A stretch of DNA of 64,000 nt. Source: a virus (Duplodnaviria; Caudoviricetes). Below are positions 1 through 64,000 of this stretch, piece by piece. Numbering within the stretch: the stretch's first letter is position 1; every line of letters starts with the position of its first letter. A program made the translations under genes and the position numbers. The DNA is taken from positions 1 to 64,000 of IMG/VR virus record IMGVR_UViG_3300011335_000731, one strand, 5' to 3'. The notes under the pieces were generated by a model, which saw only the letters and a list, made by a program, of their open reading frames with translations, was not told the DNA's origin and did not search any database.

Positions 1-11
1 GAGCCATTTAA

Positions 12-845
12 ATGAGCAAAAACCAGTTTGAACAGTTGATTGAATATGTGATCAACGACGAAGACGCAAAAGCCAAAGAACTTTTCCATCAGATCGTGGT
101 ATCAAAAAGCCGTCAGATCTATGAAAACCTCATGCAAGAAGGTGAAAACGAAATGGGATTAACTCCCACCGAAGTTGATACCGACATGGATGAAAGCATG
201 ATGGGCGGAAGTCAAACTGAAGCAATGATCCGTGATGTTGAAGCTGAAGAAAACGGCATGATGGAAACCGACGACGAAGAAGATGATGTCGAGTTTGACG
301 ACGAAGCCGAAGCAGATGGCGAAGATCTCACCAAAGACATGGAACATGACCATGACGAAGAAATGGATGATGCCGAGCAAACAGATCGCATCCTGGATCT
401 AGAAGACAAGCTAGACGAACTCATGGCTCAATTTGAAGAAATGATGGGCGGTGATGACATGGGCGGTATGGACGGTGGTGACGACGGCATGAGCGACATG
501 GAAATTGACGCTGACGAATTTGAAACAGAAGGCATGATGGAAAACATCAGCTTGAAACAAGTTCATCCCAAAGTCACAACACACGAAGAAGGTGACGGAA
601 AAGCAGGTCCTGTAGCATTCAATGCTGGTCAAACAGGCATGGAAGGCCGTCCTGTGCGAGCAGGCAAAAACGAAGGTGGACACCACGACACTGCTGCTTA
701 CAAAAATAGCACCAAGGACCTGATTGGTAAAGTTGGTAACACACCAGCACAAGCCAAGCAAGACCTCAAGCCAGCTACTAAGCCACACTTGGGTCAAGCA
801 TCAGGTGTTAACACACGCACACCATTTCCACGCGGTGGAAAGTAA
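12..845 (+). CDS. Acidic prohead core/scaffold-like protein (gp67/gp68 position)
   Basis: Extremely D/E/M-rich 277 aa ORF directly upstream of the prohead protease; carries hydrophobic-X-E motifs (LMQE, MMET, MMEN). Assignment is mainly by synteny. Confidence 0.55.
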   Translation: MSKNQFEQLIEYVINDEDAKAKELFHQIVVSKSRQIYENLMQEGENEMGLTPTEVDTDMDESMMGGSQTEAMIRDVEAEENGMMETDDEEDDVEFDDEAEADGEDLTKDMEHDHDEEMDDAEQTDRILDLEDKLDELMAQFEEMMGGDDMGGMDGGDDGMSDMEIDADEFETEGMMENISLKQVHPKVTTHEEGDGKAGPVAFNAGQTGMEGRPVRAGKNEGGHHDTAAYKNSTKDLIGKVGNTPAQAKQDLKPATKPHLGQASGVNTRTPFPRGGK

Positions 846-851
846 TCTGCA

Positions 852-1493
852 ATGAAATACTTACAGGAACATTTAAACTTCAACCAAGCCAAGATTCGCG
901 TCTTGGTTGAAGATGGTCCTGACGGTGCAGGCAAGACATTATACATGGAAGGTATCTGTATCGAAGGCGGAGTAAAGAACGCCAACGAAAGAGTTTACCC
1001 TGTGAATGAAATTGGCAAAGCCGTCCAAAGTATCAATGAGCAGTTGCGTGGTGGTTATTCAGTGCTGGGTGAAGTAGATCACCCAGAGGATTTGAAAATC
1101 AATTTGGATCGTGTGAGCCATTGCATTGACAAGATGTGGATGGATGGCCCTGCAGGATACGGCAAGTTGAGAATATTACCCACACCCATGGGCCAATTGG
1201 TTAAAACCATGTTGGATTCGGGTGTAAAACTAGGAGTTTCGAGCCGTGGTTCCGGAAACGTGAACGACAGCAACGGACATGTCAGTGACTTTGAAATCGT
1301 CACTGTAGATATTGTTGCTCAGCCCAGTGCTCCGCATGCATATCCCCGTGCAATTTATGAAGGACTTCGTAACATGAAGTATGGTCATAAAGTGTTGGAG
1401 ATAGCCAAAGAAGCAGGGTCTGACAGCAAGGTACAGAGATTTTTGCGTGAGGAAGTAAAACGCCTTATCAAAGATCTCAAAATTAAGGAGTAA
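852..1493 (+). CDS. gp21: Prohead core protease (T4 gp21-like)
   Basis: Motifs LYMEGICIEGGVKNANERVYP, LGEVDHPE (His), GVSSRGSG (Ser); sits before scaffold and capsid genes. Confidence 0.95.
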   Translation: MKYLQEHLNFNQAKIRVLVEDGPDGAGKTLYMEGICIEGGVKNANERVYPVNEIGKAVQSINEQLRGGYSVLGEVDHPEDLKINLDRVSHCIDKMWMDGPAGYGKLRILPTPMGQLVKTMLDSGVKLGVSSRGSGNVNDSNGHVSDFEIVTVDIVAQPSAPHAYPRAIYEGLRNMKYGHKVLEIAKEAGSDSKVQRFLREEVKRLIKDLKIKE

Positions 1494-1496
1494 AGC

Positions 1497-2594
1497 ATGC
1501 TAGATGCAATCAAACCATTGCTAGATAGCGGCCTGATCAATGAAGATGTCAGCAGAGAACTCAACGAAGCTTGGGAATCAAAACTGTCAGAAGCACGTGA
1601 ACAGGTTCGGTCCGAACTACGTGAAGAGTTCGCACAACGCTATGAGCACGACAAGACAGTGATGGTTGAAGCCTTAGACAAGATGATGACAGATGGTCTC
1701 GCCGGTGAACTCGCTGAGTTTGCTCAAGAGAAAGCTGCCCTGCGCGAAGATCGCGTGAAGTTCCAAGCCAAGATGAAAGAAAGCGCCGGAAAGTTCAACA
1801 ACTTTATGGTGACCAAATTGGCCGAAGAAATCAGCGAACTGCGTAAAGACCGCAAGCAGCACAATGAAGGACTAGAAAAACTAGAAGGCTTCATGGTGCA
1901 TGCCCTGGCTCGTGAGATCCAAGAATTTGCTACAGATAAACGTGACGTGGTGGAAACCAAAGTGCGTTTGGTGCGTGAAGCACGTGGTCAATTGGAGCGT
2001 CTCAAGACACGTTTCGTAAAAGAAAGTGCCGCAAAAATGAGTCAAGCTGTTAGCCATCATCTCAAGGCTGAACTTACACAGTTACACGAAGATGTTAAAA
2101 TTGCTCGTGAGAACAATTTTGGTCGTCGTATTTTTGAAGCGTATGCTGCTGAATTTGGTGCCACTCATCTCAATGAGAAAGCCGAAGTCCGCAAGTTGCA
2201 AAACATCATCGCTGCCAGAGAAAATCAACTGTCAGAAGCCATCAAACTCGGCAGGAAAGCAAAAGTTCTTGTTGAGTCCAAGGAACGTGAAATACGAATC
2301 ATCCGTGAATCTACTGTGCGTCAAACCACAATGGACGATCTGCTAAGTCCTCTCAATGAGGAAAAGCGTGAAGTGATGCGTAATTTACTCGAAAGTGTGC
2401 AGACAAACCGTCTGAAGAACGCCTTCGAAAAGTATCTACCAGCAGTATTAGCTGAAGGCAAGTCTGTGAAAGCCCGCCAGGTGATCTCAGAAAATGTGTC
2501 AGAAGTCACTGGTAATAAAACTGCCCCTCGTCAAGACGAAGACAGTGTTGACAACAGCAATGTGATCGCCATCAAGCGTCTGGCAGGGCTGTAA
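1497..2594 (+). CDS. gp22: Prohead core scaffolding protein (T4 gp22-like)
   Basis: Charged coiled-coil 365 aa protein between protease and major capsid gene; AAGGAG RBS. Confidence 0.85.
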   Translation: MLDAIKPLLDSGLINEDVSRELNEAWESKLSEAREQVRSELREEFAQRYEHDKTVMVEALDKMMTDGLAGELAEFAQEKAALREDRVKFQAKMKESAGKFNNFMVTKLAEEISELRKDRKQHNEGLEKLEGFMVHALAREIQEFATDKRDVVETKVRLVREARGQLERLKTRFVKESAAKMSQAVSHHLKAELTQLHEDVKIARENNFGRRIFEAYAAEFGATHLNEKAEVRKLQNIIAARENQLSEAIKLGRKAKVLVESKEREIRIIRESTVRQTTMDDLLSPLNEEKREVMRNLLESVQTNRLKNAFEKYLPAVLAEGKSVKARQVISENVSEVTGNKTAPRQDEDSVDNSNVIAIKRLAGL

Positions 2595-2616
2595 TTTTTT
2601 AACTAAGGAGACTTAA

Positions 2617-3828
2617 ATGTCACAAACTCTATTAGAAGGTCGTTGGAATGAAACCAAAGACGCTCTTCTCGAAGGCCTGAAAGGCAACAAGCGTACAAGT
2701 ATGAGCGTGATCCTCGAAAACACACGCAAGTATTTGAAAGAAAATGCAAGCGGTGGTAGCACCGGTTCCGGCAACATCGCCACACTGAACCGTGTGATTC
2801 TGCCAGTGATCCGTCGTGTTATGCCAACCGTTATCGCTAACGAATTGGTTGGCGTTCAGCCCATGACTGGTCCAGTTGGTCAGATCCACACCCTGCGTGT
2901 GCGTTATGCCAACACAATGCAAGACAACAGTGCTGCTCAAACCAGCACCGCTGCTGGTCAAGAAGCATTGAGCCCATTCTTGATCGCTCAAGCATACTCT
3001 TCAGCAAGCAGCGTTACCGCTGGTATCGTTGATCCTACACAGAATATCTATTCTGGTGCTAACACAGCAGTGCTTGAAGGTTCCGGCGGTCGTCAGATCT
3101 CTGTGCAAATCTTGAAGCAAGCAGTTGAAGCTAAGACTCGTAAGCTGCAAGCTCGTTGGACATTTGAAGCTGCTCAAGACGCTCAAGCAATGCATGGTAT
3201 CGACGTAGAAGCCGAAATCATGGCTGCTCTGGCTCAAGAAATTACAGCTGAAATTGACCAGGAAATCTTGTTGAGCCTGCGCTCACTGGCTACCACTGAG
3301 TACACATACAACCAAGCTACCGTTTCTGGTACTGCTACATTCGTTGGTGACGAACATGCTGCTTTGGCTGTTCTTATCAACCGTGTTGCTAACCTGATCG
3401 CTCAACGCACTCGTCGTGGCGCTGGTAACTACGCAGTTGTTTCTTCAGCTAGTTTGACCGTTCTGCAAAGTGCTACCACTTCTGCATTCGCTCGTACTAC
3501 AGAAGGTACATTCGAAGCACCTACCAACACCAAGTTTGTTGGTACACTGAACGGCGCAATGCGTGTGTTCGTTGACAGCTATGCCAGCGACACCACTCCT
3601 GTGCTGGTTGGTTACAAAGGTAGTTCAGAAGCTGACGCTCCTGCATTCTACTGCCCTTACATCCCCTTGATGAGTTCAGGTGTTGTACTGGATCCAACCA
3701 CATTCGAACCAGTCGTGTCGTTCATGACACGTTATGGTTTCATCGAATTGACCAACACCGCAAGCAGCTTCGGCAACGCTGGCGACTATGTTGGCGAAAT
3801 CGCTGTTTCCAACTTGTCATTCTCCTAA
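2617..3828 (+). CDS. gp23: Major capsid protein (T4 gp23-like)
   Basis: LVGVQPMTGPVGQIHTLRVRY, AKTRKLQARWTFEAAQDAQAMHGIDVEAE, FYCPYIPL, TRYG motifs; strong RBS; followed by a terminator. Confidence 0.97.
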   Translation: MSQTLLEGRWNETKDALLEGLKGNKRTSMSVILENTRKYLKENASGGSTGSGNIATLNRVILPVIRRVMPTVIANELVGVQPMTGPVGQIHTLRVRYANTMQDNSAAQTSTAAGQEALSPFLIAQAYSSASSVTAGIVDPTQNIYSGANTAVLEGSGGRQISVQILKQAVEAKTRKLQARWTFEAAQDAQAMHGIDVEAEIMAALAQEITAEIDQEILLSLRSLATTEYTYNQATVSGTATFVGDEHAALAVLINRVANLIAQRTRRGAGNYAVVSSASLTVLQSATTSAFARTTEGTFEAPTNTKFVGTLNGAMRVFVDSYASDTTPVLVGYKGSSEADAPAFYCPYIPLMSSGVVLDPTTFEPVVSFMTRYGFIELTNTASSFGNAGDYVGEIAVSNLSFS

Positions 3829-3862
3829 TCAGAGAACCACAACTTTCTCAGGGATGGGAAGG

Positions 3863-3893
3863 AACAAAAAGGGCCGCAAGGCCCTTTTTTGTT
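3863..3893 (+). terminator. Intrinsic (probably bidirectional) terminator after gp23
   Basis: AAAAAGGGCC-GCAA-GGCCCTTTTTT, GNRA loop, flanked by A- and T-tracts. Confidence 0.9.
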
Positions 3894-3934
3894 GACTGAA
3901 CATATATGCACCGAGATCATTTGTTGGATACCGG

Positions 3935-3940
3935 TAAATA
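3935..3940 (+). promoter_or_regulatory. Late-promoter motif TAAATA
   Basis: TAAATA 20 nt before ATG 3961; the same motif recurs before most structural genes and resembles T4 late TATAAATA. Confidence 0.6.
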
Positions 3941-3960
3941 CTGCAAAGGGAACTCTAACC

Positions 3961-6900
3961 ATGGCCACAATTAAAACACCCGCCGCTGGCGTATCACCAT
4001 ATCAAGAAGCGGCTGCTGCTCCTGTAGTATTACGAGCCGATGCAAATGGTAACACAGTATTAGCCAATCCAACTGTTACTGCAACAGCGGCTGCCACTGC
4101 TGCGGCAGCAACCAATGCCAACAGCAATGTGATAGTGAATGGAAATGAAGCGTTAAACAGTTTGATTGCTACCAGCCGCAGTGGTGTATTTGAAGGTGCC
4201 AATGTTACTATCAATCTTGAAGAACAACTTTTCAACACCACTAACCAAGTTACAAGTACAACCAACTACCCGTCGGGCGGCATAGGAGAGATACAATATA
4301 ACTCAGGCTCCAACAGTTTTGCCAGCAGTGCTTATTTTACATATACCAGTGGAAATGTCGTAACACCTGGTATCCGCACAGATGGGTATTTCTACAGTAA
4401 CGGAGCACCATTCGTCAGTGGTGGAAATGCTGCTATTGGTAATTTTGTGTTCACTGGCGATACGATGACAACCAGTAATCCAACCTTGTATATCACTGCC
4501 AATGGAGATAGTAATTCAAGTGTTACTTCTATAAAAAATGTATCCAATGCTGGAAATTCTGACATCATACTCAATAGAGCACAAGTAGCAATCACATCGG
4601 GCACTAGCAATACATGGACCTTTGGCGCAACTGGTACCACACAGTTTCCTGGTAATCTACTACACCCGCCTGCAGGAAATCCACTAGATATCCAAGTCAC
4701 CGTCGGGAATGCCTATTCAACAGTTTCGTTATATGAAACTGGGTCACAACTAATAATACAAGATAATACTACTGGCCCAAATCCTGCCTGGGCACTTTTT
4801 GAAGCAGATCTGGGCAATGTCAACACACCGCAGGCAGTAGTCATTCTCAAACCCGGCGACACTGGCACCGAAGTGCGTTGGACCTTTAATGCAACTGGTG
4901 ATGTTGTATTCCCAACATTAAGCACACAGCGTGGAGACAATCCTTCAGGAACCATAACAGGACAAACATTGTTGTTTGGTGATAACACACAAGAAGCTGT
5001 GATCTCAACGCCCGATGGTAATGTTGATTACATCAATAGCCAACGCTTGGTAATCAATCCTGGTGCAGGTGCTGCTAATACCAGTGGTGAAGGCGGCGAC
5101 ATTTATCTATGGGCCGGCCGTGGTGGCAATGCTTCGGGGTCAGGCGGCGACATCAAGATCCGTGGCGGCCAAGGTGGTACTGGAAACGGATATGGAGGCT
5201 ATATCCGTATGGAAGCCGGTGATGGTGACAGCAGCGGCGGTTACCCGGGTTACATAGAATTACTAGGAGGAACCGGCGGTACTGGTCAACCTGGTGGTTA
5301 TATTCATATTCTAGGAGGCCAAGGGCCTATTGCTGGAGGAGATGCAAACATCACTGGTGGCACCGGTAGCGGTATAGGTCTTGGAGGTAATGTTAATCTT
5401 GTTGGTGGTATTTCTGCCAATGGTCTTGCTGACTATGGCCGTGTAAACATCTCGTCAGGAGCCAGCACTTGGGTCTTTGACAATGCAGGTAATTTAACAT
5501 TACCAGCAAATACATTTGCAGTAAACTATGCCAACGGTAATCCTGTTGTGATTTCAGGCGGCGCTGCCGGATTACCTTTGGCCAATGGCACAAGTAACAT
5601 CAACATTGCCACGGCCAACGGCAATGTGACCATCACTGCCAATGGATCACCAACATGGAATTTTGACTATAATGGTATATTAACATTGCCCGGTAACAGT
5701 AGAGTTGCTCCGGTGGGTGCCAACATTGAGCTACAAGCCGCTGCTGGCGGCTACGCAGAAATAGTAACTTCCGATGGCAACAGTTATGTAGCGGTCACCA
5801 ACGGTGGCGCTGAGATTGTTACCAGTGGGGTTTACACCTGGGCCTTTAACAATGTAGGTACTCTAACCACACCAGGATCATCGGGCAACATCACTGGCGC
5901 TAATGTGATCATTGCTAATATACTTTCAGCAATTGGTGATGTGGAATCTAGTAATGTCAATGCTGCTACTCTTAGTGCAATTGGTAATGTTGTTGCTAAC
6001 AATGCTATAATAACACAAGTAATCTCTGGTGCAACATTGGAACTAGTAAGCACGGCCAATGTAGGTAATTTAAGCACAGTTGGAAGTGTAAGTGCCGGTG
6101 GCAATATCACTTCTCGTACCGCAATTTATACCGGAAATGGTGCAGCCTGGCAAACTCAAGTGGCCCTGGCTAATGTGGTATTTGTAGGTGCCGAAGTAGC
6201 AGATACTTATATTCAAGCTGCTATGATTGAAACCAGCGGAAATGGTAGTGCTGACTGGGTAAGTTATGCCAACAACGGAAACACTGATTCTGGATGGATC
6301 GACATGGGCATAACTGGAAATACATTCAATGATCCAGATTATGAACTCACAGATCCAAATGATGGATACATTCTAGTTCAAGGGTTTGGCGGTGGCTCTC
6401 CATTGGGCGGTAACCTGATCCTTGCCACAGGCGATACCGGTCTTGCTCACGACATCGTTTTTGCCACAGGTGGGTTCACTCATGCAAACATCAAGGCCAG
6501 ACTTATTGATGCCACTGGTGAGTTCAGTGTGGTTGGCAACATCGCTGGCAACTACTTCATAGGCAATGGTAGTCAACTCACTGATGTGGGTGCGGCAACG
6601 GTTCCCAGTCAAAATATTCTACCCACCATACAAACCATCACGGTTGCTGATACCAGCGGGGTCGGAAATGCAGGTGGCGCTGGCGATGCATTTGCCAATG
6701 TAACAGTATCCAATGTAATTCCGGTAACTGAATATGGCGTAATCGTCACTTCCGGTACATCAAGTCAAAAGTATGCCACCGGTGCTTTAGGCAGCATTCC
6801 CGGAACAGTGCAATTGACCTTTACTACCGGTTTGAATTCCACACCGTTTACTGTGTATGCATATGTGACAAGTAATGCAGGCACATACTATTCAAATTCA

Positions 6901-7542
6901 GCTACCGGAACCTCGGGCATTTGCTTGTTGGCCGGAACTCAAATTGCACTCAGCGATGGCACACGCAAAGCAATCGAAGATATCACCTACACTGACAAAC
7001 TGTTGAGCTGGGACTTTGATCGTGGCTGCTATGCAGAAACTACAGCATTGTGGATCAAACGCAGTGAAACTGGAAGTCAATATAACCTACTCACATTCAG
7101 TGATGGCACAACTTTACGAACATTTGATCAGCATCGTATCTTTAACAAACAAGCAGGTGCGTTTACATATCCAATGACAGAGGCAACTCCTGTCGGAACT
7201 ATCACTGTGAACGAACATGGTCAAGAGATTACATTGACTAACAAGCAAGTGATACAGGATACCATTGAATACTACAATGTCATCACCGACTATCACATGA
7301 ACTTGTTCTCTGACAGTGTGTTGACCAGTTGCAGATTCAACAACATCTATCCTATAACAGATATGAAGTTTGTTAAAGATAGCAGAAAATTACGCACAAG
7401 AGCGGAATTTGAAAATGTTGAAGATAGATTTTTCCACGGTCTACGATTAGCAGAACAAACCGCAGATCTTGAAACTGTTGAATGGTATGTGAACAGACTA
7501 CTGGCAACAGAAGTGTCGACCCAATTGGAACTAGCATTTTGA
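3961..7542 (+). CDS. Fibre-like virion protein with C-terminal Hint (Hedgehog/intein-like) autoprocessing domain
   Basis: Likely start MATIK at 3961. N/T/G-rich beta-repeat body, Gly-rich segment, then G-I-C-LLAGTQI (Cys at 6922), FDQHRIF and YYNVITDYHMNLFSDSVLTS Hint blocks. Confidence 0.8.
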   Translation: MATIKTPAAGVSPYQEAAAAPVVLRADANGNTVLANPTVTATAAATAAAATNANSNVIVNGNEALNSLIATSRSGVFEGANVTINLEEQLFNTTNQVTSTTNYPSGGIGEIQYNSGSNSFASSAYFTYTSGNVVTPGIRTDGYFYSNGAPFVSGGNAAIGNFVFTGDTMTTSNPTLYITANGDSNSSVTSIKNVSNAGNSDIILNRAQVAITSGTSNTWTFGATGTTQFPGNLLHPPAGNPLDIQVTVGNAYSTVSLYETGSQLIIQDNTTGPNPAWALFEADLGNVNTPQAVVILKPGDTGTEVRWTFNATGDVVFPTLSTQRGDNPSGTITGQTLLFGDNTQEAVISTPDGNVDYINSQRLVINPGAGAANTSGEGGDIYLWAGRGGNASGSGGDIKIRGGQGGTGNGYGGYIRMEAGDGDSSGGYPGYIELLGGTGGTGQPGGYIHILGGQGPIAGGDANITGGTGSGIGLGGNVNLVGGISANGLADYGRVNISSGASTWVFDNAGNLTLPANTFAVNYANGNPVVISGGAAGLPLANGTSNINIATANGNVTITANGSPTWNFDYNGILTLPGNSRVAPVGANIELQAAAGGYAEIVTSDGNSYVAVTNGGAEIVTSGVYTWAFNNVGTLTTPGSSGNITGANVIIANILSAIGDVESSNVNAATLSAIGNVVANNAIITQVISGATLELVSTANVGNLSTVGSVSAGGNITSRTAIYTGNGAAWQTQVALANVVFVGAEVADTYIQAAMIETSGNGSADWVSYANNGNTDSGWIDMGITGNTFNDPDYELTDPNDGYILVQGFGGGSPLGGNLILATGDTGLAHDIVFATGGFTHANIKARLIDATGEFSVVGNIAGNYFIGNGSQLTDVGAATVPSQNILPTIQTITVADTSGVGNAGGAGDAFANVTVSNVIPVTEYGVIVTSGTSSQKYATGALGSIPGTVQLTFTTGLNSTPFTVYAYVTSNAGTYYSNSATGTSGICLLAGTQIALSDGTRKAIEDITYTDKLLSWDFDRGCYAETTALWIKRSETGSQYNLLTFSDGTTLRTFDQHRIFNKQAGAFTYPMTEATPVGTITVNEHGQEITLTNKQVIQDTIEYYNVITDYHMNLFSDSVLTSCRFNNIYPITDMKFVKDSRKLRTRAEFENVEDRFFHGLRLAEQTADLETVEWYVNRLLATEVSTQLELAF

Positions 7543-8036
7543 AAATACTGTTCTTGGATCATTATGGTGTAATGTGTCTTGGTGCCACCGAGATAGTTAG
7601 AACTGAACACAGTATGCCCACTGATGCTGAATTTGAAGGAACCAACAAAACCTATTTTAGTGACTTTGATCCAGACGCGGTCAACACGCTAAATCAACTA
7701 TTAGATCAAACTGGTGCTGAAATTGTTGTGTCCAGTGACTGGAAATTAAAAACCAGTATCAAAGGCATGTGTGAGTTTTATCAGACACAAGGCATCAAAA
7801 AAATGCCCGTTGATTATACTGCGTGGTTACCCGGAGCAACTACATACCATGAACAACGAGCAAATGAAATAAATGCTTGGCTAGAACAACATCCTGAAAC
7901 CACTCAATGGGCAGCAATAGATGATTTATACATGGGTACTTGGCTGACAAATTTTGTTTGGGCAAAAAATGTGCATCTAGGAATAAATGACACCACGGTG
8001 CAACAACAACTTTTAGATATTTTTATGCAGGTGTAG
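7539..8036 (+). CDS. HAD-superfamily protein (Swiss-Army-knife RNA-repair-type HAD)
   Basis: KILFLDHYGVM, IVVSSDWK, WAAIDD motifs; probable TTG start overlapping the upstream TGA. Confidence 0.75.
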   Translation: MKILFLDHYGVMCLGATEIVRTEHSMPTDAEFEGTNKTYFSDFDPDAVNTLNQLLDQTGAEIVVSSDWKLKTSIKGMCEFYQTQGIKKMPVDYTAWLPGATTYHEQRANEINAWLEQHPETTQWAAIDDLYMGTWLTNFVWAKNVHLGINDTTVQQQLLDIFMQV

Positions 8037-8067
8037 CCCTGAAACTTTTTGATATATAGGATAACAC

Positions 8068-8796
8068 ATGGCACTAACAATTGGCACCGGAATCACCATA
8101 GGTGGTGGTATCACATTTGAAGCGATATTTCCACCGCCCACACCTTTGCCGGCAGCGTTGAATCTTGATGCCGGCAATCCTGCAAGTTATCCAGGCACTG
8201 GATCTACTTGGACTGACACAGTAGGAGGAATGGTATTTACTCTTGTTAACGGGCCAACATATAGCAGTGATAACGGTGGGTATATACAGTTTAACCCTGG
8301 GGCCGGGCAGTACGGGTATAGCTCCACAAACTTAGGCACCTTAGCCAACTGGTCAATTGAAGCCTGGCACTACTATGATGGCACCAATACCCCTAGTGGA
8401 CCCAACATATTCACAGAATTCTCATACGCTGGTGGCACTATCAATCTTGGATTGGGTTCCAATAGCGGTGCTGCTGATTTACAGACTTGGTGGTATGGTG
8501 CGGGATTTCAAACCACTGCGCCATACACATTAACATCGGGCAACTGGTATCAGATTGTGGGCACATTTGATGGCACTACTCTCAACTTATATGTAAACAA
8601 CACCCAGGTAGAAACTGCCAATGCACCGCCAGGTGGCGCTGCTAATCCTGCAATTGGATATGGGTTGATGACGCGTTGGGATCCGGGTGGTTTGTGGGGC
8701 GGACGCTTGAGTATCGTGCGTATCTACAACACAGATATTGGTGCTGCCGGCGTCGAACAAAACTGGAATGCCAACCGAGCCAGATTTGGTCTTTAG
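8068..8796 (+). CDS. LamG/concanavalin-A-like lectin domain virion protein
   Basis: LNLDAGNPASYPGTGSTWTD, WYQIVGTFDGTTLNLYVN, LSIVRIYN ... QNWNA pattern typical of phage LamG proteins. Confidence 0.85.
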   Translation: MALTIGTGITIGGGITFEAIFPPPTPLPAALNLDAGNPASYPGTGSTWTDTVGGMVFTLVNGPTYSSDNGGYIQFNPGAGQYGYSSTNLGTLANWSIEAWHYYDGTNTPSGPNIFTEFSYAGGTINLGLGSNSGAADLQTWWYGAGFQTTAPYTLTSGNWYQIVGTFDGTTLNLYVNNTQVETANAPPGGAANPAIGYGLMTRWDPGGLWGGRLSIVRIYNTDIGAAGVEQNWNANRARFGL

Positions 8797-9947
8797 ATTT
8801 TAAAGAAGCCCAAGAATTTGTGCATCTTGTTGATCACACTATCCCAGTCACCCATCCGAGGTTGACGATACAGTCTAGCACTGGGATACCAAGGTGAATC
8901 ATCACGCTTGAGCAACCAGCGCCAGCAGTTACCATACGCATTCAATGGAATCCAAACAGGACGACCCATGGCTCCTGCCAAGTGTGCATTAGCAGTATCT
9001 ACTGATATCACAAGATCCAAGTGATGCATGAGTCCTGCGGTATCACTAAAATCAGTTATAGTACCTGGAAAACATTCTGCACCAGCAGCAGTGATCACAG
9101 CAATTTCTTCGTCGGTAGCATCCATCTGCAAGTTGATCCATTGATGTTCAGGATTGCGGCGTATGAGTTCAGCCATCTTTTCCACTGGTATGCTTTTGTG
9201 AATGTGAATCCAAGAGTCTTTACGGCCGCTCCAACACACACCAATCCTCATGCGTTTTTTGGCACCTAATCTATCTGCCCACTCTTGTGCTTTGGCAGGA
9301 GTAGCAGCAATGTATTGTAGATTGTGTGTGAGATTATCCAAAGTTGTTCCAATGATCCGTGGCACGCTCATCATGGGAATCCAGTAATCGTATTCACCAA
9401 GTTCTTCACCAGGTCCGTAGATACCGATTACATTGCCAGCAGGAGCAGGGAACAATGGCTTCACTCCGGAACTTAGTACCAGTTTAATTTGGGCACCAGC
9501 AGCATTGAGATTGGCTACAAATCGCAGGAACTGGATCTGATCACCTAGCCCTTGTTCGCCAACTAGTAAAATTGTTTTTCCTTTTGGATCTTCACCTTGC
9601 CACTCTGGTTTAGGCAGTTTAGGTTTGTTGCCAGCTAAGTGTTCATAGCGCCATCTTGCTTCGTAGTATTTCCAACCAGATTCGTAATCACCTTTGAGCA
9701 AGTAAGCCACTGCTAGATTGAATTCAGCAGTGACATTTTTTGGTTCAATGTTGTATGCGGCATGCAGGAATGGGATAGCTCGTTCAGGATAGCCCATTTC
9801 TCTCAACACATTGCCGTAGTTGTTGAATGCAGCAGGATGATTGAAATCTTCCGCAAATACCTGTGCATAGCATTTCAATGCCAGTTCGGGATGATGTTCA
9901 GCACGATGTTGGTTGCCTTGTTCAATTAGTTGGTCAATGTTATTCAT
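8793..9947 (-). CDS. TPR-repeat glycosyltransferase (GT-B, GT9-like C-terminus)
   Basis: Likely start MNNIDQ at 9947. N-terminal TPRs (AAFNNYGNVLREMG), EQGLGDQIQFLRF, DLVISVDTANAHLAGAMGRP, WYPSARLYRQ. Confidence 0.85.
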   Translation of the reverse strand: MNNIDQLIEQGNQHRAEHHPELALKCYAQVFAEDFNHPAAFNNYGNVLREMGYPERAIPFLHAAYNIEPKNVTAEFNLAVAYLLKGDYESGWKYYEARWRYEHLAGNKPKLPKPEWQGEDPKGKTILLVGEQGLGDQIQFLRFVANLNAAGAQIKLVLSSGVKPLFPAPAGNVIGIYGPGEELGEYDYWIPMMSVPRIIGTTLDNLTHNLQYIAATPAKAQEWADRLGAKKRMRIGVCWSGRKDSWIHIHKSIPVEKMAELIRRNPEHQWINLQMDATDEEIAVITAAGAECFPGTITDFSDTAGLMHHLDLVISVDTANAHLAGAMGRPVWIPLNAYGNCWRWLLKRDDSPWYPSARLYRQPRMGDWDSVINKMHKFLGFFKI

Positions 9948-9952
9948 ATGGA

Positions 9953-9958
9953 TATTTA
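9953..9958 (-). promoter_or_regulatory. Late-promoter motif TAAATA for TPR-glycosyltransferase
   Basis: TAAATA on the minus strand 5 nt before ATG 9947; divergent from the motif at 9998. Confidence 0.55.
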
Positions 9959-9997
9959 AGAACCTTGTGCATGTGGACCAAAATAAGTGGTTGTCCA

Positions 9998-10003
9998 TAA
10001 ATA
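9998..10003 (+). promoter_or_regulatory. Late-promoter motif TAAATA
   Basis: CATAAATA immediately before an ~89 nt structured leader and AAGGAG RBS. Confidence 0.6.
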
Positions 10004-10076
10004 AGGGTTGTACGCAATACTGCGTCTTATGCGGTTTAACCCGCCGCGTAGAAGCTAGAACCTTCATCGGACTTCT
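10004..10076 (+). ncRNA. Candidate structured 5' leader RNA
   Basis: Helices ACGCA/TGCGT, ATGCGG/CCGCGT and AGGGTT/AACCTT, with alternatives GGGTT/AACCC and AGAAG/CTTCT; no family recognised. Confidence 0.45.
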
Positions 10077-10092
10077 TTTAAGGAGAAAACAA

Positions 10093-10920
10093 ATGGGACG
10101 TCCTCTAAAAATACAGAAATACAGTTTAAACACTGGTGTCGGTAGCCCCGGCGCAAACACACCTGTGGATCTTGCTTATCCACCATTCAGCGCACTTGAT
10201 GTGCCTGTTTACAATGCACCTACACAGACATTGGATGCAGCCCAATTCCTAGGCGTGGTAGGTGGATCGCCCCCTACCAGCCAACCCAGCGCCACATACC
10301 CTGTGGTCACAGCATTTGTTAATATCACCCTGGCCAATGGTTCATCTACTTTTGCACTTGCTGGATCATACGCAGGCCGTATCATACGCCAAAAAGGCAG
10401 CCACAAATATCTAGTAGCGTACACAGGTGGAACCACTGCAGATGGCGCTTTTATTGTTGGTCAAGCATATCAGATCGTTGCTCTTGGTTCAACTAACTGG
10501 CAAACAGTGGGCACCGGAACAGGCACAGTAGCAGCTGGTGATATCTTCACTGCCACAGCAGCCAATGGAGGCGGCAACGGTACTGCATACCCAGTTGGCG
10601 TGTGCGTGTTGACCAATGATACCACACCAGCAACAGGTCTCATGGCCATTGGATACGAATCAGGAGACAGCGCAGCAGCCACAGCCAGTAACCTTACTAA
10701 CAAGTGGGTGCGTGACTGGGCCGGTACCACAGGAACCTACAGCGATAACAACCTGGGTGAAGTTAGCTACACCAGCGAACTTTACTATGTTGCTAACTTC
10801 TTCACAGACGAAGGTGGTGTTGCACAGTCAGGTCTGGAAGTAGATACTGCTACAGAATCCGTTGCAGGTGCACCAGCTGGATACATCCCACTGGCAGTTA
10901 TCAACAATGCAACTTCCTAA
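10093..10920 (+). CDS. Virion structural protein (MGRPLK-type, unknown function)
   Basis: Likely start MGRPLKIQK at 10093 after AAGGAG; A/G/T-rich; RIIRQKGSHKYLV motif; late promoter upstream and terminator downstream. Confidence 0.6.
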   Translation: MGRPLKIQKYSLNTGVGSPGANTPVDLAYPPFSALDVPVYNAPTQTLDAAQFLGVVGGSPPTSQPSATYPVVTAFVNITLANGSSTFALAGSYAGRIIRQKGSHKYLVAYTGGTTADGAFIVGQAYQIVALGSTNWQTVGTGTGTVAAGDIFTATAANGGGNGTAYPVGVCVLTNDTTPATGLMAIGYESGDSAAATASNLTNKWVRDWAGTTGTYSDNNLGEVSYTSELYYVANFFTDEGGVAQSGLEVDTATESVAGAPAGYIPLAVINNATS

Positions 10921-10935
10921 AGTTTAGGAACCCTG

Positions 10936-10969
10936 AATCCTCTCAGCTACATACTGAGAGGATTTTTTT
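10936..10969 (+). terminator. Intrinsic terminator with TACATA late-promoter variant in its loop
   Basis: Perfect 11-bp stem AATCCTCTCAG/CTGAGAGGATT, loop CTACATA, followed by a T-run ending at ATG 10970. Confidence 0.8.
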
Positions 10970-11557
10970 ATGACCATAGCATTTGTATTGGGCAATGGAC
11001 AAAGCCGAGCAAGTATAGATCTAGTGCAACTCAAGCAACTGGGTCCTATCTACGGCTGCAATGGGCTGTACAGAGATTGGGAACCAGACTGTCTTGTGGC
11101 CACAGATCGTCCTATTGCCGAAGCTATACAACGCAGTGGCTACAGCAAAAAAAATAGATTCTATACAAGAAAACCCCTGCCTGATTCTGGTGCTCAAATA
11201 GTTCCTAGAAAATATCATGGCAACAGTTCAGGACCTATTGCCTGTGCTTTAGCAGCCATAGATGATTACACTCGAATCTATATGTTGGGATTTGACATGG
11301 GACCAAGTCCTAGCATGAGATTTAACAATGTGTATGCTGGTACAGAATTCTACAAAGCGCCAGATGCGGCACCCACATTTACCGGAAATTGGATACGCCA
11401 ATTGGCTAGTATAGCCGGAGACTTTCCAAAAGTGCAATTTATCCGTGTTTGCGGACCCACTAGTGCCGAGATCAAAGAGTTCAAGAACATTGAAAACTTT
11501 GAAACCATAGACATCAAACTGTTCCGACATCGCTTAGACACCAACGACGGCCTTTGA
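10970..11557 (+). CDS. MptE/Maf (DUF115)-like, sialyltransferase-fold nucleotide-sugar transferase
   Basis: FVLGNGQSR, IYGCNGLY, CLVATD, SSG, IYMLGFDM motifs resemble the Maf/GT29/GT42-type Rossmann-like fold. Confidence 0.55.
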   Translation: MTIAFVLGNGQSRASIDLVQLKQLGPIYGCNGLYRDWEPDCLVATDRPIAEAIQRSGYSKKNRFYTRKPLPDSGAQIVPRKYHGNSSGPIACALAAIDDYTRIYMLGFDMGPSPSMRFNNVYAGTEFYKAPDAAPTFTGNWIRQLASIAGDFPKVQFIRVCGPTSAEIKEFKNIENFETIDIKLFRHRLDTNDGL

Positions 11558-11585
11558 GCCAAATCCGTTAGAGATCTGAATCTGG

Positions 11586-11591
11586 TAAATA
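11586..11591 (+). promoter_or_regulatory. Late-promoter motif TAAATA inside a short inverted repeat
   Basis: TCTGGT-AAATACA-ACCAGA; 18 nt before ATG 11610. Confidence 0.55.
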
Positions 11592-11609
11592 CAACCAGAG
11601 ACTCTACAA

Positions 11610-14600
11610 ATGACACAATATACCATTGATATTGGCGCGGTTCCAGACGACGGGCAAGGCGATCCGTTAAGAACTTCGTTCAATTACACCAATTTAAACT
11701 TTGATCAGATTTTTGCTGCTGGGCCGGTGCTGAGTAATGTGGCTATCGCCAACAATACCATTCGCACGATTACCAGCAACGGCAACTTGATCTTGGCACC
11801 CAATGGTATTGGCCAGATACAACTCAGTGCTGCTACTGTGCCTGCTCTGGATAATGTATATGATCTAGGTAGCCCTACTCAAAGATTCAATTCTATCTAT
11901 GTGGGCAGCGGCGGATTGAATATACCCAGTATCAGTCTCACTGGTAATCTCACTGCTAACAATATTTTCTCCACTGGTTTTATGTCATCTGCTGGCAATG
12001 TGGTCAGCGGTGCCACAGTTTCGGGCACTACTTTGTTGGTTTCAAGTGCCACAGTATATGGAAACTTAGCCACAGTCAATGTCAATGCCACAGGAAATAT
12101 AACTGCTAGTTATCTTATCGGTAATGGTAGCCAGATCACAGGCATTCCGGCCGGTGCACAGGGTGTGCAAGGTATCCAAGGTGTGCAGGGAACACAAGGC
12201 ATTTTAGGCGTAACTGGTTCTCAAGGTATAACTGGAATTCAAGGCATCCAAGGCGTGCAAGGGGCAGTGGGCACTCAAGGTGCAGTGGGCACTCAAGGCG
12301 TACAAGGCACCCAAGGCATACAGGGAACACAGGGTATAACCGGAACTCAAGGTGCAACCGGAACTCAAGGTGCAACCGGAACTCAAGGCATCCAAGGTGT
12401 GCAAGGTGCAATCGGTACCCAAGGTGTAATAGGTACCCAAGGCGTACAAGGCACTCAAGGCGTACAAGGCACTCAAGGCGTACAAGGTACGCAAGGAACT
12501 CAAGGTACGCAAGGTATTCAAGGTACGCAAGGCATACAGGGTACTCAAGGTACGCAAGGCATACAAGGTACGCAAGGCATACAAGGTACGCAAGGCATAC
12601 AGGGTACTCAAGGTACGCAAGGTATTTTTGGAACCCAAGGAACCCAAGGAACTCAAGGCATTCAAGGCATTCAAGGCACTCAGGGGTTGCAAGGACTTGG
12701 AGATCGATACGCCACGACCAGTAGCACCAGTCTGACAATCAGCAATGCAACCAAGAGCCTGACTGTTGGAACAGGGTTGAATTATAGTGCTGGACAAACT
12801 ACAATCATTGCGTATGATGGGTCTAACTACATGCAAGGTGTATGTGCATCCTATGACTCTGGTACAGGTGCATTGGTTGTAGATGTTAATGTATCGGTTG
12901 GTGGGCCTGGGCCGTATACTAGTTGGCAAGTAAATCTTGCGGGTGTTGAAGGCCCTGTGGGAGCACAAGGCGTACAGGGCACACAAGGAATCCAAGGTGA
13001 AACTGGTACTCAAGGCACCCAGGGTATCCAAGGCGAAACTGGTACTCAAGGCACCCAGGGTATCCAAGGAGAAATAGGCACTCAAGGCATCCAAGGAGAA
13101 ACAGGTACTCAAGGTACTCAAGGAACTCAAGGAATCCAAGGTGAAACTGGTGCCCAAGGTACCCAAGGAACACAAGGTGAAACAGGAACACAAGGTACTC
13201 AAGGAACACAAGGTACTCAAGGAACACAAGGTATTCAAGGAATCCAAGGCATTCAAGGAGTAACTGGATCACAAGGTACCACCGGTACTCAGGGCATCCA
13301 GGGTACTCAAGGTGAAACTGGCACACAAGGCGAAACTGGCACACAAGGTATTGTTGGTGCTCAAGGTACTCAAGGTATTCAAGGAGTCATCGGCTCACAG
13401 GGTATAACCGGAGCACAAGGTATACAAGGCGTACAAGGTGCCATTGGTACACAAGGTAGCATCGGCACCCAAGGAGAGATTGGATCTCAAGGCGTACAAG
13501 GCACTCAAGGCGTACAAGGCACTCAAGGCGTACAAGGCACTCAAGGCGTACAAGGCACTCAAGGCATACAGGGTACTCAAGGTACACAGGGCACTCAAGG
13601 CGTACAAGGTACTCAAGGCATCCAGGGAGAAATTGGTGCCCAAGGTACACAAGGAACTCAAGGTACTCAGGGCACACAAGGTACTCAAGGAACTCAAGGC
13701 GTACAAGGCACCCAAGGTATCCAGGGAGAAACTGGCACCCAAGGTACTCAAGGTATACAAGGCGTTACAGGCGCACAAGGTGCTCAAGGTACACAAGGTA
13801 TCCAGGGTGTGCAAGGAGCAATCGGAGCACAAGGTACACAAGGTACTCAAGGTATTCAAGGTACTCAAGGCACCCAAGGTACACAAGGCATCCAAGGAAC
13901 TCAAGGTGTACAAGGTACACAAGGTACTCAAGGTATTCAAGGTACTCAAGGCACCCAAGGTACACAAGGTACACAAGGTACACAAGGCATCCAAGGTATT
14001 CAAGGCCCTGGAAATATCATTGAGGCCACTAACAATACCAGCACTACCACACTGTATCCTGTGATGGTTGGTGCAGCGGGCAGCGGTCAACTGGCCAATG
14101 TTACAACAGGTGGATTTGTTTTTAATGCGGCAACCAACGCACTAAGTGTCACAGGCAATATCACCGGCAACTATATTCTAGGTAATGGTGCATGCCTAAC
14201 TGGTGTAATCACTTCTGTGGCCAACATCAACAATGGCACATCAAATATCACAGTAGTAAGTTCTGGCGGCAATATTACCGTAGGGATAGGCGGCACATCA
14301 AATGTTGTTGTTTGGGCTACCACAGGCGAGTACATTACTGGAGTGTTATCAGTATCTGGCAACATCACCGGCGGCAATATATCAACAGCCGGCAATGTAA
14401 ATGGTGCCAATGTTGTAGCAACCACACTCAGTGCCACAGGCAATGTCACAGCCAACAATGGCATGTTCACCAACATAGTGAATGTGGCTAGTTTCACCGG
14501 TGCTGTAGTTTCAGTATCGGGTAACATCACTGGTGGTAACATATCCACAGCTGGTAATGTGAATGGTGCTAACATAGTGGCAACTACACTCAGTGCTACA

Positions 14601-17600
14601 GGTAATATTTTAGGTGGAAATCTCAGCCTTAGTGGCACCACTATCAGCACAACTTACAACACAGGTGCTGCGGTCGTATCCGGCGGCATGGGATTGGCTG
14701 GCAATTTAAACATGTTCAGCACAGCACAGATCCATATGGGCGATGATATCAGCTCAGTAAATTTCACTGCTGCCAAGATCCAAGTTACCAGCAATGTAAA
14801 CAGTTACAGCCAGGTACTAGGATACAATGTAAATCCAGGTGCATCCGCCAGCACAGATTTTGTGGCCACTGCCAACAATGGTGATGACGCTACTTTCTAC
14901 ATTGACATGGGTATCAATAGTAACAACTATAGTGATGCCAGTTACACAGCATTTGGTGCCAATGATGGATACTTGTATATCAATGGTGGCAATCTGGGTA
15001 TAGCCACACAGAGCGCAGGCAAGAATGTAAGAATATACACCGGCAATACTCTGTCAGGCAATCTGCGTGCTGAGTTCTGGGATTCAGGTGCCAACATCAC
15101 TGGATTGTTATCGGCTAGCGGTAATGTCACTGGCGCTAATGTCAACACAGGTGGATTGATCTCGGCCACAGGTAATATCACCAGCGCTAACATCAACACC
15201 GGTGGATTGATCAGTGCCACAGGTAACATAACTGGCGCCAACATCAACACCAACAACATAGTAGGCACTAGTGTCACAATCACCAGCACTGGTGCGTTGA
15301 ATCTTGCACCAACAGGCAACATAGTATTGACTGCCAACACATACATCAACAATCTTGCTATGCCTGTGCAAGATTATGATGCAGCCACCAAACTATATGT
15401 TGATAACTTTGCCACAACTGGACTTACATTCCATGAACAAGTTTACGCAGCCACCAACACCACACTAGAAACTGCTACCAGTGGTACCATAACCTATGCT
15501 CAACCTAATGGTGCTGGCAACGGTGTAGGTGCCACACTTACCACATCCGGAACATTCTACCTAATTGATACAGCCAACATCCAGACAGTGGGCACTCGTG
15601 TGTTGGTTCAAAATCAAGCCAATGGTGTACAAAACGGTATCTATACCTATGCCAACACCACTGCTATCGTTCGTTCCACAGATGCTGACCAATATGGGTC
15701 AGATAGCACAGAAGCTATCAGTATCAATGATTACTTTTTTGTAACCAATGGTAATGTCAACGCCGGTGCTGCTTTTGTAGTAAGTGCGCCTGCAGGAACA
15801 ATCACATTTGGTACCAGTAACATACAGTTTTCAGAATTCAGCAGAAGTCAAGTTTATAGTGCTAACACCGCTGCTGGTATAAGTCTAACTGGTACCGTAT
15901 TCAGTGCCAAGGTTGACAACACAACCACTGCATTTGATGGTGGTGGTAATATCACGGTCAAAGCAGGTGCAGTGCTTACCACACCTAACATTGGTGCTGC
16001 TACAGGTACAAGTTTAACTACAACTGGAAATATCCAAGGCAGTTATATCCTTGGTAACGGATCACTACTCACCGGCATTGATTCTGCTGCTATATCAAAT
16101 GGTACCAGCAATGTAAGAGTATTCAACAACAGCAATGTCACAGTCAGCGTGGCATCTAATTCTAACATAGCCACTTTTGCCACAGATGGATTGTCAGTCA
16201 CAGGACTAATAACCAGCACAGGCAATATACAAGGCAGCAACTTGGTTACAGGCGGATCGGCTAGTGTTACTGGAAATTTGGTTGCCAATAATGGTATGTT
16301 TACCAATATTGTTAATGTGGCTAGTTTCACCGGTGGGTTGGTAAGTGTATCTGGCAATATCACTGGCGGAAATATAAACACCGGTATTGTGTCGACTACC
16401 GGACAAATAATTTCAACAAGTGCCGGGGGCACAGCCGACGGTTCTGGACAACTATACCTCAATGGATCAACTAACAATCGAATTGATTTTAGTGGAGCCG
16501 GGGTAGCGGGACCTGCAAACACAACAAGAAGTCTTGGCACAAAAATAACATTATTCCCTGGCCTTAGTCCTACTGCTGTTGATTATGCTTTTGGTATTGA
16601 CGCCGGTACGCTGTGGAGTTCTATACCCGGATTTGACTCCGGACAGTTCTTCGCATGGTATGGAGGAACTACTCAGATAGTATCTTTGAGCGGCACAGGC
16701 GTGTTGTCCGTGTTGGGTAACATAACTGGTGCCAATATCAACACTGGTGGTCTTATCACAGCAGTTGGTAATGTGCAGGCTGCTGGTTATACCTATGCTA
16801 ATGGTGATCCGGTTGCAGGATCAGGACCTCAAGGTACCACAGGTGCTCAAGGCACAACCGGCGCTCAGGGCATACAAGGTATACAGGGTATTTTTGGTAC
16901 TCAAGGCGTACAAGGTACTCAAGGCGTACAAGGTACTCAAGGCATTCAAGGTACTCAAGGCATCCAAGGTGAATTTGGAACTCAAGGTACACAGGGTACA
17001 CAAGGTGTACAAGGAACTCAAGGTGTACAAGGTACACAAGGTATCCAAGGCATCCAGGGAGAAATTGGTGCTCAGGGTACGCAAGGTATCCAGGGCATAC
17101 AAGGAGTAACCGGTGCTCAAGGTGAAACCGGCACCCAAGGCACACAAGGCATCCAAGGTGCAACTGGTACTCAAGGCACACAAGGTACCCAAGGTATTCA
17201 AGGCACAACTGGTACCCAAGGTACAATTGGTGCTCAAGGTATCCAAGGTGAAACCGGCACCCAAGGCACAACTGGAACACAAGGTACACAGGGAATTACT
17301 GGAACACAAGGTATCACTGGTGCTCAAGGTATCCAGGGTATCACTGGAACGCAAGGAGCTACCGGAACACAAGGTGAAGTTGGCGCACAAGGAACGCAAG
17401 GTACCACAGGTATCCAAGGTATTACCGGCGTCCAGGGCGCTACCGGAACTCAAGGTATCACTGGAACACAAGGTATCACTGGAGCACAGGGTATACAAGG
17501 CGTTACGGGCGCACAAGGTACTACCGGTGCACAAGGAACACAGGGTGTTCAGGGTGGTGTTGGCATCCAGGGAGCACAAGGCATACAAGGTGTTATTGGT

Positions 17601-18875
17601 GCCCAAGGTATACAAGGCACTACAGGTGCCCAGGGAGCCGGTGGTACTCAAGGTACTCAAGGCATCCAGGGTATAACTGGTACTCAAGGTGTACAAGGTC
17701 CAGGTACCACAATAACTTCAACAGTTGATAACTTTACCGGCAATGGTTCACAAGTTGATTTTGTTCTCAGCACTTCTCCTAGCAGTGAAAATGTAACCTG
17801 GATCAATATTGATGGTGTGGAACAACTTCGTACTGGGTATAGTTTATCTGGTAATACCATTACATTCTCTAGTCCGCCAGCATCCGGCGCATCAATTGAA
17901 GTTACATCATTGGGCGGCGCGGTAGGCAGCAGTGTTAGTATTGCTAATGGTGGAAGTAATGTCAGTATCGGCTCAGCAGGATCAAATGTCACCGTTGGTG
18001 TAAATGGAACCAGTAATGTGGCTGTTTGGGCCACCACGGGTGCGTATGTAACAGGGATAATTTCGGCTTCGGGCAATGTTGTTTCCGCTGGTAATCTTTT
18101 GGTCACTAATAATGTGGGTATTGGTACTACTACGCCGGGGGTAAAATTAGATGTAACAGGCTCTATTAGAGCCAGTGTTAATGTTACATCAGCTGCTGAT
18201 TTTATCGGTGGCGGCGCGGCAGGATACGCAGCTTTGTACGCCGACGGTGCTGGCGGTGTAATTGTTTGCCGTGGCTCATCAAGCACCAATAATATTGAGT
18301 TTTCTACAGATAGCGCAGAACGGATGCGTCTTGACACCGTCGGTCGTTTAATGATTGGTACAACTACTGCAAGGGCGTCAGCATCAAAACTTGAGCTAAA
18401 GAGCCCAGCAAATACAGCTCTATCCATTTACATGTTTAAGGACACTCAAGTTGAAGTTAACATGGGGTTTGCCGGTGGTGGCGATAGCAATTTTTATATC
18501 AACAGCGGGTCTACCACTATTGGAGCTTCTGGGGTTTATCTGACCAATAACGGCAGTAGTTGGAACTCAGTCTCCGATGAGCGCATGAAAACTATTGTTG
18601 AGCCAATCTTGGATGCGGTGCAAAAGGTAATGATGCTCCGGGCTGTGATCGGCTCATACAAAAATGACAAAAACAATACTCGCCGACCATTCCTTATTGC
18701 CCAGGATGTGCAAGCAGTATTGCCCGAAGCGGTCAATGTGCAAGATCAAGAAACAGGCACCCTAGGGATGTCATACACTGACACTATACCATTGCTTGTG
18801 GCTGCAATCAAAGAACAACAAGTGCTGATCACTGCACTAACCGCCCGAGTCGCTGAATTGGAAAAAAACCTTTGA
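11610..18875 (+). CDS. Giant collagen-like tail fibre with C-terminal peptidase S74 intramolecular chaperone
   Basis: N-terminal IDIGAVPDDGQGDPLR baseplate-attachment-type motif; three G-X-Q collagen blocks; NITGGN-type repeats; C-terminal SDERMK...LIAQDVQAVLPEAV...YTDTIPLLVAAIKEQQ. Confidence 0.9.
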   Translation: MTQYTIDIGAVPDDGQGDPLRTSFNYTNLNFDQIFAAGPVLSNVAIANNTIRTITSNGNLILAPNGIGQIQLSAATVPALDNVYDLGSPTQRFNSIYVGSGGLNIPSISLTGNLTANNIFSTGFMSSAGNVVSGATVSGTTLLVSSATVYGNLATVNVNATGNITASYLIGNGSQITGIPAGAQGVQGIQGVQGTQGILGVTGSQGITGIQGIQGVQGAVGTQGAVGTQGVQGTQGIQGTQGITGTQGATGTQGATGTQGIQGVQGAIGTQGVIGTQGVQGTQGVQGTQGVQGTQGTQGTQGIQGTQGIQGTQGTQGIQGTQGIQGTQGIQGTQGTQGIFGTQGTQGTQGIQGIQGTQGLQGLGDRYATTSSTSLTISNATKSLTVGTGLNYSAGQTTIIAYDGSNYMQGVCASYDSGTGALVVDVNVSVGGPGPYTSWQVNLAGVEGPVGAQGVQGTQGIQGETGTQGTQGIQGETGTQGTQGIQGEIGTQGIQGETGTQGTQGTQGIQGETGAQGTQGTQGETGTQGTQGTQGTQGTQGIQGIQGIQGVTGSQGTTGTQGIQGTQGETGTQGETGTQGIVGAQGTQGIQGVIGSQGITGAQGIQGVQGAIGTQGSIGTQGEIGSQGVQGTQGVQGTQGVQGTQGVQGTQGIQGTQGTQGTQGVQGTQGIQGEIGAQGTQGTQGTQGTQGTQGTQGVQGTQGIQGETGTQGTQGIQGVTGAQGAQGTQGIQGVQGAIGAQGTQGTQGIQGTQGTQGTQGIQGTQGVQGTQGTQGIQGTQGTQGTQGTQGTQGIQGIQGPGNIIEATNNTSTTTLYPVMVGAAGSGQLANVTTGGFVFNAATNALSVTGNITGNYILGNGACLTGVITSVANINNGTSNITVVSSGGNITVGIGGTSNVVVWATTGEYITGVLSVSGNITGGNISTAGNVNGANVVATTLSATGNVTANNGMFTNIVNVASFTGAVVSVSGNITGGNISTAGNVNGANIVATTLSATGNILGGNLSLSGTTISTTYNTGAAVVSGGMGLAGNLNMFSTAQIHMGDDISSVNFTAAKIQVTSNVNSYSQVLGYNVNPGASASTDFVATANNGDDATFYIDMGINSNNYSDASYTAFGANDGYLYINGGNLGIATQSAGKNVRIYTGNTLSGNLRAEFWDSGANITGLLSASGNVTGANVNTGGLISATGNITSANINTGGLISATGNITGANINTNNIVGTSVTITSTGALNLAPTGNIVLTANTYINNLAMPVQDYDAATKLYVDNFATTGLTFHEQVYAATNTTLETATSGTITYAQPNGAGNGVGATLTTSGTFYLIDTANIQTVGTRVLVQNQANGVQNGIYTYANTTAIVRSTDADQYGSDSTEAISINDYFFVTNGNVNAGAAFVVSAPAGTITFGTSNIQFSEFSRSQVYSANTAAGISLTGTVFSAKVDNTTTAFDGGGNITVKAGAVLTTPNIGAATGTSLTTTGNIQGSYILGNGSLLTGIDSAAISNGTSNVRVFNNSNVTVSVASNSNIATFATDGLSVTGLITSTGNIQGSNLVTGGSASVTGNLVANNGMFTNIVNVASFTGGLVSVSGNITGGNINTGIVSTTGQIISTSAGGTADGSGQLYLNGSTNNRIDFSGAGVAGPANTTRSLGTKITLFPGLSPTAVDYAFGIDAGTLWSSIPGFDSGQFFAWYGGTTQIVSLSGTGVLSVLGNITGANINTGGLITAVGNVQAAGYTYANGDPVAGSGPQGTTGAQGTTGAQGIQGIQGIFGTQGVQGTQGVQGTQGIQGTQGIQGEFGTQGTQGTQGVQGTQGVQGTQGIQGIQGEIGAQGTQGIQGIQGVTGAQGETGTQGTQGIQGATGTQGTQGTQGIQGTTGTQGTIGAQGIQGETGTQGTTGTQGTQGITGTQGITGAQGIQGITGTQGATGTQGEVGAQGTQGTTGIQGITGVQGATGTQGITGTQGITGAQGIQGVTGAQGTTGAQGTQGVQGGVGIQGAQGIQGVIGAQGIQGTTGAQGAGGTQGTQGIQGITGTQGVQGPGTTITSTVDNFTGNGSQVDFVLSTSPSSENVTWINIDGVEQLRTGYSLSGNTITFSSPPASGASIEVTSLGGAVGSSVSIANGGSNVSIGSAGSNVTVGVNGTSNVAVWATTGAYVTGIISASGNVVSAGNLLVTNNVGIGTTTPGVKLDVTGSIRASVNVTSAADFIGGGAAGYAALYADGAGGVIVCRGSSSTNNIEFSTDSAERMRLDTVGRLMIGTTTARASASKLELKSPANTALSIYMFKDTQVEVNMGFAGGGDSNFYINSGSTTIGASGVYLTNNGSSWNSVSDERMKTIVEPILDAVQKVMMLRAVIGSYKNDKNNTRRPFLIAQDVQAVLPEAVNVQDQETGTLGMSYTDTIPLLVAAIKEQQVLITALTARVAELEKNL
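12153..12695 (+). repeat. Collagen G-X-Y block 1 (~181 aa)
   Basis: GTQ/GIQ/GVQ triplets; includes tandem 18-bp CAAGGCGTACAAGGCACT units at 12438-12473. Confidence 0.95.
12942..14009 (+). repeat. Collagen G-X-Y block 2 (~356 aa)
   Basis: GTQ/GIQ/GET triplets; four perfect 18-bp tandem units at 13488-13559. Confidence 0.95.
16824..17702 (+). repeat. Collagen G-X-Y block 3 (~293 aa)
   Basis: GTQ/GAQ/GIT/GTT triplets from GPQGTT to GVQGP. Confidence 0.95.
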
Positions 18876-18888
18876 TAAGTAAACAAAT

Positions 18889-19746
18889 ATGGCATTAACA
18901 GTAATTCTACCTTCAGGTCTCAGTAATACCGGCAATTTTGCAGTTGGTAGTTTAAGTGCCACGGGCAATCTCACCGGCAACTATATCCTGGGCAACGGCG
19001 CTCTATTGACCGGGGTAATCACTAGTGTGGCTAATATCAACAATGGCACAAGTAATGTCACGGTGGTAAGTTCCGGCGGCAATGTCACTGTAGGTATTGG
19101 CGGAACCGGAAATGTGGCTGTGTTTGCTACCACAGGTGAATATGTTACTGGATTGATATCAGCAACTGGTAACATCACTGGCGGAAATTTAGTAACCGCA
19201 GGAACTGGTGGAAACATCACCGGGGCTAATGTAGTTGCAGCAACTACACTTAGTGCTACAGGTAATGCGATTGCTAACAATGTAATAGCAACTACCATCG
19301 TCAGTGCAGTCAGCCACACGGGAACTATAGTAAGTATCACTGGTAACATCACAGCTGGTGGCGGTACATTTGGAACAGGCAACATTTCTACCACAGGTAA
19401 TATCGCTGCCGGTTACTTTATTGGTAACGGATCAGCACTCACCGGTATATCAGGTGGCGGTGGTGCAAGTATCAGCAATGGCACATCAAATGTCACAGTA
19501 GTAAGTTCAGGTGGCAATGTCACTGTGGGTGTTGGTGGAACATCAAATGTAGCTGTGTTTGATACTACAGGTATATACGGACCTTTATTTTATGCCACTA
19601 ACGCATTCTACTTCAATCAGACAACAATAGGCACGAGTATAGTATTTCCCACAGGATACAATGCAAGTACCGTTGGCCCAATGACGCAATCACCAGGAGT
19701 GTCAGTCACAGTACCCCCTGGAGCAAAATGGATAGTACTCGGATAG
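18889..19746 (+). CDS. Short fibre-like virion protein
   Basis: Built from the same GNYxLGNG / NGTSNVTVVSSGGNVTVG modules as the giant fibre; C-terminal NASTVGPMTQSPGVSVTVPPGAKWIVL tip-like motif. Confidence 0.7.
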   Translation: MALTVILPSGLSNTGNFAVGSLSATGNLTGNYILGNGALLTGVITSVANINNGTSNVTVVSSGGNVTVGIGGTGNVAVFATTGEYVTGLISATGNITGGNLVTAGTGGNITGANVVAATTLSATGNAIANNVIATTIVSAVSHTGTIVSITGNITAGGGTFGTGNISTTGNIAAGYFIGNGSALTGISGGGGASISNGTSNVTVVSSGGNVTVGVGGTSNVAVFDTTGIYGPLFYATNAFYFNQTTIGTSIVFPTGYNASTVGPMTQSPGVSVTVPPGAKWIVLG

Positions 19747-19758
19747 CACCCGGATGAA

Positions 19759-19764
19759 TAAATA
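19759..19764 (+). promoter_or_regulatory. Late-promoter motif TAAATA
   Basis: Intergenic TAAATA 29 nt before ATG 19794, with AAGGA RBS. Confidence 0.55.
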
Positions 19765-19793
19765 ATTTATCAAATGTTACAAGGAACACAAAC

Positions 19794-20528
19794 ATGACCA
19801 CTACGATTAACGCAGCTAGTACAGGATTAGTTTCATCAGCTGATTCATCAACTGCGCTGGCTTTCCAAACAGCTGGAACTACTGCAATGACCATTAACTC
19901 AAGTCAACAAGTAGGCATTGGTAATACCTCTCCCACTACTACTTTGGGAGTAACTGGATCAGCATACATAACTGGTAATATCACTGGTGCTAACTTGATA
20001 CTCAATGGCACAGCAGCATTGGGCAGCGGTGTGTTGATCGTGTCCGGCAACATACAGACCAGTACTGCCAATGCCACAGCAAATATCGGCAACTCTTCTA
20101 ACTATTTTAATAGACTATTTGCCCAGTCGACCACAGCACTTTACGCTGACTTGGCAGAAATGTATACCACAGACGCAGACTATGCTCCGGGTACTGTGCT
20201 GATATTTGGTGGCAATCAAGAAGTCACAACAAGCACAGTTACTCACGATACAAGAGTGGCCGGCGTGGTGTCTACCAACCCTGCACACATAATGAATTCT
20301 GGATTGCAAGCAGAACGCACAGTGGAAGTAGCATTGGTAGGTCGCGTACCGGTCAGCGTGATCGGTAACATCTCACCAGGCGATCGAGTGGTCACAAGCA
20401 ATCGAGCAGGTGTGGCTGAAGCCTTAGACATCACACGCTATCAACCGGGTGTGATTATTGGCAAAGCCTTGCAAAGCCACTCAGGCGACGAAGTTGGTGT
20501 GATCGAAGTTGTTGTGGGTAGACTTTAA
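19794..20528 (+). CDS. Fibre-associated protein with C-terminal autocleaving chaperone-like (peptidase G2/IMC-type) domain
   Basis: YADLAEMY, GTVLIFGG, VAGVVSTNPAHIMN, VALVGRVPV, IIGKAL motifs. Confidence 0.6.
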   Translation: MTTTINAASTGLVSSADSSTALAFQTAGTTAMTINSSQQVGIGNTSPTTTLGVTGSAYITGNITGANLILNGTAALGSGVLIVSGNIQTSTANATANIGNSSNYFNRLFAQSTTALYADLAEMYTTDADYAPGTVLIFGGNQEVTTSTVTHDTRVAGVVSTNPAHIMNSGLQAERTVEVALVGRVPVSVIGNISPGDRVVTSNRAGVAEALDITRYQPGVIIGKALQSHSGDEVGVIEVVVGRL

Positions 20529-20540
20529 ACTAGTTATAAT
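20512..20540 (+). promoter_or_regulatory. Sigma70-type promoter
   Basis: TTGTGG-17 bp-TATAAT upstream of the 879-aa fusion gene. Confidence 0.45.
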
Positions 20541-20572
20541 ACCCACCCTGTGTGGTTGGCATAAATGTTAGT

Positions 20573-23191
20573 ATGACATTGAGCCAACAAATCTACCAAA
20601 ATGGTCTGACCAAACCCGTGATCGCAGCGGGCGGTACCATACATCCGTTAATAATCCCCGCAGAACTTACCAACGGAACTGGCTTGATGAATCCCAGCAT
20701 CTTCATAGATGAGGATCGGATCCTAGTAAATCTACGCCATGTGAACTACACACTTTGGCATAGCGAAAACAAAAAGTTTGAACACAGATACGGACCATTG
20801 CAATATCTGCATCCGGAAAACGATCAACACCTACGCACTTGGAACTATCTGTTGACCATGAATCCGGATATGACCATAGCCACCACACAGGCTATAGATA
20901 CATCTGCCCATGATGTGGAACCAATTTGGACATTCGTGGGACTAGAAGATGCCAGGATACAACGCTGGGACGATCGACTTTGGATCACCGGTGTGCGTAG
21001 AGATACCACCACAAACGGTCAAGGGCGCATGGAACTCAGTGAACTAGAGGTCACAGATACCGGTGTTCGAGAGATCCTGCGTCGACGCATTCCTGCACCC
21101 GGTGCCAATGACACCTACTGCGAAAAGAACTGGATGCCAGTGCTGGATCAACCTTACACTTATGTGAAATGGGCTAACCCTACTGAAGTTGTAAAGTACG
21201 ATCTTGAAACTGGTACCACCGTGACCACACATCTCGACCCGGCACAACGCATACCTGGAGTTCCAGACTTCCGTGGCGGCAGCCAAGTGGTACCTTACGG
21301 TGACAACTACATAGCACTAATACATGAAGTGAACTTGTTCAAGAGCGAAGCCGGCGAGAAGGATGCCACATACAAACACAGATTCTTGATGTGGGATCGT
21401 GATTGGAACATTCTGGCCTACACAGATGCATTCAGTCTCATGAAAGCAGACATTGAATTCTGTACCGGCGCTGCCTGGTACAAAAACGAACTGCTACTGA
21501 CCTTTGGATTCCAAGACAATGCTGCATTCATACTAAAGATGCCACGAGCATGTGTGGATCAGTTTATGGCTGAAGCAAATCGTATTCCTCGAGTTCCTAC
21601 TATAACCACTGACGATGGTGTGGAACATGAGTTTGACTGGGGTGTGGCTGCTAACAACTCTTGGTTCCATGCCACTGTGAAAAAAGAGATCTTTGCCGAC
21701 AACACATATCAACGGTTTTTTGATATAAAGCCTGGAGATGTAGTGCTAGATGTAGGCGCCAGTGCTGGACCATTTGTATGGAGCATAGTTCCACAACAAC
21801 CCGGCCGAGTGATATGCCTTGAACCACACAAAAAACTCTACCCCACCTTGGTAAAAAATGTCAGCTACACTGGACTGGATGTCACGACCATAAACCGGGC
21901 ACTGGGCCATTCAGATGGATTGAATTATCTAGCAGGGCTTTACGACGAAACAAAACAAGCACACAGTGACGGCACAGATGGCGTGATACTAGAAACCATA
22001 AAGTTCAGCACACTGATCGAACAGCAGAAACTCACTCACATAGACTTCCTTAAGATGGACTGCGAAGGCGGCGAATACGACTTCTTCACTGATGAAAATC
22101 ATGATTGGATCATGAACAATGTGCGTAAGATAGCCATGGAGATACACCTGGCCACTCCTGCACACAAGGCCAAATTCCGCCGATTCAGAGACACTTACCT
22201 GCGTGAATTCACAAACTTCCACATACTCAGCATTGACTATGTGGACATCAAGTGGGCATTGTTTGATGACTGGTTTATTGATCACTATGCCGCATGTATG
22301 CTGTACATTGATAACAGCGTGGCACCACGAGACAAGAAAAAATGGCAGCACTATCCTGCACCTACATTGGAGATAACAACTATCATTCCAGAAAAAGGCT
22401 GTGTGGTTGATTGTGTATTCTGCCCACAACGCACACTAGAAGAAGTATACAAAGGCAATAGAATCATGAGCCTGGAAGATTACAAGAGCATGATCGACAA
22501 AGTACCCACAGATGTGCGTATCACTTTTGCTGGATTCACAGAACCATGGATGAACAAATACTGTACAGAAATGGTACTGTATGCACATGATCAAGGTCAT
22601 CCTGTGAGCGTGTTTACCACAGGGGTGGGCGTGAGTGTAGAGGATATGGAAGCCATAGTACACATACCATTTGCTGGTAATCCTAATGGCGGATTTGTGC
22701 TGCACTTGCCCGACGCAGAGATGTTGGCACGGCATCCGATCACTCCTGGCTATATCAAGACTTTGGAATGGTTCCGAGACAACCATCACAGGATCAAGAA
22801 CTTTTCTAAAATGAGCATGGGTGCTGAACTACATCCTAGCATCCGACACATATTTGATAGTGCTCCCAGTTATGCTATGTGGAGCAGAGCCGGCAACTTG
22901 TTCCGAGAAGCAGTGGCTAAACCGCAACTGATCACCTTAAGAGACCGTTGGAATGCTATCACACACGAAGGACCAAAGACCTGCGGATGTGTAGAAGGCT
23001 TGTATCACAATGTGCTGCTGCCCAACGGTGATGTAAGCCTGTGCTGTATGGATTATGGCTTGGATCATATAATCGGCAACTTGCATGAACAGTCATATGA
23101 AGATTTGATTCCTGAAGATCAGACCTGCTTCAATCTGTGCAACTACTGTGAGAATGCCACAGATCCAAAAGTCATAACCTTTGTGAAATAA
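20573..23191 (+). CDS. Triple fusion: GH130/GH32-like five-bladed beta-propeller + FkbM methyltransferase + radical SAM with C-terminal SPASM/twitch
   Basis: MNPSIF, GLEDARI, EKNWMP, RGGSQ, EFCTG (propeller); VLDVGASAG, IDFLKMDCEGGE (FkbM); CVVDCVFC at 22400-22423, NGDVSLCC and CNYC (radical SAM/SPASM). Confidence 0.85.
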   Translation: MTLSQQIYQNGLTKPVIAAGGTIHPLIIPAELTNGTGLMNPSIFIDEDRILVNLRHVNYTLWHSENKKFEHRYGPLQYLHPENDQHLRTWNYLLTMNPDMTIATTQAIDTSAHDVEPIWTFVGLEDARIQRWDDRLWITGVRRDTTTNGQGRMELSELEVTDTGVREILRRRIPAPGANDTYCEKNWMPVLDQPYTYVKWANPTEVVKYDLETGTTVTTHLDPAQRIPGVPDFRGGSQVVPYGDNYIALIHEVNLFKSEAGEKDATYKHRFLMWDRDWNILAYTDAFSLMKADIEFCTGAAWYKNELLLTFGFQDNAAFILKMPRACVDQFMAEANRIPRVPTITTDDGVEHEFDWGVAANNSWFHATVKKEIFADNTYQRFFDIKPGDVVLDVGASAGPFVWSIVPQQPGRVICLEPHKKLYPTLVKNVSYTGLDVTTINRALGHSDGLNYLAGLYDETKQAHSDGTDGVILETIKFSTLIEQQKLTHIDFLKMDCEGGEYDFFTDENHDWIMNNVRKIAMEIHLATPAHKAKFRRFRDTYLREFTNFHILSIDYVDIKWALFDDWFIDHYAACMLYIDNSVAPRDKKKWQHYPAPTLEITTIIPEKGCVVDCVFCPQRTLEEVYKGNRIMSLEDYKSMIDKVPTDVRITFAGFTEPWMNKYCTEMVLYAHDQGHPVSVFTTGVGVSVEDMEAIVHIPFAGNPNGGFVLHLPDAEMLARHPITPGYIKTLEWFRDNHHRIKNFSKMSMGAELHPSIRHIFDSAPSYAMWSRAGNLFREAVAKPQLITLRDRWNAITHEGPKTCGCVEGLYHNVLLPNGDVSLCCMDYGLDHIIGNLHEQSYEDLIPEDQTCFNLCNYCENATDPKVITFVK

Positions 23192-23192
23192 C

Positions 23193-24377
23193 ATGAAATA
23201 TCTACATCCGTACATTGAGAACTCCGAAGATCCCACAATCAACTTCTTGCTAGGGCAAGAATATGAAAACATAGGACAGACCGGTGCAGCAGTGAGTTTC
23301 TATCTACGCACAGCAGAGCGTAGCACCACTGACCAACAACAATACGAAGCACTCATGCGATGCTGTATCTGTTTAGAAAAACAAAAAACTCGCGACGACA
23401 CTGAAAAAGGTCTATTGCTCAAGTCTATTGCGTTGATTCCTGACCGTCCTGAAGCATATTTCTTGTTGAGCAGACTGTACGAGAAACGAAGAGAATGGCA
23501 GGAAAGTTATACCACAGCAGTGATGGGTTTGACCTATGGTAACTTTGATCGCACACCCGTGATCACTGATCAGTATCCGGGCTATTGTGGATTGATGTTC
23601 CAGAAAGGTGTGGCAAGTTGGCATGTGGGCCTTACTGAACAAAGCCGCCAGATCATGGTACATCTCAGAGACAACTTTAAGATGCATCAGATTTATATAG
23701 ATGCTATCAATCATAATTTGAAGATTTGCGGCATGCCCAAGTCTCCGCTGGTAGAAACCAAGTCAGCACCTGCTGTGCATGTGGCTAGAAAAAAATCAGA
23801 CATAATCAATCCGCAACCAAGACCGGGTGTGTGGATCGTGGACAACTTCTATCAAGATCCTGATGCTATTAGGAAGTTTGCCTTGGAGCAAGAGTACGAC
23901 CAAGGTGGCATTGGCAAGTATTACATAGGCAACCGCACCCGGCAGCAGTTCTTGTTTCCAGGATTGAAAGAAGAATTTGAATACATCATGAATCGCCGGA
24001 TCGAAAAGTGGGAAGAATACGGAATGAATGGCAGATTCCAAGTATGCAAAGAAGGTGAGCCCTTGGTATATCACTGCGATCCACAAAGGTGGGCTGGCAT
24101 GCTGTATCTCACACCCAACGCACCTTATCAGTCAGGTACATCAACACACGCACTCAAGGGCACAGATGTGCGACATCTCAGTCACCCTGACATAAACAAA
24201 TGCTTCAGACCGGGCAGTCAGAACCTGGATAGGACTATATTTGAACCGGTGGACAACTTTGGCAATGTGTACAATCGCCTAGTGATTTTCAATGCCGGGT
24301 ACTTACATTCGGCCACGGATTATTTTGGATACAACGACGACAACTGCCGACTATGGCAGATGTTCTTCTTTGATTAG
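23193..24377 (+). CDS. TPR domain + 2OG-Fe(II) oxygenase (DUF6445-like) fusion
   Basis: N-terminal TPR-like helices (RPEAYFLLSRLYE); C-terminal WIVDNFY, YHCD (HxD), NRLVIFNAGYLHSA (His), RLWQMFFFD (Arg). Confidence 0.8.
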   Translation: MKYLHPYIENSEDPTINFLLGQEYENIGQTGAAVSFYLRTAERSTTDQQQYEALMRCCICLEKQKTRDDTEKGLLLKSIALIPDRPEAYFLLSRLYEKRREWQESYTTAVMGLTYGNFDRTPVITDQYPGYCGLMFQKGVASWHVGLTEQSRQIMVHLRDNFKMHQIYIDAINHNLKICGMPKSPLVETKSAPAVHVARKKSDIINPQPRPGVWIVDNFYQDPDAIRKFALEQEYDQGGIGKYYIGNRTRQQFLFPGLKEEFEYIMNRRIEKWEEYGMNGRFQVCKEGEPLVYHCDPQRWAGMLYLTPNAPYQSGTSTHALKGTDVRHLSHPDINKCFRPGSQNLDRTIFEPVDNFGNVYNRLVIFNAGYLHSATDYFGYNDDNCRLWQMFFFD

Positions 24378-24805
24378 ACGCAGGTAATTTCTAGACTTGA
24401 TATCTTTTTCTGGATAGCATCTAGGTTTACTGTGTTCCACAAACCAGGATGTAGAGGCCTTGGTAGTCTTCCACTGTGTATCCAAGCATAGCCCACATGT
24501 TCGTGATTGAGTTCAGGAATGAACTCATGATTGACTCTGCACCAGAAGGTGTGATATTCAAATCCTCCATCAGGTGATGTGAACTTTTCAATGGGTATCA
24601 ATTGCTGATATTCGGGCATGCTGCCCAATTCTTCTGTGCATTCGCGTTCCACAGCAGTGATCAGGGTTTCGTCGGGTTCTACTTTGCCTCCAGCCAGCCC
24701 CCAGGTATCCGGGTACTTTGAATCGTTGCGTAGTAGATACAAGTAACAGCGGGTTCTAACACAGTAGAACCAAACACCTACTGCTTTTACAATACCAGAT
24801 TCCAT
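24374..24805 (-). CDS. NUDIX hydrolase
   Basis: Nudix box GGKVEPDETLITAVERECTEELG; EHVGYAW. Confidence 0.92.
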   Translation of the reverse strand: MESGIVKAVGVWFYCVRTRCYLYLLRNDSKYPDTWGLAGGKVEPDETLITAVERECTEELGSMPEYQQLIPIEKFTSPDGGFEYHTFWCRVNHEFIPELNHEHVGYAWIHSGRLPRPLHPGLWNTVNLDAIQKKISSLEITCV

Positions 24806-26193
24806 GAGCCTCCGGTGTACAGGCCGTCAATGCTCTTGACCCATTTGGTTCCGTTCCAGAAGTATTGTATGCCTGTGGTAAGATTAACCACATATTGTGG
24901 GTCTGTGCTGGCGCTGTTAAAAGCAATAACCCAGCGTGTGCCATTGTATTCAATGATGTCGTTGGCATTGGCAATCAAAGGTTGTCCACCTGTGCCACGC
25001 CAGGCAATAGGATTACTCGAGTTGTCAGCATCACCGGTGCCTTCGTTTAGTAGATATCTTTGTCCTACAGCAGCAGGGTCTAGTCCATCGCCTGGTCCGG
25101 CTGTGAGTGGGTTAATAACTGCATCCACTGGACTCAATGTGTTCTGTGGTGCTGTGTCTGGATCGATGTTGTAGATCAACAATCGATCATCTGCGGGATT
25201 TACAGCAATAGTACCCACGATGCTTGAGTCAGGATCCCAAGGATTGTCAAGAGTGATATAACTGATACCCGGGCGTAACACACCATAGGCATTGATCACA
25301 GTGGGCCAAGTGATCTGTGGATTTTCTACGAGAGGAAAGTCAAATGGTGCTAGGCTAATACGATCTGGATTCACCGGCTGTGGTGGTTGCAATACCTGTA
25401 GTTGTCCATCTAACAACAGCACCTGATAACTCCAAGGTGTGACTTTGACCCGTGTACCCAGCAGCAAGTCATTGTTGCTTATAGCATTCACAGCATCGCC
25501 TTGAGCATCAAATATGCTGGCAATAACTCGTTCTACCACACCCAGTTTCTTGATCTTGGCCGGTGATGATATCCAGATAGGCATGCTGAATGTCATGGTC
25601 ATGATGTCCAACGGTTCGTTGGTGTTGGTATTAACTGGGATAGTTTTGCTTGACCATCTCACATTGTCAAGATTACACACAGTGAGACTGGTCCAATCAA
25701 TGTAGTTGTCTGTGGCCTGTATCTCCAGCGCAGGGTTAAACAGCGTAGCGATCTGTTCAAACAACTGCATCTTCTGATTGGTATTTGATGTCCAAATATC
25801 CAAGTCAATAGTAAGTTTGTATGGCACAGGCATGAGTCGTTCCACTTGGAAAGCATTGCCCTGTGTGGTTTCGTAACTTTCTGTGCCAGGATCCCAGGTG
25901 CGTTGACGCACCATCATCTTGTTCACATGATATGGCTCTTGCATACGCTCACGATCATAAGTGAGTCCAGTGATGTGGAAGGTCATCATGGGTGTGGCGT
26001 TTAAACTGTTGGCTGAGTTTTGGTTCAGGATAGTCTGTGCTTGTCTGCTGGCATCGCCATAGCGTATGGGCACACGAACTAGATCGGTGGTGCCCTGTTC
26101 GTTGCGTCCGTACTCAACTTCAAACAAGCTGAACATGCGGGTGAATTGCAGAAGATAGCGACGGATCTGTTCGTCGTAAAAAAATAATTGCAT
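24787..26193 (-). CDS. gp15: Tail sheath stabiliser/terminator (T4 gp15-like) with C-terminal extension
   Basis: FFYDEQIRRYLLQF, VPIRYG, PVPYKLTIDLDIWT, QLFEQIATLFNP motifs. Confidence 0.85.
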   Translation of the reverse strand: MQLFFYDEQIRRYLLQFTRMFSLFEVEYGRNEQGTTDLVRVPIRYGDASRQAQTILNQNSANSLNATPMMTFHITGLTYDRERMQEPYHVNKMMVRQRTWDPGTESYETTQGNAFQVERLMPVPYKLTIDLDIWTSNTNQKMQLFEQIATLFNPALEIQATDNYIDWTSLTVCNLDNVRWSSKTIPVNTNTNEPLDIMTMTFSMPIWISSPAKIKKLGVVERVIASIFDAQGDAVNAISNNDLLLGTRVKVTPWSYQVLLLDGQLQVLQPPQPVNPDRISLAPFDFPLVENPQITWPTVINAYGVLRPGISYITLDNPWDPDSSIVGTIAVNPADDRLLIYNIDPDTAPQNTLSPVDAVINPLTAGPGDGLDPAAVGQRYLLNEGTGDADNSSNPIAWRGTGGQPLIANANDIIEYNGTRWVIAFNSASTDPQYVVNLTTGIQYFWNGTKWVKSIDGLYTGGSWNLVL

Positions 26194-26195
26194 AG

Positions 26196-27569
26196 TTAGC
26201 TGGACTTCTGGAAAGGTTGTGTGGGCGGATATGGATTAGGAGGCAGATTGCCGCCCTGATCACCATTGGCATCATTTGGTATCAAGGCCTCACTGAGACT
26301 CTGACGACTAGGTATATTGCCAAGATCCGTGGTATTCACTGTGTATGTATTGTTAACGAAGCTGCTGCGTAAAGTATCGTTGGTCGACCCAGGTGTGAGA
26401 TTGGTTCTTACCTTGCTCTCGATCTTGATCCAAGCAGTACCGTTGAAGCGAAACAAGCGATTAGGAAAATAATCCAGTCGCAATGCAAACTGCCCGGCCA
26501 CAGGATTGATTGGAAAATTTATTCCGGCTGTGACAGGCAAGCCATTGGGCGGAACTCCGTCTCCGGTCAAGTAACCTGCTGTGTAGCCATCACCTCGAGG
26601 TGTATTGCCGTCATTGGCCACTGTGCGGCTGGCATCAGTAATGGTGTAGTCTGCGGTATATGTGGCAGATTCAGGATTGGCAGGTGTGCCATCTGGATTG
26701 GTAGCAACGATGTAGAACTTCACAACATCAAATCCTGATGTAGGAACTTCGGCTTCGGCCTGAGCAAGTATAGCATCGTTGATCTCCAAGTTTCTGGGTC
26801 GTGTGCTTTGTTGATCTTCAATGGTGGTAGGATTGGTAACCAAGGTCCAATATTCCGTGTTGTTGATATCTGTACCCGGTGGCACATTCTTGTTTGATGT
26901 ATAGTAAGTATCGCCATAAAGCACTGTGACACCGCCTGGATAGAAATTGCCCGGATCCCAGATGTTGATAGGTTCAAAGGGCTGTTTGGTGATCTGATTA
27001 AATTCTTGACTGTTGACCATGGGTGTGGCCTTCACACGCCACAAGTGAGGTAACCAGGTCTGGCTGAAACCTTCGGCAGCAAAGGACGCATCCTGGACCA
27101 CATACCATTTTGGCAACGCTTTGGGTATGGCCGAGTCCAGGGGGTTATAGTCTAGGAGATTGGGCAGTTCAAACACATCACCGCTCATGAGTTTGCGCCC
27201 TATGGTGTCTATCATGTCATTGTAGTGGAATGTGATAAACAAGGTGTCGTTGTTTAAGAACAAGCCAAATTGGGTAAGATCAAAGTCAATGTCTTGTTGT
27301 TTATAAACACCACGCATCACATACACATCATTGTCATAGGCACGATCACGGTTTTCCAACAGCAGCAAATCTTCGATAAACAGCGGGTTTGTTGAGTCGT
27401 ATTTGGGTAGCGTGGCATCGTTGTTGCCGGTATTGTCGTTTGTAAGTGGTCCCAAGTATTTGTGCAAATACATGTCCACCCCGCCAACCTGATACATTTC
27501 ACTTATTGTGCGATCGAAAAAACGGTAATCTGCGGTGCGATTGGGACGGTATAGACTGAGTCTTGGCAT
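26196..27569 (-). CDS. gp14: Neck/head-closure protein (T4 gp14-like) with CBM-like insert
   Basis: GGVDMYLHKY, FDLTQFGLFL, TLFITFH, GDVFELP motifs; adjacent to gp15. Confidence 0.8.
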   Translation of the reverse strand: MPRLSLYRPNRTADYRFFDRTISEMYQVGGVDMYLHKYLGPLTNDNTGNNDATLPKYDSTNPLFIEDLLLLENRDRAYDNDVYVMRGVYKQQDIDFDLTQFGLFLNNDTLFITFHYNDMIDTIGRKLMSGDVFELPNLLDYNPLDSAIPKALPKWYVVQDASFAAEGFSQTWLPHLWRVKATPMVNSQEFNQITKQPFEPINIWDPGNFYPGGVTVLYGDTYYTSNKNVPPGTDINNTEYWTLVTNPTTIEDQQSTRPRNLEINDAILAQAEAEVPTSGFDVVKFYIVATNPDGTPANPESATYTADYTITDASRTVANDGNTPRGDGYTAGYLTGDGVPPNGLPVTAGINFPINPVAGQFALRLDYFPNRLFRFNGTAWIKIESKVRTNLTPGSTNDTLRSSFVNNTYTVNTTDLGNIPSRQSLSEALIPNDANGDQGGNLPPNPYPPTQPFQKSS

Positions 27570-27576
27570 AGTGCTG

Positions 27577-27582
27577 TATTTA
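27577..27582 (-). promoter_or_regulatory. Late-promoter motif TAAATA for gp14-gp15
   Basis: CATAAATA on the minus strand 7 nt before ATG 27569. Confidence 0.6.
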
Positions 27583-27590
27583 TGGGCAGG

Positions 27591-27619
27591 TTGACCAGAA
27601 AATCTGCTTCAGTTATAAT
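27591..27619 (+). promoter_or_regulatory. Sigma70-type (early) promoter
   Basis: TTGACC-17 bp-TATAAT; ATG lies 7 nt after the -10 (leaderless geometry). Confidence 0.8.
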
Positions 27620-27625
27620 ACTCGC

Positions 27626-27910
27626 ATGAAAGTCATAAAGCTAGATCGCAGATACAAACCCAACAAAGAAGCCGGGTACGAAGCCGGTCTGCGATTCAAC
27701 GACTACTGGGATGATCGGGGCCGGCGCCTTGAGATTGAACGGATTTGCAAAAATCGTTTAAAAGGCGGCTGGTCGGCTCTGTCCTCAGATTGGTTTGCGT
27801 ACTTCGGAAAACGGAAAACAGGCGAATCCACGCCCTACTACATTGTGTTCCGTAGAGAATCAGACATGACTTTTGTGCTGATGTGCGCGGACTTGACCAA
27901 AAAATCATGA
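27626..27910 (+). CDS. Small basic hypothetical early protein
   Basis: 94 aa ORF directly behind a consensus sigma70 promoter. Confidence 0.65.
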   Translation: MKVIKLDRRYKPNKEAGYEAGLRFNDYWDDRGRRLEIERICKNRLKGGWSALSSDWFAYFGKRKTGESTPYYIVFRRESDMTFVLMCADLTKKS

Positions 27911-27921
27911 TGTGCTATAAT
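27893..27921 (+). promoter_or_regulatory. Sigma70-type (early) promoter
   Basis: TTGACC-17 bp-TG-C-TATAAT (extended -10). Confidence 0.8.
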
Positions 27922-27950
27922 TACATCATAAACACTAGCAAAGGAACCCC

Positions 27951-29090
27951 ATGGCAACCCTAGCAGCCAAAGCAAACATCAAAGCACTGAATCCGCGTAG
28001 CCCTGACACAAAATATGTTGGGCACGAACCTGAGTGGCGTGTGCAACCCACGGAAAATCGTGCCAGCAAGTTCAGCAATGCGTTTGGCTGGTATAACTAT
28101 TTCTACGGCAAGAAAGATGCCAAGGACTTCATTGGTGCTTACTTGGATGCACACAATCGCACCAAAGACGCTCGCCGCATCCGCACTCTGCCAGACAGCC
28201 AAGTTCGCCTCACAACAGGCTGGCTGTGCCGTATGGTCACCATGGGGCTGGAACTCACTGATCAGGAACAGATCAAACTAGACAATCTGATCCTGGAACT
28301 GTTGGCAGAAAAGCAAGCAGAACCTACAGAAGCAGTGGAAGCAAAACCTGCTGGCCCTACCATCCAGGATCGTCTCAAAGAAAAAGCCACAGAATGCGCC
28401 GGTGAGATTGAAGGCCTGTTTGACGACTTCATTGCCGCGGGTGCTAAAATGTCAGCACAATTCCAGCCCATCACAATCATCCGTGGGCACAATGTAGCAC
28501 CGCAACTGATTCATCAGATCCAACAAATCTGGAAAAACCACTTGACTGAACTGGAAGCAGTGGTGGCAGGCAAGGATGCACAGTTGGTAGAAGGCTACGG
28601 CTATCTAACCAAGACTCAACTCAAGCAACTGGTAAAGTTTGCTGAGCAAGTGATAACTGACTGCAATAACTATGTGCAGATCAAGAAAGTGGAACGCAAA
28701 CCGCGGGCCAAGAAAGCAGTGAGCCCAGAAAAAGTCACAGCCAAGTTCAAGTATCTCAAGACATTCCCAGACCTCAAACTGGTAAGTGAGCCTGCTGTGA
28801 AACTGGTAGATGCCACAGAAGCCTGGCTGTACGACACTGTGAAACGCAAACTGATCCATGTGGTGGGTGATGCACATCGTGGCAACTTCACCGTAAAGAG
28901 TTCTGCTGTGATTGGCTTCGATACCGGTGCAAGTTCGCAGAAAACTCTGCGTAAGCCAGCAGAAACCTTGAAAGCATTGTTGGCAGCAGGCAAGCCAGCC
29001 ACACGCAAGATCTTCAAAGAGTTGAGCACCACAGAAACCCAATGGAATGGGCGTGGCAACGAGAATTTGATAATCCTCAAGGTCTGGTGA
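27951..29090 (+). CDS. Hypothetical early protein
   Basis: 379 aa, good codon usage, AAGGA RBS; C-terminal KTLRKP...GRGNENLIILKVW; function not recognised. Confidence 0.75.
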   Translation: MATLAAKANIKALNPRSPDTKYVGHEPEWRVQPTENRASKFSNAFGWYNYFYGKKDAKDFIGAYLDAHNRTKDARRIRTLPDSQVRLTTGWLCRMVTMGLELTDQEQIKLDNLILELLAEKQAEPTEAVEAKPAGPTIQDRLKEKATECAGEIEGLFDDFIAAGAKMSAQFQPITIIRGHNVAPQLIHQIQQIWKNHLTELEAVVAGKDAQLVEGYGYLTKTQLKQLVKFAEQVITDCNNYVQIKKVERKPRAKKAVSPEKVTAKFKYLKTFPDLKLVSEPAVKLVDATEAWLYDTVKRKLIHVVGDAHRGNFTVKSSAVIGFDTGASSQKTLRKPAETLKALLAAGKPATRKIFKELSTTETQWNGRGNENLIILKVW

Positions 29091-29095
29091 TGTGC

Positions 29096-29121
29096 TAAAT
29101 ATTGGGGACGGAGTCCCCAAT
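29096..29121 (+). promoter_or_regulatory. Late motif TAAATA plus RBS/start-sequestering hairpin of gp13
   Basis: TAAATA (29096-29101) followed by ATTGGGGAC-GGA-GTCCCCAAT, a 9-bp stem that includes the start codon at 29120. Confidence 0.65.
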
Positions 29122-29890
29122 GGAAGAACAACAACAAATAGACCTAGTAACGCTCAAAAACAACCTTTTTGAGTATGTGCGCCTGCAACTGGGCAGCCAG
29201 ATCATTGACATTGAACTGGACCCAGCCCACTTTGAAGCAGCATATCAGAAGACCATTGGCACTTACCGCCAACGGGCCAACGCCGCGTATGAAGAATCAT
29301 ACAGTTTCATGCAGTTGGTCAATCAGCAAAACATCTACACCTTGCCGCAGGAAGTGCAGAGTGTGCGACAGATCTTCAAGCGCACTTTTGGTATAGCGTC
29401 AGGCCCTATGGGATCAAACTTTGATCCGTTCAGTCAAGCAACGATGAATGTGTACTTGATCAACTTCAACCAATCAGGCGGTCTTGCCACATACGATTTC
29501 TACAGTCAGTATGTGGAATTGGCTGCTAGGATGTTTGGCGGATTCTTAAACTACACTTGGAATCCCGTCACAAAGAAACTGCAAATCATCCGCAATCCAG
29601 CAGGCGGTGGTGAAGTAGTGCTATTATGGACCTACAATCTCAAACCAGAGATCCAGTTGTTGAGTGATTTCCAGATCCAGCAGTGGATCAGAGATTACAC
29701 TGTGGCGGCTTGCAAGATGATCATCGGTGAAGCCCGTGAAAAATTTGGCACTATCGCCGGACCCAATGGCGGCGGCACACTAAACGGTGCTGCTATGAAA
29801 TCCGAAGCCAAAGAAGAGATGGCAGATCTCATCAAGCAATTGGTGAATTATGTTGATGGAAGTCAGCCATTAACCTTTGTGATTGGGTAA
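29120..29890 (+). CDS. gp13: Neck protein (T4 gp13-like)
   Basis: IDIELDPAHFE, WIRDYTVAACKMIIGEAREKF, GPNGGGTLNG motifs; likely start 29120. Confidence 0.85.
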   Translation: MEEQQQIDLVTLKNNLFEYVRLQLGSQIIDIELDPAHFEAAYQKTIGTYRQRANAAYEESYSFMQLVNQQNIYTLPQEVQSVRQIFKRTFGIASGPMGSNFDPFSQATMNVYLINFNQSGGLATYDFYSQYVELAARMFGGFLNYTWNPVTKKLQIIRNPAGGGEVVLLWTYNLKPEIQLLSDFQIQQWIRDYTVAACKMIIGEAREKFGTIAGPNGGGTLNGAAMKSEAKEEMADLIKQLVNYVDGSQPLTFVIG

Positions 29891-29905
29891 GATCTGTGCT
29901 ATAAT
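29877..29905 (+). promoter_or_regulatory. Sigma70-type promoter
   Basis: TTGTGA-17 bp-TG-C-TATAAT; ATG 29912 lies 7 nt downstream. Confidence 0.7.
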
Positions 29906-29911
29906 TAGCAC

Positions 29912-30436
29912 ATGGCTGATCTAATGATTGATATTGAAACGGTAGGCACAGGCCCAGAAGCCTGTATCCTGACCATCGCCGCCCAGGCATTTGACCCACT
30001 GGGCACGGGCTATCACAAACAACAATTCTATGCTCGAATTGACCCCGACAGTCAACCTGGCCGTAACATCGAACAAGGCACAATTGAGTGGTGGGCTACA
30101 CAACCCGCTGAAGCACAGGAAGAAGCCTTTGGATTAGACAATCGTATCTCACTAGATACGGCATTGGAAGAACTGGGACGGTTGATCTGGAAATCAAAAA
30201 CGATCTGGGCCAACGGACCAACTTTTGACATGAACATTCTTGAGCATGCTTACAAGAGTTTCGGCCGCCCGCTGCCTTGGCAATACTACAGAGTAAGAGA
30301 TGCTCGAACTGTATATGCTCTATATCCGGGCCTGGGTAAGCCACCTGCAAGCCATCACGCATTGGAAGATTGTCGTAGACAGATCGATCTTCTACAGGCT
30401 ACACTTCAACATCTAAATGTAAAGGCACTATCATGA
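29912..30436 (+). CDS. DEDDh 3'-5' exonuclease (DUF5051/RNase T-like)
   Basis: LMIDIETVG, WANGPTFD, RDART, HHALED motifs. Confidence 0.88.
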   Translation: MADLMIDIETVGTGPEACILTIAAQAFDPLGTGYHKQQFYARIDPDSQPGRNIEQGTIEWWATQPAEAQEEAFGLDNRISLDTALEELGRLIWKSKTIWANGPTFDMNILEHAYKSFGRPLPWQYYRVRDARTVYALYPGLGKPPASHHALEDCRRQIDLLQATLQHLNVKALS

Positions 30437-31080
30437 TTATTGGAATCTGCGGATTCATTTCAGCGGGCAAAGACACTGCTGCTGACTATTTGGTAAACTT
30501 TCACGGCTTTCGTCGTGACTCATTTGCAGCCACACTCAAAGACGCTGTGGCTTCAGTGTTTGGTTGGGATCGAGAACTGCTAGAAGGCCGCACACGATCC
30601 GCCCGTGAGTGGCGTGAGCAAGTGGATCCTTGGTGGGCTGAACGGCTTGGAATGCCGCACTTGACACCACGCTGGGCTCTGCAATACTGGGGCACAGAAG
30701 TGGGCAGGAATGCGTTTCACACAGACATCTGGATTGCTAGTTTGGAAAACAAACTGCGTAAAAGCGCAGACAACATCGTGATTTCAGACTGTAGATTTTA
30801 CAATGAAGTGGCTGCTATCAAGAATATTGGTGGGCGTGTGATCTGGATCCAGCGTGGAATAATCCCGCACTGGTACGACATAGCATCTAAAGCCAATCAC
30901 GGCGACGAAGCAGCACAGCGTTGGTTAGATAAAGAAGGTGTGCATGCTAGTGAATACTCCTGGGCTGGCACTACATTTGATCATGTTGTGGAAAACAATT
31001 CCACAGTGGATGATCTATACCGGCAACTCAGCGGTCTGCTTGCAGCGGATTTGGCACCCAAGGAACATCCAGTCGCCTGA
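30433..31080 (+). CDS. Deoxynucleoside monophosphate kinase (T4 gp1-like)
   Basis: IIGICGFISAGKDT P-loop variant, PRWALQYWGTE, VISDCRFYNE. Confidence 0.9.
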   Translation: MIIGICGFISAGKDTAADYLVNFHGFRRDSFAATLKDAVASVFGWDRELLEGRTRSAREWREQVDPWWAERLGMPHLTPRWALQYWGTEVGRNAFHTDIWIASLENKLRKSADNIVISDCRFYNEVAAIKNIGGRVIWIQRGIIPHWYDIASKANHGDEAAQRWLDKEGVHASEYSWAGTTFDHVVENNSTVDDLYRQLSGLLAADLAPKEHPVA

Positions 31081-31372
31081 CTTCCTCCACACAGTTCAGA
31101 CACACAGTCCTGAGATTGTTCAGGGCAACATTGTTCATATTGCTATCTATGTGATATACCAAGGTCTGACTGGCAAATCTTGGCTTAAACCCACAGCGAT
31201 CGCATGTGGGTTTTTTCTTGTATCCTGCTCGTTTCCATAGTGCGTCTGGCGGCTTGATCTTCTTGTTTCTACGGATGCAGTGATCGCATCGTGCCCGATA
31301 GTGGGTGATTCCATCTCGAACATAGTTCACTGCCACTAGGCGTTGGTTGCAGGCTGTACACATGGGTCTCAT
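31028..31372 (-). CDS. Zinc-binding HNH-like protein
   Basis: Four CxxC pairs (CTAC, CDHC, CDRC, CLNC) and YHIDSNMNN...NLRTVC HNH-like motif; TAAATA 4 nt upstream. Confidence 0.7.
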   Translation of the reverse strand: MRPMCTACNQRLVAVNYVRDGITHYRARCDHCIRRNKKIKPPDALWKRAGYKKKPTCDRCGFKPRFASQTLVYHIDSNMNNVALNNLRTVCLNCVEEVRRLDVPWVPNPLQADR

Positions 31373-31376
31373 GGTG

Positions 31377-31382
31377 TATTTA
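31377..31382 (-). promoter_or_regulatory. Late-promoter motif TAAATA
   Basis: CATAAATA-CACC-ATG on the minus strand. Confidence 0.6.
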
Positions 31383-31438
31383 TGGTATAAACCTTTGGCA
31401 AAGGGCTCCTCAACCCCCCTGGTTTTGTGGTCATCCGA

Positions 31439-31444
31439 TAAATA
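31439..31444 (+). promoter_or_regulatory. Late-promoter motif TAAATA for tail sheath
   Basis: GATAAATA 27 nt before ATG 31472, with AAAGGAG RBS. Confidence 0.65.
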
Positions 31445-31471
31445 TCTGTAACAGTTTTTAAAGGAGCCAAC

Positions 31472-34400
31472 ATGGCACTAGTATCACCCGGAGTCCAAGT
31501 CACAGTGATTGACGAAAGTCAATACCTTCCAGCAGCCACAAATTCAGTACCGTACTTCCTGATTGCCACAGCACAGAACAAAGTATCAGGTTCAGGAGTC
31601 GGAGTAGCCGCAGGTACCTTAGCAGTCAATGCAAATCGTCTGTATCTGATCACCAGTCAGCGTGATCTTGCAGCCACCTTTGGTAATCCATTCTTCTACA
31701 AAACCACAGTGGGTACACCCATCAATGGTTACGAACTCAACGAATACGGCTTGTTGGCTGCTTATTCAGCATTAGGTGTCACAAATCGTGCTTATGTACA
31801 GCGTGTGGACATTGATCTTACTGAACTCACAGCCACTTTGGTTCGTCCTACTGGTGAACCAGACAACGGCACATATTGGTTGAATACCGCTACAACCCAA
31901 TGGGGTATCTTTGAATGGAATCAGACCACTGGTGCATTCAGCAACATGGTTCCGTCAGTGATCATCAGCACCACCGAACTCAGCAACGGAGTACCATTGC
32001 AAGATTACGGCGCCATTGGCGATTACACAGTAGTAGCCACCAACACAGCTAATCCTGTATACTACAAAAACGGTACAGTGGTAGCTGCAACAGGCAATTC
32101 TACCACTCTCAGCGACTTGTTTAATACATGGGTGTTAGTCGGAAGTGATGATTGGAAATTGAGTTACCCTGCTGTGCAAGGTGCTAATGCAGTGACCACA
32201 ACTCTTACCGCAGGTAACACCATTGTTATCAATGGTACCAGTGTAGCAGTTCCTGTGTCAACCAACAACACAATCCAAGGTCTCAGTGGTGCGATCAACA
32301 CTGCTAGTATCACTGGTGTGTATTCTGCTGTGATTGACAACAAACTTTGCTTGTTTGCAGATAGTTCAGCCACAGCCGACGGTTCTACAGCCGATGATGG
32401 TATCATCCGCATCAGTTCTACAGGATCTACAGTAGGATTGCTCACAACATTAGGACTTACAGCCGAAGTCACTTACTATGCTCCTGGCATACAACAAAGT
32501 CCAAACTACACATATCCTCGTTGGAGAACCACTGACGCTACTCCACGCCCTACAGGCAGCGTATGGAACAAGACCACTGCACAAAATCTTGGCACCGCCA
32601 TGATCGTGGAAAAATACAGCACCGCATTAGGTGCGTGGATCACACAGGCAGCTCCTGTGTATGAAAATGACTGGTCGGCCAATGCGGCATTGGACTCCAC
32701 CGGTGGCGGTAAGAATATTGCTGCTGGCACAACCTACACCCAATACAATGTGGATCCAGCCGCAAGTACAGTGGGAGCATATCCTTACAACAGCACTTAC
32801 ACTCTGCAGGTTTTTGAACGCAGCCCAGCTGGTCCCACAGTAGTAACTGGCAGCACTAGCACACCTAGTTTTACCAATGGTGATCAATTTACTATTACCA
32901 CAAGTCTGGTAAATTCTACTGCATTGAGCAGCACAGTCACTGTCACAGTAAACGGAACTGATGCGGCAGCATTTATCACTGCTGTGAGTTCTGCTGGTTT
33001 ACCCAATGTGGTAGCCACAGTGACCAGCACCGGTGCTATCGTTCTTACACAAAGCATTGGTGGCGTGATCCTGTTGCAAAATGTTAGCAACGACACTGCT
33101 GTGACTGATGCTGGTTTCACCACCAGCACCACAGGTTGCCGCAATATTGTAGACAACAATCAAGATGAGTATTTGCAACTCAGCGGATGGGTTCCATTGA
33201 CCTACACAGCCAGCAATGTAGCACCTGATCAAGATCCTGCAAATGGAACATACTGGTATTACTCAACAACCAGCCAAGTAGACATTATGATCCAAAGTGG
33301 ATCTGGTTGGGTAGGGTATCAAAACGAAACCAATGATACTCGCGGATACAATCTTTCTAATACCAATCCTACTGGGCCGATTATCTCTGCCACAGCACCC
33401 ACCACACAGACCGACGGTACCGTGTTGGTATACGGTGACATCTGGATTGACACCTCAGATCTGGAAACATATCCGGTAATCAAGCGTTGGCAACAAGTGG
33501 ATGGAGTGAATCAATGGGTATTGATTGACAACACCGACCAACAATCATCAAATGGTGTATTGTTTGCAGATGCTCGTTGGAGCACCACAGGTACTGTGAA
33601 CCCTATCACAGGTGATCTACCAAGTATCACATCTTTGCTCACAAGCGATTATTTGGATGTGGACGCTCCTGATTACACACTATTTCCAGCAGGTATGTTG
33701 TTGTTCAACACACGCCGTTCCGGATTCAATGTAAAGAGCTTCCGAGTTGATTACTTCAATGCTGCTGATTTCAGTTATCCTACATGGAGCAGTGGTACTA
33801 ACTATGCTGTGGGCGATCAAGTATTGTACAATGCTGTGCTGTATGTGGCGATCCAATCCAGCACCAATGAAAATCCTGCGACACAGACTTCATATTGGGA
33901 TCTACTAGAAACCAATTCATGGGTCACAGCAAGTGGTAATCGCAATGATGGCGCTCCAAACATGGGTCGTTTGGCTCAAAGAGCATTGATCGTTGCTGCA
34001 TTGAAATCAGGTATTGATACCAGTATCACAGTGCGTGAAGAACAAGCACAGTTCAACCTCATGGCCTGTACTGCATATCCTGAGTTGATTCCTAACATGG
34101 TTGCACTTAGCAACGAACGCAATAATACTGTGTTTGTTGTAGGTGACACACCTATGCGTTTGGGCGCAGATGGCACCGACATTATCTCTTGGGCCACAAA
34201 CAACAGCGGAACAGGAACATTTGCTGGTGACGGTCTCACAACCAGTTCACCATATGCTGGTGTGTTCTATCCAAGTTGCCAAACCACAGATCTTGGCGGA
34301 AGTGCAGTGGTCACAGCACCTAGCCACATGATGATCCGTACAATGATTCGCAGCGATGCAGTGAGTTATCCGTGGTTGGCACCCGCTGGTACACGCCGCG

Positions 34401-34930
34401 GTGTGATTGACAATGCTGCTAGAATTGGTTACATCAATGCTACCACAGGTGAATTTGTGACCATCGGTAACAACCAAGGTCTGCGTGATATTGAATACAC
34501 AAACAATATCAATCCAATCACATTTATTCCTGGTGTGGGCATCACTAACTTTGGTAACAAGACTATCTATGGTCAGACTTCTTCCTTGGATCGTATCAAC
34601 GTAGCACGACTGGTTGCGTTCATGCGTGGCAGATTGGAAGAAATCGGCAAGCAGTTCTTGTTTGAACCAAACGATCAGATCACTCGCAATGAAGTTACCA
34701 ATGCTGTAAATGGATTGTGTATTGATCTTGTGGCCAAGCGTGGTATCTATGACTTCTTGGTTGTGTGTGATGATTCAAACAACACACCTGCTAGAATTGA
34801 CGCCAATGAGCTGTGGGTTGATATCGCAATCGAACCTGTGAAGGCTGTGGAATTCATCTATATTCCATTGCGTCTCAAGAACACAGGTGCCATTTCTAAC
34901 TCACAAAGCGCTGTGGCATCCAGCGCCTAA
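31472..34930 (+). CDS. gp18: Tail sheath protein (T4 gp18-like), enlarged
   Basis: LVSPGVQVTVIDES N-terminus; WLAPAGTRRG, INPI, FGNKT, LDRINVARL, FLFEPND, IEPVKAVEFI C-terminus; 1152 aa. Confidence 0.95.
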   Translation: MALVSPGVQVTVIDESQYLPAATNSVPYFLIATAQNKVSGSGVGVAAGTLAVNANRLYLITSQRDLAATFGNPFFYKTTVGTPINGYELNEYGLLAAYSALGVTNRAYVQRVDIDLTELTATLVRPTGEPDNGTYWLNTATTQWGIFEWNQTTGAFSNMVPSVIISTTELSNGVPLQDYGAIGDYTVVATNTANPVYYKNGTVVAATGNSTTLSDLFNTWVLVGSDDWKLSYPAVQGANAVTTTLTAGNTIVINGTSVAVPVSTNNTIQGLSGAINTASITGVYSAVIDNKLCLFADSSATADGSTADDGIIRISSTGSTVGLLTTLGLTAEVTYYAPGIQQSPNYTYPRWRTTDATPRPTGSVWNKTTAQNLGTAMIVEKYSTALGAWITQAAPVYENDWSANAALDSTGGGKNIAAGTTYTQYNVDPAASTVGAYPYNSTYTLQVFERSPAGPTVVTGSTSTPSFTNGDQFTITTSLVNSTALSSTVTVTVNGTDAAAFITAVSSAGLPNVVATVTSTGAIVLTQSIGGVILLQNVSNDTAVTDAGFTTSTTGCRNIVDNNQDEYLQLSGWVPLTYTASNVAPDQDPANGTYWYYSTTSQVDIMIQSGSGWVGYQNETNDTRGYNLSNTNPTGPIISATAPTTQTDGTVLVYGDIWIDTSDLETYPVIKRWQQVDGVNQWVLIDNTDQQSSNGVLFADARWSTTGTVNPITGDLPSITSLLTSDYLDVDAPDYTLFPAGMLLFNTRRSGFNVKSFRVDYFNAADFSYPTWSSGTNYAVGDQVLYNAVLYVAIQSSTNENPATQTSYWDLLETNSWVTASGNRNDGAPNMGRLAQRALIVAALKSGIDTSITVREEQAQFNLMACTAYPELIPNMVALSNERNNTVFVVGDTPMRLGADGTDIISWATNNSGTGTFAGDGLTTSSPYAGVFYPSCQTTDLGGSAVVTAPSHMMIRTMIRSDAVSYPWLAPAGTRRGVIDNAARIGYINATTGEFVTIGNNQGLRDIEYTNNINPITFIPGVGITNFGNKTIYGQTSSLDRINVARLVAFMRGRLEEIGKQFLFEPNDQITRNEVTNAVNGLCIDLVAKRGIYDFLVVCDDSNNTPARIDANELWVDIAIEPVKAVEFIYIPLRLKNTGAISNSQSAVASSA

Positions 34931-34945
34931 CGGCACCGCTAGAAC

Positions 34946-34977
34946 AGAAAATGGGGTGGAAACACCCCTTTTCTTTT
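34946..34977 (+). terminator. Intrinsic terminator after gp18
   Basis: GGGGTG-GAAA-CACCCC followed by TTTTCTTTT. Confidence 0.85.
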
Positions 34978-34991
34978 GGCCTCAACAGAGG

Positions 34992-34997
34992 TAAATA
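34992..34997 (+). promoter_or_regulatory. Late-promoter motif TAAATA for tail tube
   Basis: GGTAAATA 21 nt before ATG 35019, with AGGAG RBS. Confidence 0.65.
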
Positions 34998-35018
34998 AAT
35001 GCATAGGAGATTACAAAT

Positions 35019-35636
35019 ATGGCTGTTTCATCATTAACAAGAATGACAGTGCCCTTGGCAAGCGATCAAAGCGCGAGTAACCAAGGCTTGCTCATGCCCA
35101 AACTCAGTTATCGCTTCCGAGTGATATTTGAGAACTTCGGGGTGAGCACACCACGAACAGAACTTACCAAACAGGTGATTGACTTCAAGCGTCCTAATGT
35201 GACATTTGATGAGATCACTATTCCAATCTACAACAGTACATTGTATCTGGCAGGAAAATACAAGTGGGCCACTACCACTTGCAATCTGCGTGACGATGCA
35301 TCAGGTGCTGTGAGTCGTTTAGTTGGCGAGCAAATACAGAAGCAAATGGACTTCTTAGAAATGGCGTCTGCTGCATCAGGTATTGACTACAAGTTTACCA
35401 CTCGTTTCGAAGTGCTGGACGGTGGTAACGGTGCTGCTGAACCCACTGTGTTGGAAACTTGGGAACTGTATGGTTGCATGCTCGAAGGTGCCGATTACGG
35501 CAGTGCCAGCTATGGCGAAAGCAAGGCCCTGCAGATTGGTCTCACAATTAGATTTGACAATGCTAACCAAACACCTAATGGAAGTGGTATTGGTAGCACT
35601 ATTGCTAGAACAGTCAACGATGTTGTGACAGGATAA
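35019..35636 (+). CDS. gp19: Tail tube protein (T4 gp19-like)
   Basis: KLSYRFRVIF, YLAGKYKW, LRDD, WELYGC, LTIRFD; follows the sheath gene. Confidence 0.88.
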   Translation: MAVSSLTRMTVPLASDQSASNQGLLMPKLSYRFRVIFENFGVSTPRTELTKQVIDFKRPNVTFDEITIPIYNSTLYLAGKYKWATTTCNLRDDASGAVSRLVGEQIQKQMDFLEMASAASGIDYKFTTRFEVLDGGNGAAEPTVLETWELYGCMLEGADYGSASYGESKALQIGLTIRFDNANQTPNGSGIGSTIARTVNDVVTG

Positions 35637-35642
35637 TCGCAA

Positions 35643-36845
35643 ATGTCTTGGGGACAGGACTTTTCAAAAGAGTTTTTTGGTGGGCAAGGTCTCAAAGACT
35701 ACGCCCACGCTTCAAAGACCTTCCGCACCAACGGATATGAATACGCGCCACGGAACAAGTTTTTGTTCCATTGCTACTTCAATCTCAATGTCAGCAAGAT
35801 TCCGACTCTGGCGTCGATATACAACAGCACAGAAAAAGCCACAATTGGTCTCATGGTCAAGACCATACAGTTGCCTAAGTTTACCATTGACACAGAAATA
35901 CTGAATCAATACAATCGCAAACGGGTAATCCAAAAGAAGATCAATTACAGCTCGGTACAAACAACCTTTCATGATGATGGCGGAGATCTGATTCGTAGCA
36001 TGTGGTACAACTACTACAGTTACTACTACAAAGATCCTAGCCAGGCATATGGACCACCGGCACAAAATGGCGATATCGGCCAGGTAGCCACTTTGCCCGG
36101 GTTTGACTATAATGCTAGAGATATCTACACCAATGATCGAGTGATCAATGACTGGGGTTATATCGGCGAAGCCTATGATCAAGGCAATGCCGGTAGTGGT
36201 GGCGTAGGATCAGGTGGCGATCAGAATTCAGGCAAACCTGCGTTCTTTAGAGATATCACAATCTATGGCATGGACCAACACAAATGGGTTGGCTATGTGC
36301 TGGTCAATCCAATAATCAAGAGTTGGGATCACGACACATATAACTACAGTGAAAACGCTGGTATCATGCAAAATTCAATGACCATAGACTACGAAACTGT
36401 GAAATATTATTCAGGCGCCATTGGCGGGTCAAGGGCGGATACCAATGTGGTTGGATTTGCAGATCCTGCTTACTATGACAATGTACGATCTAGCTTGGCA
36501 AGACCGGGCAGTACACAAACTGTGCTAGGGCAAGGTGGCTTGTTGGATGCTGGTATTGGTATCATACAAGATCTGCAGGCTAGAGGTCCGGCTGGTATTA
36601 TCGGCGCTGTGCAGAAAGCCGGTACTGCTTACAACACATTCAAAGGCAAGGATCTACGATCTGTTGTGAATGAAGAAGCCAACATTGCATTGAAGAGTGC
36701 ATTGAAAAACACTCTTCCTGCTCAAGTTCGTCAGGCACAAAATAATTCAGGAGGAATTGTTTTTCCAAGAGAACCTAAATTTGTTCTTGGCGATCAACGT
36801 GGACCACTAAGTGGTACACAGAGAATAACAATACAACAAAGATAA
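35643..36845 (+). CDS. Tail-tube-fold baseplate/tube junction protein (gp54/gp48-like)
   Basis: LMVKTIQLPK, TFHDD, FFRDITIY, LVNPII, TIDYE tube-fold motifs; downstream of gp19. Confidence 0.6.
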   Translation: MSWGQDFSKEFFGGQGLKDYAHASKTFRTNGYEYAPRNKFLFHCYFNLNVSKIPTLASIYNSTEKATIGLMVKTIQLPKFTIDTEILNQYNRKRVIQKKINYSSVQTTFHDDGGDLIRSMWYNYYSYYYKDPSQAYGPPAQNGDIGQVATLPGFDYNARDIYTNDRVINDWGYIGEAYDQGNAGSGGVGSGGDQNSGKPAFFRDITIYGMDQHKWVGYVLVNPIIKSWDHDTYNYSENAGIMQNSMTIDYETVKYYSGAIGGSRADTNVVGFADPAYYDNVRSSLARPGSTQTVLGQGGLLDAGIGIIQDLQARGPAGIIGAVQKAGTAYNTFKGKDLRSVVNEEANIALKSALKNTLPAQVRQAQNNSGGIVFPREPKFVLGDQRGPLSGTQRITIQQR

Positions 36846-36846
36846 T

Positions 36847-37209
36847 ATGGGCGGAACAGTTAACGCACTCAACACCAATGTAGATCTCACAGTTAGAATC
36901 TACGATCAGTTCTATACCTACGAACAATTTGTCAATGCTGAAGAATATGATGCTGTATTCAGCTATATGAGATCAGTATTCACTACAGATATCGCAGCAG
37001 GCAATTTTACGGTAGCATTGTTTCGCATTTCAGATACCACTGGCACACCGGTTCTGACTATTTTGCAAGAAATCCAAGGGCAAGATTCCATCCAACTCAC
37101 GCTAACACTTTGTTATTATCTCAACAACATAAGAAGCGGCAGCACATTGTTGGGTGTAGGCGCATCGGTTACCCCTAACTATTACACCGCAAGGAATGTG
37201 CTGGCATGA
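36847..37209 (+). CDS. Hypothetical protein
   Basis: 120 aa ORF tightly packed between tail and head-completion genes. Confidence 0.7.
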   Translation: MGGTVNALNTNVDLTVRIYDQFYTYEQFVNAEEYDAVFSYMRSVFTTDIAAGNFTVALFRISDTTGTPVLTILQEIQGQDSIQLTLTLCYYLNNIRSGSTLLGVGASVTPNYYTARNVLA

Positions 37210-37634
37210 GCCGCTGGGCCAACGGCGAGTATGTTATTACCAACCCGGGCAAGTATGTGGGAAAAAACAAACCCAGATATCGATCAGGGTGGGAACACTC
37301 ATTCATGCGCTTTTGCGACAAGAACGATGCAGTGCTGCAATGGGCATCAGAGAGCATAGCAATACCTTATCGTAATCCCATCACCGGCAAGAACTCTATG
37401 TATGTGCCGGATTTCTTTATCACATATCGCACCAAGGGCAATGTGCAGCGTGCCGAAATGATTGAGATCAAACCCAAAAAACAAAGCGTGATTGAAAGCA
37501 AGATGAACAGCAAAGACCGTGCTGTGGTTGCCATCAACTATGCCAAATGGGCGGCAGCACAGGCCTGGTGCAAGCGAGCAGGCATACACTTTCGGGTTCT
37601 AACAGAGGATGACATGTTCCATAAGCCGGGTTGA
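37206..37634 (+). CDS. gp4: Head completion nuclease (T4 gp4-like, TnsA-type PD-(D/E)xK)
   Basis: YRSGWE, WASESIAIPY, YVPDF, IEIKP, KWAAAQAWC motifs. Confidence 0.9.
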   Translation: MSRWANGEYVITNPGKYVGKNKPRYRSGWEHSFMRFCDKNDAVLQWASESIAIPYRNPITGKNSMYVPDFFITYRTKGNVQRAEMIEIKPKKQSVIESKMNSKDRAVVAINYAKWAAAQAWCKRAGIHFRVLTEDDMFHKPG

Positions 37635-37643
37635 CGGATCCGG

Positions 37644-37649
37644 TAAATA
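37644..37649 (+). promoter_or_regulatory. Late-promoter motif TAAATA
   Basis: TAAATA-TGGT-ATG (37654). Confidence 0.6.
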
Positions 37650-37653
37650 TGGT

Positions 37654-38142
37654 ATGAAGAAATTAGAAGAATTATTCGACTTACCGCCCTCTGGAGATCC
37701 TGAAGAGGATCTCGTCTACACCCCCGAACAAACCCAGTCAGTTATGGCTGAGATTGATGAAACCATCGACAAGATTGATGCTGCCCTTCCGGGTGTGCGC
37801 GACTTGAGTTCATCTGACAGTGAGATGGATGAACTGGCCGATCTAGCCAAGGGCAGTTACAAGGATCTCATGGACTTGGGTATGAATGTAGATTCAAGAT
37901 TTGCTGCTGAGATATTCAGTGTGGCCGGTGCCATGCTAGGGCATGCACTCACAGCCAAGCAAGCCAAGATGAGCAAGAAGTTGAAAATGATCGATTTGCA
38001 GTTAAAAAAAGCAAATCTGGATGCCAAACTCGCAGATTCAGACCGCGACCCTCCACAGCAAGGCCAAGGCCATGTATTGGATCGCAATGAATTGTTGGAT
38101 AGATTGTTAGGCGATAGAAAGACAAATGCCAAAAAAGTATAA
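37654..38142 (+). CDS. gp16: Terminase small subunit (T4 gp16-like)
   Basis: Likely start MKKLEELF; helical core ADLAKGSYKDLMDLG...AAEIFSVAGAML, then VLDRNELL; near gp4 and gp17. Confidence 0.6.
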   Translation: MKKLEELFDLPPSGDPEEDLVYTPEQTQSVMAEIDETIDKIDAALPGVRDLSSSDSEMDELADLAKGSYKDLMDLGMNVDSRFAAEIFSVAGAMLGHALTAKQAKMSKKLKMIDLQLKKANLDAKLADSDRDPPQQGQGHVLDRNELLDRLLGDRKTNAKKV

Positions 38143-38145
38143 ATA
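38138..38145 (+). promoter_or_regulatory. Full T4-type late promoter TATAAATA
   Basis: Exact TATAAATA 17 nt before ATG 38163. Confidence 0.75.
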
Positions 38146-38162
38146 TCACATAGGACTCTGAT

Positions 38163-38771
38163 ATGAAAAAATTTCACCAATATCTTGCAGAAAGCGAACG
38201 CACATACGATTACAGGATCAAGATCCTGGGCGATGTGCCTCCAACCTTTATCAAGGATCTGGAACAAAAACTCGAACAGTTTGACATCGTCAAGATGTCA
38301 GGCAAAAAGACCACACCTGTGCAGCGACTGTTAAAAGACTTCCCCAATGAAGAAAATGACATGGTCACCAGTGTAGATGTGAGTTTCCGTTATCCAGCTA
38401 TCGAACCACAGATACAACAACTGGCTCAACTGTTGGGATTTAACCCAAACAGGATCCGACTGTTGACACAGCCATATTCAGATAGCATTGACAAAGAGAT
38501 CACAGACATCACAGCACAGAACAAGGACTTGATCGCCGATACCGATTATCCTGCACCTGATGCCGAACAACAAGCATTGAAGAAAGATTACTCCGGTAAT
38601 CCTTATCAACATTCAGTATTGCAAAATGCATATCGTTCAGATTTCACAGTAGCCGGTGGCAAAACACCTCCAGCAAAAACCACAAATGACATCAAGCAGG
38701 ACACCAAGAGTCCAATGACCGATGTCAAACGCATGCCAAGGCCTGCTACTTTCGCAACACCAAGAGGATAA
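38163..38771 (+). CDS. Putative head-associated protein (MKKFHQYLAE N-terminus)
   Basis: 202 aa; N-terminus resembles the T4 capsid-targeting sequence; late promoter. Confidence 0.55.
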   Translation: MKKFHQYLAESERTYDYRIKILGDVPPTFIKDLEQKLEQFDIVKMSGKKTTPVQRLLKDFPNEENDMVTSVDVSFRYPAIEPQIQQLAQLLGFNPNRIRLLTQPYSDSIDKEITDITAQNKDLIADTDYPAPDAEQQALKKDYSGNPYQHSVLQNAYRSDFTVAGGKTPPAKTTNDIKQDTKSPMTDVKRMPRPATFATPRG

Positions 38772-38774
38772 ACC

Positions 38775-41570
38775 ATGAGCGATTATTTTTTCTACGATCT
38801 AAACAAGAAGATGGCCGACTTGGCTAACAAGCAGCAACTGGCTGAAGATGCTCAAGCCGCTCCAGCCAAACCTAACAAGCTAATGGAAGCAGCCGCTGAC
38901 TATTCAGCCAAGAAAGCCGCAGCCGGCAAAGATATCGGCAAGCCAGGCAAGAACTTCAGCAAGATCGCTGCTGGTGCTGCCAAGCGTTATGGCAGTGCGG
39001 AAGCAGGCAAGCGTGTGGCAGGTGCTGTGTTGAACAAACTGCGTCACACAGAAGAAAGCATTGATCAAGCTCAACTCAAGCCGTGGAAAGCCACAATGAA
39101 GGAAGGTGGCAAGCCAGACTTCTTGGATCTTGACAAAGATGGCAATCGCAAAGAGCCAATGAAGTCTGCTGCTCGTAGTGCCAAGAAAGATGTAGAAGAA
39201 GGCGTCATGGACACCTTGAAAAAAGGATACAATAAAGTCACAAACACATTAGGTGACATTGGTATAATTCCAGATGAGTTATTATCATCTCCTCGCAGAG
39301 ATAAGAACGGTAACTGGAATAAAAGAACCAACCCAGCCAGAAATAATTTCATTGATTGGATTGAGGAAAATCCTGGGTTGGAATCGCACATGGCAGAACT
39401 ACTAGCAAATTTTGATAAGTGGGTTGATGATGGTAACTCAGATCGAGCTGCTGGTAAAAACGCAGTTGAAATGTGGAAACACAGAATGAAGAGAGAAAAA
39501 CAAAGTGTGTCAGAGCCTATGAGAAGGCATTCAATGACCGAAGTTGATGCCACTCCGCAAGATGTAGGATCATATGAAGACGAAGTGAAAGCAGTAAATG
39601 CTCCTCAGCGTAAAGCCAGTGCGCCTAAGCCACCGATTGCACCGCCAAAGAAAACCGTGCCACCAAAAAAACCGGCAATGTATCCTCCACAGGCCATTGA
39701 TGAACCTGTGAAAGAAGGTGGTGCAGCGCCGGGCGGCCCAGGTGATTATAATTACATAAAAGATAATTATCAAAATGTTACTTTAAATGGTCGAATCATC
39801 GGAACAACTGCCGATGGCGGCAAAACATTTATTAGCAGTAGACCCGCTGAGTTTAAAAGTGGTGCTATGCCGCAAGGAGCCACGGTAGATTCAAACAAAC
39901 AAAAAATCGAACCTATGAGAGATTACGGGGTAGATGAAGGCGGTGTGCCAATGAGTCCCAAGCAAAAGAAATTTGCTGCGTTGGCAAAACCTTTTGACAA
40001 GATCACTTTCGCTGACAAGATTGTTGGTGCCAAGAAAGAAGTTGATGAAATGCTAGGGGATGTGGCAGCCAATGCTATGAAGAAAGCCGTGCGTGGTCGT
40101 AATCGTGACATGGAAGAAAGTTGGATCGATGATGAGCCAACTCGACGCAGAAGCAGCAGTGGCGGTGAGATCGATACCAGCGAACCTGGTGTAACTCGTC
40201 ATCGTGCAATCAAAGGCAACTATAGCGGCGCTAGCCACGATGCCAGTGCTGATGATGAACCAAGTGGTGCATTAGGCCGTCGCAAAGTTGGTGCCGGAAT
40301 GGGCAAAAAGATTGGTGCCAAAATCAATCGTGGCACAAGCAAACTGATGACCCGAGAAGGCGACATGCCCGAAGACATGATCGAGCCACAAGATCAAGGT
40401 GAATACGATCAAGAAGGTCAAATGGCCAAGGACGATATCAAGACCGTTGTGCGCCATGCACAAGCCTTGGAAAAGATCCTGGGTGACAACGACAACTTGC
40501 CAGAATGGGTGCAAGCCAAGTTGGCCAAGATTGAAGGCATGATGACTGCTGTGGATGACTACATGCAGAATCAGCAAGACGACGAAATGGAAGTCGACGA
40601 AGAGTCTACTAACAAGCGTGACAGTCGTGCTGAACGAGCCGGGCGTAAAGTGGCCAAGGACATCGAATACGACGAGAAGAAAAAAGACGGCATCCACGGC
40701 AAAAAGCGTGGCAGCGAAGATGACAAGGCTGAACGAGCCGGTAAGCGAGTTACCAAAGACATCGAATACGACGAGAAGAAAAAAGACAAGAAGAAAAAAG
40801 AAGTAGATGAAACCACAACTTCCGGGTCAGTGGCCACTGGTGCTGCACCCAAGTCCAGCGCCGGAACAACATTTGGCAAAGGCATCTACGACAGTCTAAA
40901 TCGTCAATTAGAAAACATGATCTCTGAGTCAATGAACATCAACATGAGTATGAACAATGACGAGCATGGCGGTCCACGCCAGAGCCTAACTGTCACCGCC
41001 ACAGATGATGATGCAGTGATGTTGGCTGGCTTGTTGAAGATGGCTGGCATGGGTCACGGTGATGAGCATATCCATGCCATGACCGGTGATGATTCAGACA
41101 TGGATGCTTTGCACAACATTGATCACATGCACGGCGACGAGCCATGCGAAGAATGTGGCCAGTCCGATTGCGAATGCGATGACATGATGGAGAATATTGC
41201 AACCAATCCCGATGGAACTCCCTATGTAACCGACATTGATCCTGATCAACATGATGCTGAAACAGCACGACTTGGGCGAGCAGGAAATCCTCCATCTTTT
41301 AGAACACCCGGTACAGCACATTCTGATCAAGGTAGGTATAACGAAATGGATGAAGCCTACGGTGATACCGATGCGTCAGAAAATGAACCAGATTGGCCCA
41401 CAGACGAAGAAGGTACAGACGATGCCATGATGTACAGCGGTGGATTGAATGGTCCTAAGTCAACTGGCCAGACCACAATTCCTGTGATCGCTGGACAAGA
41501 TGATCGTATGGGTTACAACGGTCTTGATGAAGAACTGGGCCGTATGCTGAAGATAGCCGGACTTAGGTAA
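38775..41570 (+). CDS. Large, low-complexity putative internal head/prohead core polyprotein
   Basis: 931 aa, charged, more than 15 hydrophobic-X-E motifs; modules DFLDLDKDGN, LPEWVQAKLAK; 60-nt duplication at 40629-40688 / 40728-40787. Confidence 0.6.
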   Translation: MSDYFFYDLNKKMADLANKQQLAEDAQAAPAKPNKLMEAAADYSAKKAAAGKDIGKPGKNFSKIAAGAAKRYGSAEAGKRVAGAVLNKLRHTEESIDQAQLKPWKATMKEGGKPDFLDLDKDGNRKEPMKSAARSAKKDVEEGVMDTLKKGYNKVTNTLGDIGIIPDELLSSPRRDKNGNWNKRTNPARNNFIDWIEENPGLESHMAELLANFDKWVDDGNSDRAAGKNAVEMWKHRMKREKQSVSEPMRRHSMTEVDATPQDVGSYEDEVKAVNAPQRKASAPKPPIAPPKKTVPPKKPAMYPPQAIDEPVKEGGAAPGGPGDYNYIKDNYQNVTLNGRIIGTTADGGKTFISSRPAEFKSGAMPQGATVDSNKQKIEPMRDYGVDEGGVPMSPKQKKFAALAKPFDKITFADKIVGAKKEVDEMLGDVAANAMKKAVRGRNRDMEESWIDDEPTRRRSSSGGEIDTSEPGVTRHRAIKGNYSGASHDASADDEPSGALGRRKVGAGMGKKIGAKINRGTSKLMTREGDMPEDMIEPQDQGEYDQEGQMAKDDIKTVVRHAQALEKILGDNDNLPEWVQAKLAKIEGMMTAVDDYMQNQQDDEMEVDEESTNKRDSRAERAGRKVAKDIEYDEKKKDGIHGKKRGSEDDKAERAGKRVTKDIEYDEKKKDKKKKEVDETTTSGSVATGAAPKSSAGTTFGKGIYDSLNRQLENMISESMNINMSMNNDEHGGPRQSLTVTATDDDAVMLAGLLKMAGMGHGDEHIHAMTGDDSDMDALHNIDHMHGDEPCEECGQSDCECDDMMENIATNPDGTPYVTDIDPDQHDAETARLGRAGNPPSFRTPGTAHSDQGRYNEMDEAYGDTDASENEPDWPTDEEGTDDAMMYSGGLNGPKSTGQTTIPVIAGQDDRMGYNGLDEELGRMLKIAGLR

Positions 41571-41574
41571 TAAC

Positions 41575-41754
41575 ATGACACAGCAATTTCAGACCTACGC
41601 AGAGACCATGGCAAGGTTGTCGGAAAGACATCCACCCGCACCTACCCCACAGGAGGTGCGTAATCAACCTGCCATGATTCCCGGCGTGCTGAGTCAGACC
41701 ACAAATCTGTTTCGCCCAGTGAATGTGGCAGATCTAAATAAGGATAACAAATAA
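41575..41754 (+). CDS. Small 59-aa ORF missed by the ORF track
   Basis: MTQQFQTYAETMARL...DLNKDNK*; fills the gap exactly, and its TAA overlaps the next ATG (TAATG). Confidence 0.55.
   Translation: MTQQFQTYAETMARLSERHPPAPTPQEVRNQPAMIPGVLSQTTNLFRPVNVADLNKDNK
41735..41740 (+). promoter_or_regulatory. Late-promoter motif TAAATA
   Basis: TAAATA-AGGA, 13 nt before ATG 41754. Confidence 0.5.
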
Positions 41755-42077
41755 TGGCTATTCAAGTTGTAAACGCTGTAAGCAATACAGCCTGGACCAC
41801 AGACAAAGTGGAAATTGCTACCACTACTGCTAATGTGACTTTCCAAGTTTCAGTGGTGCAGTTGACCTATGTGCAGGCCAATGGCGTTCCTGCAAATGCC
41901 ACTATGACCACACCTACTGGTAACTTGTATGCTAACGCTATTGTGGTGCCTGGTAATACTGTACAACAATACTATGTTGGTGCAGGCAATTACTTAAACA
42001 TCATCACAGGTACAGGATTCAGTGCCACAGCATTGGGTACAGCCTCATCTGCCACAGCAGGCTCAAACGGCATCTAA
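41754..42077 (+). CDS. Small beta-rich hypothetical virion protein
   Basis: 107 aa, A/T/V/N-rich, late-gene context. Confidence 0.65.
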   Translation: MAIQVVNAVSNTAWTTDKVEIATTTANVTFQVSVVQLTYVQANGVPANATMTTPTGNLYANAIVVPGNTVQQYYVGAGNYLNIITGTGFSATALGTASSATAGSNGI

Positions 42078-42078
42078 T

Positions 42079-42453
42079 ATGCGAGCCAGTGAGTTTATCG
42101 CTGAAACTAGAACAATAGGTAAGCGGTCATTGAGACAGAGCATATCTTCCAGAGGCGCGGCCAAGTTCCGAGATCCAGGCGGCTACGACAGAACATATGA
42201 ACTCAATCGTATCATGATGGCCACTGCATGTGCAGACGGAACCACTCCACTTGAGATTGATGCTGAAAGTTGGGCAGGCAGATACAATACTGCTCACCCA
42301 TACACTGATATCGAAAGCAAAATGCTACAGCAAGCATTCAAAGCCGTTGGCAGTGATTATGTTGATTTGAACAACGGTGATAATAGAAGTCAAGAATTAC
42401 CCGGAACCGACATCGTCAGTCCTATAAAGGCATTCCGAGGTTATGCAAGATGA
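42079..42453 (+). CDS. Putative internal head protein, MRASEF paralog 1
   Basis: Likely start MRASEFIAE at 42079; C-terminus SPIKAFRGYAR. Confidence 0.65.
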   Translation: MRASEFIAETRTIGKRSLRQSISSRGAAKFRDPGGYDRTYELNRIMMATACADGTTPLEIDAESWAGRYNTAHPYTDIESKMLQQAFKAVGSDYVDLNNGDNRSQELPGTDIVSPIKAFRGYAR

Positions 42454-42854
42454 GAGCCAGTGAATTCATCACCGAAGGCCAAGCAGCAGGTCGCACCGGC
42501 ACAATCACTCGTGATGTAGGACTTGCTCTGCCCGGTGCTTTCAAAATACCCAAATTACAAAACAACGATCCGTATATGCAATACAGATTTGGTGTGGCCA
42601 TTGCCGGAGCCAAAGGTGCTGCACAGCGTGCCAAGGACGATGTTCCGCCATTTGATGGTCCTAGCAGTGTATTTGGCGAAGACATGGTGATCGTGAGTTA
42701 CGATCCACATGTGAAAGATTACATCGACGATGCCTTGCATGCCATGAACATGCCCTCAAGTGACGCTGTGCAGATCGGCACCATGGCCAGTGAAGAAGCA
42801 CCCGATGTGGACAAGGTCAGTCCTGTGCGTGGGTTCCGAGGCTATCCAAGGTAA
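42450..42854 (+). CDS. Putative internal head protein, MRASEF paralog 2
   Basis: MRASEFITE start; C-terminus SPVRGFRGYPR; ATGA overlap with paralog 1. Confidence 0.65.
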   Translation: MRASEFITEGQAAGRTGTITRDVGLALPGAFKIPKLQNNDPYMQYRFGVAIAGAKGAAQRAKDDVPPFDGPSSVFGEDMVIVSYDPHVKDYIDDALHAMNMPSSDAVQIGTMASEEAPDVDKVSPVRGFRGYPR

Positions 42855-42857
42855 ATA
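42852..42857 (+). promoter_or_regulatory. Late-promoter motif TAAATA
   Basis: GGTAAATA 18 nt before ATG 42876, with AGGA RBS. Confidence 0.55.
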
Positions 42858-42875
42858 CACAACAGGAATACAAAT

Positions 42876-43256
42876 ATGAAAATCGCCGACTTACTCAGAC
42901 ACCTAGCAGATGTTGTGGACCACGGAAGCAACGCCGAAGGTGACGACTATCAACAACCAGTGGAAGTGCAAAGTGACTTCGGCGAACTCGCCCCACAACG
43001 CATGGTTCCACCACTGCAACTCAAACTAGAACTGCTCAAGCGTGCTGTGGATGTGAACAACATCTATTCACCGGATGTGCCCGATCAAGACGGCGGGCTG
43101 CCACCACACAGACTCAGTGTGAGCAGGATGGGCGAAGAACAGCCTGAACACGAAGATGTAGTTCCGGAACCCGAAGATGAAATGACTCAACTGCGTCGCA
43201 GATTGGCTGCTATGTTACAAGTAAATGCCGGTGGTGATGGTCCCTTAGACGACTAA
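42876..43256 (+). CDS. Hypothetical acidic protein
   Basis: 126 aa; MVPPLQLKLELLK motif; late context. Confidence 0.65.
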   Translation: MKIADLLRHLADVVDHGSNAEGDDYQQPVEVQSDFGELAPQRMVPPLQLKLELLKRAVDVNNIYSPDVPDQDGGLPPHRLSVSRMGEEQPEHEDVVPEPEDEMTQLRRRLAAMLQVNAGGDGPLDD

Positions 43257-43265
43257 GGAGCCACA

Positions 43266-46200
43266 ATGAGTGACGGTAACACCAACAATTCAGTATTCAT
43301 ACAAAACCTTTTCACCAGTCGTGACAACTTCACACAGGGAAATGTTCAAGAAGCCACTGCCAATGCTGCTGCCTATGTAGGGCAACAAGGCCGCATCTGG
43401 TGGAATCCAGTTCTCAATGCGTTCTACTACAGTGATGGCAACACACCTGGTGGGCTGCCTATCACCGGCGGCGGGTCAGGCAATGGCGTGCCCGGCGGTG
43501 CAGCCAACACAGTGCAATACAATGCCGGCGGTGGTAACTTTGGTGGCGATCCAAACTTTGTATTCAACCCCGCCACTAGCACACTCACAATAACCAACAT
43601 TGTTGCCAACACTTTAACAGGTGGAGCAGGCGGCACAAACACACAGGTGCAGTTCAACACCAATGGCAACTTCACCGGCAACTCCAACTTCACATACAAT
43701 TCAGCCACAACAACCCTGACCATGACAGGCACAGCACGATTTGGCAATGTGTTAGCACAGGCCAACAATGCAAGCAATCTTGGTTCATCTACCAATAGAT
43801 TTAACGATCTCTGGTTGGGCACAGGCAATATCAACATTCTCGATAACACTCTAAATACTCCGCAGCAGATTTACGCACAAAGTGGAAACCTTGTGATTGA
43901 CGGAGCCAATGGTATTCAGTTTGGACAGTTTGCTATTTTTGGCAATACCATCTCCACAATCAACCCCACTGCCAATATCAACATTGGCCTGGTGGGAAGC
44001 ACCGGCTATGTGGACATCGAACGACCTATAGCAGTGAATTCCACCGGTGGTGGATTACCTGTATTCAGAGTTGAACAGGAGGGAACAGTTTCGATCAACA
44101 GTTATGGCAATATTGCCGCCAACACTGCTGCCCTACTGATCAATGGCACCACTTCAGGCAATGATCAACCTAGAAACTTTGAAGGCACACTGATACAGGC
44201 CACAGCACAAGATAACTCACCGGCACGAATGAGTGCTGATGCATTTGGTGTAGATGGCACAGGACAGAATGCCTATGTGAGTTGGGCAGCCCGTGTAGCA
44301 AGAGGAAATGTAAACGCACCTAGTCAAACACTAGCCAATGATATCATATTCCGCTTTACCGGCCAAGGTTGGTCAAACTCAGGTGCATACATTGGTTCTA
44401 TTGTTCGTTACAATCAAGTGGCTTTGGAAAACTTTGCCACAGGCAAAGCAGGCACTAGACATAACTTTGCTGCCACACCTGTGGGCACTGCCACAATCAA
44501 GAACATTGCCAATATTGACGGCAACGGTATCACTTTCGGCAATGTGGCCACTGGTGGCATAGCCAATGTGGGCATAACATTCCCAGACGGATCATATCAG
44601 AATACAGCATATCTATCTACCAGTGTGGTGCGTAGTCTTACAGCCGGTGCAGGTATCAGTCTTTCTTCGACCACAGGTAATGTCACTATCACCAACACAG
44701 GTGTGTTGGGCATTGTAGGAACAACAAATCAGATCAGTATCACAGGCAATGTGGGCAATGTTGTCACACTAGGCACACCACAAGATCTTGCACCCACATC
44801 AAATGTGCAGTTCCAGAACCTCACAGTAAACAATCTCAGCATCTTAGGCAATGTGTCAAATGTGATTCCATCCAATGTGGCTGGTCCTATAGTTTATGTG
44901 GCCACCACGGCTACCACTTACAACGACATCAACAACAGCGGATTGAGCACTGGTAATGTTTCTAACAACTATTATGCCAGTATCCTGTATCAAACTTCCA
45001 GCAACACCTGGAAGATGGATATTGGTAATTCAGTGGGCATAACAGCCACAGAAATCTTCACAGCAAACATCACAGCCAATAGCACTGGGCATTTTGGAAA
45101 TGCCAGCAATGATTATGATTTCCCAAATGCACTGATACAGGGTGATATTAACATTGATGGATATGGGCAGTTTGTATTAAAAAATCATGCTCAAACCGCC
45201 AATGCCAGTGCAGACATAGTAGCAGTGGCCAACAACGGTGATGACGGTTCTTACTACATCGACATGGGTATCAACTCAAATGTGTATGCCAATGTGGATT
45301 ATCTTGTAACCGGTGCCAATGATGGTTATTTGTATGTGAATGGTGGTAATCTTGTGATTGGCACTCAGACCGCTGGCAAAGTCATAAACTTCTTCACCGG
45401 CGGCACTGATAACACCAACAAGATCCGTGGCACACTCAGTGACACTGGACTCAGCATGGTTGGCAATGTCACTGCCAACAACATGATCTCCATAAATGCT
45501 ACCATTGGTGGCATAGTGTCAGCAGCCGGCAATGTCACAGGCGGCAATCTAATCTCTCTTGGCCAGATCAGTTCTGCCGGCAACATTACCGGATTGAACA
45601 TAAATGCTGATATATTCAGTGCCACTGGCAACATCGTTGGACCCAATGTCAGAGTCACAGGCACACTCAGTGCTCTAGGCAATGTGATTGCTGGTAATCT
45701 TACCACCTCAGGTATAATGAGTAGCACCGGTAATATTATCGCTGCCAACATAGCAGCGGGCAATATCACAAGTGCGATCATATCTGCTACCGGTAACATC
45801 ACTGGCCCAAATATCACTGCTACTATATTGCAAGTAAGTGCATTGTTGAGCGTGACTGGCAATATCAATGCCGGTAATGTGCTGACCGTGGGTATAGTAT
45901 CTGCCACAGGAAATGTCACCAGCAACTATTTCATCGGCAACGGTAGTCAACTCACTGGTATCGCAGTAGCAAAGATTGGCAACGGCACATCGGAAGTGAA
46001 CATTCCGGTAGCCAGCAGCAATGCCAATATCAGCATTGGTGCCACATCCAATGTGGCTGTGTTTGCTACCACAGGTGCGTTTGTTACCGGTGTGGTCAGT
46101 GCCACAGGAAACATCACCGGTGGTAACTTGACCACTGCTGGTCGTATATCAGCCACTGGGAATATTGTAACTGGTGCAAACATAGTCACACCAAACACCA

Positions 46201-47144
46201 TAATCAACTCAAGTATAAGCACTACAGGCAATGTCACTGGCAATTACTTTATCGGTAATGGTGCTGTTCTAACAGGATTGAATGCATATGGTAATGTGTT
46301 TGCCAATGGCACAGCAGTGTTGGCCACCACAGGATCATCAACACTCACATTGACACCGGGCAACAACCAAGTTATCACCGGCAACAACACCAGCAAGGCA
46401 GTGACCATTGCTGTGAACGACAATCCTACCTTTGCTAACTTGAGTGTCACAGGCAATATCACTGTGTTTGGTAACATCTTTGCCAACTCCACAACTTACT
46501 TGGCCAATGTGGGCAATATCTTGTTTGCCAACACCTCGCCGCTGCCCACAGCCGTGCCAGGTATATTGGAATACGATGGTCGTGCCTTGTATTTCACTCC
46601 ACAGGATCAAGAGCGCGGTATCGTGCCAAGCCAAGAATGGTTTGTGCTCCAAGATGATCGTGGATTAACCTATGGTAGTACAGCAGCACAGAGTTTGTTT
46701 GGAGTAGGCGCACATGTGAGTAACAGCACTCGTTATTCATTCCGCATCAAGGCCACTATCAGCCGTGCAGCAGGCACCAACAATACTGCTCTCACACTGG
46801 GTTGGCGAGGAACTGCAACTCTAAACAAGATATCTTTCTCTGTTGACAGTTCTATTGGTGCCACATCCACAGCCAAGGCAGCATACATATATGAGACCAC
46901 TTTGGTGGCAAACTTTACCAATCAACTCACAGTGACCACTACCAGCAACCCTCCTGATAGCACCACTATCCTTATAAATGGTATAATCGATATAGGTGCA
47001 TCTGGTGCAGGATATATTGAGCCATACATCACTTGGACCGGTGCTGCTGCCGCAGGAGCAGTCACAGTAAGTTCACTCAGCAACTTCCAACTCTGGCCGT
47101 TGGGTGTGACCGGTGCCAATACTGTTGTGGGCAACTGGGCATAA
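43266..47144 (+). CDS. Long fibre-like virion protein (1292 aa)
   Basis: GNITG/GNVT beta-repeat arrays, VQYN/VQFN..G.F.G repeats; shares the ANNGDD..YIDMGINSN..GANDGYLY module with the giant fibre. Confidence 0.8.
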   Translation: MSDGNTNNSVFIQNLFTSRDNFTQGNVQEATANAAAYVGQQGRIWWNPVLNAFYYSDGNTPGGLPITGGGSGNGVPGGAANTVQYNAGGGNFGGDPNFVFNPATSTLTITNIVANTLTGGAGGTNTQVQFNTNGNFTGNSNFTYNSATTTLTMTGTARFGNVLAQANNASNLGSSTNRFNDLWLGTGNINILDNTLNTPQQIYAQSGNLVIDGANGIQFGQFAIFGNTISTINPTANINIGLVGSTGYVDIERPIAVNSTGGGLPVFRVEQEGTVSINSYGNIAANTAALLINGTTSGNDQPRNFEGTLIQATAQDNSPARMSADAFGVDGTGQNAYVSWAARVARGNVNAPSQTLANDIIFRFTGQGWSNSGAYIGSIVRYNQVALENFATGKAGTRHNFAATPVGTATIKNIANIDGNGITFGNVATGGIANVGITFPDGSYQNTAYLSTSVVRSLTAGAGISLSSTTGNVTITNTGVLGIVGTTNQISITGNVGNVVTLGTPQDLAPTSNVQFQNLTVNNLSILGNVSNVIPSNVAGPIVYVATTATTYNDINNSGLSTGNVSNNYYASILYQTSSNTWKMDIGNSVGITATEIFTANITANSTGHFGNASNDYDFPNALIQGDINIDGYGQFVLKNHAQTANASADIVAVANNGDDGSYYIDMGINSNVYANVDYLVTGANDGYLYVNGGNLVIGTQTAGKVINFFTGGTDNTNKIRGTLSDTGLSMVGNVTANNMISINATIGGIVSAAGNVTGGNLISLGQISSAGNITGLNINADIFSATGNIVGPNVRVTGTLSALGNVIAGNLTTSGIMSSTGNIIAANIAAGNITSAIISATGNITGPNITATILQVSALLSVTGNINAGNVLTVGIVSATGNVTSNYFIGNGSQLTGIAVAKIGNGTSEVNIPVASSNANISIGATSNVAVFATTGAFVTGVVSATGNITGGNLTTAGRISATGNIVTGANIVTPNTIINSSISTTGNVTGNYFIGNGAVLTGLNAYGNVFANGTAVLATTGSSTLTLTPGNNQVITGNNTSKAVTIAVNDNPTFANLSVTGNITVFGNIFANSTTYLANVGNILFANTSPLPTAVPGILEYDGRALYFTPQDQERGIVPSQEWFVLQDDRGLTYGSTAAQSLFGVGAHVSNSTRYSFRIKATISRAAGTNNTALTLGWRGTATLNKISFSVDSSIGATSTAKAAYIYETTLVANFTNQLTVTTTSNPPDSTTILINGIIDIGASGAGYIEPYITWTGAAAAGAVTVSSLSNFQLWPLGVTGANTVVGNWA

Positions 47145-47145
47145 T

Positions 47146-47955
47146 ATGAAACGACTATTAGCAATCTCTTTACTTGCCCTCGCGGCCACAGCCAACGCCT
47201 GGACACAACGACCGCCACAGGACATCAGAACCTGTGCTGTGCATGCTCCTTATGGCATGCCTGCTGCTATCGGCACACAACCTATCTGTAGACAAGCATA
47301 TCTCGTAGGCTACGATGCTCATGCCAAGATACCTAGATTTGTCACATACGAACTCATACCAAAAAACGCTCTAGGCTGTGTGGCAAGAACCAATGCGTTT
47401 GCCACAGATCAATCAGTGCCCAATGGTGCCACACCCGATGACTATGCCGGCACTGGCTATGACAAAGGCCACATGAGCCCAGATGGTGACTTATCATGGG
47501 ACCAACAAGTAGAATTTGAATCATTCCTGATGACCAACATGGCTCCACAGGCCGGAAGTTTGAATCGTGGTATCTGGAAACTGCTGGAAACATCAATCCG
47601 TGGGTGGGCTGTGCAACACAACAACAGTTTCACTGTGTATGTGGGTGCAATCTACAATGCACAAGACCGGCGTATCGGCTCGGGCGTAGTTGTGCCACAT
47701 GCTTTCTACAAGATCGTTATAAACAATCAGACCAACGAGATCGCAGGCTGGATGTTCCCACATGTGGCACCTTACCCAAATCTGGGCAATGACTTAACCC
47801 GTTTCCGTGTGCCAGTAGAACTGATCGAACGAGAATCAAATGTGAACTATGCGTTTCCACCCGCAGCGAAAGAACTCAATCCTGGATCAGAATGGGCAGT
47901 GGACTTTGGAAATCTAACCAAGGCCAAAAGAGCCAAATGTGGCCGATCCGAATAA
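47146..47955 (+). CDS. DNA/RNA non-specific endonuclease (His-Me finger) with Sec signal peptide
   Basis: MKRLLAISLLALAATANA signal; YDKGHMSPDGD active site, SFLMTNMAPQ, FYKIVI motifs. Confidence 0.9.
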   Translation: MKRLLAISLLALAATANAWTQRPPQDIRTCAVHAPYGMPAAIGTQPICRQAYLVGYDAHAKIPRFVTYELIPKNALGCVARTNAFATDQSVPNGATPDDYAGTGYDKGHMSPDGDLSWDQQVEFESFLMTNMAPQAGSLNRGIWKLLETSIRGWAVQHNNSFTVYVGAIYNAQDRRIGSGVVVPHAFYKIVINNQTNEIAGWMFPHVAPYPNLGNDLTRFRVPVELIERESNVNYAFPPAAKELNPGSEWAVDFGNLTKAKRAKCGRSE

Positions 47956-47975
47956 TTCGGCATAACTAACTGACT

Positions 47976-49544
47976 ATGGCCGCTGCTAATGAAACGGTGC
48001 TGATCAAAGCACCACACCGTCGACAAAAATTCACTGAACAACAACTGGAAGAGTTCTTGAAATGTGCTGACCCTGACACAGGGCCGCACTACTTCATGGA
48101 CAACTTCTTCTACATCCAGCATCCCACACAGGGCAAGATGCTGTATCATCCGTTTGATTATCAGAAGAAACTGATCGACACATACCACAACTACCGCTAC
48201 TCGATCTCCATGATGCCGCGCCAGACCGGCAAGTCTACATCAGCAGCAGGTTACATACTTTGGTTTGCTATGTTTGTGCCAGACTCAACCATCTTGATCG
48301 CAGCACACAAATACACCGGTGCCCAAGAGATCATGCAGCGTATCCGCTTTGCTTACGAACTGTGCCCGGATCACATCCGAGCAGGTGCCACAAACTACAA
48401 CAAAGGCAGTATAGACTTTGAAAACGGCTCACGCATAGTCAGTGCCACAACAACAGAAACAACTGGTCGTGGTATGAGTATTACATTACTCTACGCCGAC
48501 GAGTTTGCCTATGTGCGGCCTACCATCGCTAAAGAGTTTTGGACTTCCATATCACCCACACTGGCCACAGGTGGTAAAGCCATCATCACATCAACCCCCA
48601 ACTCAGACGAAGATCAGTTTGCATTCTTGTGGAAAGGTGCCAACAAGTGTGAAGATGAATACGGCAACCCTACAGAAGTGGGCATGAACGGATTCAAAGC
48701 CTATCGTAGTTATTGGGAAGAACATCCAGACCGTGACGCTGCCTGGGGAGAATCAATGCGAGCCCAGTTGGGCGATGATCGTTTCCGTCGTGAGATGGGC
48801 TGCGAATTTGTTATCAATGATGAAACACTTATTGCTCCTGCTAAACTGTTGGATCTTGAAGCCCGAGATCCTATCCACAGAACAGGGCAAGTGCGTTGGT
48901 TTGAACCCATCCGCAAAGATCAAGTGTATGTTGTGGCTCTAGATCCTAGTCTAGGTACAGGTGGCGATCCTGCTGCTATCCAGGTATTCGAAGCCAACAC
49001 CACACGCCAAGTGGGCGAATGGAGGCACAACAAAACACCTATTCCAGAACAAGTACGGATCATGGCCGACATCATCAAACACATACATGACACTGTGCAA
49101 GATGACAAGAGCATCTACTACAGTGTGGAAAACAATACCATTGGTGAAGCAGCCTTGATCTCCATCATGGAATACGGTGAAGAAAATATCAAAGGGTATT
49201 TCCTCAGTGATACAGCCAGTGTCAGCGCACGCCGTTTCCGCAAGGGTTACAATACCACAAACAAGACCAAACTTGCTGCTTGCTCCAAGTTTAAAAACCT
49301 GATCGAATCCGGGCGTATGCGTATAAACAGCGCCAGCCTGATCAGTGAACTCAAGAACTTTGTAGCACACGGCACCAGTTATGCTGCCAAACCCGGCGAA
49401 ACTGACGATTTGATCATGGCTGCATTGTTAGCAGTTCGTATGTTGGTTACTCTGCAGAACTTCTACATAGAACTGGATACACAGATGAAAGATCACGAAT
49501 CCGAAGTTATTGAACCCTACCCGTTCATCTCTATAATGATGTAG
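47976..49544 (+). CDS. gp17: Terminase large subunit (T4 gp17-like)
   Basis: MPRQTGKS Walker A, LLYADEFA Walker B, ITSTPN, VALDPSLG and TDDLIMA RNase-H-like nuclease motifs. Confidence 0.96.
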   Translation: MAAANETVLIKAPHRRQKFTEQQLEEFLKCADPDTGPHYFMDNFFYIQHPTQGKMLYHPFDYQKKLIDTYHNYRYSISMMPRQTGKSTSAAGYILWFAMFVPDSTILIAAHKYTGAQEIMQRIRFAYELCPDHIRAGATNYNKGSIDFENGSRIVSATTTETTGRGMSITLLYADEFAYVRPTIAKEFWTSISPTLATGGKAIITSTPNSDEDQFAFLWKGANKCEDEYGNPTEVGMNGFKAYRSYWEEHPDRDAAWGESMRAQLGDDRFRREMGCEFVINDETLIAPAKLLDLEARDPIHRTGQVRWFEPIRKDQVYVVALDPSLGTGGDPAAIQVFEANTTRQVGEWRHNKTPIPEQVRIMADIIKHIHDTVQDDKSIYYSVENNTIGEAALISIMEYGEENIKGYFLSDTASVSARRFRKGYNTTNKTKLAACSKFKNLIESGRMRINSASLISELKNFVAHGTSYAAKPGETDDLIMAALLAVRMLVTLQNFYIELDTQMKDHESEVIEPYPFISIMM

Positions 49545-49552
49545 CAGTTAAC

Positions 49553-49558
49553 TAAATA
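49553..49558 (+). promoter_or_regulatory. Late-promoter motif TAAATA
   Basis: TAAATA-CATC-ATG (49563). Confidence 0.6.
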
Positions 49559-49562
49559 CATC

Positions 49563-51437
49563 ATGGCACAGAATTCAATCGCAAGCGAACTTAACGATCT
49601 GCTGATCACCCACGACTTTGATGTGGATGCACTTAGCACCAAGACTGGCAAACCCTCTGTAAATGAGCGTGGCGTTCCGGATTCCAGCGAAGCAGACATG
49701 TTTAGTTTTGACTGGGTGGGTCCCACAGGCAAGAACTACGGCACCATGGTAATCTTACTGGATCAGAACGGTGGCATGACTGTGTATTTTGGCGACAATC
49801 TAGGTCGCACCATGGAGCCAGAAGATAAAAAAGCCTGGTATGGTGACTCAGAAACAGACACCCCAGGCTTCTTAGAACAACTCAAACACTTTGCCATCCG
49901 TACCAGCAAGATACGCGGCGGATTTGGCCTAGAAAACTTGAGCAAACTCAAGTACGCTATCGCAGGGCAAGCAGCACTCACAGAAAGTTTTTACGGCACA
50001 CGGAAAGTCAGTTATAGTGGCCAACCCACAGAAGCCAGACTCATGATCCGGCACACACGCCCTATCACCGAAGGTGACAAGCGTTATCGCTATGTGGAGA
50101 GTTTGTTTATTGAAACAGCAGAAGGTGAGCGTTTTCGTTTGCCATTCCGCAAGTTAGCCGGTGGTCGTGCCATGCTAGAACATGTGCGCCACGGCGGCAA
50201 TCCCTACGATCTGCGTGGGCAACATATCGCAGAAACAGTGAATCAACTGAATGTGTTGAGTCAGTTCCGCAGAGCACACCAAGGTCGTGTGTTTGAAGGT
50301 GCAGCAGGTGATCTAGTTACAGAGACTGATCAGTATTACCAACGACTCAATCACAACTTGAAACACATGGCATCAAGCCGTGGATACGATCGTTATTTTG
50401 AATCATGGAAGCCAGCAGATATCTCCGAAGGTGATATCATGGTAGAAGACTTGCGTGGCATGTTTGTGGAAACACGCATTGACCCACGGATAGAATCCGC
50501 TTTGCCCATGTTGGCAAAGATACAACAGGAAGCAAAAGCTATGAAAGAAGCAGATATATTTGAATCATGGGCTGCCAGATTGGTAGAAGGAACTTGGGCT
50601 CTGCCCGACACTCCGGAAAAGATGACCGAGCTCAAGACCTGGTTTAGCCAGCCACAACCACTGGGCCCTGACGCCGAGAATGTCACAGATGTGTTATATC
50701 CCTTGCTGGGTGATGATGCATTGTTTGATCAACTTGCAGCAATGTCTGAAGAAGATCCAGATGCAGATGCTATTCCTATCGTTCAAGCCTGGGTCATTCG
50801 CAACAAGGATCAGAGTCCAGAACTATCTGAACTGGCGGTAAGTTTTGAAACTGCGGCTCCAGCAGCACCCGCTGCACCTGCTGCACCTGCTGCACCTGCT
50901 GCACCTGCTGCACCAGCAGCGCCCGCTGCTCCTGCACAACCACCCGTAGCCGAAGGCGACAATCTTGAGACCTTTGAAGACATCGTCCGCTTATCCGGTG
51001 CACCACTCAAAGAAAATGTGCTGAATGATACCGGAAGTACATTAGATTACATCATAAAAACATACCAACGCGACATCAAAGACTTTGTGCAAAACGGTGA
51101 TATGAGTGAGCATCTGTATGATGCATTGTATGATTACTATCAGGATGACATGCCCTACGGTATTAAAAAAGCCCGCTCAGGTGATCCTTACGAATGGGTC
51201 GGCGATCGATTCTATAATGATTTACAAGGCTCGCACATGGTTGATGAAACAGTGCCCACTATTGCCGCCACCGCCACCGCCACTCCAGAATTCAACAATG
51301 ATCCTGCCTCAGTAAACGAATGCAACTACACCATGGAGAATGAATACTGCCCGGTGCATGGTCTTAAGGAATGTGGATCTATGGGCATGTTTGAATCTGA
51401 ACTGGCAAGAATAAAATCACTGAGTTCGCTCAAATGA
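49563..51437 (+). CDS. Hypothetical late protein with PAA linker
   Basis: 624 aa; (PAA)n linker; several hydrophobic-X-E motifs (LTES, LVEG, VAEG, LKEN). Confidence 0.7.
   Translation: MAQNSIASELNDLLITHDFDVDALSTKTGKPSVNERGVPDSSEADMFSFDWVGPTGKNYGTMVILLDQNGGMTVYFGDNLGRTMEPEDKKAWYGDSETDTPGFLEQLKHFAIRTSKIRGGFGLENLSKLKYAIAGQAALTESFYGTRKVSYSGQPTEARLMIRHTRPITEGDKRYRYVESLFIETAEGERFRLPFRKLAGGRAMLEHVRHGGNPYDLRGQHIAETVNQLNVLSQFRRAHQGRVFEGAAGDLVTETDQYYQRLNHNLKHMASSRGYDRYFESWKPADISEGDIMVEDLRGMFVETRIDPRIESALPMLAKIQQEAKAMKEADIFESWAARLVEGTWALPDTPEKMTELKTWFSQPQPLGPDAENVTDVLYPLLGDDALFDQLAAMSEEDPDADAIPIVQAWVIRNKDQSPELSELAVSFETAAPAAPAAPAAPAAPAAPAAPAAPAAPAQPPVAEGDNLETFEDIVRLSGAPLKENVLNDTGSTLDYIIKTYQRDIKDFVQNGDMSEHLYDALYDYYQDDMPYGIKKARSGDPYEWVGDRFYNDLQGSHMVDETVPTIAATATATPEFNNDPASVNECNYTMENEYCPVHGLKECGSMGMFESELARIKSLSSLK
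50853..50936 (+). repeat. 9-bp tandem repeat encoding (APA)n
   Basis: Four perfect GCTGCACCT copies (50871-50906) within a longer degenerate array. Confidence 0.9.
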
Positions 51438-51439
51438 CA

Positions 51440-51477
51440 TAAATAACATTGACACAGAGACAGAAAGCGCATATACT
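51440..51477 (+). promoter_or_regulatory. Tandem late (TAAATA) and sigma70 (TTGACA-17-TATACT) promoters of gp32
   Basis: TAAATA 51440-51445; TTGACA 51449-51454; TATACT 51472-51477. Confidence 0.75.
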
Positions 51478-51574
51478 ACTACTGTGTTTGCGCTTTTTCA
51501 TTTGTGGCACAGGCAACACAATCTAAATCATTAGATAGGCATTTTACATAGGCAACTTTATAGGAGAAACAACT

Positions 51575-52555
51575 ATGGCAACTTTATCAGAAATCAGAGC
51601 ACGACTACAGGCAGCAGAGACAAAAGGCAAATCCGGAGGCAGTGGCGGCGAAAATCCAATTTACCCACACTGGAACATGGAAGAAGGCCAATCCGCAACA
51701 GTCCGATTCTTACCGGACGCAAACTCCAAAAACACATTCTTCTGGGTAGAACGGGCCATGATCCGACTGCCATTCAACGGCGTCAAAGGAGAGATGGATT
51801 CCAAACAGGTAATGGTGCAGGTCCCATGTATGCACATGTGGAACGAAACTTGCCCAATCCTTTCCGAGGTCAGCCCTTGGTTCAAGGATCCTAGTCTGGA
51901 AGACATGGGTCGTAAGTACTGGAAGAAACGCAGTTATGTGTTCCAGGGCTTTGTGCGTGAAAACCCACTGTCTGACGACAAGACACCACCTAACCCAATC
52001 CGTCGTTTCATCATCGGACCTCAGATCTTCACATTGATCAAGAGCGCATTGATGGATCCAGAATTGGAAAACTTGCCAACTGACATCATGAGTGGTCTGG
52101 ACTTCCGTATCACCAAGACACAGAAGGGCGGCTATGCTGACTACAACACTTCAAAGTGGGCCCGCAAAGAAAGCGCTCTCACTGAAGAAGAACAAGCAGC
52201 TATCGAAACACACGGCTTGTTTGACTTGAGCACATTCTTGCCCAAGAAGCCCACTGATGTGGAACTCAAGGTAATGAAAGAAATGTTTGAAGCAAGTGTG
52301 GATGGCAAAGCATTCGACATGGAGCGTTGGGGACAATACTTCCGTCCTGCTGGTATGCAAGCACCTGCTGGTACTGCACCAGATGCAGATGAAGATACTC
52401 CGGCACCTAAAGCAGCACCTGCTGTGAAGGCACCCGTGGATGCGTTTGAAGACGAGGATACTCCTGTGGCAACAGCACCAGTGGCCAAGCCAGCAGAAGG
52501 CAACAAGAAGGCCGAGGATATCTTGGCCATGATCCGTAGTCGTCAAAACAAGTAA
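51575..52555 (+). CDS. gp32: Single-stranded DNA-binding protein (T4 gp32-like)
   Basis: VRFLPD, CPIL, KYWKKRSY, YADYNTSKW, acidic/Ala-rich tail. Confidence 0.93.
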   Translation: MATLSEIRARLQAAETKGKSGGSGGENPIYPHWNMEEGQSATVRFLPDANSKNTFFWVERAMIRLPFNGVKGEMDSKQVMVQVPCMHMWNETCPILSEVSPWFKDPSLEDMGRKYWKKRSYVFQGFVRENPLSDDKTPPNPIRRFIIGPQIFTLIKSALMDPELENLPTDIMSGLDFRITKTQKGGYADYNTSKWARKESALTEEEQAAIETHGLFDLSTFLPKKPTDVELKVMKEMFEASVDGKAFDMERWGQYFRPAGMQAPAGTAPDADEDTPAPKAAPAVKAPVDAFEDEDTPVATAPVAKPAEGNKKAEDILAMIRSRQNK

Positions 52556-53208
52556 TGCTGACTGAGATAGATTCTATCTTATTCTCTGACAATTGTGAAG
52601 TGGTAGAGATACCACTTCACAATCAATGGGTCTATCTCATACAGAAAAACGGAACTAGCAGTCTACAAAACCTTCAGGAAAAATACAATCTAAGCTCAAG
52701 GTCAAACGAACAGATCCGGCAACTTGATTTTGTGGATGTGTACATTCGAGACGCTCGAGACCGCTATACCAGCGGTGTTAACACATACTTACAACATTTA
52801 AAACGCGACCACCCTGAGCTAGATCAATCTACAGCATTTTGGTTTGCCAAACAATACAAGTTTCTAAATAGACATTACCTCCCACAATTTCATTGGTTAT
52901 TGAATCTCAGTCGATATCTGTCACCTCACACTAAAATTAGAATAAGAGATTTTAAAGATTTCGGCTTCATTGTTGAAGATCACGATCGTGCAAATATCAT
53001 ACCAAGCGATGATGAATTCAGACAAAAATTGTTATCCAACGATACAAGATTAGAACTCTGGTTATTCTTAGACCAGATACTGTTGGACCTAGCAGGCGCA
53101 GAGCTAACCTGGACGGAAATACTCAATCACTACCAAACATCACACACACAAACTTTTAATTTGGTACTCCAACGATTTAACTTGATTTCTAAAAGTGTAT
53201 TGCCCTAG
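52555..53208 (+). CDS. Sulfotransferase family-2-like protein
   Basis: IQKNGTSSL (5'-PSB-like), YIRDARDRYTSG (3'-PB-like), NRHYLPQ motifs. Confidence 0.6.
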   Translation: MLTEIDSILFSDNCEVVEIPLHNQWVYLIQKNGTSSLQNLQEKYNLSSRSNEQIRQLDFVDVYIRDARDRYTSGVNTYLQHLKRDHPELDQSTAFWFAKQYKFLNRHYLPQFHWLLNLSRYLSPHTKIRIRDFKDFGFIVEDHDRANIIPSDDEFRQKLLSNDTRLELWLFLDQILLDLAGAELTWTEILNHYQTSHTQTFNLVLQRFNLISKSVLP

Positions 53209-54172
53209 AACTGATCATTTTGCAAGATTCAATCCCAACGGCACACTTAGCCGCTGCGGACATATGGTCGAACCGGCTGAATTCAATACCTTGGCAGAAT
53301 TAGAATCCAGTACATGGCTGGCAGACATCAAACATAAAATGAAAAATGATTCGTGGCCCAAGGAATGTGTTAGATGCCAAACCGCTGAATCTATTGGCAA
53401 TAAAAGTATAAGACAACACGCCGTGGATGATCACCCGAGAAACAGTTCAATCAGATCTGATTACATCCTATTAAGCGGAGTATTGGATAACATCTGCAAT
53501 AGTGCTTGCCAGACCTGCAATGAAAATCTATCTACCAAGATAGGCAGTTTGAAATCTAAAAATTATATCAAAATCAACAACAGCAACCGCATCAACCAAC
53601 TGCCATTGGACAGAATAACAAGGATAGACATCAATGGTGGTGAACCCAGCGCCAGCCCAAACTATTTGAAACTATTGGGTCAGCTACCTCCTAATGTGAA
53701 GTATCTAAGGCTCAATACCAATGGCAGTCGAGTGATGACTGCATTGCCTAAGTTGATCGATCGCGGAGTCAAGATCACTGTGACTGTGAGTTTGGATGGA
53801 ATAGATCGTATACATGACTATGTGAGATGGCCTATAAAGTGGAAAGATGTTGAACAAACTATCAACACATACCAAACCATGGGTGTGCATGAGTTGAATA
53901 CATGGACCACAGTGTCGGCATTAAATATCGGTGACTTGAAGAACATACAAGCATACGCCAATAACAACAACATAAAACATTCGTGGGCATTGTTAGAACA
54001 ACCGGAAGTTTTAAGTATTCGGCACAAGAATCATTTCACCACTACAGCCGATGTTCCTACTGAACTAATTGGTGTGATAGCATCAGGTGCGGACAATTCT
54101 CTAGAGTTAGAAAATTTTATCAATCAGCAAGATAGTCTGAGAAGCATACATTACAAGGATTATTATCAATGA
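53195..54172 (+). CDS. Radical SAM protein with N-terminal twitch domain (1)
   Basis: GTG start; YCP...RCGH...ECVRC N-terminal Cys set; CNSACQTC at 53495-53518; INGGEP. Confidence 0.88.
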   Translation: MYCPRTDHFARFNPNGTLSRCGHMVEPAEFNTLAELESSTWLADIKHKMKNDSWPKECVRCQTAESIGNKSIRQHAVDDHPRNSSIRSDYILLSGVLDNICNSACQTCNENLSTKIGSLKSKNYIKINNSNRINQLPLDRITRIDINGGEPSASPNYLKLLGQLPPNVKYLRLNTNGSRVMTALPKLIDRGVKITVTVSLDGIDRIHDYVRWPIKWKDVEQTINTYQTMGVHELNTWTTVSALNIGDLKNIQAYANNNNIKHSWALLEQPEVLSIRHKNHFTTTADVPTELIGVIASGADNSLELENFINQQDSLRSIHYKDYYQ

Positions 54173-54744
54173 AGATCGCGATCACAGGACATACCGCAGG
54201 CATAGGGCAAGCCTTATCTCGTGTATTGATCCAACGAGGTCATGAAATACTAGGTCTTAGTAAGCGTGACGGCCACAACATCAGAGTGATTCCTAAGATC
54301 GCTGCCAAGATCGAACCCTGTGATATGTTTATCAACAATGCCCAAGCAGGGTATGCTCAAACTGAATTGTTGTATGCTGTGTGGGAATCGTGGCAAGGCC
54401 AACCCAACAAACACATATGGTGTATTGGCACCATGATGTCACAATGCCCAGTGGATCCTCCTGTGCCCGGTCAATCTGAACTCAGCATGAGTGCTTATCG
54501 TACTCAGAAACTGGCTCTCGAACAAGCCGTAAATCAATTGCAATGGAAAAACAATTGGCCCTGCATCACCTTGATAAGGCCGGGTGCTGTGGCCACACAA
54601 CCAGGACAAGCACCGGGACATCCCTATTGTGATGTTGATGCTTGGGCCAATACTGTGGTTGCTACCATGGTTGCTGCTGATCAACAGAACATGATATTCC
54701 AAGAATTATCCTTGGGTTATGCCAACGGACCATTGGGATTATGA
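54169..54744 (+). CDS. Short-chain dehydrogenase/reductase (SDR)
   Basis: IAITGHTAGIG, FINNA, YRTQK (YxxxK), IRPG. Confidence 0.88.
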   Translation: MKIAITGHTAGIGQALSRVLIQRGHEILGLSKRDGHNIRVIPKIAAKIEPCDMFINNAQAGYAQTELLYAVWESWQGQPNKHIWCIGTMMSQCPVDPPVPGQSELSMSAYRTQKLALEQAVNQLQWKNNWPCITLIRPGAVATQPGQAPGHPYCDVDAWANTVVATMVAADQQNMIFQELSLGYANGPLGL

Positions 54745-55886
54745 CACCAAAGGATATGTTGACCAACAGGACTTTTTGTCCCATGCCTTGGACTGGGTTG
54801 ATGTATAACTTTGATGGCAAGGTAAAGAATTGTATACGCAGTGCTGGAATCATTGGAGACCTCAAGGATGCTGCCATACAAGACATTGTATTGGGATCTA
54901 CCAATGTATCGGCACAGCAAAATATCGCCAACAATCACCCAGTGGCAACTTGTCATACCTGTTATGATCTAGAAGGTGATAAGTCGGGATTCGACATTAT
55001 CAGCGATCGTATTTTTTATATCAGAGAACTTAAAAAAGTTTCAACCGATACTTATCAAGCCGGAAACTTTGATCTACAAACAGTTGATGTGAGATGGAGC
55101 AATCTCTGTAATTTTGCGTGTGTGTATTGCGATTCTGAATTTAGCAGCAAGTGGGCAGCCGAACGCAATGAATATATCGAAACCCCCTCGGATATACAAA
55201 AACAAAAATTTAAAAATTACATCTTTGAAAACGCACATAAATTAAAACATGTCTATCTTGCTGGTGGTGAACCGTTGTTGATGAAAGAAAATCAAGAATT
55301 TCTAGAGCTGTTAAAATCCATAAACCCTGATGTGAATCTGCGTATCAATACCAATCTCAGCAAAGTGGATACTCGAGTTTTTGATAAAATATGCGAATTT
55401 AAAAATGTTCATTGGATCGTGAGTGTGGAAACCATCGAAGAAGAATTTGAATACATCAGACATGGTGGTCGATGGGCAGACTTTTTGGACAACCTCGACA
55501 CCATTAGAAAACTGGATCATCGTATCAGTTTTAACATGTTGCATCTCTTGTTGAACTATCAAAGTGTGTTTGGTTGTGTTGACTTTTTGAAGAATCTGGG
55601 CTTTCACAATAACAGTTACATAATCGGTGCATTGTTGACTCCACTCTACCTAAATATTAGACATCTCCCAGATACTGTGTTAAACTCATTGAAAGATACA
55701 TTAAAGGACAAGATCAATCAGCATCCAGGTTACTTGTTGGAAGACAGTTATCGAAACATGTTAGCATATCTAAACACCCCATTTGAAAAAAATCTCAAAC
55801 AGTCATTCGCAGACTTATCTGTACTGGACCAACGACGCGGATTGAACAGTCGAGACATATTCAAAGAACTTTATAAATTAGCATAA
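54741..55886 (+). CDS. Radical SAM protein with N-terminal twitch domain (2)
   Basis: FCPMPW...NCI...TCHTC; CNFACVYC at 55107-55130; YLAGGEP; INTN. Confidence 0.92.
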   Translation: MTPKDMLTNRTFCPMPWTGLMYNFDGKVKNCIRSAGIIGDLKDAAIQDIVLGSTNVSAQQNIANNHPVATCHTCYDLEGDKSGFDIISDRIFYIRELKKVSTDTYQAGNFDLQTVDVRWSNLCNFACVYCDSEFSSKWAAERNEYIETPSDIQKQKFKNYIFENAHKLKHVYLAGGEPLLMKENQEFLELLKSINPDVNLRINTNLSKVDTRVFDKICEFKNVHWIVSVETIEEEFEYIRHGGRWADFLDNLDTIRKLDHRISFNMLHLLLNYQSVFGCVDFLKNLGFHNNSYIIGALLTPLYLNIRHLPDTVLNSLKDTLKDKINQHPGYLLEDSYRNMLAYLNTPFEKNLKQSFADLSVLDQRRGLNSRDIFKELYKLA

Positions 55887-55898
55887 AAGGAAAATACC

Positions 55899-56954
55899 AT
55901 GGCAAAACCATTTGATGTAAGCAAATTCCGCAAGGAAATCACCAAGAGCATTGAAGGCCTTTCAATCGGCTTCAACGATCCAACAGATTGGATCTCCACA
56001 GGCAACTATGCCTTGAACTATCTAATCTCTGGAGACTTTAACAAAGGTATTCCACTGGGCAAGGTCACTGTGTTTGCAGGTGAATCGGGTGCAGGTAAAA
56101 GTTACATCTGCTCCGGCAACATCATCAAGAACGCCCAAGCACAGGGTATCTATGTTGTGTTGATTGACAGCGAAAACGCACTAGACGAAGACTGGCTCAA
56201 AGCCTTGGGTGTGGATACCAGCGATAGTAAACTACTCAAACTCAGCATGGCTATGATCGATGATGTGGCCAAAACAATCAGTACATTCATGAGCGACTAC
56301 AAGGCCTTGCCTGACGGAGAGCGTCCTAAAGTAATGTTTGTGATCGATAGCTTGGGTATGTTGCTTACCCCTACTGATGTGAATCAGTTTGATGCAGGCG
56401 AGATGAAAGGTGACCTTGGCCGTAAGCCCAAAGCACTTACCAGCCTTGTGCGTAACTGTGTGAACATGTTTGGTTCATACAATGTGGGCTTGGTTTGTAC
56501 CAATCACACATACGCCAGCCAGGATATGTTTGACCCTGATGACAAGATCTCCGGCGGTCAAGGTTTCATCTATGCAAGTTCAATCGTGGTTGCTATGAAG
56601 AAACTCAAACTCAAAGAGGACGAGGATGGCAACAAGATCTCGGATGTCATGGGTATCCGTGCTGCTTGTAAGGTAATGAAAACACGCTATGCAAAGCCGT
56701 TTGAAGGTGTGCAGGTCAAGATTCCTTATGAGACAGGTATGAGCCCGTACTCGGGCATGGTGGATCTCATGGAGAAACGCAATCTCTTGAAAAAAGAAGG
56801 CAACAGTCTAGTGTTTGTGACCAGCGACGGCGAGATCATCAAGAAGTTCCGTAAGAAGTGGGAAGCCAATGAAGAAGAATGTTTAGATCGTGCTATGTCA
56901 GACTTTGCAAATCATAAGGAAGAGGTAAGTACCGTTGAGGAGACAGCAGAATGA
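55899..56954 (+). CDS. uvsX: RecA-like recombinase UvsX
   Basis: WISTGNYALN, GESGAGKS Walker A, VIDSLG, TNHTY, SGG, KTRY motifs. Confidence 0.95.
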   Translation: MAKPFDVSKFRKEITKSIEGLSIGFNDPTDWISTGNYALNYLISGDFNKGIPLGKVTVFAGESGAGKSYICSGNIIKNAQAQGIYVVLIDSENALDEDWLKALGVDTSDSKLLKLSMAMIDDVAKTISTFMSDYKALPDGERPKVMFVIDSLGMLLTPTDVNQFDAGEMKGDLGRKPKALTSLVRNCVNMFGSYNVGLVCTNHTYASQDMFDPDDKISGGQGFIYASSIVVAMKKLKLKEDEDGNKISDVMGIRAACKVMKTRYAKPFEGVQVKIPYETGMSPYSGMVDLMEKRNLLKKEGNSLVFVTSDGEIIKKFRKKWEANEEECLDRAMSDFANHKEEVSTVEETAE

Positions 56955-57223
56955 ATGAAGCAGTAGCAGTGGCCAGCGAGATGTGGTCGGAACTCAAGCG
57001 GTATGTGAATACCGTGGATCGAGATGAAGCAGCCGAAACAGTTGTGGCTATCTTGATCGACAACGACTGTGATGTGGATGATATCAAGGACACATTCAAG
57101 GGCGACGCTGATATCAAACGAGCTCTTACAGCATACCTTGACAATGATAAATCCTACGAAGACGAGGATGATGAAGATGTTGAGGAAGAAGAAGACTTTC
57201 GCGCCGACGATTGGGAAAATTGA
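56951..57223 (+). CDS. Small acidic hypothetical protein
   Basis: 90 aa, coupled to uvsX (ATGA) and to the next gene (TGATG). Confidence 0.7.
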   Translation: MNEAVAVASEMWSELKRYVNTVDRDEAAETVVAILIDNDCDVDDIKDTFKGDADIKRALTAYLDNDKSYEDEDDEDVEEEEDFRADDWEN

Positions 57224-58485
57224 TGGACAAATATTTTCCAATCAAGACGGCAACCTCTTGCCAATTGAAATGGAATTGGAGCACAATATATCTGTATTCC
57301 GGTGACACAGCCAGTTGTCATCGCAGCGGACATAGCAAGATAACTCCGGATACATTTGATACTTTTCATAACACTGAAAAAAAACAACAAGAACGCCGTC
57401 TAATGCTAGATGGCCAATGGCCCGAGGATGCAAGTTGCCAATATTGCCGAGAAATAGAACAGTCTGGAGGGTCCAGCGATCGTATTCGTCAACTTGCGAT
57501 TCCAAATCAATCTCCTTGGGAGCTGGAATCTGATCCCACTGCTGTTGTAGTGCAACCTACTGTGCTTGAGGTTTATTTTAATAATCAATGCAATTTATCC
57601 TGCGTGTATTGTAGCCCGGATCTGAGTTCTAAGATCAATGCCGAATATGTCAAGCATGGACGATTTGAAAAAAACGGCCTGATACTTCAATCTCGTACCA
57701 TCGATGCAATGCGTCCATCTATGTTGGAAAAGTTTTGGAATTGGATGAAACAACATTCCACTGGCTTGGTGCGGCTTAATATTGCCGGCGGAGAGGGATT
57801 TTATCAACCCGAGCTGGAGACTTGTTTAGAATATTTCGAATCGTCGAGCCACCCTGATTTGGAATTTTGCATAATAACTAACCTAACACTGCCACCGGAA
57901 AAATTAGAAAAATACATACAACGATTTAAAAAGTTATTATCCTCACGCCAACTCAAACGCATAGATTTGACCTGTAGTATCGACTGCTTGGGCGCTGAAC
58001 AGGAATACACAAGACATGGGATGAAAGTGGATGCATGGATAACTAACTTCGAAAGACTACTGGAAGAACGCTGGTTAAAATTGAATATAAATCAAACCAT
58101 CAGCATTCTTACAATCAAAACTATGCCAGGGTTGATCGAGAAAATAAAAACATGGAAGTCTCAACATGAGATAGGACATTTTTTCAGTTTAGTGCTTCCT
58201 GGGCCGGTACAGAAGGCAACCTATCTACATCCTAATATCGTAGGGAGTAAAGTGTTCGAAGAAGATTTCAATCTGATCTTAGAGATCATGCCACGAGATA
58301 CCACTGAAGATTTATTATCTCTCCAGTATATGGAAGGTATTGCAACACACTACTCTCAGTCTACTCCTATGTACTCAGAGATGCTTAAATTAAAAACTTT
58401 TTTAGATGAAAATGATCGTCGCCGAGGAACCAGTTGGACAGAGACTTTTCCTTGGCTAGTGAAAGAACTAGAACATGTGGTATAG
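57223..58485 (+). CDS. Radical SAM protein with N-terminal twitch domain (3)
   Basis: Likely start MDKYF at 57223; SCQLKW...SCHR...SCQYC; CNLSCVYC at 57589-57612; IAGGE; ITNL. Confidence 0.92.
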   Translation: MDKYFPIKTATSCQLKWNWSTIYLYSGDTASCHRSGHSKITPDTFDTFHNTEKKQQERRLMLDGQWPEDASCQYCREIEQSGGSSDRIRQLAIPNQSPWELESDPTAVVVQPTVLEVYFNNQCNLSCVYCSPDLSSKINAEYVKHGRFEKNGLILQSRTIDAMRPSMLEKFWNWMKQHSTGLVRLNIAGGEGFYQPELETCLEYFESSSHPDLEFCIITNLTLPPEKLEKYIQRFKKLLSSRQLKRIDLTCSIDCLGAEQEYTRHGMKVDAWITNFERLLEERWLKLNINQTISILTIKTMPGLIEKIKTWKSQHEIGHFFSLVLPGPVQKATYLHPNIVGSKVFEEDFNLILEIMPRDTTEDLLSLQYMEGIATHYSQSTPMYSEMLKLKTFLDENDRRRGTSWTETFPWLVKELEHVV

Positions 58486-58927
58486 CAAGGTAGTTGCCAA
58501 CTTAGCGGCCATTCCAGACTTCATAGACCATTACGAAGCAGAGCTTGAACTGGCCAAACGAGATTGTAAAATCTCAGGTGTGCTGGAAAAGAACATCAGT
58601 GCCCTGCCCGGCATCACAGAACAACGCTTTAATCAACTACAGGAGATTGAAGCTGTGTTAAATTATCTCAACATCCAACTACGCAAGATACGCAGGAAAC
58701 ACTTCCAAAAGTATCTTGAAGGCTATGCCCGAGCACTAACTAGTCGTGATGCAGAAAAGTATGCAGAGGGTGAGGATGAAGTTGTGGACTTTGAAACCAT
58801 CATCAACGAAGTGGCATTGCTACGCAATCGTTGGTTAGGTATCATGAAAGGGCTGGATACCAAACAATGGCAAATGGGTCATGTGGTTCGCTTACGCACA
58901 GCAGGTATGGAAGATATTACACTATGA
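58475..58927 (+). CDS. uvsY: Recombination mediator UvsY
   Basis: IPDFIDHYEAEL, FNQLQEIEAVLNYL, AEKYAEGEDE, QMGHVVRLR; helical 150 aa near uvsX. Confidence 0.85.
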   Translation: MWYSKVVANLAAIPDFIDHYEAELELAKRDCKISGVLEKNISALPGITEQRFNQLQEIEAVLNYLNIQLRKIRRKHFQKYLEGYARALTSRDAEKYAEGEDEVVDFETIINEVALLRNRWLGIMKGLDTKQWQMGHVVRLRTAGMEDITL

Positions 58928-58940
58928 CCGATTTGCGTGA

Positions 58941-58946
58941 TACATA
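58941..58946 (+). promoter_or_regulatory. Late-promoter variant TACATA for gmd
   Basis: TACATA-CTGTT-ATG (58952); same variant as at 10948. Confidence 0.45.
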
Positions 58947-58951
58947 CTGTT

Positions 58952-59938
58952 ATGAAACGCACCGCATTTGTAACAGGCATGACCGGCCAAGACGGTCCTT
59001 ATCTAGCTAAACTGCTGATCGAAAAAGGCTATCATGTTTATGGCCTTGTAAAACGATACTCAAATCCTAACTTAGACAATATCAAGTGGTTGGGCATTGA
59101 GAACGACATTGAGTTGATCACCGGTGATATCACCGATGAAAACAACATGAATCATCTCATGCAAACACTCAAACCCAACGAGGTATACAATCTCGCAGCA
59201 CAGAGCTTTGTGGGCGCAAGTTGGGATCTTAACAAACTCACCACAGAAGTTAATTCTATAGGTGTGCTGAATCTACTTAATGCTATACGCACCCACAGCC
59301 CTAACACACGCTTCTATCAAGCCAGTACCAGCGAAATGTTTGGCAATGCCACAGAAGCAGGATCACAGGGCGAAACCACACCGTTCCGCCCACGCAGCCC
59401 ATATGGCGTGAGCAAGTTGTACAGCCATTGGATGACCATTAACTTCCGTGAAAGCTATAGCTTGTACGCCTGTTCAGGAATCTTGTTCAATCACGAAAGC
59501 CCGTTGCGTGGCCGTGAATTTGTCACACGCAAAGTCACTGACGGTGTTGCTCGTATCAAGCTAGGACTTGCAGATTCTATCACCTTGGGCAATCTCGACG
59601 CTCGTCGAGATTGGGGATTTGCTGGAGACTTTGTAGAAGCCATGTGGATGATGTTACAGCAACCCACTGCCCGTGACTATGTGATCGCTACCGGTGAGCA
59701 ACATAGCATTGGTGAACTATGTGATGTGGCATTCCGACATGCAGGCATTGAGGATTGGGCAAACTTGGTTAAATCTGATCCGCGATTCAAACGCCCTGCT
59801 GAACTGTACAGTTTGCTAGGTGATAGTTCCTCAGCTAGAAACATACTAGGATGGCAACCAAGAACCAATTTTGCTACCATGATCCAACACATGGTAGACG
59901 CTGATCTAAAGAGACTTCAACAATCTACTCAACGGTAA
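58952..59938 (+). CDS. gmd: GDP-mannose 4,6-dehydratase
   Basis: TGMTGQDG, YNLAAQS, YQASTSEMFG, PRSPYGVSK, LFNHESP, GNLDARRDWG motifs. Confidence 0.96.
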   Translation: MKRTAFVTGMTGQDGPYLAKLLIEKGYHVYGLVKRYSNPNLDNIKWLGIENDIELITGDITDENNMNHLMQTLKPNEVYNLAAQSFVGASWDLNKLTTEVNSIGVLNLLNAIRTHSPNTRFYQASTSEMFGNATEAGSQGETTPFRPRSPYGVSKLYSHWMTINFRESYSLYACSGILFNHESPLRGREFVTRKVTDGVARIKLGLADSITLGNLDARRDWGFAGDFVEAMWMMLQQPTARDYVIATGEQHSIGELCDVAFRHAGIEDWANLVKSDPRFKRPAELYSLLGDSSSARNILGWQPRTNFATMIQHMVDADLKRLQQSTQR

Positions 59939-60739
59939 TCCTGAGGTGATCTCACCTAGTGTCCACTCTGTGTGGCACAGTTGTTCTAACCACGCTGCTC
60001 TTTCGGGCATGCGTGGTTTTTCTATCTGAGCGAAGTCTGTGTTGGCCACTGGTAAGGCCATGCTATCCGCACCCACAAATGCTGGAACACCATCAATGAT
60101 AGCTTGACTGCCCGGTCCGGAGTTTTCATTGACCACTGCCCAAGCACGCCCTAGACTGCTGCGGAAATCAAACTCATCATAGGTTCCACGCAAGGCCTGT
60201 GGTTGCTGTATCCGCACACCGGGTATGGGCTTCAATCGTTGTCTAGGATGTGGACGAACTATGATCTCACGATCAGTGTGTGCCCGTAGACGATCCACAG
60301 TTTGTTGTAACCATTGTTCAGCAGGTGGTAATCCTGCCCATTGTTCACTGTCTGTTCGTTGCATGGCTATCAAGATATGATCTCCTTGATGCCAAGGCTG
60401 TAGTCGCACAGCAAGTTTGCCGGCACGCCCGGGCTCAAATTCCTCAATCCAACCGGCACGACCATTCACACCATTGATACCTATCTTCCAGGTCACACCG
60501 CGCATGAGTTGCCCAACTTCTAACACTATCACAGGCTTTCCTGCTGCTGTGAACTCTTGCCATACAGCACGATTAGGAGCCATGCGCCCGGTCCATAACT
60601 GACTCCAGATCACAGCCACATCTGCAGAAGAGTTATGCTCTGTGACTCTTATACCGTTCTTTTTGCAGCCAGCAGCAAATGCTTCAAACACTGGGCCGGA
60701 GTTGAGTGCGCCAAATCTATTAAAAATACTGATCATCAT
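59906..60739 (-). CDS. KpsS/KpsC-like (Capsule_synth) glycosyltransferase paralog A
   Basis: Likely start MMISIF at 60739; IVRPHP, VVNENSGPGSQAIIDGVPAFV, WLEQLCHTEW. Confidence 0.65.
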   Translation of the reverse strand: MMISIFNRFGALNSGPVFEAFAAGCKKNGIRVTEHNSSADVAVIWSQLWTGRMAPNRAVWQEFTAAGKPVIVLEVGQLMRGVTWKIGINGVNGRAGWIEEFEPGRAGKLAVRLQPWHQGDHILIAMQRTDSEQWAGLPPAEQWLQQTVDRLRAHTDREIIVRPHPRQRLKPIPGVRIQQPQALRGTYDEFDFRSSLGRAWAVVNENSGPGSQAIIDGVPAFVGADSMALPVANTDFAQIEKPRMPERAAWLEQLCHTEWTLGEITSGLPLSRLLKSL

Positions 60740-60748
60740 ATATTGTAT

Positions 60749-60754
60749 TAAATA
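60749..60754 (+). promoter_or_regulatory. Late-promoter motif TAAATA (overlapping a divergent TTAATA)
   Basis: TAAATA 21 nt before ATG 60776; the minus strand reads TTAATA 6 nt before ATG 60739. Confidence 0.5.
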
Positions 60755-60775
60755 GTTATTCAAACTTGGAAGCCT

Positions 60776-61597
60776 ATGACAAAATACGCAGTAGTAACCA
60801 CATTCAATCAAGCAGGCTACGACAAGTACGCCAGCCGGATGATTGATACCTTCTTAAAAACCTGGCCCAAAGGTGTTGATCTTTATGTGTACACAGAAGA
60901 TTGCACAATCACACAAACAGCCACGAATCTACATGTGAGAAACTTGCACGAAGTAAGCCCGGAAATAGTTGCGTTCAAACAGCGATGGGGATCTGATCCT
61001 CGAGCTCGCGGCGAAGTAGCCACAGGACCTGCGGATGCCAAGGGCAAAGCACCGGGCATAGGATTCCGTTGGGATGCTATTAGGTTCTGCCACAAGGCCT
61101 ACAGTGTGTTCCATGCTGCTGCTAACTGCAAGACTGATGTGTTATTTTGGATGGATGCCGATATGGTATGTCATACCGGACCTACTGAAGCATTCTTAGT
61201 GCTACAGATGCCTGCAGATGTAGGGCTTGCTTATCTAGGCAGAGAAAAGAAGTTCAGTGAATGTGGGTTGTATGGCATGAACTTGAATAACTCCGTGACC
61301 AAGTTGTGGTTGAAAGAGTTCCAACTAGCATATGATTCTGGGCGCCTTATGACCATGGCTGAATGGAATGATTGCTGGGTGTTTGACGAGACTAGAAAAG
61401 AAGTACAAGCCCAACATCCCGAATGGCGAGTACTGAACTGGAGTGCAGGATTGATCAAAGGTGAAGGGCATCCACTGATCAATACAGCCTGGGGTGGATA
61501 CTTAGATCATCTCAAAGGTAATAGAAAAGCTACCGGTCGAAGTCTTGGATCTGATCTCATCCGACCCAGAAACGAGCGTTATTGGAAGATCGGTTAG
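60776..61597 (+). CDS. GT-A-fold nucleotide-sugar transferase (DxD) paralog 1
   Basis: VVTTFN, FCHKAYSV, FWMDADMV (DxD), SECG, WNDCWVFD, DHLKG. Confidence 0.75.
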   Translation: MTKYAVVTTFNQAGYDKYASRMIDTFLKTWPKGVDLYVYTEDCTITQTATNLHVRNLHEVSPEIVAFKQRWGSDPRARGEVATGPADAKGKAPGIGFRWDAIRFCHKAYSVFHAAANCKTDVLFWMDADMVCHTGPTEAFLVLQMPADVGLAYLGREKKFSECGLYGMNLNNSVTKLWLKEFQLAYDSGRLMTMAEWNDCWVFDETRKEVQAQHPEWRVLNWSAGLIKGEGHPLINTAWGGYLDHLKGNRKATGRSLGSDLIRPRNERYWKIG

Positions 61598-62343
61598 TCG
61601 TTGTCTGTGGCACAGATGCCGTCAACATCGCCTTGAACATATTCAGCTTTTGAATGCTTGGCTTTGTAGTGAATAAGATGATCACCTAGTATGGTATGCC
61701 GCAGCGGAGTCTTGTAACTCTTACCAAACCCTGCACATAGATCAAATACAGCAGCATCGGGAACAACCGCTAACGCAGCACCAAACACATCATTGTCATA
61801 GTATCTACGCAGATCAGCGTAATCGCGTTCATGGTAACGACGACGATATTCAGATCTGAATGCAGCAAAATCTTCATGCTGAGTATTCACAGCAAAAATT
61901 CCAGTCTCGGGCACTAACCAATCACCTGGGTTGCCGCTTTTGTCTGTGACATACCTCACACCCATGTATGTGGTTAGATTACCGGGTCTTAATGCTCTGC
62001 GTAACAATTCAATAGGTATGGATTGCACAGTGATCACATCGGCATCTAACCACACTACCCATTCAGCAGGACTGTGATGTATGGCATGCATGAAACTGTA
62101 TGCTTTCTTGGCAAACTTTTTCATGCTCTGATTGAGATTGGTGTCCTGTTGATATCGTTCGTAGTCCGGATCTAACTGTGAGAAATCTATCTGGTGTATA
62201 CGGCTGTGCTCGGGCAATCGGAATTCTTCCACATAACAAGTGAGTCGAATATCTTCAGGCCAATGTTCTAGGAAACTGCTCACGCAATCTCGACCGATAA
62301 GGTCGTAGTACAGTTGATTGAAACTGGTGATTACTTGGATCAT
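61594..62343 (-). CDS. GT-A-fold nucleotide-sugar transferase (DxD) paralog 2
   Basis: Likely start MIQVITSF at 62343; FAKKAYSF, VWLDADVI, PETG, YYDNDVFG, IHYKA; aligns motif-by-motif with paralog 1. Confidence 0.75.
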   Translation of the reverse strand: MIQVITSFNQLYYDLIGRDCVSSFLEHWPEDIRLTCYVEEFRLPEHSRIHQIDFSQLDPDYERYQQDTNLNQSMKKFAKKAYSFMHAIHHSPAEWVVWLDADVITVQSIPIELLRRALRPGNLTTYMGVRYVTDKSGNPGDWLVPETGIFAVNTQHEDFAAFRSEYRRRYHERDYADLRRYYDNDVFGAALAVVPDAAVFDLCAGFGKSYKTPLRHTILGDHLIHYKAKHSKAEYVQGDVDGICATDND

Positions 62344-63305
62344 TTTGTTGCCCATTTCTTCATGTGTGCCCAGCATGCTCCTGAGCGTAGTTCTTCGTGG
62401 CTCCAGTGGAATTGGCTGATCCGTTGTATCCATGCTTCACGGTCAGGCATGAGTGGATTTTCTATGCGATGTATGCCCTGAGTGGCTATGTCTTTTGCTT
62501 GACTGCGCTCAGGATCTGTTAGGATCACAGGGATTCCTTCTATGGCTGCTGCCACTGCTGGGCTGGAGTTGTGATTCACTACCACCCAACAGTCCACAAA
62601 ATCATCTATGAGACTGGTTCCTTCTCCACTGACCGCAACATTGTTGATCTTGCGACCTTGGCACAGTTTCAACAGCCTCTCACAGTATTTCCTGGCCTTC
62701 TTGTCACCAGGATGTGGCCGTATGCGTATGGGTCGATCTGAATACTTGCGTATTTCAATTATGTTCTTCAATGCCCAATCTACCACATCCCATCCAGCCA
62801 TGCTCCATCCGCCATCACGCTGTAGGCATAGCAAGATATGATCGCCAGATTGTCGCCAGGGATGTAGTTGTACCTTGCAAAAAGCCTGCACTTGATTCCA
62901 TCGTTCAGGATCGGGAGACTGATCGCAGTATTCACCGGTGTTGGCAAAGATACCATCATAACTGTAACGCAGCCAATAGCCAGGATTGGTCTTGTTCTTG
63001 TATAGAAACAAGTTGCTGTCTGCGATTACTGTGCGCCCACCATGCGCTCGTTGCCCATCTAGGATCTCTTGTCTAAACTGTAGATGTGCAGCAGTCTTAC
63101 CATGCTCATGCACCCACCCTAAGATCACAGCAACTTCGCTGGGCTGATAGGTCATGTTGGTTTCGATTATGCCTTGATCACCTTGGGCATTGACACCTCT
63201 TACGAAATATCGCAATGTGTCAAGTTTGTCGTTGGCGTTCTTGAGACTTTCTTCTGTGTATTTCTCTTTTCGAGGCAGTGTGGCGGTGTAACTTATAACT
63301 CTCAT
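62340..63305 (-). CDS. KpsS/KpsC-like (Capsule_synth) glycosyltransferase paralog B
   Basis: ILLCLQR, IRIRPHP, VVNHNSSPAVAAAIEGIPV, WIQRISQFHW. Confidence 0.65.
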   Translation of the reverse strand: MRVISYTATLPRKEKYTEESLKNANDKLDTLRYFVRGVNAQGDQGIIETNMTYQPSEVAVILGWVHEHGKTAAHLQFRQEILDGQRAHGGRTVIADSNLFLYKNKTNPGYWLRYSYDGIFANTGEYCDQSPDPERWNQVQAFCKVQLHPWRQSGDHILLCLQRDGGWSMAGWDVVDWALKNIIEIRKYSDRPIRIRPHPGDKKARKYCERLLKLCQGRKINNVAVSGEGTSLIDDFVDCWVVVNHNSSPAVAAAIEGIPVILTDPERSQAKDIATQGIHRIENPLMPDREAWIQRISQFHWSHEELRSGACWAHMKKWATK

Positions 63306-64000
63306 TGTTCTTGCATCATCTTGAATGCTATTCCGTTTTGTAATTCACGAACATGATATTGTCCGTAAGCCATGCTGTGACACCATGCCATCAACAGGTC
63401 CTGATCTGGATAGAATACCTTTTCTATCATAGCAAGATCTCGATTGGCCACAGGTTCTGCTACATGACTGGGTGCTAACACAAACGCCGGCACACCTGCC
63501 AATATGCTTTCCACTGCTGCTATGCTGTTGAAAGTAACCAATGCATGCACATCTTGTTCTAACACTTGGCTCAAGGGTTCTTTCAATACTCGATCTTCTC
63601 GTTTGGGCGCACGCTCTCGAACTACCACAGGACGATCTGTGTGCTTTTTGATTTCGGCTACAGTTTCTTGTATCCATTCTTGCTGATCTATACCATAATA
63701 TCTGCAGGGCTTTTCATCTGGTGCTGCTACAATGATTTTGTGCCCTGATCGTCTTGGATGTATTTTCATACCCAATCGATCCCACCGGTCACTGGGTCTT
63801 GGTGTTATGGTTTTATGCTGTAGATCGTTACGCACTATCCTGTGATAGTGTTTGATACCTTGACTATTGCGTGTGCCCACATTGTTGCCCACATAACCTG
63901 AATCCATAAAATAGAAGGTGTTGCCATCTGCTAGGCACTGTTTCATGATCTTGTGCTTAAGGATGCCGCGCAGCACCAACTGATTGCGATCTACTTTTAT
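63302..64000 (-). CDS. KpsS/KpsC-like (Capsule_synth) glycosyltransferase paralog C (5'-truncated by window)
   Basis: FMDSGY, VVRER, LVTFNSIAAVESILAGVPAFV, WCHSMAYGQY; frame open to the window edge. Confidence 0.65.
   Translation of the reverse strand: MKVDRNQLVLRGILKHKIMKQCLADGNTFYFMDSGYVGNNVGTRNSQGIKHYHRIVRNDLQHKTITPRPSDRWDRLGMKIHPRRSGHKIIVAAPDEKPCRYYGIDQQEWIQETVAEIKKHTDRPVVVRERAPKREDRVLKEPLSQVLEQDVHALVTFNSIAAVESILAGVPAFVLAPSHVAEPVANRDLAMIEKVFYPDQDLLMAWCHSMAYGQYHVRELQNGIAFKMMQEQ

What the first reader, a model, noticed from the sequence alone, without database searches (positions are those of the whole stretch)
58941..64000. Candidate new system: late-expressed glycan synthesis locus for virion (fibre) glycosylation
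Seen: gmd, three Capsule_synth-like paralogs and two DxD GT-A paralogs packed contiguously and continuing past the window edge. gmd and both divergent GT arms have late-type motifs (58941, 60746-60754), as do the TPR-GT (9953) and Maf-like (10948) genes among the fibre genes. Known: Gmd makes the precursor of GDP-fucose, GDP-rhamnose and GDP-perosamine; virion glycosylation is established for giant viruses and some actinobacteriophages, but I know of no pathway of this complexity characterised in a T4-like phage. Inference: at least seven transferases plus methyl-, sulfo-, radical SAM and 2OG tailoring enzymes build a capsule-like glycan shield on Thr-rich collagen fibres and sheath. Late timing argues against host serotype conversion or DNA modification for this block.
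Basis: partly seen in the sequence, partly recalled or inferred. Interest (0 to 1): 0.85.

Follow-up and report, generated by a model that had tools for sequence, protein, structure and literature searches.

The report
Late-expressed glycan-building island, jumbo phage
An uncultured giant lake phage carries a conserved 12-kb block of about nine sugar-transferring and four methylating enzyme genes, switched on by the same promoter boxes as its particle genes, so it most likely sugar-coats its own particle, though no sugar has been measured.

Summary
The window is the first 64 kb of a 74-kb fragment (about 22% complete) of a PA5oct/Vibrio-2.275.O-like jumbo myovirus.

The island runs from 58,952 to about 70,885 between uvsY and an early ATPase gene. 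It holds:
- Gmd;
- three KpsC/WbbB-fold paralogs;
- two paralogs of a large Pfam-less WxDxD GT-A family;
- GT8, GT17, GT32 and a GT8-like gene;
- a PMI-type cupin;
- three to four methyltransferases.

It is syntenic in 80 related viral contigs.

Late timing is well supported. TAAATA is the virion-gene box (16 of 27 copies lie just upstream of starts, p about 1e-13). It heads the main island operons here and in relatives. The flanking ATPase gene has a conserved sigma-70 promoter.

Virion glycosylation is the best reading at about 50%. The core enzymes recur beside tail-fibre or head genes in Caulobacter phage CcrBL9 and a 43-kb podovirus, and none of the proteins checked has a membrane segment. 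The collagen-fibre target is not supported, and host-envelope remodelling remains a serious rival.

First-stage readers of this scan flagged look-alike islands in windows of other genomes.

The parts
58940..58946 (+). ATACATA box 5 nt upstream of the gmd ATG; a one-base variant of the ATAAATA late box
   Evidence: Present in 65 of 73 related loci, including loci where the upstream gene differs. Replaced by TAAATA in 6. It is the only one of 7 ATACATA copies in the contig that lies before a start codon.
58952..59938 (+). gmd, GDP-mannose 4,6-dehydratase (328 aa)
   Evidence: PF16363 1.7e-120. TIGR01472 scores 394 bits against a cut-off of 415. Matches 1RPN at E 9e-123 with catalytic residues kept.
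59906..60739 (-). B1, KpsC/WbbB-fold putative glycosyltransferase (277 aa); monocistronic and convergent with gmd
   Evidence: Paralog of B2 and B3. Carries Q-R-T-D and R-P-H-P motifs. It has no late box of its own.
60749..60754 (+). TAAATA late-type box, 21 nt upstream of the A1 ATG
   Evidence: Kept in all relatives where A1 faces B1. In 68 of 75 relatives the unit facing B1 starts with this box.
60776..61597 (+). A1, member of a Pfam-less WxDxD retaining GT-A family (273 aa)
61594..62343 (-). A2, paralog of A1 (249 aa from ATG 62343); last gene of the leftward operon, with an ATGA overlap with the B2 stop
   Evidence: DxD motif VWLDADVI.
62340..63305 (-). B2, KpsC/WbbB-fold putative glycosyltransferase (321 aa)
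63302..64000 (-). B3, third paralog (270 aa); runs to contig position 64114, beyond the window. It lacks the Q and HP motifs.
   Evidence: Beyond the window, in contig coordinates: TylF methyltransferase 64111-64782(-); GT8 64779-65468(-); PMI-type cupin 65465-65812(-); back-to-back late boxes 65818-65845; unknown gene 65850-66593(+); FkbM methyltransferase 66547-67311(+); Methyltransf_24 67321-67956(+); GT17 67953-68777(+); GT32 68723-69421(-); GT8-like 69449-70288(+); unknown late gene 70316-70885(+).
8793..9947 (-). TPR + GT9-family glycosyltransferase (384 aa), in the fibre gene cluster
   Evidence: PF01075 1e-7 plus TPR families. True start is at 9947. Homologous to the 'tibC' glycosyltransferase of podovirus MW202713 (E 5e-15). 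Syntenic in all relatives.
9953..9958 (-). TAAATA late box 5 nt upstream of the TPR-GT9 ATG
   Evidence: Present in 18 of 18 relatives.
10970..11557 (+). Maf-/sialyltransferase-like gene (195 aa) directly upstream of the 2421-aa collagen-like fibre gene
   Evidence: phrog_30607 7e-38; weak phrog_4603 alpha-2,3-sialyltransferase 1.6e-4; no Pfam hit. Syntenic in relatives. A lead only.

Best explanation
The block is a phage-encoded, cytoplasmic, late-expressed glycan assembly line.

Shown:
- Gmd can convert GDP-mannose into GDP-4-keto-6-deoxymannose.
- The island holds about nine soluble glycosyltransferase-type proteins: three of KpsC/WbbB fold and six DxD proteins (GT-A fold modelled for A1; GT8, GT17 and GT32 by Pfam; the GT8-like gene by an Atlas lead).
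- It also holds three to four sugar-type methyltransferases (TylF, FkbM, Methyltransf_24).
- These genes sit in translationally coupled operons headed by the TAAATA box that heads the sheath, tube, adaptor and fibre genes.

Inferred:
- Late in infection these enzymes build a methylated oligosaccharide containing a 6-deoxyhexose. The KpsC-fold enzymes may add an ulosonic acid such as Kdo, taken from the host CMP-Kdo pool.
- They attach this glycan to phage particle proteins, most probably tail fibres or other exposed virion proteins.
- The late, fibre-adjacent TPR-GT9 enzyme is the likely protein-priming transferase.

The acceptor protein and the sugar structure are unknown.
For: Gene functions.

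Late control:
- 16 of 27 TAAATA copies lie within 35 nt upstream of a start codon. TAAATA ranks first of the 64 A/T-only hexamers, p 1.7e-13.
- Outside the island these copies precede the sheath, tube, adaptor, fibre and virion-protein genes.
- Island boxes lie at 60749(+), 65823(-), 65840(+) and 70291(+). They are conserved in 46 of 48, 35 of 40, 10 of 10 and 68 of 75 relatives for the respective units.
- The island has no strong sigma-70 site. The flanking ATPase gene has a conserved TTGAC-N17-TATAAT promoter.

Conservation: the same gene order occurs in 80 IMG/VR contigs.

Context in unrelated phages:
- Caulobacter phage CcrBL9 has tail-fibre and tail genes, then a B-like, a GT8-like and an FkbM gene, then lysozyme, all on one strand.
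- Podovirus MW202713 has a tibC-like GT9, an A-like gene, a methyltransferase, a B-like gene and a PLP enzyme directly upstream of terminase, portal and capsid genes.
- This phage's TPR-GT9 is homologous to that GT9. It sits under a late box between fibre genes in all relatives.

Other:
- None of the 20 proteins checked has a transmembrane-like segment.
- No priming transferase or flippase was found in 635 kb of five related records.
- The A1 fold ties with enzymes that glycosylate proteins: PBCV-1 A64R, GlyE, glycogenin and COLGALT1.
Against: - No direct evidence exists for any glycan on any virion.
- The main island lies in the recombination/replication module, not among structural genes. 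The homologous Mosig cassette also lies next to RuvC, RNR and primase.
- GT8, GT9, GT32, Gmd and KpsC-type enzymes are typical of LPS and capsule synthesis, where acceptors are lipids. LPS-core transferases also lack membrane segments.
- B1 has no late box, and gmd has only a variant box.
- The records are 22-46% complete, so export genes could lie elsewhere.
- Late promoters in T4 also serve some non-structural genes.
- Fold matches for A1 are ties and name no acceptor.
Confidence: 0.5

Rival explanations
1. Host-envelope remodelling. The enzymes act on host lipid-linked intermediates (LPS core, O-antigen or a KpsC-type poly-Kdo glycolipid) at the inner face of the membrane. Host transporters then export the product. 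This would change the cell surface to block superinfection or to prevent progeny from re-adsorbing to debris. It is the reading given to the 'LPS' clusters of T4-like cyanophages.
For: - The families involved (Gmd, GT8, GT9, GT32, KpsC/WbbB fold) are classic LPS and capsule families.
- Known beta-Kdo transferases act on glycolipids or O-antigen (PMC10148158).
- Published precedent: P-SSM2 has 24 such genes and S-SCSM2R has 22, including kdsA and kdsB, both read as host-surface genes.
- The island lies outside the structural module.
Against: - Late-type boxes head the operons, leaving little time for surface turnover before lysis.
- No priming transferase or flippase was found in 635 kb of related records.
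- None of the proteins checked has a membrane anchor.
- Homologs lie within structural or late operons of a 43-kb podovirus and of CcrBL9.
- The gene order is fixed across the clade rather than hypervariable.
Confidence: 0.25
2. A non-virion, non-envelope product. The enzymes would make a free or protein-bound methylated oligosaccharide for another purpose. Examples are glycosylation of a non-structural phage or host protein, or a soluble or secreted glycoconjugate.
For: - TylF- and FkbM-type methyltransferases are known from natural-product sugar tailoring.
- Radical SAM and sulfotransferase cassettes lie nearby.
- No acceptor has been identified.
Against: - No scaffold-synthesis genes (PKS, NRPS or aglycone) lie in the 74 kb.
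- The genes neighbour fibre genes in other phages.
Confidence: 0.12
3. DNA hypermodification. The transferases would build a glycan on modified bases of the phage DNA to escape restriction, as T4 and other phages do.
For: - The island lies between uvsY and replication genes.
- Phage glycosyltransferases that decorate DNA with varied glycans are known (cited in PMC12619734).
Against: - Promoters are of the late type and no strong sigma-70 site lies inside the island.
- Nine transferases plus O-methyltransferases far exceed known DNA glycans.
- The KpsC-fold and retaining GT-A matches are not the T4 AGT/BGT type.
- No hydroxymethylase was seen in the 74 kb, but the genome is incomplete and this was not searched specifically.
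Confidence: 0.06

Closest known systems
Chlorovirus PBCV-1 capsid glycosylation (virus-encoded GMD, A064R/A64R glycosyltransferases with a methyltransferase domain)
   Same: - The virus encodes its own Gmd, several soluble cytoplasmic glycosyltransferases and sugar methyltransferases.
- The expected product contains 6-deoxyhexoses and O-methyl sugars (from established knowledge of PBCV-1).
   Different: - PBCV-1 is a eukaryotic giant virus whose glycan is shown on the capsid protein. Here nothing has been measured.
- There is no sequence-level homology to A64R; its Z ties with the GT6 and GT8 matches.
- This island also has KpsC-fold enzymes, which PBCV-1 is not known to use.
Mycobacteriophage virion glycosylation (Freeman et al. 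2023, cited in PMC12619734 and PMC12801897)
   Same: A tailed phage encodes glycosyltransferases that decorate its own capsid and tail-tube proteins. It is the only established virion glycosylation system in tailed phages.
   Different: - That system has one or two transferases in small siphoviruses of actinobacteria.
- Here there are about nine transferases plus methyltransferases in a jumbo myovirus with T4-type core genes.
- No homology was tested.
Retaining beta-Kdo glycosyltransferases KpsC (GT107), WbbB (GT99), KrkA; Pfam PF05159 Capsule_synth
   Same: - B1 and B2 keep an (R/K)-x-H-P motif about 35 residues after a Q-x(1-2)-D motif. This is the same order and spacing as QXXXD and HP in KpsC.
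- An A-family domain is fused to a PF05159 domain in protein P0122.
   Different: - PF05159 does not hit by sequence.
- The QXXXD spacing is not kept, and B3 lacks both Q and HP.
- Equivalents of Glu66 and His94 were not identified.
- There is no membrane anchor.
- Known members act on lipid-linked glycans in capsule or O-antigen synthesis.
- No phage-encoded kdsA, kdsB or neuB genes were found.
'LPS' / cell-wall gene clusters of T4-like cyanophages (P-SSM2, S-SCSM1, S-SCSM2R)
   Same: They are large blocks of sugar-nucleotide and transferase genes in T4-type lytic phages, with 22-24 genes and up to 13 transferases. They include GH130, TagD-like and Kdo-pathway genes. Their function is also untested.
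   Different: - They belong to a different phage lineage (gp23 below 60% identity).
- tblastn of the A and B proteins found no cyanophage.
- Those clusters are reported as variable between phages, whereas this island is fixed across its clade and headed by late boxes.
Bacterial autotransporter heptosyltransferases TibC/Aah (GT9-like) and TPR-bearing protein O-glycosyltransferases (OGT)
   Same: - The fibre-adjacent enzyme joins TPR repeats, most like OGT's, to a GT9-family domain.
- It is homologous to a podovirus gene annotated 'tibC'.
- In relatives the cupin gene is fused to an RfaE-domain-II-like heptose-1-phosphate adenylyltransferase (76 bits).
   Different: - No direct sequence match to the TibC or Aah structures was obtained.
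- The 'tibC' label is a depositor's annotation.
- In this contig the adenylyltransferase domain is absent.
Collagen-like glycoproteins BclA/BclA3 of Bacillus and Clostridioides spores (with SgtA) and mimivirus fibril glycosylation
   Same: Gly-X-Thr collagen-like fibres carry O-linked deoxyhexose and methylated sugars. This phage has a 2421-aa G-X-Q/T fibre next to late glycosyltransferase genes. The comparison rests on general knowledge and on an earlier scan note.
   Different: The A+B cassette occurs in two phages without collagen repeats. No SgtA-type GT2-TPR enzyme was identified here.

Membership tests
GDP-mannose 4,6-dehydratase (PF16363 / TIGR01472) | Full-length match above the family threshold | tested here: met
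   PF16363 scores 402.9 bits against a cut-off of 27 over profile positions 1-332. TIGR01472 scores 394 bits, just under its equivalog cut-off of 415. 1RPN matches at E 9e-123.
GDP-mannose 4,6-dehydratase (PF16363 / TIGR01472) | Rossmann GxxGxxG motif and the catalytic Thr/Glu and Tyr-xxx-Lys residues | tested here: met
   GMTGQDG, ASTSEMFG and SPYGVSKLY align with the same motifs of 1RPN.
Retaining beta-Kdo glycosyltransferases (GT99/GT107; PF05159 Capsule_synth) | The modified GT-B architecture particular to this group | tested here: met
   [not shown]
Retaining beta-Kdo glycosyltransferases (GT99/GT107; PF05159 Capsule_synth) | Sequence match to PF05159 | tested here: not met
   No hit in the whole contig at E up to 10. 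Only weak DUF6716 and TIGR04396 hits below threshold were found. hhalign of P0122's PF05159 segment to the B alignment gives E 0.0045 at probability 8%.
Retaining beta-Kdo glycosyltransferases (GT99/GT107; PF05159 Capsule_synth) | Invariant QXXXD motif with the nucleophilic Asp | tested here: inconclusive
   At the matching place after the strand, B2 has Q-R-D, B1 has Q-R-T-D and B3 has P-D-E. An acid is present but the spacing differs (motif). No residue-level structural superposition was available.
Retaining beta-Kdo glycosyltransferases (GT99/GT107; PF05159 Capsule_synth) | HP motif shared with CMP-sugar transferases | tested here: met
   R-P-H-P is present in B1 and B2 and in their orthologs. 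It is absent from B3.
Retaining beta-Kdo glycosyltransferases (GT99/GT107; PF05159 Capsule_synth) | CMP-beta-Kdo donor and retention of configuration | not testable with these tools
   This needs an enzyme assay. No phage kdsA, kdsB or neuB genes were found in five related records, so any donor would come from the host.
Retaining GT-A glycosyltransferases (GT6 / GT8 / A64R-like) | GT-A Rossmann-like fold | tested here: met
   [not shown]
Retaining GT-A glycosyltransferases (GT6 / GT8 / A64R-like) | DxD metal/nucleotide-sugar motif after a hydrophobic strand | tested here: met
   A1 has FWMDADMV and A2 has VWLDADVI. D127 and D129 are invariant in 57 diverse members.
Retaining GT-A glycosyltransferases (GT6 / GT8 / A64R-like) | Assignment to one CAZy family by sequence | tested here: not met
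   No Pfam, PHROG, NCBIfam or PDB sequence hit for the single sequence or the profile. The structural matches to GT6, GT8 and A64R tie within 1 Z unit.
T4-type late promoter | A conserved box related to TATAAATA, placed just upstream of virion genes and not of early genes | tested here: met
   16 of 27 copies of the TAAATA core lie before start codons (p 1.7e-13). They precede the sheath, tube, adaptor and fibre genes. The exonuclease and ATPase genes have TTGAC-N17-TATAAT instead. The full octamer TATAAATA occurs only twice in the contig.
T4-type late promoter | Late, gp55-dependent transcription | not testable with these tools
   This needs transcript data. gp55 and gp33 homologs were not searched.
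Virus-encoded virion glycosylation system | Glycan covalently bound to virion proteins and dependent on viral transferases | not testable with these tools
   The phage is uncultured and no proteomic data are available.
Virus-encoded virion glycosylation system | Transferase genes linked to structural genes in position or regulation | tested here: met
   Island operons carry late boxes. TPR-GT9 and the Maf-like gene lie inside the fibre cluster in all relatives. Homologs lie beside fibre or head genes in CcrBL9 and MW202713. The main island itself lies in the recombination module.
Bacterial LPS/capsule assembly locus | Polyprenyl-phosphate priming transferase, flippase/polymerase or ABC exporter | tested here: inconclusive
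   PF02397, PF00953 and PF01943 are absent from five related records totalling 635 kb. No membrane segments were found. However, these records are only 22-46% complete, and host genes could supply these steps.

The most novel reading that the evidence does not exclude
A portable phage cassette builds a methylated O-glycan on tail fibres or other exposed virion proteins of at least four unrelated lineages of phages of Gram-negative bacteria. Its parts are a KpsC-fold transferase, a GT8, a previously unnamed WxDxD GT-A family and FkbM/TylF-type methyltransferases, fed here by Gmd. The glycan would contain a deoxyhexose and possibly Kdo or another ulosonic acid. The lineages are freshwater jumbo myoviruses, a pelagimyophage, giant Caulobacter siphoviruses and a small podovirus. 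If true, this would be the first virion glycosylation system outside actinobacteriophages. It would also be the first case of capsule-type beta-Kdo-transferase-fold enzymes working on a protein.
Probability: 0.35. Interest if true: 0.8.

Novelty: new variant of a known kind. Interest (0 to 1): 0.62.

Why it matters
Self-glycosylation of virions is established for giant eukaryotic viruses and for a few mycobacteriophages, where it shields particles from antibodies. It is unknown for myoviruses of Gram-negative hosts.

This island is fixed in an abundant clade of lake jumbo phages. The A family alone has more than 2,600 relatives in the 90% clusters. Its core enzymes also occur in cultured phages (Caulobacter CcrBL9, CcrSC and CcrColossus; Pelagibacter Mosig), so the idea can be tested at the bench.

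If virions carry the glycan, three things would need re-reading:
- receptor recognition, particle stability and resistance to grazing or defence in aquatic phages;
- the 'LPS genes' long annotated in T4-like cyanophages;
- the range of KpsC-type enzymes, which would no longer be confined to lipid-linked capsule synthesis.

The work also defines a large unnamed GT-A family with an invariant WxDxD motif.

Tried and rejected
Genomic context came from the search for related loci and the annotated phage records instead.
- Megablast of the island against cultured phages found nothing.
- The canonical T4 octamer TATAAATA is not enriched: 1 copy in the window against 1.5 expected. Only the TAAATA core works as a marker.
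- Single-sequence and profile searches of A and B against PDB sequences gave only chance hits.
- PF05159 does not match the contig by sequence.
- A profile scan of bacterial genomes with the A alignment failed because no conserved block was long enough. The bacterial context of families A and B was therefore not examined.
- Searches for kdsB/neuA, neuB and kdsA in five related records were negative.
- Atlas search for the late gene at 70316-70885 gave only a weak carbohydrate-binding-module lead (0.86).
- The gene at 65850-66593 has no family hit.
- I considered that the 10948 TACATAC shared with gmd marks a common promoter. I rejected this because it lies in the loop of a terminator hairpin.
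- I considered co-occurrence with collagen repeats as a test of the fibre target. It failed outside the clade, on only two genomes.
- A viral-contig search with TPR-GT9 found only same-clade relatives, so it gives no independent context.

Full report
**What the sequence is**

The window is the first 64 kb of a single 74,146-bp viral contig. CheckV rates it 22% complete, which implies a genome of roughly 340 kb. The major capsid protein is 64-66% identical to those of the jumbo phages Vibrio 2.275.O, Sinorhizobium Phosso and Pseudomonas PA5oct. It is under 60% identical to cyanophage and T4 capsid proteins. The contig holds T4-type core genes: prohead protease, gp23, sheath, tube, terminase, gp32-like, UvsX, UvsY and UvsW. 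It is therefore an uncultured jumbo myovirus with T4-type core genes, not an ordinary T4-like phage. Eighty close relatives were recovered from IMG/VR, on contigs up to 160 kb.

**Checking the observation: gene content**

I fetched the rest of the contig (L001 = contig 58001-74146). In contig coordinates the island is:

| Coordinates | Strand | Gene | Evidence |
|---|---|---|---|
| 58952-59938 | + | gmd | PF16363 1.7e-120 |
| 59906-60739 | - | B1 | paralog family B |
| 60776-61597 | + | A1 | paralog family A |
| 61594-62343 | - | A2 | paralog family A |
| 62340-63305 | - | B2 | paralog family B |
| 63302-64114 | - | B3 | paralog family B |
| 64111-64782 | - | TylF methyltransferase | 2e-18 |
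| 64779-65468 | - | GT8 | 27.6 bits, above cut-off |
| 65465-65812 | - | PMI-type cupin | 5e-22 |
| 65850-66593 | + | unknown | no family hit |
| 66547-67311 | + | FkbM methyltransferase | 4e-13 |
| 67321-67956 | + | Methyltransf_24 | Pfam |
| 67953-68777 | + | GT17 | 2e-15 |
| 68723-69421 | - | GT32 / Gly_transf_sug | 6e-10 |
| 69449-70288 | + | GT8-like | Atlas 0.95-0.99; DxD motif LYFDLDTV |
| 70316-70885 | + | unknown late gene | no family hit |

uvsY ends at 58927. An AAA ATPase gene starts at 71120 and uvsW at 73653.

The paralogy claims hold. B1, B2 and B3 match one another at E 4e-13 to 2e-21, and A1 matches A2 at 4e-14. Gmd is about 60% identical to P. aeruginosa Gmd (1RPN, E 9e-123) and keeps its catalytic motifs.

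**What the two unnamed families are**

Family A has no Pfam, PHROG, NCBIfam or PDB sequence match. It is nevertheless large: 2,600 relatives among the 90% clusters and 1,262 representatives at 50% identity. An alignment of 57 diverse members has an invariant W-x-D-x-D motif (D127, D129). The AlphaFold model (pLDDT 95) is a retaining GT-A fold, with these top matches:

|---|---|
| BoGT6a (4ayl) | 14.3 |
| PBCV-1 capsid glycosyltransferase A64R (2p72) | 14.1 |
| GlyE | 13.6 |
| glycogenin | 13.3 |
| LARGE1 | 13.1 |
| COLGALT1 | 12.8 |

These scores are ties. They show the fold and the retaining GT-A type, not the acceptor.

In other proteins the A domain is fused to Methyltransf_24 and FkbM domains. 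In one case (P0122) it is fused to a PF05159 Capsule_synth domain.

B1 and B2 keep an R-P-H-P motif about 35 residues after a Q-x(1-2)-D motif. This is the order and spacing of QXXXD and HP in KpsC. The QXXXD spacing itself is not kept, and B3 lacks both Q and HP. PF05159 does not hit the contig by sequence. Membership in GT99/GT107, and a Kdo donor, remain unproven.

**Checking the observation: promoters**

TAAATA is the late-type box of this phage.
- 16 of its 27 copies lie within 35 nt upstream of a start codon on the same strand. Those upstream windows cover only 1.6% of strand positions.
- It ranks first among all 64 A/T-only hexamers, with a binomial p of 1.7e-13 against the A/T-hexamer background.
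- Outside the island it precedes the sheath, the tube, the head-tail adaptor, two virion structural proteins, a fibre-like protein and the 2421-aa fibre.
- The exonuclease gene is preceded by a TATAAT -10 box, and the ATPase gene by a full TTGAC-N17-TATAAT promoter that is conserved in relatives.

Inside the island the boxes are as follows.

| Position | Strand | Spacing to ATG | Unit headed | Conservation in relatives |
|---|---|---|---|---|
| 60749 | + | 21 nt | A1 | 68 of 75 units facing B1 start with the box |
| 65823 | - | 5 nt | cupin > GT8 > TylF > B3 > B2 > A2, a six-gene translationally coupled operon | 46 of 48, same spacing |
| 65840 | + | 4 nt | unknown > FkbM > Methyltransf_24 > GT17 | divergent partner box conserved alongside; 35 of 40 before the Methyltransf_24 gene |
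| 70291 | + | 19 nt | unknown late gene at 70316 | 10 of 10 |

A sigma-70 scan finds no more sites in the island than chance (30 against 27.3 +/- 6). The only two 11-of-12 matches lie in the intergenic region upstream of the ATPase gene, outside the island.

- gmd is preceded by ATACATA, not the late box. This variant is conserved in 65 of 73 relatives, even where the upstream gene differs and at variable spacing. It is replaced by TAAATA in 6 relatives. That fits a variant promoter but does not prove one.
- B1 has no late box on its own strand in 0 of 75 relatives. Its promoter is unresolved.
- The 10948 'motif' before the Maf-like gene is the loop of a CCTCTCAG/CTGAGAGG hairpin followed by seven T, that is, a terminator.

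The TPR-GT call is right. Its true ATG is at 9947, with TAAATA 5 nt upstream here and in 18 of 18 relatives.

**Conservation and relatives**

The order uvsX-(rSAM)-uvsY-gmd-B1-(variable slot)-A1-A2-B2-B3-(TylF)-GT8-cupin-(variable slot)-Methyltransf_24-GT17-GT8-like-(unknown)-ATPase is kept in all related loci long enough to show it. Identities are 85-98% for UvsX and 51-94% for the sugar genes. This is a fixed part of the clade's genome with a few variable slots, not a hypervariable island.
- GT32 is present in only 1 of 80 relatives.
- TylF is present in 13 of 80.
- In most relatives the cupin is fused to an RfaE-domain-II-like adenylyltransferase (76 bits). That domain is missing here.

Outside the clade, tblastn finds the A and B families in few cultured phages.
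- **Pelagibacter phage Mosig.** It has a cassette of a GT8-like gene, B, a sulfotransferase, B, GT8 (45% identical to ours), A, an FkbM-like gene and a methyltransferase. The cassette lies next to RuvC, RNR and primase.
- **Podovirus MW202713 (42.7 kb).** It has a 'tibC' GT9, A, a methyltransferase, B and a PLP enzyme directly upstream of terminase, portal and capsid genes on the same strand.
- **Giant Caulobacter siphoviruses.** In CcrBL9 the order is tail-fibre gene, tail gene, two unknowns, B-like gp176, GT8-like gp177, FkbM gp178, an unknown, then lysozyme.

This phage's fibre-adjacent TPR-GT9 is homologous to the podovirus GT9 (26% identity over 309 residues, E 5e-15). A core of B + GT8 + methyltransferase (+ A, + GT9) thus travels between four unrelated phage lineages. 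In two of them it sits in the structural or late region.

**How it most likely works**

Shown:
- The enzymes are soluble. None of the 20 proteins checked has a transmembrane-like segment.
- Gmd supplies GDP-4-keto-6-deoxymannose.
- There are six DxD proteins, three KpsC-fold proteins and three to four sugar-type methyltransferases.
- The operon heads carry the virion-gene box.

Inferred:
- Late in infection these enzymes assemble a methylated oligosaccharide containing a deoxyhexose on phage particle proteins.
- The late TPR-GT9 in the fibre cluster is the likely protein-priming enzyme.
- The KpsC-fold enzymes may add an ulosonic acid from the host CMP-Kdo pool. No kdsA, kdsB or neuB gene lies in 635 kb of related records.

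I put this reading at about 0.5.

Runs of 10 or more G-X-Y repeats are present in this clade but absent from Mosig and from the podovirus, both of which carry the cassette. That is only two genomes, so it weakens the claim without excluding it for this phage.

**Rivals**

- **Host-envelope remodelling, about 0.25.** It is favoured by the LPS/capsule character of every family involved, by the lipid acceptors of known beta-Kdo transferases, by the position of the island and of the Mosig cassette in replication modules, and by the published reading of cyanophage clusters (PMC1079782, PMC12801897). Against it stand the late boxes, the absence of priming transferases and flippases (the records are incomplete), the fixed synteny, and the structural-operon context in the podovirus and CcrBL9.
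- **Another product, about 0.12.** This would be a soluble glycoconjugate or a non-virion protein target.
- **DNA hypermodification, about 0.06.** It fits poorly with late control and with nine transferases plus O-methyltransferases.

**Novelty**

Virus-encoded virion glycosylation is a known kind (PBCV-1, mimivirus, mycobacteriophages). Big sugar-gene blocks in T4-type phages have been annotated before. The following have not, as far as the papers searched here show, been described:
- the combination found here;
- its late control;
- its fixation in an abundant freshwater jumbo-phage clade;
- the KpsC-fold paralogs;
- the unnamed WxDxD family;
- the recurrence of the core beside fibre genes in unrelated phages.

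I rate it a new variant of a known kind with unmeasured function.

First-stage readers of this scan flagged look-alike islands in windows of other genomes. Follow-up reports describe other candidate fibre-glycosylation modules in aquatic phages. Those notes are not independent evidence.

Noticed in passing
contig 65465-65812 (beyond window); L034:14025-14792: In most relatives the PMI-type cupin is the C-terminal half of a 255-aa fusion with an RfaE-domain-II-like heptose-1-phosphate adenylyltransferase (76 bits; also PF01467). In this contig and about a quarter of relatives only the cupin remains. The same TAAATA box sits 5 nt before whichever start is used.
   Followed up: partly
contig 65812-65850 (beyond window): Two back-to-back late boxes lie in a 37-nt divergent intergenic region, each 4-5 nt from its ATG with no Shine-Dalgarno sequence. 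This implies near-leaderless late mRNAs. The arrangement is conserved in 46 of 48 relatives.
   Followed up: partly
contig 68723-69421 (beyond window): The GT32 (Gly_transf_sug/Caps_synth) gene, convergent with GT17, is present in only 1 of 80 related loci. It looks like a recent insertion. TylF is present in only 13 of 80. Relatives carry extra FkbM-like or unknown genes in a slot between B1 and A1.
   Followed up: partly
window 10093-10920: This is a Thr/Gly/Ala-rich 275-aa protein (starting MGRPLK...) between TPR-GT9 and the Maf-like gene. It is preceded by ATAAATA at about 9998 and an ~89-nt leader. It evolves fast (45-93% identity in relatives, against 75-94% for TPR-GT9). It is a candidate acceptor protein.
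   Followed up: partly
window 10934-10969: A strong terminator-like hairpin (CCTCTCAG / CTGAGAGG plus T7) ends immediately before the ATG of the Maf-like gene, so that gene has no visible promoter of its own.
   Followed up: no
contig 70316-70885 (beyond window): This 189-aa gene of unknown function has a canonical TATAAATA box and a GGAG Shine-Dalgarno sequence, conserved in 10 of 10 relatives that have it. The language-model search gives only a weak lead to carbohydrate-binding-module-like domains (0.86).
   Followed up: partly
contig 70936-71087 (beyond window): Two tandem near-consensus sigma-70 promoters (TTGACC-17-TATAAT and TTGACT-17-TATAAT with TG) lie upstream of the phrog_1250 AAA ATPase gene. 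They are conserved in relatives and mark a sharp switch from late to early control at the island's right edge.
   Followed up: partly
window 23193-24377: This protein has N-terminal TPR repeats and a C-terminal DUF6445 / phrog_1644 'minor coat protein' region. It lies directly after the GH130-FkbM-radical SAM fusion gene and may be another tailoring enzyme near the fibre genes.
   Followed up: no
L082 (Pelagibacter phage Mosig 124832-130666): A cultured pelagimyophage carries a compact eight-gene version of the cassette, including a sulfotransferase gene between two B-like genes. This links sulfation to the glycan system in a phage that can be grown.
   Followed up: partly
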